Positions 1 to 32,000 of a DNA stretch of 32,000 nt are shown here, in pieces. The stretch comes from Halomicrobium mukohataei DSM 12286 (GTDB lineage Archaea; Halobacteriota; Halobacteria; Halobacteriales; Haloarculaceae). Both the position numbers and the translations under genes were made by a program. The stretch lies in the NCBI RefSeq assembly GCF_000023965.1, contig NC_013202.1, positions 2,640,001-2,672,000 of the forward strand. The letters are read 5' to 3'. Under the pieces are notes generated by a model that did not search any database, was not told where the DNA came from, and saw nothing but the letters and a program-made list of their open reading frames with translations. Each line of letters opens with the position of its first letter. Position 1 is the stretch's first letter.

Positions 1-2705
1 GTCATCGTGAACGTCCCGTCGTCGCTCGTTCGGGTCTGTTGGGTGTAGGTGAACGTCTCGTCGGAGGCGGGGTTGTACATCTCGACGCTCGCCTGCACGG
101 TCGCGTTCTCGGGACCGGTTCCCTCGACGGTCGCGCCGGGAACGCGCTCGAAGACCTTCAACCACTGCGGGGCCGTGTCGTGGAAGACCTGCTGTTCGAT
201 CCCCTCCGGCAGACACGCGATCTGTCCCGGGCCGGACTCTGCGACCCGGAGTGTCACGTCAGAGGTACACTCCGCGGTACTGTTGACACGCTGATAGCCC
301 AGTCCAGAGGCCGCGGCGGACTGTAGCAGACCGCGGTTGTACTGACCGCTCGCCGTCGCGGACTGCTCGCTGGTGCCGACGAGTCGGTAGTGTTCCATCG
401 CGGGGACGCGTTCGGACGGGAGCGCACCGATCCCGCCGACGCTCGACGTGGAGTCGTTGGCCGTGTACGCGCGTGCTTCTTCGAGCGTCTGGGTCTGGAA
501 GATCGCCCGCTGGCCGTCGACCTGTGCGACCTGTCGGCCCTGTAGCGTGCTCGGTTCCCAGTCGACGCCGATCGGTCGTGGCTCGACGGCACTGCCGTGG
601 TAGCGGTAGAGACGCACCACAGTGCTGTTGTAGTAGGCCTGTCGCTGGTGGACGAAAGACGGGCCCCGGAGCGACTGTGCGCGACTGGAGTAGACCGGAC
701 TGTAGTAGTCCTGCTGGCTGACCTCCGACACGTCGTAGAAGTTCGGCGGCGCGAAGAACTTCCCGCCGACGTTGCCGTTGGTCTCGGCCATCTTCCAGTC
801 GACGGCGACGTAGCGGGTCTCGGCCTCGGAGCTGTTCTCGCTCACCGTGTCGAGCGCGTCGTTGGCCTGGGTCTCGTTGGGGGCCAGCAGGAAGTTCGCG
901 GCCTCGGTGGCACCCTGCTGGAACGGGTTGGCGGTCGGAATCCGCTGGCCCTGGGCGGTTATCCAGTGGCCGTAGTCCCACCACGAGAGGACGCCGTACT
1001 GACCGTCTTCGTAGTCGAAGTCGCCGACGTTGGGGAAGGTCCCGTAGTGGTCGAGTTCGTTCGAGGCACCGCCGAAGGTCCCCTCGGCGGGCGTGTGGTT
1101 CTGCATCCAGTCGAGTCCGTCGCTCCAGCCCTCGATACCCTGACCGGGGCTGTCGTATCGGTCGATGTCTGTCGGGGACGCGACCGCGACCATCGGTGCG
1201 ACGACGAGGACGGCGATCGCGGCGACGGTGAGGACCTGGTACGTCTCGACGTTGATCCCGTCGCCGTCGACGATCGAACGGTCGCCGTCAGCGAGGTATC
1301 GGAGCACGGCACCGACCGCGTAGGCCGTCAGTCCGCCGATCGGCACTGCGAGGTAGTAGGCGAACCGCGCCTGCGTGATCGTGGCGGCCGTGACGAACGC
1401 CGCCCAGACCACGACGAGGAGCTGCTGGGGCTCGACCTTCGAGCCGATCAGGTTCCGAACGACGACGAGGGCCCCGGCAGCGAGTGCGATGAACGTCGCG
1501 AAGCCGTGCATCTGGAACAGTGCGATCGCCGGCCGGCGCATCGGCGTGATCTCGCCGATCGTCCCGGCCGTCGCGGACGGCCCGATACCGAGGACGCCGC
1601 CGAAGATCCGGACCAGGTTCCGGGCGAACAGATCGTAGATGCCCGGGGTCGCGAGCTGTGCGAAGACGACACCGAGGACGAGGATACTCAGGATCGTCAG
1701 CGGATAGAACACCGTGTCGATGTCGCGGTCGTCCCAGAAGCGTGCCAGCCAGGCCATGAACACGCAGCCGGCGGCGACGCCGAACGCGAGCGTCGGGTGT
1801 AGCAGCGAGAAGACGCCGACCCTGAACTCGGCGGCGGTGATCGGGATGAACATCAGGACCCCGGTCACGCCCAGTGCGACGGCACCGGCGATCGCCGTGT
1901 GCTCCGGGCTCTCGCCGCGGACGAACTCGATCGTCAGCTGGAAGAGCAGGTAGACGCCGACGATGCCCAGCAGGAGGACGCCGAAGGGCCAGACCCACAG
2001 GTACAGCGTGATCGCGACGCCCGCGAGCGCGCTCCAGACGAGCGTGCTCCGGAGCCCGTCGAAGTCCCTGTCGAGAAACTGCTCGTAGACCGGGCGGTCC
2101 CGGCGGGCGACCGTCACGGCGACCATCATACCGAGGACGCCCAGCGTCTGGAAGAGCACCTCCGCGATGTGGTGGTCCGAGAAACCGACCATGCTCCGCT
2201 GGAGGATCGAGCCCGCAGAGAGCGCGAACACGGCCAGTGCGACGACACCGCCTGCGCGGCCGCCGAGGCGACGGCCGATGACGTACGTGGGGATCCCCGT
2301 CAGCACCGCGAACACCGCCGGTGCGAACAGCACGACGAGTCGGATCGTGTTGTCGCTTGGCGATCCGAGCCCGACGATCAGTGCGACGGTCGCGAGCAAC
2401 TGGTCGAACAGGGTGCCGAACTGACCCACGTCGGTCCCGTGGGGGAAGTACGTCCAGGGGTCGAACGGCATCGTCTGTGGCCAGTTGCGGACGGTGTAGG
2501 CCGTCGAGCGGTAGTGATACCAGGCGTCGTTCCCGTTGAACAGCACTTCACCGTCGACGATGTAGTTGTTCCACGGTCGGACACGATTCCACAGTGTGAA
2601 CCCGAGGAGGAGGGCGCCGAAAGCGAGGTGGTAGTACTGCTGCACCAAGTCGACGGCCCGCTCGAGTTCATCGCTGTCTTCGAGGCGGCCCCGCCATTGA
2701 CTCAT
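1..2705 (-). CDS. aglB: Archaeal oligosaccharyltransferase AglB (STT3 family); C-terminal end runs off the window start
   Basis: Not in the ORF track because it is open at the window edge. My translation of the minus strand from ATG (cat at 2703-2705) gives MSQWRGRLEDSDELERAVDLVQQYYHLAFGALLLGFTLWNRVRPWNNYIVDGEVLFNGNDAWYHYRSTAYTVRNWPQTMPFDPWTYFPHG. The N-terminal half has multiple TM segments. The diagnostic WWDYGHW motif is encoded at 963-983 in the same frame. More than 901 codons are visible. Confidence 0.9.
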   Translation of the reverse strand, partial: MSQWRGRLEDSDELERAVDLVQQYYHLAFGALLLGFTLWNRVRPWNNYIVDGEVLFNGNDAWYHYRSTAYTVRNWPQTMPFDPWTYFPHGTDVGQFGTLFDQLLATVALIVGLGSPSDNTIRLVVLFAPAVFAVLTGIPTYVIGRRLGGRAGGVVALAVFALSAGSILQRSMVGFSDHHIAEVLFQTLGVLGMMVAVTVARRDRPVYEQFLDRDFDGLRSTLVWSALAGVAITLYLWVWPFGVLLLGIVGVYLLFQLTIEFVRGESPEHTAIAGAVALGVTGVLMFIPITAAEFRVGVFSLLHPTLAFGVAAGCVFMAWLARFWDDRDIDTVFYPLTILSILVLGVVFAQLATPGIYDLFARNLVRIFGGVLGIGPSATAGTIGEITPMRRPAIALFQMHGFATFIALAAGALVVVRNLIGSKVEPQQLLVVVWAAFVTAATITQARFAYYLAVPIGGLTAYAVGAVLRYLADGDRSIVDGDGINVETYQVLTVAAIAVLVVAPMVAVASPTDIDRYDSPGQGIEGWSDGLDWMQNHTPAEGTFGGASNELDHYGTFPNVGDFDYEDGQYGVLSWWDYGHWITAQGQRIPTANPFQQGATEAANFLLAPNETQANDALDTVSENSSEAETRYVAVDWKMAETNGNVGGKFFAPPNFYDVSEVSQQDYYSPVYSSRAQSLRGPSFVHQRQAYYNSTVVRLYRYHGSAVEPRPIGVDWEPSTLQGRQVAQVDGQRAIFQTQTLEEARAYTANDSTSSVGGIGALPSERVPAMEHYRLVGTSEQSATASGQYNRGLLQSAAASGLGYQRVNSTAECTSDVTLRVAESGPGQIACLPEGIEQQVFHDTAPQWLKVFERVPGATVEGTGPENATVQASVEMYNPASDETFTYTQQTRTSDDGTFTM

Positions 2706-2730
2706 TAGCCGAACGAATTGCCATCGCGCG

Positions 2731-2736
2731 CATAAG
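2731..2736 (-). promoter_or_regulatory. TATA-like box (CTTATG on the minus strand) for aglB
   Basis: Centred about 28 nt upstream of the aglB ATG at 2705, which fits a leaderless haloarchaeal promoter. It lies in the 124-bp divergent aglB/GT2 spacer. Confidence 0.4.
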
Positions 2737-2829
2737 CCTTGTCATATGGGTGCGGCAGGGCGGTTGTCGTCGCCGTTCAGGCCGCTAGTAATGAAAACGC
2801 CTATGCGACGAGGCGGGGCAGAACTCTGC

Positions 2830-3762
2830 ATGCGCGTCTCGGTCGTGATCTGTCTGCACACGATGGACCGCTTCGATCACTTCGTCGAGGCGGTCGAGAG
2901 CGTGTTCGCTGGGACGTACGACGACGTGGAACTCGTGTTGGTCTCGGACGGGAGCGACGCGGTCTGTGGGGCCATCGAGGACCGCTTCGGCGACCGAGCG
3001 GACGTACAGATCGTCTGCAACGAGGAGAACCGCGGGCTCGCAGTCAGTCGAAACCGCGGCCTCGACGCCGCCAGCGGGGACGTAGTCGCGTTTACCGACG
3101 ACGACGTGATCGCCGACGAGCGGTGGCTCGAAGCGCTGGTCTCGGTGTACGAGGAGCGCGACGTGCCGGCGGTCGGGGGGCGACTCGTCCCGGAGTGGGT
3201 CGCCGACGAGCCCGACTATCTGCCCGCCGAGTTCTACTGGCTGATCGGCGTGATGCCACCGACGTTCGGACCGGCCGACGACGCCTCGGTCGGCGGCGAG
3301 GTACGCAACACCTACGGCGGGAACATGTCGTTCCTGCGGTCGGTCCTCGAAGACCTCGGCGGCTTCGAGCCCGAGATCGGCGGTCGGACCGGCGACAAGA
3401 ACCTCCAGGGCGAAGAGACGGAGCTCTGTGCGCGACTCCAGACCGAGTACGGCCGCGGGATGTACTACACGCCCGACGCGATCGTCGCCCACAAGATCTT
3501 CGACTACCGGACGGAGCTCGGGTGGCTCCTCGATCGGGCATTCTGGCAGGGCTACTCCAAACGCGGGCTCGAAGTGCTCGTGCCGGAGACCGACGGCACG
3601 GAGTCGGACTACCTCGCCACGTTGCTGTTCGTCGCGACGCCGCGGCGGCTCCGCGGCCTCCTCACGGAGCCGTCGCTCGCGGCCGTCGTCCAGCTCGCGA
3701 TGCTGTTCGTGTTCACGGGCGTCGTAGGGCTGGGCTATCTCTACGGGGCGGTGAAGTGGTGA
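2830..3762 (+). CDS. GT2-family (GT-A fold) glycosyltransferase with C-terminal membrane anchor, Agl pathway candidate
   Basis: Track ORF 2746..3762 trimmed to ATG 2830 (MRVSVVICLHTMDRF...). In-frame ATGs at 2791 and 2803 are alternatives. Motifs: LVSDGSD, TDDDV (DxD), and two hydrophobic helices at the C-terminus (LATLLFVA..., VVQLAMLFVFTGVVGLGYLYG). Confidence 0.8.
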   Translation: MRVSVVICLHTMDRFDHFVEAVESVFAGTYDDVELVLVSDGSDAVCGAIEDRFGDRADVQIVCNEENRGLAVSRNRGLDAASGDVVAFTDDDVIADERWLEALVSVYEERDVPAVGGRLVPEWVADEPDYLPAEFYWLIGVMPPTFGPADDASVGGEVRNTYGGNMSFLRSVLEDLGGFEPEIGGRTGDKNLQGEETELCARLQTEYGRGMYYTPDAIVAHKIFDYRTELGWLLDRAFWQGYSKRGLEVLVPETDGTESDYLATLLFVATPRRLRGLLTEPSLAAVVQLAMLFVFTGVVGLGYLYGAVKW

Positions 3763-3764
3763 CC

Positions 3765-4931
3765 ATGTCCGAGGACGGCCTCCCCGGCGTCTGTGTCGTC
3801 ACCCACCCGCTCGCGTCGGCCGGCGAGAACGCTACCCGGAGCTTGCTGGAGATCCTCGCCGCGGTGACGACGGTGTCGCTCGTCACTGCTGACCTGCCGG
3901 CCGACTCCGAGATCCGAGACCGCCACGAGCTGATCGAGCTCACGGAGCGAGGAGCCGGCCAGTCGAACGTCGCCGTCGCGGCCGCCCGATTCCTCCTGAA
4001 CCAGCTCCGGATGTGCCGGGCGCTCGTCGGCAGAGACGAGGCGGTGGTGCTGTTCTACGGGGCGACCGCGTACCTCGCGCCGATCCTGTTCGCACGACTG
4101 CTGGGCAAGCGCGTCCTCGTCGAGCCACGCGGCGACGTGCCCCTGACGCTCCGATTACACTGGGAACAGTCGCTGCCGGCCGTCCTCGCGCGGACGCTCG
4201 CGGGACTGGTCCGGGCGCTGGAACGGTCGGGCTTCGCGGCCGCAGACGGCGTCGTCACGTACACGCCAGCGATGGCGGCCCAGCTCGGGCTCGACCCACA
4301 GCGCCAGCGCGTCTATCCCAACGGCGCACGGTTCGTCCACACCGACCGGTTCGACGTGGAGACGCCCCACGCAGAGCGCGAGCGAGTGGTGGGCTTTCTC
4401 GGCCGCCTCGACGAGGAGAAGGGGATCAGAACGCTCGCGAGCGTCGCACGGTCGCTCCCGCCAGAGTACACGTTCCGGTTCGTCGGTGACGGCGGACTGC
4501 GCCCCTGGCTCGAACGGGAGCTCGCCGAGGAGATCGCCGACGGGCGCGTCGAGGTGACCGGGTGGGTCGACCACGACGACGTGCCCCGACAGCTGAACGA
4601 CCTCGAACTGCTGGTGTTGCCGTCGGACCCGACCGAGGGGCTCCCGACGACGATCCTCGAAGCGCTCGCCTGCGGAACGCCGGTGTACGCGACGCCGGTC
4701 TCCGGCGTGCCGGACGTGGTTCGGGACGGCGAGACCGGCTTCCACATCGCGGATCGCGACCCTGCGACGCTGCGTGACGGGATCGAGTCGATTCTCCGTC
4801 GCGACGACCTCGACGAGATCAGCGCCCGCGGACGGACGCTGATCGAGGACGAGTACAGCTTCGCGGCGGCCTGCGAGCGGTACCGGGGGATCCTCAGAGC
4901 GGTCGTCGACGATCGAGCAGACCGGGCGTAA
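3765..4931 (+). CDS. GT4-family (GT-B fold) glycosyltransferase
   Basis: This is the 3' part of track ORF 2739..4931. The upstream 342 codons are Arg-rich and overlap the GT2 gene in another frame, so I start at ATG 3765, 2 nt after the GT2 stop (operon-like). Motifs: GFLGRLDEEKG and EGLPTTILEALACGTPVYATPVSGVPDVV (the E-x7-E region). Confidence 0.8.
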   Translation: MSEDGLPGVCVVTHPLASAGENATRSLLEILAAVTTVSLVTADLPADSEIRDRHELIELTERGAGQSNVAVAAARFLLNQLRMCRALVGRDEAVVLFYGATAYLAPILFARLLGKRVLVEPRGDVPLTLRLHWEQSLPAVLARTLAGLVRALERSGFAAADGVVTYTPAMAAQLGLDPQRQRVYPNGARFVHTDRFDVETPHAERERVVGFLGRLDEEKGIRTLASVARSLPPEYTFRFVGDGGLRPWLERELAEEIADGRVEVTGWVDHDDVPRQLNDLELLVLPSDPTEGLPTTILEALACGTPVYATPVSGVPDVVRDGETGFHIADRDPATLRDGIESILRRDDLDEISARGRTLIEDEYSFAAACERYRGILRAVVDDRADRA

Positions 4932-5011
4932 GCGCCCGTCGAGACGGGGCCAGTCCGGGACAGATCGACCCATCCGAAAGGTACTTTGGACGCGTCGGAG
5001 TGGGTCCGACA

Positions 5012-6433
<1,422 letters not shown>

Positions 6434-6452
6434 ACCGCGACGGGATTCCGGG

Positions 6453-7883
6453 TCAGAGCCCGATCGCGGGCGCGTTCTCGCGGACGACCGTCCTGAACTC
6501 TCCGGAGAGCGCCCAGAGAAGGGCGAAGTACGCCAGCGCGCCCACCACGACCAGCAGCGCTGCCGTCGCGGTGGGATCGACCAGCGGGAAGACCGGTCGT
6601 GCGACCCGTTCGACGGTCGCGACGACGACGCCCATCCCGGCGGCGGCGACCACCTGCGTCCCGATCCGTTTGACCGGGAGCGAGACCGAGACGTGGCTCC
6701 GCAGGACGAAGTAGCCGACGACGAAGCTCAGGACGACCGACGTCGCGGTCGCGACCGCCGCTCCGCGGATACGGTACTGCCAGATCAGCGCGAAGTTGAG
6801 GACGACGTTGGACACGACGAGGACGGCGTTGACCTTGAACGCCTCGCCGGGCCGGTCGATGCCGCTGAGTGCGTTGACGATCTGGCTCTGGTAGCCGTAG
6901 ACGAGGACGGCGACGATGAGTAGCCACAGCACCTCGGTCCCCTTGAGGAACTCCGAGCCGTAGATCTGCAAGAGGCGATCGCTCAACAGGACCCCGCCGA
7001 CCAGCCCCGGAATCGTGAACAGGCCCGCGTAGGCGAACGAGTCCTCGACCAGCGACGACACCCGCTCGAAGCTGTCCTCGGCCGAGAGCTTGCTCAGCTC
7101 CGGGAACAGCGCCGAGCTGATAGCGTTGCTGAAGATGATGAGGAAGTTCGCGAGGCTCCACGTGATCGCGTAGACGCCCACGAGCTCGTCGGAGACGAAG
7201 ACACCGAGGACCAGTACGTCTGCCTGGTTGAACGTCTTGCCCCGGATGCGCCCGAGCCAGGCGTACCTCGCGTACTCGTAGAGGCTCTCGAAGTGTGCCC
7301 GCGTCGGCAGTCGGTACGGACGGCCGACGAAGTACAGCCCGACGACGACGACGACGAGGCTCCCGGCCGCGTAGCCGTAGACGAGCGCGGCCAGCCCGAA
7401 CGACAGCAGGATACCGCCGACCTGCAGAGCGGTCCGGACGATCTGTCGGACCGGCCGCAGCGACGACGCGACGTGGACCAGATGGACGCCGTTCAGCATC
7501 GAGTCGACGTACGAACTCGCCACGCCGACGAGCAGCAAGACCGCGACGAACTCGACCCGACGGATGTCGAACAACTGCTCGACCAGCCCCTCGCCGAGGA
7601 AGAGGAGGACGACGATCGAGCCCGTCAGCGCGGCCATACAGAGCCCGCCAGCGACCTTGTAGGCACCCCGATCCTCGCCTTCGCTCAGCCGTTTGGCGAT
7701 CGCGCTCTCGAAGCCCAGCGTCCCGGCGAGGGCCAGCCACGCGACGATCGAGAGCAACAGGTAGTACCGACCCAGCACGTCCGCGCCCAGCAGCCGGGCG
7801 AACACGATGGTCCCGACGAACCCCGCGCCAGAAGCGAGAAACTTGGAGACGAACGTGACGAACGAGGTCTGGCCGATGCGCAT
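6453..7883 (-). CDS. Polysaccharide/oligosaccharide flippase (MOP superfamily, Wzx/AglR-like)
   Basis: Track ORF 6453..7988 trimmed to ATG 7883 (MRIGQTSFVTFVSKFLASGAGFVGTIVFARLLG). It is about 476 aa with hydrophobic helices throughout (12 or more predicted by eye). It sits in the glycosylation cluster. Confidence 0.75.
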   Translation of the reverse strand: MRIGQTSFVTFVSKFLASGAGFVGTIVFARLLGADVLGRYYLLLSIVAWLALAGTLGFESAIAKRLSEGEDRGAYKVAGGLCMAALTGSIVVLLFLGEGLVEQLFDIRRVEFVAVLLLVGVASSYVDSMLNGVHLVHVASSLRPVRQIVRTALQVGGILLSFGLAALVYGYAAGSLVVVVVGLYFVGRPYRLPTRAHFESLYEYARYAWLGRIRGKTFNQADVLVLGVFVSDELVGVYAITWSLANFLIIFSNAISSALFPELSKLSAEDSFERVSSLVEDSFAYAGLFTIPGLVGGVLLSDRLLQIYGSEFLKGTEVLWLLIVAVLVYGYQSQIVNALSGIDRPGEAFKVNAVLVVSNVVLNFALIWQYRIRGAAVATATSVVLSFVVGYFVLRSHVSVSLPVKRIGTQVVAAAGMGVVVATVERVARPVFPLVDPTATAALLVVVGALAYFALLWALSGEFRTVVRENAPAIGL

Positions 7884-7914
7884 CCCTATCGAGTCGAACG
7901 TCGGCAAGCAGTGG

Positions 7915-7922
7915 TTTATATT
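7915..7922 (-). promoter_or_regulatory. TATA box (AATATAAA on the minus strand) for the flippase gene
   Basis: AT-rich octamer in the GC-rich 142-bp divergent spacer, about 35 nt upstream of ATG 7883. Confidence 0.4.
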
Positions 7923-7994
7923 GGACGGTTCGGCGACCGTCGGTCGGGGTCCGAACCGTTCCACGGCGGTGCCCCGCCGGCCGACCACCGTGGT

Positions 7995-8000
7995 CTATAT
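7995..8000 (+). promoter_or_regulatory. TATA box (CTATAT) for the GT4 gene at 8026
   Basis: Centred 28 nt upstream of ATG 8026, implying a leaderless transcript. Confidence 0.45.
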
Positions 8001-8025
8001 CCGTGGCCGGAATATCCCCTCGGAC

Positions 8026-9204
8026 ATGGCGCGCGTCCTCATCGCCCCGGCGGACACCAGTCTCTCGAATCTGCGGTACGGCAAGAGCTACAACGTGTTG
8101 AACAACATGACCGCAGACGACGTGTGGATCGACGCGCTGGTCGGGAAAGAGGAGACGACGGTCGAAGCCGAGAACGTCACCGTTCGGGAGCTGGGGACGC
8201 AAAACAGACTGCAGTACTACGGCCGGTCGTTCCGGACGGCCGCCCGCGAGATCCGGGCCGGATCTGTCGACATCTACCACCACATGAACCTGAGCTACCG
8301 GTGGTTCAACCCCGTGTTGCTCGCCGGGATCGCCGCCGACACACCGACCGTCCTCGGCCCGTGCCAGACCGGGCACGCGATCATGGCCGAAGAGTTCAAC
8401 AACATGCTCTCACAGGCGATCGGCTACGAGCTCCCGCTGCCGGTCAGTAACGCGGTCTACTACCCGATGAACGCCGTCCGCGACGTGACGATCGACCCCG
8501 CCCGGATGTCGCTGTTCCGGCGGACCCTCGAAGCCGCCGACCGGATCACCGTCGTCCACGAGGAGGCGCGCGAAGCGTACGCGCGATACGTGGACGAGTC
8601 GAAGATCGACGTGATCCCCCTCGGCGTCGACGTGGAGCTGTTCGAGTTCACGGAGCGCCAGGACACGGAGACGCTGGTCGCGATCGGACGACTGGAACGG
8701 CGAAAAGGGTACGACGTACTCCTCGACGCGCTCGCGACCGTCGTCGAAGCCGTCCCGAACGTCCATCTCGACGTGTTCGGCGAGGGGCCCGAAGAGCAGG
8801 CGCTTCGCGAACAGGCGGCCCGCCTCGGCGTCGCGGACAACGTCACCTTCCACGGGTACGTCGACCAGTCGGTGGTTCGGGACCACCTCGCGCGGGCCAG
8901 AGCGTTCGTCCACCCGTCGCGTTCCGAGAGCTTCTCGCTGGTCCGACTGGAAGCGATGGCGGTCGGCTGTCCGGTCGTCGTCACCGACACCTCCGGCGCA
9001 CACGAGATGGTCCGAGACGGTAACGAGGGGTTCGTCGTCCCGACGGAGGCGGCCGAGCCGATCGCCGACGCGCTGCTGGAACTGCTCTCTGACTTCGAGC
9101 TGGCGCGGGCGATGGGAGCGCGCGCTCGCGAACGCGTCGAACGGAAGTACGACTGGCGAGCGATCGGACAGCAGTACGTCGACCTGTACAGATCGCTCCT
9201 GTAG
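8026..9204 (+). CDS. GT4-family glycosyltransferase
   Basis: Track ORF 7807..9204 trimmed to ATG 8026 (MARVLIAPAD...), because the upstream part overlaps the divergent promoter and flippase gene. Motifs: AIGRLERRKGYD and ESFSLVRLEAMAVGCPVVVTDTSGAHEMV. Confidence 0.8.
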   Translation: MARVLIAPADTSLSNLRYGKSYNVLNNMTADDVWIDALVGKEETTVEAENVTVRELGTQNRLQYYGRSFRTAAREIRAGSVDIYHHMNLSYRWFNPVLLAGIAADTPTVLGPCQTGHAIMAEEFNNMLSQAIGYELPLPVSNAVYYPMNAVRDVTIDPARMSLFRRTLEAADRITVVHEEAREAYARYVDESKIDVIPLGVDVELFEFTERQDTETLVAIGRLERRKGYDVLLDALATVVEAVPNVHLDVFGEGPEEQALREQAARLGVADNVTFHGYVDQSVVRDHLARARAFVHPSRSESFSLVRLEAMAVGCPVVVTDTSGAHEMVRDGNEGFVVPTEAAEPIADALLELLSDFELARAMGARARERVERKYDWRAIGQQYVDLYRSLL

Positions 9205-9223
9205 CACGGCGACGCCGGTCGGA

Positions 9224-9302
9224 ATACTGCCGGCTGTCACTGTTTCACGATATTCGCGAGATGGGGTCGCGAAATTCGTCACAGACGGACAGTCGGTAGT
9301 AA
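9224..9302 (+). repeat. Family B nested-hairpin repeat, copy B1
   Basis: Outer arms TACTGCCGGCTGTC (9225-9238) and GACAGTCGGTAGTA (9288-9301) pair over 14 bp, two of them G:T. Inner stem is TTCGCGA/TCGCGAA (9253-9259 / 9267-9273). The 5' arm ATACTGCCGGCTGTCAC recurs at 16279 and, reverse-complemented, at 10665-10681. Confidence 0.7.
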
Positions 9303-9400
9303 AACCCGACCGCTTAAATGGAACTGCCGACACCTTCCGGTACTCGACCGGGCGACCGGCGTCGCCCACCGAGGCCGTGACGACCACGGGAGATCCAGTG

Positions 9401-10471
9401 ATGAACGTCGCAATAACTGTCAAGGAGTTTCCCCCCGACATCATCGGCGGGACCGAGACCCAGACGCGCCGAATGGCCCGCGCGCTCTCCGGGGCCGGAC
9501 ACGACGTGACCGTCTACACGAAGGCCTACGGCCGCGAGACGGAGGTCGACGAGCCCTACGAGATCGTCCGGGTCCCCAACTGCCGGCGGTCGTCGTTTCT
9601 GAGTACGCTGACGTACCTGCTCGCACTGACTGCGTTGCTCGTCCGGGACCGGAACGAGATCGACGTGTTGCAGTGCATGATGATCTACCCCAACGGCTTC
9701 GTCGGGACGGTCGTCCACTATCTGACGGGAGTCCCCTACTTCGCGTGGATCCGGGGCGGGGACTACTACTTCATGAAGGACAATCCGGTCAAGCGGTGGC
9801 TGATACGGACCGTGCTGTGGGACACGACCGTCCTGGTCCAGTCGGAGGCGGTGAGAGCGGACGTGACCGCGGAGTTCGATCCGACGGACGTTCGCGTCCT
9901 CGGCAACGGCGTCGACGTGCCGGCGGGGACGGCGTCTGGCGACGAGATCGTGTTCGTCGGGCGGCTGGAAGAACAGAAGGGCGTGGCCGTCCTGCTCCGC
10001 GCACTGGCCGGGACTGAGGCGGCCTCCGCAGTCACCGTCGTCGGGGACGGCTCCCGGCGATCGGAGCTGGAGGCGCTGGCCGACGAGCTGGGCGTCGACG
10101 CGACGTTCGTCGGCGAGGTCGCCCCCGAGGCCGTCGGGGAGTATCTGGAGCGTGGCAGGCTCTTCGTGTTGCCGTCGGTCCGCGGCGAAGGGCTCCCCAA
10201 CGCCGTGCTGGAGGCGATGGCGGCCGGTCTCCCGGTCGTCGCCACGGATACCGGCGGCGTCGCAGACGCGATCGTGGACGGAGAGACGGGCTACGTCGTC
10301 GATCCGGGCGACGAGCAACGGCTGCGTGACCGTATCGAGACGATCTACGCCGACGAGCAGCGAGCCCGCGAGATGGGCGAGCGGGCCCGCGAGTACGTGA
10401 TCGAGACCTACTCGTGGGACGCGATCGTCGGACGCCTCGAAGCGCTGTACGCGGAGTGTACCGACCGCTGA
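9401..10471 (+). CDS. GT4-family glycosyltransferase
   Basis: Track ORF 9377..10471 starts at GTG; I prefer ATG 9401 (MNVAITVKEFPPDIIGGTETQTRRMARAL). Motifs: FVGRLEEQKG and EGLPNAVLEAMAAGLPVVATDTGGVADAIV. Confidence 0.8.
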   Translation: MNVAITVKEFPPDIIGGTETQTRRMARALSGAGHDVTVYTKAYGRETEVDEPYEIVRVPNCRRSSFLSTLTYLLALTALLVRDRNEIDVLQCMMIYPNGFVGTVVHYLTGVPYFAWIRGGDYYFMKDNPVKRWLIRTVLWDTTVLVQSEAVRADVTAEFDPTDVRVLGNGVDVPAGTASGDEIVFVGRLEEQKGVAVLLRALAGTEAASAVTVVGDGSRRSELEALADELGVDATFVGEVAPEAVGEYLERGRLFVLPSVRGEGLPNAVLEAMAAGLPVVATDTGGVADAIVDGETGYVVDPGDEQRLRDRIETIYADEQRAREMGERAREYVIETYSWDAIVGRLEALYAECTDR

Positions 10472-10589
10472 AAATCGCCACACGGACGAGAGTCCGGACG
10501 AGACAGATCGATCGTTCCGGCCGCGGACGGCGACCGACGCCGCCGAGTCCGTCGAGGGGCGGCTGAAGGCGCTGGGCTACGCAGAGTGA

Positions 10590-10681
10590 AGCTGTGGCTG
10601 TCAGTTGGCGCGTCGACTCGCCACCGGGACACGGGGGCCGTGTGACGGCGCTGCTATACGCTTAAGTGACAGCCGGCAGTA
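10590..10681. repeat. Family B-like hairpin, copy B4 (inverted relative to B1)
   Basis: GTGACAGCCGGCAGTAC (10665-10681) is the reverse complement of the B1 5' arm at 16 of 17 positions. It pairs with CTGTGGCTGTCA (10592-10603). Inner hairpin is ACACGG/CCGTGT (10629-10643). The interior is not alignable to B1/B2. Confidence 0.45.
10661..10667 (+). promoter_or_regulatory. TATA-like box (CTTAAGT) for the MBL hydrolase gene
   Basis: About 31 nt upstream of ATG 10695. The same CGCTTAARTG decamer occurs at 9311-9320 upstream of the GT4 gene at 9401. This box lies inside repeat B4. Confidence 0.4.
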
Positions 10682-10694
10682 CGTCCACGTGACC

Positions 10695-11414
10695 ATGGAG
10701 ATCACCTGGCACGGCCACTCGACGTTCCACGTAACGGTCGACAACACGGCACTCCTCGTCGATCCGTTCTTCGACAATCCGAAGACGGACCTGGAGCCCG
10801 GAGCGGTCGACGCCGACTACGTCCTGTTGACCCACGGTCACATGGACCACATCGCAGACGTCGGCGCGTTCCCCGACGCGACCGTGGTCGGACTGCCAGA
10901 GGTCGTCGGCTACTGTGCGGACAACTACGGCGTCTCGGAGACGATCGGCGCGAACCTCGGAGGGACCGTCGAACTCGGCGACGCGTTCGTCACCCTCCAC
11001 CGCGCCGACCACACGAACGGCATGGAGACCACCTACGAGTCGACCGGCGGTGGGATGCCGGCCGGCTTCGTCATCTCCGACACCAAGCCGACGCAGGTGT
11101 CAGACGCCGAATCGTCGACGTTCTACCACGCCGGTGACACGGGACTGATGACCGAGATGCGAGAGGTGATCGGTCCGTATCTGGAGCCCGACGTGGCCGC
11201 GGTCCCCATCGGCGATCACTTCACGATGGGGCCGATGCAGGCCGCGATCGCCGTCGATTGGCTAGACGTGGACGTGGCGTTGCCGATGCACTACGACACC
11301 TTCCCGCCGATCGAAGTCGATCCCGAGGAGTTCCGGCGTGAAGTTACTGCCACCGGGAGCTCCACAGAGGTGCGGATTCTGGCCGGCGACGAGTCGATCA
11401 CCGTCGCCGAGTGA
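10695..11414 (+). CDS. Metallo-beta-lactamase-fold hydrolase (UPF0173-like)
   Basis: Track ORF 10605..11414 (TTG start) trimmed to ATG 10695 ([13 protein letters not shown]). It carries the HxHxDH motif in [12 protein letters not shown] and is 239 aa. Confidence 0.8.
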
Positions 11415-11469
11415 CGACGCTACACTCGACTTTCCGACGCTCGCCGCGACAGACCGCGGACGTGGCGTC

Positions 11470-11555
11470 TCATACGGACGGTTGTAGGCGTTTACCCAGT
11501 CGACCGCACGACGGCGTGCGGTCGATCTGGTAAAGACCTACAACTTTCCGTATCA
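11470..11555 (+). mobile_element. Family A 80-bp palindromic MITE-like element, copy A1, with TCA/TCA flanking duplication
   Basis: Core 11473-11552 is identical to 28986-29065 and 79/80 identical to 13062-13141. Terminal inverted repeats are TACGGA/TCCGTA. The flanking trinucleotide TCA occurs at 11470-11472 and at 11553-11555; the latter is the stop codon of the minus-strand dehydrogenase gene. Confidence 0.75.
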
Positions 11556-12449
11556 GTCGTCCGACGAGAGCGAGATGCCGGTCTGTTCGGCCAGCGGCTC
11601 GACGACGGCAGCCATGTCTCGGTCGCCGAGGCCGGCCGCTCGGGCACCGCTGAACAGTTCGCGGGCCGCTGCGGTGAGTTGCATCGGGACGCGGGCGTCG
11701 CCCGCCGCGTCCAGCGCCAGGTCCAGGTCCTTGAACTGGTAGTCGACGGGGAACCGCGAGTCGTAGTCGTCCGTTCGGATCTGCTGGCCCTTCGCCGAGA
11801 ACAGCGGCGAGTCGAGCGCGCCGTTCTCGACGACTTCGAGCATGTCCTCGATTTCGAGTGCCTGGTTCGCGCCGAAGGTCAGCGCCTCGGCGAGCGCGCC
11901 CATGGCGGTACCCAACAGGAGATTGACGAACAGCTTCATGCTGGTTCCCTGCCCGACCCCGCCACACCGGACGACGGGGTCACACATGGCCGATAGCACC
12001 GGCTCGACGTCGTCGATCACGTCGCCGTCGCCGCCGGCGAGTCCGACGAGCGTCCCCTCGCGGGCCGGGCCGACCGTCCCCGAGACGGGGCAGTCGAGAA
12101 AGCGGCCACCGTGCTCGCGGACGGCCTCGGCCGCCGCCAGCGTCTCGTCGCGACCGATCGTGCTCATCTGGACGACCGTCGTCGTCTCGTCTAGCCCCGC
12201 CAGGATACCGAAGTCCCGTTCGAGGACCTCGCCGACGGCCGTGCCGTCGGTGACGATCAGACAGACCACGTCGACGCGCTCGGTGAGGTGTTTCGGCGAG
12301 TCGGCGACGCTGACGCCCGCCTCGGCGAAGGGGCGCTCTCGCTCGGTCGTCCGGTTGTACACGGTGAGGTCGAACCCCGCGTCGTCGAGGTTCCAGGCCA
12401 TCGGCGCACCCATCGCACCGAGGCCGACGAAACCGACAGATCGTGCCAT
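11553..12449 (-). CDS. NAD(P)-dependent beta-hydroxyacid dehydrogenase (3-hydroxyisobutyrate / 6-phosphogluconate dehydrogenase-like family)
   Basis: Track ORF 11553..12587 trimmed to ATG 12449 (MARSVGFVGLGAMGAPMAWNL, a GxGxxG Rossmann motif). It is 298 aa. Confidence 0.8.
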   Translation of the reverse strand: MARSVGFVGLGAMGAPMAWNLDDAGFDLTVYNRTTERERPFAEAGVSVADSPKHLTERVDVVCLIVTDGTAVGEVLERDFGILAGLDETTTVVQMSTIGRDETLAAAEAVREHGGRFLDCPVSGTVGPAREGTLVGLAGGDGDVIDDVEPVLSAMCDPVVRCGGVGQGTSMKLFVNLLLGTAMGALAEALTFGANQALEIEDMLEVVENGALDSPLFSAKGQQIRTDDYDSRFPVDYQFKDLDLALDAAGDARVPMQLTAAARELFSGARAAGLGDRDMAAVVEPLAEQTGISLSSDD

Positions 12450-12516
12450 GTCACCGGGTTCGGTCGCCGGGGACTTCAAAACAGGGCCGGGAAAGAGTTT
12501 TGAGCCCCGCGCGAGC

Positions 12517-13044
12517 ATGTCAACTCGAATGATGGACCAGAGCCACGACCGGCAGCTGCGGGCGGAGCTGTATCTACGGGGGGACACCTACGGGACCTAC
12601 GACGCCCAGCGGGACGTGTTACAGCGGGTCCACGAACTCGAAACCGAGAACGTGATCGACGAGTCGAGCGTCGCCGACGAGTGGCAGCGCATCCGGACCC
12701 TGAACGAGGATCGCCGCGACGGCGCACTTGCCACCTACGACGAGTTCGCGGCCTGGGCACAGCGAAACGACTACGCGCTAGAGCCCGCGTTCGAACGACG
12801 GGCGCGGTCCTACGTCGGCCTCAGTCGGGTCGACGACGTCGTCGTCTTCCCGGTCGTCTCGCTGGCGATCTACGAGCGCGACCGGCTCCAGGCGGTCTTT
12901 CCGTGCTCGGACGGCGAGCGAAACTACCGCGTCCAGGACTGCCTGGACGCGTTCGAACGCGGCGACGAGCGGTGGCTCACGCAGTTCGACACGGTGACCG
13001 TCGACCGCACCGCGCCGCGGCTCGAACCGGGACTGGACGCCTGA
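12517..13044 (+). CDS. Conserved-looking acidic hypothetical protein
   Basis: 3' part of track ORF 11842..13044; the upstream part is antisense to the dehydrogenase gene. Starts at ATG 12517 (MSTRMMDQSHDRQLRAELYLRGDTYGTYDAQRDVLQRVHELE); ATGs at 12529 and 12532 are alternatives. Acidic, halophile-like composition. I recognise no motif. Confidence 0.55.
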   Translation: MSTRMMDQSHDRQLRAELYLRGDTYGTYDAQRDVLQRVHELETENVIDESSVADEWQRIRTLNEDRRDGALATYDEFAAWAQRNDYALEPAFERRARSYVGLSRVDDVVVFPVVSLAIYERDRLQAVFPCSDGERNYRVQDCLDAFERGDERWLTQFDTVTVDRTAPRLEPGLDA

Positions 13045-13058
13045 TCTACAGGAGCTAC

Positions 13059-13144
13059 TGATACGGATGGTTGTAGGCGTTTACCCAGTCGACCGCACGA
13101 CGGCGTGCGGTCGATCTGGTAAAGACCTACAACTTTCCGTATGA
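13059..13144 (+). mobile_element. Family A MITE-like element, copy A2, with TGA/TGA flanking duplication
   Basis: Core is 13062-13141, with a single difference from A1/A3 (T at 13068 instead of C, in an unpaired position). TGA occurs at 13059-13061 and 13142-13144. Confidence 0.75.
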
Positions 13145-13183
13145 GAGACGCACTCGCACGACGACAGTACGAGCGCCGCCGTG

Positions 13184-13189
13184 CTTATT
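13184..13189 (+). promoter_or_regulatory. TATA-like box (CTTATT) for the R15P isomerase gene
   Basis: Centred 26-27 nt upstream of ATG 13213. The same hexamer at the same spacing precedes the PfkB kinase gene (15381-15386). Confidence 0.45.
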
Positions 13190-13212
13190 GGAACCGATAG
13201 CCAAAGCTACGT

Positions 13213-14208
13213 ATGGACGAGCCACCGCTGCATCCCCGCGTCGAGACCGTGGCCGAGGACATCGAGACCATGGAGACCCGCGGGGCGGCGACGATCGCCG
13301 ACGCGGCGGCGTCGGCACTGGTCACACAGGCAGCGGAGAGCCGGGCCGAGACGCCGGCAGCGTTTCGCGGGGAGATCAGAGCGGCGGCACGCACCCTGCT
13401 GGACACGCGGCCGACCGCCGTGAGCCTGCCCAACGCCTTGCGGTACGTGCTCCAGCGGATGGACGGCGAGAGCGTCGCCGCGCTGCGAGCGTCCGTCGAG
13501 CGGGCCGGGTCGTCGTTTCGCGACCAGCTCGACCGTGCCCAGGACGACCTCGGCGAGATCGGCGCGAACCGGCTGCGAGACGGCGATCGAGTGATGACAC
13601 ACTGCCACTCGACGGACGCCGTCGCCTGCATCGAGCACGCGGTCCAGCAGGGCAAAGCCATCAGCGCGGTCGTCAAGGAGACGCGACCGCGCAAGCAGGG
13701 CCACATCACGGCGCGGGAACTCCGAGAGCTCGGGGTCCCGGTGACCCTGATCGTCGACAGCGCCGCCCGCCGCTCTCTGGGCGACGTGGACCACGTCCTC
13801 GTGGGGGCCGACGCGATCGCCGCCGACGGCAGCGTCGTCAACAAGATCGGCACGTCCGGGCTGGCGGTCAACGCTCGCGAGCGCGGCACGCCGGTGATGG
13901 TCGCCGCCCAGACGATCAAGCTCCACCCGGACACGATGACCGGCCACACCGTCGACATCGAGATGCGCGACGAGTCGGAGGTGATCGCTCCCGAAGACCG
14001 CGCGGAGATCGGCGAGATCACGGTCGAGAATCCCGCCTTCGACGTGACGCCACCTCGCCACGTCGACGCCATCGTCACCGAGCGCGGCCAGTTCCCGCCC
14101 GAGAGCGTCGTCACGCTGATGCGCGAACTGTTCGGCGAAGGGACCCGAGAGCCGTGGGCGGAGCCGACGACGAGGGAAGCCGAACGCCGACCCGAGGACG
14201 AGTCGTAG
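13213..14208 (+). CDS. Ribose-1,5-bisphosphate isomerase (e2b2 / aIF-2B-related family)
   Basis: 331-aa ORF with family motifs THCHSTDAV (Cys-containing active-site region), VKETRPRKQG and VGADAIAADGSVVNKIGTSGLA. Clustered with type III RuBisCO. MtnA or an aIF-2B subunit paralogue cannot be fully excluded from sequence alone. Confidence 0.7.
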   Translation: MDEPPLHPRVETVAEDIETMETRGAATIADAAASALVTQAAESRAETPAAFRGEIRAAARTLLDTRPTAVSLPNALRYVLQRMDGESVAALRASVERAGSSFRDQLDRAQDDLGEIGANRLRDGDRVMTHCHSTDAVACIEHAVQQGKAISAVVKETRPRKQGHITARELRELGVPVTLIVDSAARRSLGDVDHVLVGADAIAADGSVVNKIGTSGLAVNARERGTPVMVAAQTIKLHPDTMTGHTVDIEMRDESEVIAPEDRAEIGEITVENPAFDVTPPRHVDAIVTERGQFPPESVVTLMRELFGEGTREPWAEPTTREAERRPEDES

Positions 14209-14395
14209 GCGACTGGAGTCCGGCGCTGGCTCTCGGATGGACATCCAGGTCAAGGGGTCGCGCCTACCGAAGAGTCACAGAACGGCCCCGACCCTCACCG
14301 TCTCGATTCGGTCGGTGTACGGTCGGTACAGGTGAAGCACGTCTCATTCAGTATAGACGATATATTTAACCCCGTATTGTTCGATTAGACGGTTA

Positions 14396-14734
14396 ATGAC
14401 GGACTGGGAGCGTGTGAGACAGGAACTCGAAGAAGCGGGCTATTCTGGATTCGAGTTCGATAGCGGCGATACGGCTGTGTCGGGGCTGTCCGGTGAGTGG
14501 GTATCCGGTAAAATCCCACGCGAGGGAGGATTGAAACACGAGAATCAAACACTTTGGATGCGAATTCTCGACACGTTATCATGGAACGGTGGTACCGTGG
14601 ATGCTGCTCCAGAAAACGCCCCCGAAAGCATACGCAATATCGCCACTGAACACGGGTTGGAAGTCGTGATATTCACCGTCTCTGCCGAGGAGGTGCGAAT
14701 CGCACTTTGTGACCCCTCAAAACATGATCTGTAA
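14396..14734 (+). CDS. Orphan hypothetical protein (112 aa) in the low-GC island
   Basis: Clean ORF with ATG start. TATATTTA box at 14361-14368, about 31 nt upstream. A/T-ending codons are used, unlike the neighbouring genes. No recognisable motif. Confidence 0.5.
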   Translation: MTDWERVRQELEEAGYSGFEFDSGDTAVSGLSGEWVSGKIPREGGLKHENQTLWMRILDTLSWNGGTVDAAPENAPESIRNIATEHGLEVVIFTVSAEEVRIALCDPSKHDL

Positions 14735-14852
14735 CGGTGTGTTCGCACATGCACGGTTCAGCTATTCCACAGCCACTGGGGTAGAAAGCAACTATCATAT
14801 AGGATTTCCGACGACATACCGAATTATCGACGTGCTATCGTCTCGCGTCTCT

Positions 14853-14857
14853 TTTTG
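14853..14857 (+). terminator. Oligo-T tract (T5) downstream of the 112-aa ORF
   Basis: CTCTTTTTGAC lies in the convergent spacer. Archaeal termination commonly uses T-runs. Confidence 0.35.
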
Positions 14858-14864
14858 ACGGCGT

Positions 14865-15134
14865 TCAAATCATGTGTAGGAGTATTTGCAGCGATGTCAG
14901 TGCGACCGCTACAGCGAGAGCGAGGATGATGATGGATATCCCGACACTATATTCGCTGAACGGCGGATTCCGTCTCGACTGAAATAGCACGACAAGTCCG
15001 GTAACGAGGATGAGTACGTCGACGCCGACTTCGAGTCCCGATGCGGTGCCCTCGACGAAAACTCCGTTGATCGCTCTCAGTGCGCCTGTCAGGGTAAAGA
15101 GAACGCCGATCAGTTTGGAGGGTGAAACGTTCAC
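14865..15134 (-). CDS. Small hydrophobic membrane protein (89 aa, about 3 TM) in the low-GC island
   Basis: GTG start at 15134, with AT-rich GAGATTATTTCG (minus strand, 15153-15166) about 26 nt upstream. Hydrophobic segments: LIGVLFTLTGAL, VDVLILVTGLVVLF, VGISIIILALAVAVAL. Confidence 0.45.
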   Translation of the reverse strand: MNVSPSKLIGVLFTLTGALRAINGVFVEGTASGLEVGVDVLILVTGLVVLFQSRRNPPFSEYSVGISIIILALAVAVALTSLQILLHMI

Positions 15135-15380
15135 AACGAACCACTCGTGTCCGGGCGAAATAATCTCTTGTCATCTGAACAGCCACTCTCTCGAATTGCA
15201 GACATGCGACTGTCCTGCGCCCGGTGAGAGACAGACAGCGACGCCACGCGGATAGTTTGGTGGTGGCCGTCGCCGGTGGGTGATATCCGCACTTCGAACT
15301 GGCGACCTGTCACGCGGACTGACGGCCGGCGATGTGCGCGGTCGCGGGGGCCGCCAGCGCGGGATCGTTCCCCCGAGGTA

Positions 15381-15386
15381 CTTATT
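15381..15386 (+). promoter_or_regulatory. TATA-like box (CTTATT) for the PfkB kinase gene
   Basis: Centred 26-27 nt upstream of ATG 15410. Confidence 0.45.
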
Positions 15387-15409
15387 CACGCCCGACGGAC
15401 AGTGGCGTA

Positions 15410-16279
15410 ATGGCGCGCGTGCTCTGTGCCGGCCACGTCAACTGGGACGTAACGCTGCAGGTCGATCGGCTTCCGGGCCCGGACGGCGAGGCCCAGATCG
15501 TCGACCAGTGCCAGTCCGGCGGCGGGAGCGCGTCGAACGTCGCGGTCCTGCTGGCGGGCCTGGACGTGGAGACGACGCTGCTGGGCAGCGTCGGTGCCGA
15601 CGAACACGGCTGGCTGGCGGCGCGCGAACTCGATCGGGCGGGCGTCGAGACGGTGCTGGTCGAGGCCGACGACGCGACCGCGGTGAAGTACCTCGTCGTC
15701 GACGAGGGCGGCGAGGTGATGGTGCTGGGCAACGACGGCGCGAACGAGGCGTTCACGGCCGACGACCTCGAACCGGGGACCCTCGACACGACCGATCGGC
15801 TCCACCTGACGAGCCAGCGGCCGGCGACCGCCGTCGCGCTCGCCCGGCGGGCGACCGAAGCGGGCTGTCCAGTGAGCTTCGATCCGGGCCGACGGCTCGA
15901 CGAGCGCGACTACGAGCCTGTGCTCGCCGCGGTCGATCTGGTCTTTCTGAATCAGCGCGAGGCCGACATCGCCGCCGAGGCCGGGCTGCTGTCCGGCGTC
16001 GATCGCGTCGTGGTCAAGCACGGCGCGGGCGGGGCCGAGGTTCGGACCGACGGCGAGACGATCAGTCACCCCGGATTCGCCGTCGATCCGGTCGACACGA
16101 CTGGTGCCGGCGACGCGTTCGCGGCGGGGTTTCTCGCCGCTAGCCAGTCCGGTAGCGACGAGTACGCGCTGGCGGTGGGCAACGCCTGTGGCGCACTGGC
16201 AGCGAGAACCACCGGGGCGCGACTCCACGCGGAGTGGCGCGACGTCGAGGCGCTGCTCGACATCGGGCCGGGAGAGTGA
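15410..16279 (+). CDS. PfkB/ribokinase-family sugar(-phosphate) kinase; candidate ribose-1-phosphate kinase
   Basis: Track ORF 15332..16279 trimmed to ATG 15410 (MARVLCAGHVNWDV). PfkB signatures GGGSASNVA and DTTGAGDAFAAGFL are present. The specific substrate is inferred only from clustering with the R15P isomerase and RuBisCO. Confidence 0.8.
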   Translation: MARVLCAGHVNWDVTLQVDRLPGPDGEAQIVDQCQSGGGSASNVAVLLAGLDVETTLLGSVGADEHGWLAARELDRAGVETVLVEADDATAVKYLVVDEGGEVMVLGNDGANEAFTADDLEPGTLDTTDRLHLTSQRPATAVALARRATEAGCPVSFDPGRRLDERDYEPVLAAVDLVFLNQREADIAAEAGLLSGVDRVVVKHGAGGAEVRTDGETISHPGFAVDPVDTTGAGDAFAAGFLAASQSGSDEYALAVGNACGALAARTTGARLHAEWRDVEALLDIGPGE

Positions 16280-16357
16280 TACTGCCGGCTGTAACTTCGT
16301 TCAGATATTCGCCACCCTGGGGTGGCGAAATCCGTGACAGATTTACAGCCGGTATAG
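16279..16357 (+). repeat. Family B nested-hairpin repeat, copy B2
   Basis: Starts at the last base of the kinase stop codon (TGA 16277-16279). Outer stem CCGGCTGTAA/TTACAGCCGG (16285-16294 / 16343-16352). Inner perfect 9-bp stem TTCGCCACC/GGTGGCGAA (16308-16316 / 16321-16329), loop CTGG. Confidence 0.7.
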
Positions 16358-16362
16358 TAACA

Positions 16363-16426
16363 ATTGAAACGATTTACACACCGATCGCACTGCAGTCGTG
16401 CGATCGGGTGTGCATTGATTTTCAAT
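16363..16426. terminator. Long GC-rich hairpin with flanking T-tracts; candidate bidirectional terminator between convergent kinase genes
   Basis: Stem CACACCGATCGCAC (16377-16390), loop TGCAGTC, then GTGCGATCGGGTGTG (16398-16412), giving 14 bp with one bulge. Outer pairing is ATTGAAA/TTTCAAT (16363-16369 / 16420-16426). It is followed by GATTTTC on the plus strand and CGTTTC on the minus strand. Confidence 0.5.
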
Positions 16427-16443
16427 GGCTACTATAGTATGAG

Positions 16444-17460
16444 TCAGGGCCGCGGGAGCGCCTCGACGAGGCGCTCGAACTCCTGGCGGTACTGGGCCTC
16501 TGCGCGTGCCCGTGCGAGGCCGGAGTCCTCTGCGAACGATCCCTCGAACCCGCCCATCCGCCACAGCAGCGTCGAGAGCTGGTAGATCGGGCGTTTCAGG
16601 ACGTACTCCTCGTCGAAGGCGAAGGGGCGTTCGCTGTTGTACCCCTCGTAGAGAGCGCTCCGGAGGCGCTCACGGACGCTCTCGTCCTGGAACGACGAGT
16701 CGACGAAGAGAAACTCCGTCTGTGCGAGGTGGTACTCCGGGAGCGCGGCGAGGACGTCCTGCCAGTCGAGCACGGCGGTGATCGGGTCGTCCAGCGTCGG
16801 ATCGAACAGGAGATTCGCCGGCCGGAAGTCGTCGTGGACCAGCCGCGGGACCCCCTCCTCGGGGACGAGCGAGAGCGCCGGCTTCAGGTTGCGCTCGGCC
16901 CGCTCGCGCAGGTCCGCGAACGGCGTGTGCGCGAGGCCGTCCAGGTGAGCCGTCGTCAGTTGCTCGAAGTACGCACGCCAGCTGGCGGTCAGATCCCGGA
17001 CGATGATCCGGTCGTTCCAGAGGTCCAGCCAGCCGAACGCCTCGAACGCGATCTCGGAGTGGAGATCGCCGAGCATGCGGCCGACCTGTTTCAGGACGCG
17101 CTCGTGGTCGGCCGTCGAGAGGTCGGCGTAGCTCTCCGCGAGATTGTCCCCTTCGAGACGCGCCGTCACGAAGTACGGCGGGACGGCGACTTCGGGCTCC
17201 TGTTCGAACACGAGGATATCCGGCACCGGCAGCGTCGTTCGCTCCGAGACGTAGTCGTGGAGCGTGGGCTCGACGGCGAACGACTCCATGTCGTCGGGCT
17301 CGAACTTCACGACGACCTCGTACTCCTGGCCGGCGTGTTCGAGCGTCACCATGTACACGTCGCTCTGGTGGCCACTGCCCGGTCGCTCGAACGAAAAGTC
17401 AGTGTAGTCCGGCCCGGACTCCTCCAGAACGGCTTCGATGTCGGTGACGGGAGTCGACAC
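16444..17460 (-). CDS. Aminoglycoside-phosphotransferase/choline-kinase-fold (APH-like) kinase, substrate unknown
   Basis: Track ORF 16444..18024 trimmed to GTG 17460 (VSTPVTDIEAVLEESGPDYTDFSFERPGSGHQSDVYMV). The first internal Met would remove the Gly-rich nucleotide loop. Catalytic motif HDDFRPANLLF and metal-binding VLDWQD are present. A TATA-like ATTTTTG lies about 28 nt upstream. Confidence 0.7.
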   Translation of the reverse strand: MSTPVTDIEAVLEESGPDYTDFSFERPGSGHQSDVYMVTLEHAGQEYEVVVKFEPDDMESFAVEPTLHDYVSERTTLPVPDILVFEQEPEVAVPPYFVTARLEGDNLAESYADLSTADHERVLKQVGRMLGDLHSEIAFEAFGWLDLWNDRIIVRDLTASWRAYFEQLTTAHLDGLAHTPFADLRERAERNLKPALSLVPEEGVPRLVHDDFRPANLLFDPTLDDPITAVLDWQDVLAALPEYHLAQTEFLFVDSSFQDESVRERLRSALYEGYNSERPFAFDEEYVLKRPIYQLSTLLWRMGGFEGSFAEDSGLARARAEAQYRQEFERLVEALPRP

Positions 17461-17484
17461 GACCGCCAGTAGGACGGGGGTCGG

Positions 17485-17492
17485 CAAAAATC
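17485..17492 (-). promoter_or_regulatory. GATTTTTG (minus strand): TATA-like box for the APH-like kinase and T5 terminator tract for rbcL
   Basis: It lies about 30 nt downstream of the rbcL stop (17520) and about 28 nt upstream of GTG 17460, in a 59-bp spacer. Confidence 0.4.
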
Positions 17493-17519
17493 TGGTAGTT
17501 TCTCGTCTCGGTGCGGTGG

Positions 17520-18791
17520 CTACCTGGGCGTCTCGGTGCCCCACTTGTCGAGAGCCGTCGCCAGCGCGGGCTCGTCGTCGGCAGCGGCCTCGATCGATCG
17601 GCCCTCGGCAGCGGCTTCGACGGCCGCACGGAGAGCTTTCGCACCTTCGTGGGTCCCGTCGGGGTGGCCGTGGACGCCCCCGCCCGCCTGAATCCCGATG
17701 TTCGTCCCGCAGCGATCGACCAGTTCCGGAACGAGGCCGGGATGCAGTCCCCCGGAGGCCATCGGCAACACGTCGTCGAGCCCGTACAGGTCGCTCGTGA
17801 GCCACTCGTTGATCCCGACAGTGTCCTCGTTTGCGAGCTTGCCCAGATCCGCGGTGCCGGTGTGGATCTGGTCGACGCCACAGAGGCGTGCGATCTGGGC
17901 GATCACCCGCATAGAGACTCCGTGAGACGGAAGTCGATCGAAAGCCGCGTGCATCGCGCGGTGGGCGTGGATCGCCAGCCCGTGGCGTTCGCAGCGTTCG
18001 CGGACCTGCTGGACGGCCGCCCATCCGCAGGTCACCACGTCGACCATGACGTACTCACAGCCGTGTTCGGCGGCCATGTCGACGCGTTCGAGCATCTCGG
18101 TGCCCCCGGCCGTGACGTTGAGCAGGTAGCTCTTTGGCTCGCCCGTCTCCTCGACCGCCCGGTCGCGCTGGGCCAGACTCTCGGTCAGGCGGTCCTCGAA
18201 GGGGTTGAACGCCTGATCGGTGAGGTTCTCGTCGTCTTTCAGGAGGTCGAGCCCGCCGGTCCAGGCCTCGTAACCGATCTGGGCGTGCTGGTCGGTCGAG
18301 AGCCCGACCTTCGGCTTCGGGACCGTCGCGGTGATCGGCCGGTCGTCGGCGTCGAAGATCTCGGAGCGGACGCTGGTCCCGAACTGCGGGCCCGCGAAGC
18401 TCGTCGCCAGCGGTTCGGGCCACGTACAGTCCAGCAGGCGGATCCGGTCGACGGCCTTCATCCCGAGGATGTTGCCGGCGATACAGGAGAGGATCTGGGG
18501 CATGTTCCCGCCCTCGAACAGCGCGTCGGGGTAGGCGACGGTCACGCGGTAGCCCTCGCGGTCGCCGGCCGTGGCCGCCTCGATACCGCAGGCCGTCGCC
18601 GAGAGGTCGGTGACGCCCCCGTCGACCTGGAGTTCCGCCCAGGTGCCGTTGGAGGACTCGCTTGCGACCCGGCTGGCCGCCGACTCTGCGTCCTGGTCGG
18701 CGGCGGGTTCGACGTAGAACTCACAGACGAGATCGGAGTCGGCCGGGTCGTAGGACAGGTCGAGGAAGTCTTCGTAGGTTATGCCAACCAT
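17520..18791 (-). CDS. rbcL: Ribulose-1,5-bisphosphate carboxylase/oxygenase large subunit, archaeal type III
   Basis: Track ORF 17520..18845 trimmed to ATG 18791 (MVGITYEDFLDL). Catalytic motifs are intact: ESSNGTW, TVPKPKVGLS, GGLDLLKDDENL (carbamylated-Lys KDDE), IHAHRAMHAA, ASGGLHPG, GGGVHGHPDG. No small-subunit gene is nearby. Confidence 0.9.
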   Translation of the reverse strand: MVGITYEDFLDLSYDPADSDLVCEFYVEPAADQDAESAASRVASESSNGTWAELQVDGGVTDLSATACGIEAATAGDREGYRVTVAYPDALFEGGNMPQILSCIAGNILGMKAVDRIRLLDCTWPEPLATSFAGPQFGTSVRSEIFDADDRPITATVPKPKVGLSTDQHAQIGYEAWTGGLDLLKDDENLTDQAFNPFEDRLTESLAQRDRAVEETGEPKSYLLNVTAGGTEMLERVDMAAEHGCEYVMVDVVTCGWAAVQQVRERCERHGLAIHAHRAMHAAFDRLPSHGVSMRVIAQIARLCGVDQIHTGTADLGKLANEDTVGINEWLTSDLYGLDDVLPMASGGLHPGLVPELVDRCGTNIGIQAGGGVHGHPDGTHEGAKALRAAVEAAAEGRSIEAAADDEPALATALDKWGTETPR

Positions 18792-18815
18792 ACCCACGGC
18801 TACGTCGTCCGGTCG

Positions 18816-18822
18816 TATAAAT
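18816..18822 (-). promoter_or_regulatory. TATA box (ATTTATA on the minus strand) for rbcL
   Basis: Centred 28 nt upstream of ATG 18791, in the 119-bp divergent spacer. Confidence 0.5.
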
Positions 18823-18878
18823 GTGGGACGCAGCGACGAAACCACGGCCGCTCCGTTGTCGATCGTGTTCTCTACCCG

Positions 18879-18886
18879 GATTTATC
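18879..18886 (+). promoter_or_regulatory. TATA box (GATTTATC) for the SDR / luciferase-like oxidoreductase operon
   Basis: Centred 28 nt upstream of ATG 18911. Confidence 0.5.
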
Positions 18887-18910
18887 AGGTGAGCGGTCCT
18901 CTGTGGGTGT

Positions 18911-19681
18911 ATGCCGGACCAGTTCAGTGTCGACGGCGACGTGGCCATCGTCACGGGTGCCTCGCGCGGAATCGGCCGCGCGACGGCAGAAGCGTTCGCC
19001 GCCGACGGAGTCGACGTGGCGATCTGCTCGCGAGACGAATCGGAGATCACGACGGCCGCCGACGAGATCAGCGAAGCCCATCCGGGGGACGCCGTCGGCG
19101 TCGCCTGTGACGTACGCGACGAAGACGCGGTGTCGGCGCTCGTCGCGGCCGCCGTCGACGAGTTCGACGGCCTCGACGTGCTCGTCAACAACGCGGGCGC
19201 GTCGTTCATGTCGTCGTTTACCGACATCTCGCCCAACGGCTGGGAGTCGGTCGTCGACGTGAACCTCACGGGGACGTACAACTGCACGCAAGCTGCGGCG
19301 GACGAGCTGGCAGAGGGCGGCGGGAGCGTCGTCAACGTCGCCAGCGTCGCCGGCCAGGACGGCGCGCCCTACATGAGCCACTACGCGGCGGCCAAGGCCG
19401 CGATCATCAACCTCACCAAGACGCTGGGCTACGAGTGGGCCGGCGACGGCGTCCGGGTCAACTGCGTCGCGCCGGGCTACGTCGCCACGCCGGGTCTGAC
19501 CTCTCAGATGGGGATCGAGGCCGACGACGTCGACCGCGAAGACCCGGACCGCAACGTCGGCACCAGCGACGAGATCGCTGACGTGGTCCAGTTCCTGGCC
19601 AGTGAGGGCGCGTCGTTCCTGACCGGTGAGACGATCACGCCACGCGGTGTCCCAGACATCGAGGAGAACCCAGAACTATGA
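18911..19681 (+). CDS. Short-chain dehydrogenase/reductase (SDR, FabG-like)
   Basis: TGASRGIG cofactor motif, NNAG, and catalytic S...YAAAKAA (YxxxK). It is 256 aa. Confidence 0.85.
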   Translation: MPDQFSVDGDVAIVTGASRGIGRATAEAFAADGVDVAICSRDESEITTAADEISEAHPGDAVGVACDVRDEDAVSALVAAAVDEFDGLDVLVNNAGASFMSSFTDISPNGWESVVDVNLTGTYNCTQAAADELAEGGGSVVNVASVAGQDGAPYMSHYAAAKAAIINLTKTLGYEWAGDGVRVNCVAPGYVATPGLTSQMGIEADDVDREDPDRNVGTSDEIADVVQFLASEGASFLTGETITPRGVPDIEENPEL

Positions 19682-20676
19682 ACCGAGACGTGTTCTTGCC
19701 CGTCGCAGCACAGCCCGGCGTCGACACCTTGGTCGAGATGAGTCAGCGCGCCGAATCGCTGGGGTACGACCGCGTCTGGCTCCCCGAGACGTGGGGTCGA
19801 GACGCGGTCACGACGCTGACCTGTATCGCCCGCGAGACGGAGTCGGTCGGGATCGGGACCTCGATCATGAACGTCTACTCGCGGAGTCCGGCCCTGATCG
19901 GCCAGACCGCCGCGACGCTGCAAGAGGTCTCGAACGGGCGGCTGCGGATCGGACTCGGGCCCTCCGGTCCGATGGTCATCGAGGGGTGGCACGGCGTCGA
20001 CTTCGAGCGGCCGCTGCGCTACACCCGCGAGACGATCGACATCGTCAAGTCCGTCCTCGCGGGTGAGACCGTCGACTACGACGGCGACATCTTCCAGCTG
20101 TCGGGGTTCCGGCTTCGCTGTGAGCCACCCGAGCCCGTGCCCGGCATCGACGCCGGTGGGCTGGGTCCCAAGTCCGTCGAACTCGCCGGCCGCTTTGGCG
20201 ACGGCTGGCACGCGCTGATGACGACAAAGGAAGGGCTTCGAGACCGGCTCGAAGACTTCGAACGCGGCGGCGACCTCGGGGACCGCGACCGCAGCGAACA
20301 GCGCGTGACGCTGTCGCTGCCCTGCTGTGCGCTCGACGACGGCGCGGAGGCCCGTCGGCTGACCCGCCAGCACATCGCGTTCTACGTCGGCGGCATGGGC
20401 ACCTTCTATCGGGACGCCCTGGCCCGCCAGGGGTACGAGGACACCGCTCACGAGATCGCACAGGAGTGGGCCGGCGGCGACCACGAGGCGGCCATGGCCG
20501 CGATCGACGACGACCTGCTCGACGCGCTGGCGGCGGCTGGCACGCCCGAGCAGTGTCGCGAGCGGTTCGCGAGCTTCGCGGATATCGACGGCGTCGACGC
20601 CGTCTCGGTCTCGTTCCCGCGGGCCGCAGACCCCGAGCAGATCGACGCGACCCTCTCTGCACTGGCACCCGATTGA
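19678..20676 (+). CDS. Luciferase-like (LLM class) flavin/F420-dependent oxidoreductase
   Basis: Its ATG overlaps the SDR stop (ATGA at 19678-19681), suggesting translational coupling. TIM-barrel LLM-like sequence (YDRVWLPETWGRDA, GLGPSGPMVIEGWHG), 332 aa. Confidence 0.7.
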   Translation: MNRDVFLPVAAQPGVDTLVEMSQRAESLGYDRVWLPETWGRDAVTTLTCIARETESVGIGTSIMNVYSRSPALIGQTAATLQEVSNGRLRIGLGPSGPMVIEGWHGVDFERPLRYTRETIDIVKSVLAGETVDYDGDIFQLSGFRLRCEPPEPVPGIDAGGLGPKSVELAGRFGDGWHALMTTKEGLRDRLEDFERGGDLGDRDRSEQRVTLSLPCCALDDGAEARRLTRQHIAFYVGGMGTFYRDALARQGYEDTAHEIAQEWAGGDHEAAMAAIDDDLLDALAAAGTPEQCRERFASFADIDGVDAVSVSFPRAADPEQIDATLSALAPD

Positions 20677-20702
20677 TCCGGCTCGGGGACGACTCTGCGA
20701 CC

Positions 20703-20807
20703 ATGCAGCGGACGAACGATCGGCCACACTGTGAGGTGTGCGGCCAGCGCTTCGAGAACCGGACGGCGTTGCACCGCCACGTCAGGGACGCCGGCCTGCT
20801 GTGGTAG
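20703..20807 (+). CDS. Zinc-finger micro-protein (34 aa, CxxC...HxH)
   Basis: Internal ATG of track ORF 20466..20807: MQRTNDRPHCEVCGQRFENRTALHRHVRDAGLLW. It follows the classical C-x2-C-x3-F-x5-L-x2-H spacing. Codon bias is GC3-rich like the real genes. It resembles the small zinc-finger proteins common in haloarchaea. Confidence 0.5.
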   Translation: MQRTNDRPHCEVCGQRFENRTALHRHVRDAGLLW

Positions 20808-20877
20808 CGTCCTGGGACGAGGCCGCGACCATCGCTGAACGACCCACGCCGCGGAACCGTGCCGGATGGCGCTCCCG

Positions 20878-21576
20878 TTACTCGACTGGCAACGCTGAGG
20901 TGTCGATGCCGCCGCGACGCCCGTCGAGCACGTCGAAGCGCTCGCCGCGGCGTCGTTCGAGCCAGTAGAGCAGTCGCTCGGCCCAGTCGAGCTTGCGCCG
21001 CTTCTGGGCGCTGACCGACGGGTCGTCGAACGACCAGCCGGGAAAGACCAGCGTGGCCCCACCGAGGTGGTCCGCCAGGAACGCCGCCCGGTCGCCGTCG
21101 GTGAAGCCGCCGAAGTTCGCAACGCCGTCGGCGGGGGCGGCCTGGGTCGTCGGGAGGACCGCCGCCGCGTCGCACTCGGGCACCGTCGACTCGACGAGGC
21201 CGAGGTTGTCCCCGTGGGCGTGGATCGCGACCGGCGTCCCGCCGTTCGTGAGCCGGACGACTGTCTCGGAGTGTTTGTCCAGATCCGTGACCACGCAGTC
21301 GACTTCGACGCCCGTCGCCAGGAGTCGATCCGCTGCCGTCGACGCCGCGACGACCGCGTCGGCCTCGACCGCGAGGTCGATGTCGTCGTACAGCGACGGC
21401 CCACCGCCAGCGACGGCGACCGTCCGTCCCGCCAGATCGATCGACTCGGGATCGAGGGTCGAGGCTCCGGCCAGCAGCGCCGCCAGTCGGTCCCTGGCCC
21501 GCTCGTCGCCAGCCCGCGGATAGCCAAAGTCCGACAGTATCGCCTCGTAGACCGGGTTCCAGTGGTGGTAGTCCAT
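20878..21576 (-). CDS. mptE: 6-hydroxymethyl-7,8-dihydropterin pyrophosphokinase, archaeal MptE type (DUF115)
   Basis: 232 aa, with VAVAGGGPSL, VVTDLDKH and IHAHGDN motifs typical of the DUF115/MptE family. It lies immediately downstream of folP on the same strand. Confidence 0.65.
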   Translation of the reverse strand: MDYHHWNPVYEAILSDFGYPRAGDERARDRLAALLAGASTLDPESIDLAGRTVAVAGGGPSLYDDIDLAVEADAVVAASTAADRLLATGVEVDCVVTDLDKHSETVVRLTNGGTPVAIHAHGDNLGLVESTVPECDAAAVLPTTQAAPADGVANFGGFTDGDRAAFLADHLGGATLVFPGWSFDDPSVSAQKRRKLDWAERLLYWLERRRGERFDVLDGRRGGIDTSALPVE

Positions 21577-21709
21577 AGCTACTGCTATCGAGTTCGTGTC
21601 AGGATAAACCGTAGTTTGAGCCGAAATGGCACGACCGTGTACCCCTACCCGGGTGCCCTTTCGGCCTTCATCCGTCCTTTCTGGGGCATTGGGTATAAGT
21701 TTTCTCTTA

Positions 21710-22885
21710 CTATACGTCGTTTGCTATCCAGTTCATCACGTCGCCGACCCGGCCGCTGTCGTCCAGCATCGCCGCGAGACGGGTCAGCGAACGCGGTGTG
21801 CCAAAAACAACCACAGGAAACCTACCGGCGATTCGGACGTTCGTGTCGGCGGCGGCCGCTGCCAGTGACTCGCGGCCGGCGGGGTCGAGATCGGTGATCC
21901 GGAAGGCCCTCGTCGTCCCGTCCTCGGGGTCGAAGTCGGCGTCTACTGCCTCGAGGTGGCGGGCGACCTCCATGCCGTTCGTCACGTCCAGTTCCTCGAC
22001 GCCCAGCGACGCCTCACGCAGGAGCGAGCCGCCGAACGCGTCGCCGATGCGGGCGGCGTCCAGCGTCTCGGCGACGTCGTGGGTTCGGACGACGTGTGCG
22101 CCGCGGTCGATCGCCATCGACGTGGCGGCCAGCGACACCGGCAGCGCCCCCTCGGTGGAGCGATCGGCGAGCGACCGCAGGAAGTTCTTGCGGTTGATCG
22201 AGACCAGGATCGGTCGGTCCAGCGCTCGAAACTCCCGCAGTCGTCGGAACGTCTCGCGATCGTTCGCGAGCGTTTTCGCCTCGGACCAGCCGCCGAAAGC
22301 GGGGTCGACGATCGTCTTGTCCGTCAGCCCGTTTTGCCCCAGGGCCTCGTACACCTGATCGACGTAGTCGGCCTGCTGGGCCCACGACGGAGACTTGCGC
22401 GCCGCCCAGTCGGTCTCCTCGACGGCCCCCGGCCGTTCGAGGTCTGGCGGACTCGCCATCTTGCCGACCGCCACGTCGTACTCCCGGCAGATCCGTGGCA
22501 TCTCCGGGTCGGCGAAGCCACAGATGTCGTTGACCATGTCGAAACCCGCCTCGATGGCCGCCTCGGCGACCTCGTGATAGCGGGTCTCGATCGAGAAGAT
22601 CGCGTCGCCGCTCACCGACTCCATGGTCTGGATGGCCGTGTCGAGCCGGTCGAGTTCCTGCTCGGCCGAGAGCACGTCGAATCGCTTGTTGGCCGACTCC
22701 AGGCCCACGTCTACGATGTCCGCGCCCTCGCCGACGAGTTCCTCCTCGACGTAGGCGGCCGCTTCGTCGTGGTCGTCGAACACGCTGGGGTCGTACGGCG
22801 ACTCCCGGCTGACGTTGAGCACACCCATGATCCGGGTGGGGTGGTCGTCACCGATCCCGAGTCCGGCGGCGTCGACGTTCTGCAT
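21710..22885 (-). CDS. folP: Dihydropteroate synthase with about 105-aa C-terminal extension
   Basis: Pterin-binding domain motifs: [39 protein letters not shown]. The residues after about aa 285 (encoded at 21713-22030) lie outside the DHPS domain. Confidence 0.8.
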
Positions 22886-22976
22886 AGCCCAACTGAGGCG
22901 TCACCACCCAAAAACGGCCCGCTTGCGGCGGTCCGTTCATGCCGTCCGATTCGCTCCCCGATCGGTCGCTGGAGCC

Positions 22977-23261
22977 CTACTTTTCGAAGATGTCCGATAC
23001 GTCCACGTCCGTCCGTGCCCGGGTCCCATCGGGCAGTCGGTCCCCACACTCCTGGCAGAAGTCGTACCCGGCCGTGTTCTCGGTCCCGCAGGACGAACAC
23101 AGCTCGGGGTATCGCGAGTGGTCTGCCTGGAGCAGGCTCGAATACTGCGCCGGCAACACCGGCCGACCGCCGCGCTGGGGCTGCCTGCGGGCTCGCCGCC
23201 GCCACAGCACGATGGCGACCAGTCCAGCGAGAAGTGCCAGTCCGACCCAGAGCGGGTCCAT
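22977..23261 (-). CDS. Small membrane-anchored zinc-ribbon protein (94 aa)
   Basis: 3' part of track ORF 22977..23786, starting at ATG 23261: [23 protein letters not shown] (N-terminal TM), then [19 protein letters not shown] (CxxC-x10-CxxC). Confidence 0.6.
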
Positions 23262-23351
23262 ACGTATACTGTAGGGATCGGTCAGAATAAGCACTGTGCC
23301 GACGACAGTCGGCATCGCGCCGCTTTTATCCGCTCCCGGCAAACGCACTAC

Positions 23352-23879
23352 ATGGGCAAGGTCAACATCGGACTCCGAGGGTGGCGCTTCGACGAGGACG
23401 AGGTCTTCGACGACGACGGCCGCGTCAGACCGCTCGGAGTGATGGACGAGGACACGAAGGCGCGCGTGCTGCGGCTGACAGAACGGCTCTCGGACCCCTG
23501 TGACGCCTGCTGGCTCCAGTACGGACAGGACGACCCACAGCAGTGCTCGCCGGCCGAGGTGATCTACGGCGAACCCCGCGGCGAGGTGATCCTCTGTAGG
23601 GACCACGAGACCGACTTCGTCTACTGGTTCCGCGAGGTCGCCGACGAGGAACTGATCGGGACCCGAGACCTGCAAGACGCGTTCCACGGCTGGTTCGCCG
23701 ACGGCGGTCGCGCCCCCGAAGCGTACGCGGGCGTCGAACACGTCGACGAGGATCCCGACGGCGTCCCCGAGACGCCGGATCCCCACGAGGAACTGCCCGG
23801 CATCGAAGAGGAGATCGAGCGCGTCGCCGACGAGGATCTGGAGGCGCTCGACGTCGACTTGGACGACCTCGACGTATGA
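23352..23879 (+). CDS. Acidic hypothetical protein with Cys cluster (175 aa)
   Basis: 3' part of track ORF 22815..23879, starting at ATG 23352: [23 protein letters not shown]...[16 protein letters not shown]...LCRDHE. It has a very acidic tail. Its stop overlaps the next gene's start (ATGA). Confidence 0.6.
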
Positions 23880-24601
23880 GTTCGGTCGCTGTCGCCGTCG
23901 TCGACGCCGAGACGCCGGGCAACGTCGGGACGATCGCTCGCTCGATGAAGAACTTCGGGCTCGACGAGCTGCTGTTGATCGATCCGCCGGACCTCCCTCG
24001 GGAGAGCGAGGCCTACGGCTACGCCGGGCAGGCCCGCGAGGACATTCTCCCCGAGGCCCGGGAGATCTCGTTCGACGAGCTCGTCACCGAGTACCACACT
24101 GTCGGCTGCACCGCGATCACGAACGAAGACGGGAGCAAGCACGTCCGGTACCCCTTCGTGACGCCCCGAGACCTCGCCGACGACCTTGCGGGCCTCGACG
24201 CCGACACTGCGATCGTGTTCGGCCGCGAGCGAGTCGGGCTCACCAACGACGAGATCGAACGCCTCGACCAGGTCTGTTCGATCCCCGCCAGCGAGGAGTA
24301 CCCCGTGCTCAACCTCGGGCAGGCGGCGACGATCGTCCTCTACGAACTGCGGTCACTGACCGTCGAGGACACGCAGCTTCCGGACCCGACTCACGACCGT
24401 GCCGCCCAGCCCGAGATCGAGGGGCTCCACGAGCAGTTCGCCGGCTTCCTCGACGCGATCGACCACCCCGAGGAGAAACGGGCGAAGACACGGCGGTTGT
24501 TCCAGCGGCTGATCGGCCGCGCACATCCGACCGGCCGCGAGACGACGACGTTGCGGGGGCTGTTCCGGCAGGCGAGCCAGCGACTCTCAGACGAGGAGTG
24601 A
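23876..24601 (+). CDS. SpoU/TrmH-class RNA 2'-O-methyltransferase (TrmJ-like)
   Basis: Motifs: [52 protein letters not shown] (SPOUT knot region). It is 241 aa. Confidence 0.8.
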
Positions 24602-24616
24602 CGCCGATCCGGCCGC

Positions 24617-26122
24617 CTACGACGGTGCCTGCTGTCCGGTCTCTTCGAGCACGCCGTAGGTATCGCGCAGATAGCGAAACACGTCCCGAGAGATCGAGGG
24701 CTCGTAGGTCCAGAACCCCTCGTAGACCTCCGGATCGGTCTCTCGGACGACGAGGGTGCCCGTCCGGTCGGTGCGGCCGTCCCCGTCGTACGTGACGAAC
24801 CACGACTCTTCGATCTCGGTCGAGGAGTCGGGGTGGATCGTCACGTTCGGGCGGTCGACGGTCGGCACGACGTCTGGGACGCCGTAGATGTGTACGTCGA
24901 CGCCCGCGTCGGCGATCCGGTGCATCACCCGCCGGGATCGCTGGCTCTCCCAGTAGCGCGAGAGGTGCTGAAAGCCCGCGAGCAACTGGCCGCCGCCGGT
25001 CTGCCAGGCCGTCATCTCGATGGCCGTGCTGGCGTCGATCAGGAACTGCTTCTCGACGCCGCGCGCGCCGAAGATCCGCTCGTGGAGCGCTTCGAGCACG
25101 TCCGGTCCCCGACGCGTCGCGAACGGGTCGTCGTCCGCGTTGGCCGTCTCGACGCCGCTTGCCAGCTGCGAGAGCGGCGAGGACGCCATCTGGACCGGCC
25201 CCCGGTGTAGCAGCGCCACGTCTCTGGGGTTCTCGGCCGCGAGCTCCGTCTCGCGGACCTCTATGTCGATATCCTCGAAGAACGCGCGGACGGTTTCGAG
25301 CCGGTCGTCTGGACTCTCTCGGTTGCAGACGGTCAGCGTCGGACGGTCGCTGTCGACCTGTGCGATCAGTTCGGCCAGCGAGTCGAACGCGAGGTCCGTC
25401 GTCGAGCCGGTCGGCTCGGACGTACCGGAGGCCGGCGTCGCGGGCTGGGGAACGCCGAGTTCGCTCCGAGGCGCGGTCGAGATCGGGACGGACGCCCACT
25501 GTCGCCCGCCGTCGAGGCCCTCGACGCGGACTTCGAGACCGTCGGTGCCCTCTCGGGTGTAGACGACGCCGTCGACCAGCGCCTCGACCTGGCCCAGGTC
25601 CGTCTTGCTGAACGAGTTCTCGTGTGCCGTCAGCACGGCGAACCCGGAGCGCTCCTCGACCAGCCGTGACAGCGAGTGGACGAACCGAATCGTCTGGTCG
25701 ACGTCGGCGTTGAGCGCCAGCGTCGTCAGCGAGAGGACGCCGATTCGATCGACGCTGCCGTCCCGGCCCTCGCCGAGCGCGTCGAGGAGGTCTAAGACGG
25801 CACTCCCGACGTTACCGAGCTCCGCCGGCATCGACACGTGGCGAGTCCACTCGTTGTCTGTCGCCTCGCCGTAGGCGTCGCCGGCCGAGTCGACGATGCC
25901 GACCGCCGGTGACGCGCCGTCCAGTGCGCTCTCGTACTCGGCGCGCAGGGCGGCCGTGCTACTGTCCGTCGAGACGAGCACGGTCGTATCGTCGTCGGTG
26001 GCCCCGTCAGCGAGGAGTCTGAGTGCGAGTCGTCGCTTACCCGCCATCGGCGGGCCGACGCACAGCAGCGTCGTCCCACCGGGGACGGAATCGATTGGCA
26101 GGCGGTCCCCGGTGCGTACCAT
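24617..26122 (-). CDS. Fusion protein: KaiC/RecA-like domain with degenerate Walker motifs plus C-terminal DICT sensory domain
   Basis: Track ORF 24617..26152 trimmed to ATG 26122 (MVRTGDRLPID); the longer start lies inside the TATA box. The N-terminal domain has GPPMAGKRRLAL (Walker A with Arg in place of Ser/Thr). The C-terminal half has DICT-like LLAGFQHLSRYWESQRSRRVMHRIADAGVDVHIYGVPD...WFVTYDGDG...YEGFWTYEP. Confidence 0.65.
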   Translation of the reverse strand: MVRTGDRLPIDSVPGGTTLLCVGPPMAGKRRLALRLLADGATDDDTTVLVSTDSSTAALRAEYESALDGASPAVGIVDSAGDAYGEATDNEWTRHVSMPAELGNVGSAVLDLLDALGEGRDGSVDRIGVLSLTTLALNADVDQTIRFVHSLSRLVEERSGFAVLTAHENSFSKTDLGQVEALVDGVVYTREGTDGLEVRVEGLDGGRQWASVPISTAPRSELGVPQPATPASGTSEPTGSTTDLAFDSLAELIAQVDSDRPTLTVCNRESPDDRLETVRAFFEDIDIEVRETELAAENPRDVALLHRGPVQMASSPLSQLASGVETANADDDPFATRRGPDVLEALHERIFGARGVEKQFLIDASTAIEMTAWQTGGGQLLAGFQHLSRYWESQRSRRVMHRIADAGVDVHIYGVPDVVPTVDRPNVTIHPDSSTEIEESWFVTYDGDGRTDRTGTLVVRETDPEVYEGFWTYEPSISRDVFRYLRDTYGVLEETGQQAPS

Positions 26123-26144
26123 GCACAAACCTATGACGCCCAGT

Positions 26145-26154
26145 GTATACAAAA
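26145..26154 (-). promoter_or_regulatory. TATA box (TTTTGTATAC on the minus strand) for the KaiC-like/DICT gene
   Basis: Centred about 28 nt upstream of ATG 26122. Confidence 0.45.
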
Positions 26155-26206
26155 CCCACGGTCAAGGCACCGGTCGAACTGCTGCTAAGCCGCTGAATAC
26201 GCTTAT

Positions 26207-28075
26207 CTACGCCCGTTTCTGGATCTCTTCTCGCAGCACGTCACTGACAACGTCGCCGTCGGCTTTCCCGCGGAGTTCCCCCATGCACTCGCCCATCAGC
26301 GCCGAGAACGCGCCCATGCCCTCCTCGGCCACCTGCTCGGCGTGGCGCTCGACGACCGTCGAGACGGCCGCTCGGACCTCGTCCTCGCCGGCACTGCCCA
26401 GCCCGGCGGCCTCGGCGGCCTCGGCAGCGTCCATACCGGGCTCCTCGGCCAGAGCCGTCAGCAGTTCCGGCACGCCCTCTTTGGCCAGTTCGCCGTCGGC
26501 GACCAGCTCCAGCGTCGCACGGAAGTGGTCGTCGGTGAGATGTGCGACGGGTACGTCGTCCCGGCGCAGTTCCGTCACCGTCGACTCCAGGGTCTGTGCG
26601 GCCAGCGTCGCGTCCGCGCCCCGGTCGACGGCGTCCTCGAACAGCCGCCATCGCTGGCCGTACGCGACCTGCTCGGCGAGGCCGGCGTCGAGGCCGAACT
26701 CGGACTGGTAGCGGTCGACCTTCTCGGTCAGCAGTTCCGGCGTCTCGACCTCGCTCTCGTCGGGCGTCACCGGCGGCACGTCCGTCTCGGGGTACATCCG
26801 CGCCGCGCCCGGCAGCGGACGGAGGTACCGAGACGTGGCGTCGTCGTTGGCGTCCCGGGTCTCCTCGGGCACCCGGTCGAGCGCGGTCTCGGCCCGCTCT
26901 GCGGCGGCCTCGATCGCCAGCTCGGCGGTCTCTGGGTCGTCCGCGACGATGACGACGGCGTCCTCGGGGCCAGCATCGACAGCTTCCCGCAGCGCAGCGA
27001 CCTCGTCCTCGGTCACGCCGTAGGCCGGCAGTTCGTCCGTGTGGAAGATGCCGCCGGCACCGTGACGCTTGGCGTGGTCGGACAGTTCCGTTCCGAGGCG
27101 GCGATCCGGCTGGATCTCGCGGCCGACGAGGCCGTCGAAGCCCGAGAGCCGGACGGCCTGCACGACACCGCCCGAATCGAGCGCGCCGCGGATCACACCG
27201 GAGTCCGTGTCCTCGAAGACCGCCGTCACGTCCTGTGGGTCGCCCACGCTGGCGTCGCGGTCGTTCAGTTCCGCCCTGATATCGAGCAGTTCGACCTGCC
27301 GGCGAACCTCGTTACGGACGAGGTCGTCGATGTCGTCGAGGCTCTGGACGCCCTTCAGTTCGATCCGTGCGCCGTCGGCGATGGAGACGTTCACGTCCTG
27401 GCGGATCGTCCCGAGTCCGCGCTTGACGTGGCCCGTCGAGCGCAGCAACATCCCGATGCGCTCGGCGGCCTCGCGGGCCTGGGCCGGCGAGCGGATGTCG
27501 GGCTTGGTCCCGATCTCGACCAGCGGGATTCCCAGCCGATCCAGCGAGAACCGGACGCCAGCGTCGGTCTCCTCGACGCGCTGGGCCGACTCCTCTTCGA
27601 GCAGCATGTCCTCGATCCCGACCGACCCCTCGCTGGTCGAGATCTCGCCGTCGTTGGCGACCAGCATCGAGCGCTGGAACCCCGAGGTGTTCGAGCCGTC
27701 GATGACGATCTTGCGCATCACGTGGACCTGATCCGCGACGTTCATGTCCAGTAGCTGGGCGATCTCCAGGGCCACGTCCATCGCCTCGCGGTCGACGCGG
27801 TGTGGCGGCTCGTCGTCTTCCTCGACGAGACAGGTCGTGTCGTAGGCCAGATACTCGAACTCGCGGTCGACCATGCTCTCTTCGAGCGCGGCGTCGTCGA
27901 TCTCGCCGAGTTCGCTCTTGGTCGGGTGGAGATAGCGGGTCAGCGATCGCGTCGACTCCTCGGGTTCCCGGATTCGGGTCGGACACTGACAGAACAGTTT
28001 CGTCGCCGTGTCGAGTTGCTGATGGATCTCCAGACCGGCCACCAGTCCGAGCTCCTCGTAGTCGTACTCAGTCAT
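26207..28075 (-). CDS. gatE: Glutamyl-tRNA(Gln) amidotransferase subunit E
   Basis: Track ORF 26207..28498 trimmed to ATG 28075: MTEYDYEELGLVAGLEIHQQLDTATKLFCQCPT... It is 622 aa with the archaeal GatE architecture, including the C-terminal GatB/YqeY-like tail. Confidence 0.9.
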   Translation of the reverse strand: MTEYDYEELGLVAGLEIHQQLDTATKLFCQCPTRIREPEESTRSLTRYLHPTKSELGEIDDAALEESMVDREFEYLAYDTTCLVEEDDEPPHRVDREAMDVALEIAQLLDMNVADQVHVMRKIVIDGSNTSGFQRSMLVANDGEISTSEGSVGIEDMLLEEESAQRVEETDAGVRFSLDRLGIPLVEIGTKPDIRSPAQAREAAERIGMLLRSTGHVKRGLGTIRQDVNVSIADGARIELKGVQSLDDIDDLVRNEVRRQVELLDIRAELNDRDASVGDPQDVTAVFEDTDSGVIRGALDSGGVVQAVRLSGFDGLVGREIQPDRRLGTELSDHAKRHGAGGIFHTDELPAYGVTEDEVAALREAVDAGPEDAVVIVADDPETAELAIEAAAERAETALDRVPEETRDANDDATSRYLRPLPGAARMYPETDVPPVTPDESEVETPELLTEKVDRYQSEFGLDAGLAEQVAYGQRWRLFEDAVDRGADATLAAQTLESTVTELRRDDVPVAHLTDDHFRATLELVADGELAKEGVPELLTALAEEPGMDAAEAAEAAGLGSAGEDEVRAAVSTVVERHAEQVAEEGMGAFSALMGECMGELRGKADGDVVSDVLREEIQKRA

Positions 28076-28190
28076 TAGTGGGCGGTCCGAGCCCCACCCG
28101 CAAAAAACGCACCGTTGTCGGCCGGTCCGGCACCGAGCGGCCGCCGGGTGGCTGGGTGTCACTTTTGACCGTCGAGTCCGTGATACGGGT

Positions 28191-28985
28191 ATGGACCGCA
28201 GGCTCGTCGCCGTTCTCACGACGGTACTCCTGGCGGGCTGTGGCGGCATGGCGACCTCCGACGGCGGCACCGAGACGCTCACCCCGGCCCCGGTTCCGGA
28301 GCCGGCCGACGCGACGACAGAGACGGGGGCACTCCCGCCGGGCGTCACCGGGAACGGCGTCGCGAACGTCGACCGGCTCACCGCCGCACATCGGCGCGCG
28401 ACGGCCGACCAGTCGTACACCCTCACGACGGAGCGGTCGACGAGCCGCCAGAGGGCCAACGAGACCCTCGACACGCGACAGGTCGTCCAGGTAGCCAACG
28501 AGTCGACGTACGCCTACTGGACGAACGAGCGCGTCGTCTGGGACGAGAGCCGGGCTCGCTACTTCGACAACTACTCCGAGTTTCAGGGCCCCGACGGCCG
28601 GTACGTCCGCTACACCGAACTGGACGGCGAGACCCGACAGCGCCAACTCGGCTCGACGGCCCCGCGTCCCGAACTCGACAGGGAGGCGACGGTCGCCATC
28701 GAGCGGTTCCTGACCATCGACAACGCGACCGTCAGCGTCCTGCGAGACGACGGCCAGCGCCACTACGAACTACGGGGCGAGCAGCGAACCTTCGTCACCG
28801 AGCGCCCGATCCGGAACGTCTCGGTCAGCGCGGTGATCAGACACGACGGGCTCGTGCGGTCGCTCTCGGTGCGCTACTGGCGGGGCGACAGCGACTGGGG
28901 CGAGTTCGTTCGCTACTCGTTCGCGTACGAGCGGCTCGGGACGACGACCGTCGAGAAACCGTCGTGGGTCCGGACGAGCGACTGA
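28191..28985 (+). CDS. Secreted lipoprotein, function unknown
   Basis: MDRRLVAVLTTVLLAGCGG has a signal peptide with lipobox (LAGC), followed by a Thr/Pro-rich linker. It is 264 aa. ACTTTTGA box about 26 nt upstream. Confidence 0.7.
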   Translation: MDRRLVAVLTTVLLAGCGGMATSDGGTETLTPAPVPEPADATTETGALPPGVTGNGVANVDRLTAAHRRATADQSYTLTTERSTSRQRANETLDTRQVVQVANESTYAYWTNERVVWDESRARYFDNYSEFQGPDGRYVRYTELDGETRQRQLGSTAPRPELDREATVAIERFLTIDNATVSVLRDDGQRHYELRGEQRTFVTERPIRNVSVSAVIRHDGLVRSLSVRYWRGDSDWGEFVRYSFAYERLGTTTVEKPSWVRTSD

Positions 28986-29068
28986 TACGGACGGTTGTAG
29001 GCGTTTACCCAGTCGACCGCACGACGGCGTGCGGTCGATCTGGTAAAGACCTACAACTTTCCGTATGA
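28983..29068 (+). mobile_element. Family A MITE-like element, copy A3, with TGA/TGA flanking duplication
   Basis: Core 28986-29065 is identical to A1. TGA at 28983-28985 is the lipoprotein stop codon. TGA at 29066-29068 abuts repeat B3. Confidence 0.75.
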
Positions 29069-29147
29069 TACCGCCAGCCGTACCTTCGTGCGGGTATTCG
29101 CCACCCCGGGGTGGCAACGTTCGTCACGGCCGTCCAGCGGGCAGTAC
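29068..29147 (+). repeat. Family B nested-hairpin repeat, copy B3 (diverged)
   Basis: ATACCGCCAGCCGTACCTTCGTGCGGGTATTCGCCACCCCGGGGTGGCAACGTTCGTCACGGCCGTCCAGCGGGCAGTA aligns with B2 along its length. Inner stem is GCCACC/GGTGGC (29100-29105 / 29110-29115). Outer arms pair at 8 of 10 positions. Confidence 0.6.
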
Positions 29148-29180
29148 GAACCGCCAATCGGGGGACGAAGGCCCGCCTCG

Positions 29181-30587
29181 CTAGTCGTCCCCGAGAATCA
29201 CGCGCTCGGTCATCTTTGCCGGATCGAGCACGTCGTCGGCCTCGGCCTCGCTGAGGTACCCCTCTTCGACGACGACTTCCTTGACGGTCTTGCCTTCCGC
29301 GAGGGCCTGCTTGGCGACCTTGCTGGCCTTGTCGTAGCCGATCGCCGGGTTGAGCGCCGTCGCCAGCGCCATCGACTGCTGGACGCGTTCGGCGCAGTGC
29401 TCCCGGTCGGCTTCGAGTTTCGCGACGAACTTCTCGGCGAAGACCTCGCTGCCGTTGGCGATGAGACGCGCCGACTGGAGGAAGTTGTTGGCCAGGACCG
29501 GCTTGTAGAGGTTGAGGTCGATCTGTCCCTCGGCAGCGCCGGCAGAGACGGCGGCGTCGTTGCCGACGACCTGCTTGTGGACCTGGTTGACGGCCTCGGC
29601 GACGACGGGGTTGATTTTGCCGGGCATGATCGAAGAGCCGGGCTGGTTCTCCGGCTGGTCGACCTCGCCGAGACCGTTGCGCGGGCCGGAGGCGAGCAGG
29701 CGGAGGTCGTTGGCGATCTTGTTGAGGCTGCCGGCGACGGTCCGGAGCGCGCCGTGGGCCTCGCTCATGGCGTCGTGGGCGGCCTGGGCCTCGAAGTGGT
29801 TGTCGGCCTCTCGGAAGTCGATCCCCGTCTCCTCGCTGATGTACTCGGCGGCTCTGGCGGGGAACTCGGGATGGGTGTTCAGGCCGGTGCCGACGGCAGT
29901 GCCGCCAAGCGCCAGCTCCGAGAGGTGATCGCGCGTGTGTTTGACGCGGGTGATGCCCTTCTCGACCTGGGCGCGATAGCCAGAGAACTCCTGGCCCAGC
30001 GTGATCGGCGTCGCGTCCTGGAGGTGGGTGCGGCCGGTCTTGACCACGTCGTCGAACGCCGACTCTTTGTCCGCCAGCGCGTCACGCAGCGTCGACAGCG
30101 CGGGCAGCACGTCCTTCTCGACGGCCTCCAGTGCGGCGACGTGCATCGCCGTCGGGATCACGTCGTTGCTCGACTGGCCGTAGTTGACGTGGTCGTTGGG
30201 GTGGATCGCCCGCGTCCCGATCTCGCCGCCCGAGAGCTCGGTCGCCCGGTTGGCGATGACCTCGTTGGCGTTCATGTTCGAGGACGTTCCCGATCCCGTC
30301 TGGAACACGTCGACTGGGAACTGGTCGTCGTGCTCTCCGGCGATCACTTCGTCGGCGGCCTCGACGATGTACGCCGCCGTCTCGCTCTCGACTGTGCCCA
30401 GATCTTCGTTGGCCTGCGCGGCGGCCTTCTTGACGATGCCCAGCGCTCGGACGAAGCGTCGGCCGAAGGTCTCCTCCGAGATCGGGAAGTTCTCGACCGC
30501 GCGCTGGGTCTGTGCGCCCCAGTACGCGTCGGCCGGCACCTGCATCTCTCCGAGGCTGTCGCGTTCGGTCCGGAACTCGTCGCTCAT
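29181..30587 (-). CDS. fumC: Fumarate hydratase, class II
   Basis: Track ORF 29181..30782 trimmed to Met66 (MSDEFRTERDSLGEMQVPADAYWGAQTQRA). It carries the signature GSSIMPGKINP and is 468 aa. TATA-like GTTTTAC about 30 nt upstream. Confidence 0.9.
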   Translation of the reverse strand: MSDEFRTERDSLGEMQVPADAYWGAQTQRAVENFPISEETFGRRFVRALGIVKKAAAQANEDLGTVESETAAYIVEAADEVIAGEHDDQFPVDVFQTGSGTSSNMNANEVIANRATELSGGEIGTRAIHPNDHVNYGQSSNDVIPTAMHVAALEAVEKDVLPALSTLRDALADKESAFDDVVKTGRTHLQDATPITLGQEFSGYRAQVEKGITRVKHTRDHLSELALGGTAVGTGLNTHPEFPARAAEYISEETGIDFREADNHFEAQAAHDAMSEAHGALRTVAGSLNKIANDLRLLASGPRNGLGEVDQPENQPGSSIMPGKINPVVAEAVNQVHKQVVGNDAAVSAGAAEGQIDLNLYKPVLANNFLQSARLIANGSEVFAEKFVAKLEADREHCAERVQQSMALATALNPAIGYDKASKVAKQALAEGKTVKEVVVEEGYLSEAEADDVLDPAKMTERVILGDD

Positions 30588-30684
30588 GACACACGGAACG
30601 TCGCCCCGGTCGGCGTAAAACCCACCGCTTTCACGCTCGCGCCAGCGGTTGCGGGGGCGTCGCCGCGACTCGAACCCGCCGGGG

Positions 30685-30689
30685 AAAAA
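30685..30689 (-). terminator. Oligo-T tract (T5 on the minus strand) just after the fen1 stop
   Basis: The minus strand reads TGA CCATCTTTTTCCCC, with the T5 beginning 6 nt after the stop. Confidence 0.45.
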
Positions 30690-30694
30690 GATGG

Positions 30695-31675
30695 TCAGGC
30701 CCAGTCGTCCAGTCCGGTCTGGACGACGCTGGCCTCGATGTGCTCGAAGGCGCGCGCGACCTCGCCTTCGTCGACCTCCCACTCGCCGGTGACGTACTCG
30801 CGGGCGGCGTCAAGGTCCGGGTTCACCGCCAGATCGAGGTCGTAGTCGTCCGTGACCGCCGGATCGAGGAACAGCTCTCGGATGCGGTCGCCGTGTTCGA
30901 CGTGGGCGTCGCGGGCGTCGAGCGCGCCCCAGAGGTCGCCGTGCTCTTTCACCAGCTTGATCGCGGTCTTCGGCCCGACACCGTCGATGCCGGGATTGAA
31001 GTCCGTCCCCATCAGGATCGCGGCGTCGACCAGTTGCTCCCAGGTGATGCCGTGGTGGTCCAGCGTCGCCTGGAAGTCCATCAGTTCGGGGTCGCCGCTG
31101 CTGGTGAGTTGGCGCAGCGTCAGCGGTGCGCCGAGCAGGAGCGCGTCGTAGTCTTCGGTCCCGACGTAGTCGACGACGTTCTGGCGTGCCATGTGGGCAG
31201 CCTGGGCCTCGCCCTCTGCGGGCGCGTCGACGACGGGCACGTCCAGCAGCCTCAGCACCTCGCGAGTCGTCGTGAGGATCGTGTCGGTCAGGCGCTGGGT
31301 CTGGGAGTCCAGCCGAGCGACAGCTTTCGAGTCCCCGCGCTCGCGGGCGGCTTCGAGTTTCTCCTCGCGGGCCTCGCGGGCCTCGCGGCGCTGCTCGACC
31401 TCGTCGTCTTTGAGTTCCGTGACGCCGCCGTCGAAGACGAAGACCGGCGTCAGGTCGTGTTCGAAGAACTTCGGGAGCCCCTGGACGACGCCGATCAGGT
31501 TCGCCACCTCCGTCCCGTCGCTGGTGGTGTACTTCTCGTCGCTGGTGAACCGAACCGTGGTCGTGAGATACCGGTAGAGCCAGTTGTGGGCGTCGACGGC
31601 GACGACGCTGTCACTCAGCTCCTCGAAGGGAACGTCTTCGAGCGACGCCAGCGATCGTAGGTCTGCGTTTCCCAT
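30695..31675 (-). CDS. fen1: Flap endonuclease 1
   Basis: [20 protein letters not shown]..., [40 protein letters not shown] (H3TH motif). It is 326 aa. Confidence 0.9.
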
Positions 31676-31740
31676 CGCACCGACGTAAGTGCGAGCAGGG
31701 TTTGAATGGTGGTGGTCGGCGTCGTCGGTCCCACGCGGGA

Positions 31741-31748
31741 TTTATTAT
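31741..31748 (+). promoter_or_regulatory. TATA box (TTTATTAT) for the partial membrane-protein gene
   Basis: Centred about 27 nt upstream of ATG 31772. Confidence 0.45.
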
Positions 31749-31771
31749 CGTCCGGATCGGTAACGAATCGT

Positions 31772-32000
31772 ATGGCGACAGACACACTGCGTCGCTACCA
31801 GGATCCGGAGTACACCGGCACGAATCGGTGCGTGCCGTGTACGCTGGTCAACAGCGCCATCGGGATCCTGCTGAGTGGGGGTATCGGTGCGGCTGGGGCG
31901 ATCTGGGCGACGACGGCCGTCGGGGTCGCTGGCGCGGGCGTCGTCCTCCTGCTCTCGGCTGTGAGTATCTACTTCAAGGGATATCTCGTGCCGGGAACGC
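31772..32000 (+). CDS. Membrane protein, N-terminal fragment (continues beyond the window end)
   Basis: Not in the track because it is open-ended. My translation is MATDTLRRYQDPEYTGTNRCVPCTLVNSAIGILLSGGIGAAGAIWATTAVGVAGAGVVLLLSAVSIYFKGYLVPGT, with a CxxC followed by two hydrophobic helices. Confidence 0.55.
   Translation, partial: MATDTLRRYQDPEYTGTNRCVPCTLVNSAIGILLSGGIGAAGAIWATTAVGVAGAGVVLLLSAVSIYFKGYLVPGT

Follow-up and report, generated by a model that had tools for sequence, protein, structure and literature searches.

The 32,000-nt stretch of Halomicrobium mukohataei DSM 12286 analyzed here (contig NC_013202.1, positions 2,640,001 to 2,672,000; hereafter the window) contains four copies, B1 to B4, of a short near-palindromic repeat that we call family B. 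When the copies were scored by a family HMM search (nhmmer), B1, B2 and B3 gave strong matches, with the arms and core that the initial annotation had claimed for them, and with as many as three mismatches allowed, the window holds three occurrences of the 16-mer arm (0.18 expected). B1 (77 bp, 9225–9301, plus strand; E = 3.8e-16) lies between two GT4 glycosyltransferase genes (7807–9204 and 9377–10471), 20 nt behind a TAG located at 9202–9204, as annotated. Its outer stem contains the two G:T pairs that had been described, two C>T changes are present in its 3′ arm, and its flanks, GAA and AAA, represent a degraded target duplication. B4 (92 nt, 10590–10681, minus strand) is placed between the end of the second glycosyltransferase gene at 10471 and a metallo-beta-lactamase-fold gene starting with an ATG at 10696. 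One of its termini is intact (TACTGCCGGCTGTCAC), the other is degraded, and no recognizable duplication was found around it; its assignment as an inverted family copy agrees with the HMM match, although that match is weak (E = 5.5e-4), and the "gene relic" thought to precede it is only a weak ORF. A possible fifth copy at 14217–14336 was rejected as a member of the family, as it gave no HMM match even at E ≤ 10 and could be aligned by MAFFT only through long gaps.

B2 is interrupted by a second element. Its main body (16280–16354, plus strand; TACTGCCGGCTGT...ACAGCCGGTA; E = 4.3e-22), which is identical in a Halomicrobium katesii locus (L027), abuts the stop codon of a PfkB kinase gene, as had been noted, and this TGA (16277–16279, plus strand) is at the same time the left copy of the 3-bp target duplication of B2. 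The PfkB kinase of the window was matched in a protein look-up as a 289-aa form. Inside the 3′ end of B2 sits an 80-bp palindromic miniature inverted-repeat transposable element (MITE) of an unrelated family, family C (16355–16434), bounded by a TA duplication (16353–16354 and 16435–16436); further family-C copies were found at three other loci (L023, L044 and L111). Beyond it follow the displaced 3′ tip of B2 on the plus strand, GTA (16437–16439), the right TGA duplication (16440–16442), and a single base, G 16443, before the stop codon (TCA, 16444–16446, minus strand) of the APH gene. Removing the nested element restores the TGA/TGA duplication, which had been hidden because the family-C MITE is nested in the 3′ end of B2. 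B2 inserted into the stop codon TGA of the kinase gene. The same gene end, ...GAGTGA, occurs without the element at the PfkB genes of two relatives (L121 and L122), and the B2 site is empty in these and in L124. The PfkB–APH spacer, which spans 164 nt in the window and 24–27 nt in relatives (or is replaced by overlapping genes), consists of B2, the family-C element, the duplications and 1 nt, and nothing else.

A comparable stacking of elements was found at B3 (29069–29146, plus strand), a decayed 78-bp copy (E = 9.3e-15) flanked by TGA (29066–29068) and CGA (29147–29149). B3 had been described as directly following the TGA of a lipoprotein (DUF7537) gene, but this stop codon (28983–28985) is the left duplication of a family-A element, A3 (28986–29065; ends TACGGACGGTTGTAGG..., TGA/TGA duplication), which lies in between, and B3 was inserted at the right-hand duplication of A3. 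The exact empty site for B3/A3 was not found in the relative L127, where the gene order differs, two DUF7537 paralogues are present and the spacer of 79 nt is unrelated; this arrangement is consistent with insertion. Two further family-A copies occur in the window: A1 (11473–11552) has a TCA/TCA duplication whose right copy (11553–11555) forms the stop codon of a minus-strand dehydrogenase gene (11553–12587), and A2 (13062–13141), located 15 nt past the stop of an HTH_63 gene, has a TGA/TGA duplication (13059–13061 and 13142–13144). Sister families exist that share the end motif TACnGnCGGnTGT and the TNA duplication with family B. Families A and C have a core in common, although their termini and duplication lengths differ. 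Insertions of family B and other MITEs also occur nested or in tandem with one another. The window copies B1 to B4 are resident and mostly old insertions, of which B2 is nearly intact but MITE-interrupted; decay is moderate in B1 and strong in B3 and B4.

The standing of the family had been tied to the existence of copies outside the window, and such copies are present: a genome scan revealed at least 120 loci matching the family B pattern, including at least 116 haloarchaeal ones among the matches listed. The counts below refer to 127 copies from 116 haloarchaeal loci among these listed matches, the hosts of which include Halomicrobium, Halovenus, Haloarcula, Halapricum, Halostagnicola, Natrarchaeobius and many metagenome-assembled genomes (MAGs). 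Haloarculaceae and some of the Natrialbaceae carry family B in many copies, both chromosomal and on megaplasmids. Full-length copies were detected in 12 haloarchaeal plasmid records, and an unbiased HMM scan of 150 kb of plasmid pLC1Hm-01 recovered seven copies, whereas no copy was found in IMG/VR viral contigs. In other genomes, near-identical copies mark recent, genome-specific bursts.

Among the matches listed, the copies measure 70–79 bp, with a mode of 78 bp (96 of 127), which leaves no room for an ORF. The termini, TACTGCCGGCTGT...ACAGCCGGCAGTA, are invariant and form terminal inverted repeats of about 15 bp each (TACTGCCGGCTGTAA/TTACAGCCGGCAGTA), with more than 90% complementarity at pairs 1–13; the interior is made up of a middle segment with partial complementarity and an apical palindrome rich in GC, TTCGCCACCCCGGGGTGGCGAA, which includes CCCGGG. 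Conservation at positions 1–13 and 66–73 is ascertained, since the scan pattern fixed these positions, but the plasmid copies found by HMM, which are free of this ascertainment, carry the same ends. The termini are also highly conserved between genera.

Identical 3-bp flanks were observed at 100 of the 127 copies among the matches listed (TCA, 49; TGA, 36; TTA, 8; TAA, 6; CGA, 1), with a C before the duplication in 78 and a G after it in 85 of these 127. In the unbiased plasmid sample, clean duplications were present at 4 of the 7 copies on pLC1Hm-01. The target of family B is C|TNA|G, and TNA is duplicated upon insertion; a 3-bp duplication whose middle base varies between sites, as is the case here, requires a staggered double-strand cut. 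The earlier statement that there is no clear target duplication is therefore wrong for the family.

Insertion was also evident from orthologous loci in which empty and filled sites could be compared. In addition to the B2 site, L044 is filled where L018 is empty at ...GGTACTGA, and the copy filling L024 is missing from L022 and L115, whose empty site reads ...GACTGAG. Family B insertions are polymorphic among orthologous loci, and the copies decay afterwards. These empty and filled sites, together with the clean TNA duplications and the near-identical recent bursts, contradict the remark that the repeats do not resemble fresh MITEs.

The reported placement behind stop codons is true of many copies. 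Among the matches listed, 42 of the 127 copies are placed on a stop codon, and on pLC1Hm-01 the gene ends annotated by NCBI PGAP at 70886 and 12940 adjoin family B copies starting at 70887 and 12941. Special targeting of stop codons was considered and rejected: a crude null model suggested a 2- to 5-fold enrichment, but with a per-spacer null restricted to sites of equal C/G context, stop-codon positions numbered 34 of 70 against 29.4 expected, a small residual excess (P about 0.02). The adjacency is almost fully attributable to the TNA target combined with very short intergenic spacers, rather than to an RNA role, and we claim no stop-codon targeting beyond the preference for TNA in the C|TNA|G context. 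TGA and TAA both fit TNA, haloarchaeal spacers are tiny, and intragenic insertions would be purged, so that a large share of surviving insertions would be expected to lie exactly on a stop codon; the duplication would regenerate that codon and leave the gene undamaged.

The apical stems of B1, B2 and B3 are as the initial annotation quoted them. Folded as RNA, B1 and B2 reach about −40 kcal/mol, with z-scores against shuffled sequences of −6.8 and −6.3, whereas the plus strand of B3 no longer folds (RNA z = +0.5, DNA z = −0.1). As single-stranded DNA, the z-score is −9.9 for the consensus, −7.7 for B2 restored, −4.65 for B1, about −2.3 for B4 and −0.1 for B3, and this fall in old copies indicates that the structure decays after insertion. 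Across the family, overall pairing (77.1%) equals that of a column-shuffle control (77.0%), and complementarity in the middle segment is inconsistent, with only 6 of 15 pairs formed in one major clade. Repeated compensatory changes were detected in the 11-bp apical stem, at pairs 29:50, 30:49, 33:46, 34:45 and 35:44; they are confined to this stem and fixed in entire subfamilies, which implies fixation in the transposing master copies. The outer stem coincides with the terminal inverted repeat, which is nearly invariant, and so it is conserved as sequence. The proposal of selection on structure rather than on sequence holds only in part, with the compensatory changes of the apical stem in its favor and the sequence-conserved outer stem and the poorly paired middle segment against it. 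Asymmetric mismatches are conserved at 16:63, 18:61, 19:60, 22:57, 27:52 and 28:51; like the apical compensatory changes, they are not explained by simple binding of a transposase to the ends.

The reading favored in the initial annotation was that these repeats are host-selected structured RNAs in 3′ UTRs, serving as stability, processing or termination hairpins. The stable folds of B1 and B2 (z around −6.5), the copies directly behind stop codons and the compensatory substitutions in the apical stem would all fit such a role. When bacterial MITEs (Correia, ERIC and REP elements, for example) are co-transcribed, they can change the stability of an mRNA, and by analogy individual family B copies may have been secondarily exapted. 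The family as a whole behaves differently: copies are oriented at random with respect to the adjoining gene (13:10 for those on stop codons, 11:8 for those in co-directional spacers), G:U mismatches are no more frequent on the sense strand than A:C mismatches (33:30 and 18:17), pairing does not exceed that of the shuffle control, the element is absent at orthologous genes, and the fold is lost in B3 and B4. Moreover, of the 86 copies for which genes were called on both sides, 21 sit in divergent, promoter-side spacers, and the target site already accounts for the adjacency to stop codons. Archaeal termination needs a U-tract, and, as had been stated correctly, none is present: no T-run follows any window copy, which does not agree with an intrinsic terminator. 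A search with Rfam 15 over the entire window on both strands gave no match at the gathering score. We consider a 3′-UTR RNA element improbable on these grounds; among the three possibilities originally offered, it is the MITE that gained support, while the RNA element gained none.

Two further explanations account for the palindrome in other ways. In one, single-stranded hairpins are moved by a Y1/HUH enzyme that recognizes the palindrome, as for REP/RAYT systems or the IS200/IS605-derived PATEs. The strong palindrome with its co-varying apical stem, and the lack of a DDE transposase in the haloarchaeal loci searched and on plasmid pLC1Hm-01, would suit such an enzyme, and haloarchaea are rich in IS605-type elements and in PATEs, which are known from Haloquadratum (PMC3119063). 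These elements and REPs, however, have neither terminal inverted repeats nor a target duplication (PMC3119063), whereas the termini of family B are genuine inverted repeats and 100 of 127 copies among the matches listed carry a 3-bp duplication; it therefore does not fit the REP/RAYT or PATE type, and we regard this mode of movement as highly unlikely. The other explanation holds that the copies are binding sites or cruciform motifs for a host nucleoid or regulatory protein, spread by recombination and kept for a chromosome function. It would be in keeping with termini conserved across genera, an apical palindrome with CCCGGG and the intergenic position of the copies, but orthologous sites differ in whether they carry a copy, near-identical copies appear in genome-specific bursts, insertions are nested or in tandem with other MITEs and flanked by target duplications, copies occur on plasmids, and copies decay over time. 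Such behavior indicates selfish mobile DNA rather than conserved host sites, leaving a host-protein function very improbable as well.

Taken together, family B is very probably a non-autonomous DNA transposon, a 78-bp near-palindromic MITE of haloarchaea: it is short and non-coding, has terminal inverted repeats and a target duplication of fixed length, and occurs in dispersed, polymorphic copies. It is mobile DNA of an ordinary sort rather than a demonstrated RNA regulatory element.

The duplication is the one feature by which family B may be placed with IS5 (IS1031-group)/PIF-Harbinger elements. The IS1031 group of IS5 prefers TNA and makes exclusively 3-bp repeats (PMC12016507), and the PIF/Harbinger-related NuwaII group targets C|TNA|G (PMC4482050); family B has both the 3-bp TNA duplication and the C|TNA|G preference. 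By this comparison, copies would be cut and pasted in trans by an IS5 (IS1031-like) or PIF-Harbinger-type DDE transposase, whose staggered cut of 3 nt at TNA would be followed by gap repair that generates the duplication. The palindrome, including the compensatory apical changes, would be maintained in the transposing master copies and may reflect a need of the element's own propagation, such as symmetric transposase binding or a hairpin or cruciform that joins the ends of a very short element; this upkeep would not suggest a host RNA function. Neither an autonomous element nor a transposase with ends like those of family B was found in 866 kb of haloarchaeal loci plus the 32-kb window, in 150 kb of a copy-bearing plasmid, or in IMG/VR viral contigs. 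Because the arm of family B partly matches its own reverse complement, the arm search over the loci was run at one mismatch, and at all loci the unpaired arms were shortened copies or arms of neighboring elements, not ends of a parent IS. A search for the generic end motif with matching TNA at 40–5000 bp spacing returned only MITE-sized or composite matches, an all-against-all BLASTP of 3168 ORFs yielded no multicopy ORF, and the 150 kb of pLC1Hm-01 contained no annotated transposase, with no transposase domain in the ORFs of its annotation gaps.

A broader and rather doubtful interpretation is that family B, family A and a third, 78-bp family, which all have the ends TACnGnCGGnTGT and a TNA duplication, form a superfamily of ultra-short, fully palindromic haloarchaeal MITEs. 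Their palindromy would be actively kept because a hairpin or cruciform must be extruded to join the ends of a 78-bp element during transposition, their mover would be a single-copy, possibly domesticated IS5/PIF-like transposase in place of a conventional multicopy IS, and the stop codon in C-TGA-G would offer a preferred "safe haven" restored by the duplication. This arrangement would be comparable to that of REPs and RAYTs, with DDE chemistry instead. The lack of a parent IS in about 1 Mb, the apical changes fixed in subfamilies and the core common to families A and C are compatible with such a superfamily without demonstrating it.

Several intergenic spacers in the window are largely MITE sequence, the PfkB–APH spacer with all but 1 of its 164 nt, duplications included. 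The combination of a TNA preference and compact genomes produces an apparently "stop-codon-associated" motif, and MITEs of the family B type are easily mistaken for conserved 3′-UTR motifs and break metagenome assemblies. Recognizing them averts false regulatory annotation and provides insertion-polymorphism markers for haloarchaeal population genomics. Family B also offers a clean case in which to ask why very short MITEs remain palindromic and what transposase mobilizes them in seemingly IS-poor genomes.

Short palindromic repeats also occur in bacteria: Correia elements of Neisseria, ERIC/IRU, RUP and REP/BIME range from about 35 to 160 bp, with REP units the shortest, form long hairpins, lie between genes, often near gene ends, and can be co-transcribed. 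Correia and RUP duplicate TA, REPs make no duplication, and some of these repeats have a documented functional influence on mRNA. They resemble family B by analogy in being short, hairpin-forming and intergenic, and differ from it in the duplication (TA or none, as opposed to TNA) and in that family B has no demonstrated mRNA effect. Within haloarchaea, HqIRS/MITEHwa of Haloquadratum walsbyi and MITEHsal of Halobacterium salinarum are likewise transposase-free elements of the same host class, with inverted repeats and target duplications, and they choose other mobile elements as insertion targets and become nested inside these (PMC3119063, PMC7002104). Unlike family B, they are mostly 100–520 bp long, have other termini, and make duplications of 5, 7 or 8 bp. 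MITE censuses rank Haloarculaceae and Halovenus MAGs as the most MITE-rich archaea (PMC11602168). In the literature searched, no description was found of family B, its TNA duplication or its spread across Haloarculaceae and Natrialbaceae. MITEs mobilized by IS1031-group insertion sequences of the IS5 family and the related eukaryotic PIF/Harbinger-Tourist and NuwaII elements share with family B the 3-bp TNA duplication and the C|TNA|G context, as well as short, non-coding bodies with terminal inverted repeats in many dispersed copies. The family B ends (TACTGCCGGCTGT) are unlike the single IS1031-group repeat compared, that of ISLrh (GAACCTGTCTAGTATCT; PMC12016507), and relative to IS1031-group/PIF-Harbinger elements, family B is unusually short at 78 bp and consists almost entirely of one palindrome.

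Family B is a multicopy, polymorphic inverted-repeat element, 78 bp long with termini TACTG...CAGTA, flanked by a 3-bp duplication of the TNA in C|TNA|G, and it has every tested feature of a MITE, an autonomous partner aside. The arms and core that the initial annotation described as common to B1 (9225-9301), B2 (16280-16354, with a 3′ tip at 16437-16439) and B3 (29069-29146) were borne out, the 16-nt arm occurring three times in this haloarchaeal DNA (67% GC) against 0.18 expected. A profile HMM built on an alignment of 131 copies matched B2 (E = 4.3e-22), B1 (3.8e-16) and B3 (9.3e-15). B4 (10590-10681, minus strand) gave a match, but only a weak one (E = 5.5e-4), and the proposed fifth copy at 14217-14336 gave none.

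Additional copies, which the initial annotation expected elsewhere, were found by a pattern scan of one genome per species requiring both arms (TACTGCCGGCTGT, 40-70 nt, ACAGYCGG), which returned at least 120 loci. Among the matches listed, 116 loci were haloarchaeal, from Halomicrobium katesii, Halovenus, Haloarcula, Halapricum, Salinirussus and Natronomonas, from the Natrialbaceae Halostagnicola and Natrarchaeobius, and from many Halobacteriales MAGs; they yielded a non-redundant set of 127 copies, of which 96 measured exactly 78 bp. The window is very near to H. katesii DSM 19301 (98% identity between the PfkB proteins), and the reverse complement of H. katesii locus L027 aligns with the window from 14819, 12 of 20 sampled 40-mers being exact matches. 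Near-identical copy sets in several MAGs indicate recent bursts. Twelve plasmid records from haloarchaea also carry full-length copies, none with an annotated feature beneath it; an HMM scan, for which intact arms are not needed, found 7 copies in 150 kb of Halomicrobium plasmid pLC1Hm-01, and IMG/VR viral contigs yielded none. Copies frequently lie within ~100-300 bp of the ends of metagenome contigs (at many loci, e.g. L018, L040, L011, L037, L083 and L098), a position suggesting that family B breaks short-read assemblies.

The initial annotation saw no clear target duplication, a view overturned by the wider set: among the matches listed, the 3 bases before TACTG equal the 3 bases after CAGTA in 100 of 127 copies. 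These are TCA (49), TGA (36), TTA (8), TAA (6) and CGA (1), so that 99 of the 100 have the form TNA, CGA being the sole exception; the preceding base is C in 78 of the 127 copies and the following base G in 85, and the plasmid copies recovered with the HMM follow the same pattern. Because the flanks are directly repeated around an element that is itself an inverted repeat, and their middle base varies from site to site, their sequence identifies them as a 3-bp duplication generated on insertion into C|TNA|G. The flanks of B3 are TGA/CGA, and those of B1 (GAA/AAA) and B4 are degraded.

Empty and filled sites at orthologous genes are evidence of mobility: ...GGTAC-TGA-[element]-TGA in L044 corresponds to ...GGTAC-TGA in L018, and ...GAC-TGA-[element]-TGA in L024 to ...GAC-TGA-G in L022 and L115. 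At the B2 locus, the window and three relatives share the gene order IF-2B, PfkB, convergent APH, RuBisCO, with a PfkB-APH stop-to-stop distance of 164 nt in the window versus 24-27 nt or overlapping stops in the relatives. The whole content of the 164-nt spacer is accounted for by the PfkB stop TGA, B2 as far as ...ACAGCCGGTA, an unrelated 80-bp palindromic element, 16355-16434, of family C lying between duplicated TA dinucleotides, the B2 tip GTA that it displaced, and then TGA and one G before the APH stop. Once family C is removed, B2 becomes canonical again, its TGA/TGA duplication perfect and its single-stranded DNA fold strong (z = -7.7); the duplication of B2 is thus hidden by family C nested in its 3′ end. 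MITEs of family B or its sister families are often found abutting, in tandem or nested arrays that have one TNA in common (L001:1179-1272, L006:1362-1552, L013:904-990, L033:1248-1335, L091:6335-6494), as expected since every insertion leaves a fresh target on either side.

The placement after stop codons emphasized in the initial annotation stands in part. Using a GC3-based gene caller and coding-like ORFs, the duplication fell exactly at a stop codon in 42 of 127 copies among the matches listed, and for two plasmid copies NCBI annotation ends the CDS at 70886 and 12940, with the elements starting at 70887 and 12941. Placement is not, however, limited to 3′ ends: among 86 copies with both neighbours called, the spacer is convergent for 26, divergent for 21 and co-directional for 39, and 2 further copies lie inside called ORFs. 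Pre-insertion spacers have a median of 87 nt, and with a null conditioned per copy on the spacer it landed in (n = 70), 34 copies sat on a stop codon versus 24.5 expected for any random TNA and 29.4 for sites matched in C/G context (P about 0.02). TGA and TAA are themselves TNA sequences in short spacers, and insertion there is harmless because the duplication regenerates the stop codon. Target sequence, compact spacers and the loss of insertions within genes together account for almost all of the association. The genes flanking the window copies are ordinary: GT4 glycosyltransferase genes on either side of B1, genes for a GT and a metallo-beta-lactamase-fold protein at B4, PfkB and a convergent APH-family kinase at B2, and a DUF7537 gene convergent with fumarase at B3. 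Within 10654-10696, decayed B4 supplies an AT-rich stretch, CTATACGCTTAAGT, ~30 nt 5′ of the metallo-beta-lactamase-fold gene ATG, where the TATA box of a haloarchaeal leaderless transcript would be expected; it could conceivably contribute to that gene's promoter.

Selection on structure rather than sequence was proposed initially, and compensatory double changes do occur in the 11-bp apical stem: TA to CG at pair 29:50 (six genome groups), TA to GC (Halovenus amylolytica, 9 copies) or CG (three single copies) at 30:49, CG to AT at 33:46 (three single copies), CG to GC at 34:45 (the Halomicrobium subfamily with B1) and AT to GC at 35:44 (21 copies from two MAGs). Changes in the larger groups are fixed throughout subfamilies, so they arose in master copies that later transposed, and some active subfamilies carry fixed apical mismatches. 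Positions 1-13 and 66-78, the outer stem and terminal inverted repeat, are instead conserved as sequence, a conservation partly ascertained because the scan pattern held positions 1-13 and 66-73 constant. Complementarity in the middle segment is only partial (6 of 15 pairs in one of two major clades), with asymmetric mismatches kept across genera at 16:63, 18:61, 19:60, 22:57, 27:52 and 28:51. Over the whole hairpin, paired cells equal a column-shuffle control (77.1% vs 77.0%), and the covariation score, 0.125, is modestly above the control's 0.106 and was reached by 0 of 500 shuffles, a control that ignores relatedness. Fold stability relative to shuffled sequence was high for B1 and B2 (z about -6.5) and marginal for B4 (about -2.3), and B3 showed no fold above shuffled sequence on the plus strand; as single-stranded DNA, z was -9.9 for the consensus, -7.7 for restored B2, -4.65 for B1, -2.3 for B4 and -0.1 for B3, the structure being lost by decay of individual copies. 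We found no evidence that the fold is under selection as RNA. With orientation assigned from conserved asymmetric positions, copies point at random, both with respect to the gene ending at the abutted stop codon (13:10) and to transcription in co-directional spacers (11:8), and sense-strand mismatches of G:U type do not exceed those of A:C type (33:30 and 18:17). Orthologous sites lack the element, divergent spacers hold many copies, the U-tract reported missing after the hairpins is indeed absent, and Rfam gave no match in the window. Single copies could conceivably have been exapted on occasion.

Family A, an 80-bp palindromic sister MITE at 11473-11552 (A1), 13062-13141 (A2) and 28986-29065 (A3), has the end motif TACGGACGGTTGTAGG and shares the pattern TACnGnCGGnTGTA with family B. 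Its TNA duplications are clean (TCA/TCA, TGA/TGA and TGA/TGA, respectively); the right one of A1 is the stop codon of a minus-strand gene (11553-12587), and the left one of A3 is the DUF7537 stop codon, with B3 in tandem at the right one. Family C (TAGTAACAATTGAAA...TTTCAATGGCTACTA), also found at L023:6-85, L044:3876-3955 and L111:4388-4467, differs from family A in its termini and duplication (TA vs TNA), yet an alignment of A1-A3 and the C copies reveals a common central core of ~35 nt, GCGTTT.C.C.GTCGAcCGCACGAC.GCGTGCGGTC, suggesting that these MITEs are modular or chimeric, a single core hairpin having been joined to ends for different transposases. The QS_5 and QS_6 Halobacteriales MAGs carry a further palindromic family of 78-80 bp (TACGGTCGGTTGT...ACAACCGACCGTA) flanked by duplicated TNA (L054:5680-5757, L061:3641-3718, L064:2594-2671 and 6467-6544, L070:980-1057, L095:1659-1736, L049:5347-5426). 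The shared end motif TACnGnCGGnTGT points to a superfamily comprising this family, A and B. Separately, a ~1.1-kb low-GC (47-56%) segment at 14209-15330, which contains the rejected fifth copy, lies between the IF-2B-family and PfkB genes, a gap of about 45-50 nt in three syntenic relatives. The segment, present there only in this lineage, contains two short called ORFs, of 112 and 89 aa, neither matching Pfam, and is probably an insertion of foreign DNA.

A putative IS5 (IS1031-like)/PIF-Harbinger-type DDE transposase would mobilise family B in trans, making 3-nt staggered cuts; no cognate transposase or parent IS was found in about 1 Mb of sequence. More tentatively, the palindrome may be retained because it is useful to transposition, either through symmetric transposase binding or through hairpin or cruciform extrusion that sets the termini side by side, as a 78-bp duplex would be too stiff for bending. 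A literature search returned no account of family B, its TNA duplication or its spread over two haloarchaeal families. The IS1031 group of the IS5 family is reported to prefer TNA, with an exclusive 3-bp repeat (PMC12016507), and the PIF/Harbinger-related NuwaII group targets C|TNA|G (PMC4482050). MITEs are documented in Haloquadratum and Halobacterium (PMC3119063, PMC7002104), and a 2024 census found Haloarculaceae and Halovenus MAGs to be the archaea richest in them (PMC11602168).

Follow-up and report, generated by a model that had tools for sequence, protein, structure and literature searches.

An 80-nt hairpin MITE family of Halomicrobium that duplicates T(G/C)A target sites and often inserts on stop codons

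The 80-nt element that occurs three times in the 32,000-nt stretch of Halomicrobium mukohataei DSM 12286 analysed here (the window) belongs to a real MITE family, which is called family A in the following. The family stands out by its exact insertion on stop codons, which are regenerated, and by uniformly 80-nt whole-element hairpins that span genera. Five of the six features that define the MITE class were found, namely a short non-coding sequence, terminal inverted repeats, a duplication of fixed length, dispersed copies and an empty site. Very probably its mobility depends on a DDE-type transposase that acts in trans and cleaves T(G/C)A targets with a 3-nt stagger. An earlier note, made from the letters of the window, had already proposed a non-autonomous, MITE-like element, and this proposal is borne out by extra copies with matching flanks, by their random orientation and by an orthologous as well as a paralogous empty site. 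By exact matching, the proteins encoded in the window correspond to assembly GCA_009217585.1 (CP045142.1) of H. mukohataei and are the same in DSM 12286 and JP60.

Copies, sequence and fold of the element

Three near-identical copies of an 80-mer had been described in the earlier note, and exactly these were recovered from the window. They differ by 0-1 mismatch and all lie on the plus strand. In dinucleotide shuffles of the window (n=100) the expected number of copies was 0, as against the 3 observed. The copies are:

11473 to 11552, plus strand: family A copy A1, 80-nt hairpin MITE; exact match with 0 mismatches; ends TACGGACGGTTGTAGG / CCTACAACTTTCCGTA; fold z = -9
13062 to 13141, plus strand: family A copy A2; 1 mismatch, C>T at 13068
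28986 to 29065, plus strand: family A copy A3; 0 mismatches

The 80 nt contain no ORF and form a hairpin over their whole length. The element begins with TACGGA(C)GGTTGTAGG and finishes with CCTACAAC(T)TTCCGTA, and the inverted repeats extend to the very ends. A single hairpin is predicted on either strand, with -63.7 and -62.5 kcal/mol and z = -9.1 and -10.6. The one long, near-perfect hairpin of the earlier note therefore stands, but its count of about 36 pairs does not, since 33 pairs within the element were counted in the minimum-energy structure, with arm pairing over 33 bp. The sole difference between the copies, C>T at 13068, falls on the unpaired seventh base of the element in the predicted fold, as had been stated.

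A1 and A2 are only 1.6 kb apart, which could suggest a local segmental duplication or an assembly artefact. The sequences flanking the copies are however unrelated, the same copies are present in independent assemblies and read sets, and dozens of copies are found at unrelated loci, also in other genera. A duplication or artefact has practically no probability left and is already refuted.

Flanking trinucleotides and empty sites

The trinucleotides next to the three copies, together with the members of two other element families (B and C) in the window, are as follows:

9225 to 9301, plus strand: family B copy B1, 77 nt, with degenerate flanks
11470 to 11472, no strand assigned: distal copy of the A1 target-site duplication (TCA; TGA on the minus strand), from direct reading and the pattern in 27 copies
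11553 to 11555, minus strand: proximal copy of the A1 duplication, which is the TGA stop of the dehydrogenase gene (11553-12518; Pfam NAD_binding_2/NAD_binding_11)
13059 to 13061, no strand assigned: left TGA of the A2 duplication, intergenic, 15 nt past the stop of the HTH_63 gene
13142 to 13144, no strand assigned: right TGA of the A2 duplication, from direct reading
16280 to 16439, plus strand: family B copy B2, on the TGA stop (16277-16279) of a PfkB kinase gene; the other TGA is at 16440-16442
16355 to 16434: family C element, 80-nt hairpin MITE with TA duplication, interrupting B2
28983 to 28985, plus strand: left TGA of the A3 duplication, which is the stop codon of the DUF7537 gene (28191-28985; gene call/Pfam)
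29066 to 29068, no strand assigned: right TGA of the A3 duplication, which doubles as the left flank of the adjoining element B3
29069 to 29146, plus strand: family B copy B3, 78-nt hairpin MITE with ends TACCGCCAGCCGTACC...GCGGGCAGTA and flanks TGA/CGA, older

A1 is flanked by TCA/TCA, and both A2 and A3 are flanked by TGA/TGA. The flanks were counted in a set of 27 copies, which comprises the near-identical family A copies and closer relatives. Every one of the 27 carries the same trinucleotide on both sides, TGA/TGA or TCA/TCA in 26 cases and TAA/TAA in one, and the central base of the duplicated trinucleotide is accordingly G or C in 26/27. Matching TGA/TCA flanks are also present in 10 of 12 metagenome relatives.

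Empty sites with a single TGA, which the earlier note had proposed to look for in related strains, do exist. At the 3' end of a cupin gene the empty site of H. mukohataei reads ...GACGCGGAG TGA AGCGTCCGGG (GAG-TGA-AGCG), and the orthologous filled site of H. katesii reads ...GACGCCGAG TGA, the 80-nt element, TGA AGCGTCCGGG (GAG-TGA-element-TGA-AGCG). A paralogous empty site is provided by the intact family C element of the window (reverse strand of 16355-16434), with ...AATCGTT TCA ATTGTTACTATA. In H. katesii a family A copy is nested inside a family C element, and there the sequence is ...AATCGTT TCA, element A, TCA ATTGTTACTATA. Since the orthologous and the paralogous empty sites have the trinucleotide only once, the flanks of family A are a 3-bp target-site duplication at T(G/C)A. 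The claim that every copy is bordered by identical trinucleotides, as a 3-bp TNA duplication, is thus upheld by 27 matched copies of 27 and by the empty sites. A TA duplication as in IS630-like elements was considered for family A and rejected, because the empty sites show TGA and no extra TA.

The orientation of the element relative to the TGA-bearing strand is random (14:13), and in the element's own frame about half of the flanks are TGA/TGA and about half TCA/TCA. It follows from this split, and from the orientation in either direction, that the flank is not part of the element, and a strand-specific insertion of the IS200/IS605 type is ruled out. Such a derivative (PATE), or a REP/REPIN-like hairpin, would be moved as ssDNA by a Y1 (HUH) transposase and would insert 3' of a TGA without duplication, the second TGA being the 3' end of the element itself. 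Several observations would fit. The element folds as a hairpin, IS1341/TnpB elements and PATEs abound in haloarchaea (PMC3119063), and a TnpB gene is located on the H. mukohataei plasmid. In addition the extended target described below is asymmetric, and the apex is more conserved than the ends among the relatives, though these were retrieved by the apex. PATEs and other IS200/IS605 derivatives, as well as REP/REPIN elements, resemble family A insofar as they contain hairpins, lack a transposase, lie beside a short specific target and are abundant in haloarchaea. They have however no terminal inverted repeats, no duplication and a fixed orientation 3' of the target, and family A differs in all three points: it has true terminal inverted repeats up to the very ends, both flanks switch together to TAA in one copy, and the 14:13 orientation is at odds with the single configuration that a strand-specific mechanism with an element-borne 3' end predicts. 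The IS200/IS605-type reading is largely refuted by the orientation data and is barely credible.

The target is longer than three bases. Position -2 is an A in 20/27 copies and position -1 a C in 18/27, which yields ACTGA. AC precedes TGA in 14/27 copies but in only 3/51 harmless background T(G/C)A sites sampled from 21 kb of the same genome, although some of the 27 target sites are not independent of each other, being insertions into copies of other repeats. The hint at a longer ACTGA target in the earlier note therefore holds. The mirror-image GT 3' of TGA is seen in only 4/27 copies, so that the extended target is one-sided, and such a one-sided preference is not obviously predicted by a symmetric transposase dimer.

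A specific target would also be expected for a small integrative element that is inserted by a serine or tyrosine site-specific recombinase, with TGA as the crossover core between a circular junction TCCGTA-TGA-TACGGA and a chromosomal TGA. Indeed the abutted ends would flank a 3-bp spacer as a perfect inverted-repeat site, insertion depends on the target sequence, and different family members occupy the same sites. Only about 5 nt are however common to the target sites, which lack arm-like binding sites, no recombinase gene is associated with any copy, and in one copy with these ends the core is TAA. Crossover cores comprise 2 bp in serine recombinases and 6-8 bp in tyrosine recombinases, which also counts against this explanation. 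We consider a recombinase highly improbable as the source of the flanks.

Families B and C and wider relatives

The ends of family B (TACTGCCGGCTGTA) are similar to those of family A and the flanks are TGA; copy B3 is present in H. katesii. Relatives also occur on plasmids of Haloarcula rara, H. mukohataei and Natribaculum breve. The apex and metagenome scans added 80-nt hairpins from Halobaculum gomorrense, Halogeometricum limi, Halorientalis salina, Halosimplex and several hypersaline MAGs. These hairpins have the apex CGACCGCACGACGGCGTGCGGTCG in common, a conservation that is partly an ascertainment effect because they were retrieved by apex search. Their arms differ (e.g. TAGGGTCGGTTGGAAG, TAGTGATTGCGACGAG), and most of them have TGA or TCA on both sides. 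Elements with the 16-nt ends of the A type and another interior and apex were seen too (L092:4328-4406, H. mukohataei plasmid).

The arms covary across genera. Double-sided changes were found at 19/33 pairs, 79% of the cells in the arm alignment are paired in comparison to 32-39% with a slid partner, and the covariation score is 0.30 versus 0.14 in shuffles. All members of families A, B and C and all relatives are 77-80 nt long and fully palindromic.

Stop codons and neighbouring genes

The earlier note had claimed that the element landed on stop codons and regenerated them. That is true for A1 and A3. It is not true for A2, where the upstream gene is HTH_63 (12529-13044) with its stop at 13042-13044, that is 15 nt upstream of the insertion; a 126-aa ORF that ends at 13061 is a spurious extension and not a real gene. 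The gene next to A1 encodes a 3-hydroxyisobutyrate-type dehydrogenase on the minus strand (Pfam), and the 321-aa gene call is identical among other H. mukohataei assemblies. Its C-terminus ...SDD* with the codons GAC GAC TGA is the same in a metagenome relative and in Halomicrobium sp. LC1Hm. As this end is conserved in the orthologues, the insertion of A1 left the protein unchanged.

Counted over the whole set, a true stop codon coincides exactly with the duplicated trinucleotide in 10/27 copies, a stop-codon copy being defined by a TGA (TAA in one relative, L016) that ends a long ORF with GC3 >=0.86. This share of 37% compares to roughly 22% expected if all non-disruptive T(G/C)A sites were equal, an expectation taken from one 21-kb sample, and the enrichment is modest. 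The orientation of the stop-codon copies relative to the gene is 6:4. The association with stop codons is real but mostly a by-product, since TGA is the target of the element and no harm comes from insertions that restore a stop.

Some sites are occupied by different elements in different strains. At the stop codon of the dehydrogenase gene H. mukohataei has a family A element and strain LC1Hm one of family B, flanked by TGA/TGA, and at the A2 site LC1Hm has a different A-type subfamily in opposite orientation. A3 and B3 are missing from LC1Hm.

Copy number and age of the family

When the contigs of one genome per species were scanned for the 18-nt apex, the matches listed included many 8-kb tiles of H. 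katesii DSM 19301; about two thirds of the tiles listed were chance hits to GC-rich bacteria. A BLAST search of the retrieved loci with the 80-mer gave at least 17 H. katesii copies with 92.5-100% identity. Two further copies lie at the sites orthologous to A2 and A3, which brings H. katesii to at least 19 near-identical copies, as compared to at least 4 family A copies in H. mukohataei; all these copy numbers are lower bounds. The further copies with matching flanks that the earlier note had suggested to search for are thus at hand in H. katesii. Contigs assembled from short reads break 22-25 nt into the element, as expected of a multi-copy repeat.

In the regions compared, the identity between H. 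katesii and H. mukohataei is 97-98% (2-3% difference). The orthologues of A2 and A3 in H. katesii show 3/80 differences and 2/80 substitutions, respectively, and a copy after a CbiX gene, which is orthologous in both species, shows 4/80 differences. Orthologous copies hence diverge at about the genomic rate, that is by neutral decay, and selection on the element sequence was rejected for this reason. The H. katesii dehydrogenase site, whose spacer is 83 nt shorter, was considered as an empty site of A1 and rejected. A 14-nt remnant of the element (TACGGAAAGTTGTA) is present there after an 83-nt deletion between GGTCT microhomologies, and the agreement of 83 with 80+3 is coincidental.

With A2 and A3 at orthologous sites and a remnant of A1 in H. 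katesii, the three copies of the window predate the split of H. mukohataei and H. katesii. The cupin insertion is specific for one lineage, so the activity went on around or after that split. The earlier statement that near-identity implies recent mobility is therefore only partly right, as A1-A3 are older than the split of lineages that are 2-3% apart. The copies differ from the consensus by roughly 1-2 substitutions each, and their sequences would be consistent with a burst of family A near the time of the split.

These comparisons also bear on a selected host signal in RNA or DNA, such as a 3'-end stabiliser or terminator at gene ends, for which the spread would be secondary. The hairpin is very stable and directly follows the stop codon at 10/27 sites, compensatory changes keep the pairing across genera, and elements recur at the same gene ends in different lineages, all of which such a signal could explain. 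Against it, the orientation relative to the gene is not biased (6:4), many copies lie away from genes or inside other MITEs, and the divergence is about that of the genome with changes spread over the whole element. A1 was furthermore largely deleted in H. katesii without being replaced, sites are empty in relatives, and no Rfam family is matched at the gathering score. The Rfam 15 search of the window gave 0 matches at this score, and with a relaxed threshold only chance-level microRNA hairpin models (16-26 bits as against cut-offs of 62-100). It is very doubtful that the family is a host signal. The structured 3'-end RNA that the earlier note had named as an alternative is likewise not needed and finds no support in the orientation, the neutral-looking divergence or the Rfam search.

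Search for a partner transposase

The window ORFs tested contained no Pfam transposase domain, which agrees with the earlier note, according to which the window contains no transposase. That note had also suggested to look elsewhere for an IS with TACGGA... ends, and none was detected in the tiles, in 150 kb of plasmid, in viral contigs or in the metagenome hits. More generally, no autonomous element with matching ends was found in the window, in about 45 haloarchaeal 8-kb tiles, in the viral contigs or among the metagenome hits. In the annotation of 150 kb of H. mukohataei plasmid no transposase with matching ends was found, only the TnpB gene and many MITEs of family B and of A variants. Among the tiles there is no repeated DNA >250 bp. 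Two scans of the viral contigs with 14-mer ends gave essentially chance hits, and a metagenome scan with the left-arm pattern, which was aimed at an IS sharing the arm, gave only MITEs and chance hits.

A search of all retrieved loci for pairs of ends with TNA flanks 300-4000 bp apart yielded no partner IS, only pairs of MITEs and two odd loci. One of these, in H. katesii (L044), is a low-GC island in which MITEs enclose a PemK toxin, and the other is a MITE that carries a 340-nt cargo in its loop (L393). The PemK ORF runs into an element copy.

The palindrome over the whole element in every subfamily is not explained by a simple deletion derivative that joins end to end. As no partner IS was found, all subfamilies are palindromic with 77-80 nt, the target preference extends to one side only and different subfamilies occupy the same stop codons, one may speculate that families A, B and C and their relatives form a single Halobacteria-wide superfamily of about 80-bp whole-element hairpins. 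Its enzyme would not yet be recognised as their transposase and might act on the extruded hairpin or cruciform; the extrusion would bring the ends of so short an element together. The asymmetric preference for ACTGA would make stop codons habitual landing sites, and the widely shared apex CGACCGCACGACGGCGTGCGGTCG might serve as a second functional module, to which a protein binds or which was co-opted as a hairpin at mRNA 3' ends. We regard such a superfamily as rather unlikely.

Comparison with known systems

By its behaviour family A appears closest to MITEs of the IS1031 group of the IS5 family. Members of this group insert at 5'-TNA-3' with an exclusive 3-bp direct repeat, and insertion at TGA is documented (PMC12016507). 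MITEs of the group are, like family A, short, non-coding, bounded by inverted repeats and flanked by a 3-bp TNA repeat, and they are presumably moved in trans. The ends of family A (TACGGACGGTTGTAGG, TAC...) are however unlike the end GAACCTGTCTAGTATCT of ISLrh (GAACCTG..., PMC12016507), the single end of the group that was compared. Further differences are the strong G/C middle base and the hairpin over the whole element, and neither nearby nor with these ends was an IS5-type transposase found. Placing family A in the IS5/IS1031 group, or linking it to Harbinger-type transposases, would be an analogy that the TNA duplication suggests.

Tourist MITEs of the PIF-Harbinger type are very short, have inverted-repeat ends and a 3-bp duplication with outer T and A, and show a preference for the proximity of genes. 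Their duplication is TAA or TTA, in contrast to TGA or TCA in 26/27 family A copies, and they are eukaryotic without a sequence relationship to family A. The PHIS superfamily is described in PMC4482050.

In haloarchaea, the SMRs of Haloquadratum walsbyi (e.g. HqIRS41 with 79-80 bp) have inverted repeats that match no known transposon, and their mobilisation was called enigmatic (Dyall-Smith et al. 2011, PMC3119063). Insertion into other mobile elements is frequent among them, and target duplications were reported to be absent, while the MITEs of Haloquadratum have duplications of 6-10 bp and known parent IS elements (PMC3119063). Family A shares with HqIRS41 the host group, the size class and prominent orphan inverted repeats, a likeness by description and not by sequence, and differs from SMRs of this type by its 3-bp duplication.

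Correia elements of Neisseria and ERIC sequences are likewise short and gene-adjacent, have inverted repeats and a short duplication of fixed length (TA for Correia), and are co-transcribed and form RNA hairpins. Their target (TA), their length (about 100-155 bp) and their host domain set them apart from family A, to which they have no sequence relationship. A large survey lists many uncharacterised MITEs in Haloarculaceae (PMC11602168). In our literature searches no description of family A or of its stop-codon habit was found.

Proposed mechanism

Family A would accordingly be an 80-bp non-coding DNA transposon whose arms are its inverted repeats, hence the whole element forms one hairpin. 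A DDE-type transposase encoded elsewhere, of the cut-and-paste or copy-paste kind, would mobilise it in trans and make 3-nt staggered cuts at T(G/C)A, preferably at (A)C-TGA. Repair of the stagger would then duplicate the trinucleotide on both sides of the element. TGA is a common stop codon in the GC-rich host archaeon, and an insertion on a stop keeps an intact TGA after the last sense codon, so that it has no cost for the host and such insertions survive. Because harmless insertions survive, copies accumulate exactly where genes end, within short intergenic spacers and in other MITEs. The copies on stop codons would thereafter sit in the 3' untranslated region as a strong stem-loop. Both the DDE class of the enzyme and any effect of this hairpin on the host mRNA are steps that we infer.

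Significance of the family

Target choice and repair duplication together make the insertions harmless: the TGA is duplicated, the stop is kept, and the element comes to lie right after the coding sequence. In practical terms, the 80-nt repeats break short-read assemblies of haloarchaea, and element copies create spurious ORF extensions, as in the 126-aa ORF that ends at 13061 and in the PemK ORF. The presence or absence of copies provides usable strain-level markers within Halomicrobium. The strong hairpins mark the 3' ends of genes and could affect mRNA ends. The mobilising enzyme is a concrete problem for the biology of archaeal mobile elements, one that echoes the "enigmatic" SMRs of Haloquadratum.

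Hairpin families B and C

Besides the 80-nt family A hairpin, the window contains two further families of hairpin MITEs, which are located as follows.

9225-9301: family B (B1), family length 77-78 nt, ends TACTGCCGGCTGTA...
16280-16439: family B (B2), same family length and ends
29069-29146: family B (B3), same family length and ends
16355-16434: family C, 80 nt, ends TAGTAACAATTGAAA..., TA duplication

The TGA stop codon of the PfkB kinase gene is occupied by B2, whose right end houses the nested family C element. The third family A copy, A3 (28986-29065), and B3 immediately adjoin each other and have one TGA in common. Since the family B copies of the window are only about 75% alike, family B is older than family A. 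Family C is present in H. katesii in several copies with 90-98% identity, one of which bears a family A insertion.

Apical loops, islands and inserts

The 4-nt apical loop reads either ACGG or CCGT (alignment A2, which comprises relatives of the element; window 11510-11515). In the same alignment the loop of the Halomicrobium subfamily is inverted relative to the arms in comparison to most other subfamilies, so that the tip of the palindrome exists in flip/flop-like states.

A low-GC island of H. katesii (L044, KB905378.1 528001-536000, about 3478-5640 of the locus) is bounded by MITE ends and MITE copies. It encodes a PemK/MazF-like toxin ORF, the 3' end of which extends into a family A copy, and an ORF of 358 aa without a Pfam match. 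The island may represent cargo enclosed by MITEs, or else a hot spot for insertions. On the metagenome contig Ga0136562_103720 (L393, 3170-3583) about 340 nt of foreign DNA sits precisely within the apical loop of a TAGGG-type 80-nt element whose flanks are TGA/TGA. Within this inserted DNA there are separate inverted repeats and an ORF of 71 aa that, judged by eye, may encode a ribbon-helix-helix-like protein.

Decay, strain differences and ORF ends

The region orthologous to window 11455-11555, which includes copy A1 (11473-11552), is found in H. katesii at L339 3460-3490. There only 14 nt of A1 are left, the rest having been lost when 83 nt were deleted between a pair of GGTCT repeats, which is an example of a decay route for these elements. 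The length of this site mimics an empty site, but it was rejected as such because the 14-nt remnant persists.

At the cupin spacer of H. katesii (L031, about 5965-6010) AT-rich sequence begins about 40 nt downstream of the insertion site and is missing from H. mukohataei L343. This is a second strain difference there, unrelated to the element insertion.

12681-13061, plus strand: ORF of 126 aa, ending at the left TGA of copy A2 (13062-13141)

This ORF has no Pfam match and lies in a different frame over part of HTH_63, the real gene here; it illustrates that the duplicated TGAs make misleading ORF ends in this GC-rich genome.

Reuse of target sites

The counterpart sites of A1 and A2 were located in Halomicrobium sp. 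LC1Hm (CP044129.1, L345 3400-3490 and 1810-1900). While the dehydrogenase stop codon holds A1 in the window, it is occupied in LC1Hm by a family B element flanked by TGA/TGA, and the A2 site harbors a different A-type subfamily in opposite orientation. As different elements reside at the same sites in the two genomes, these are independent hits on the same targets.
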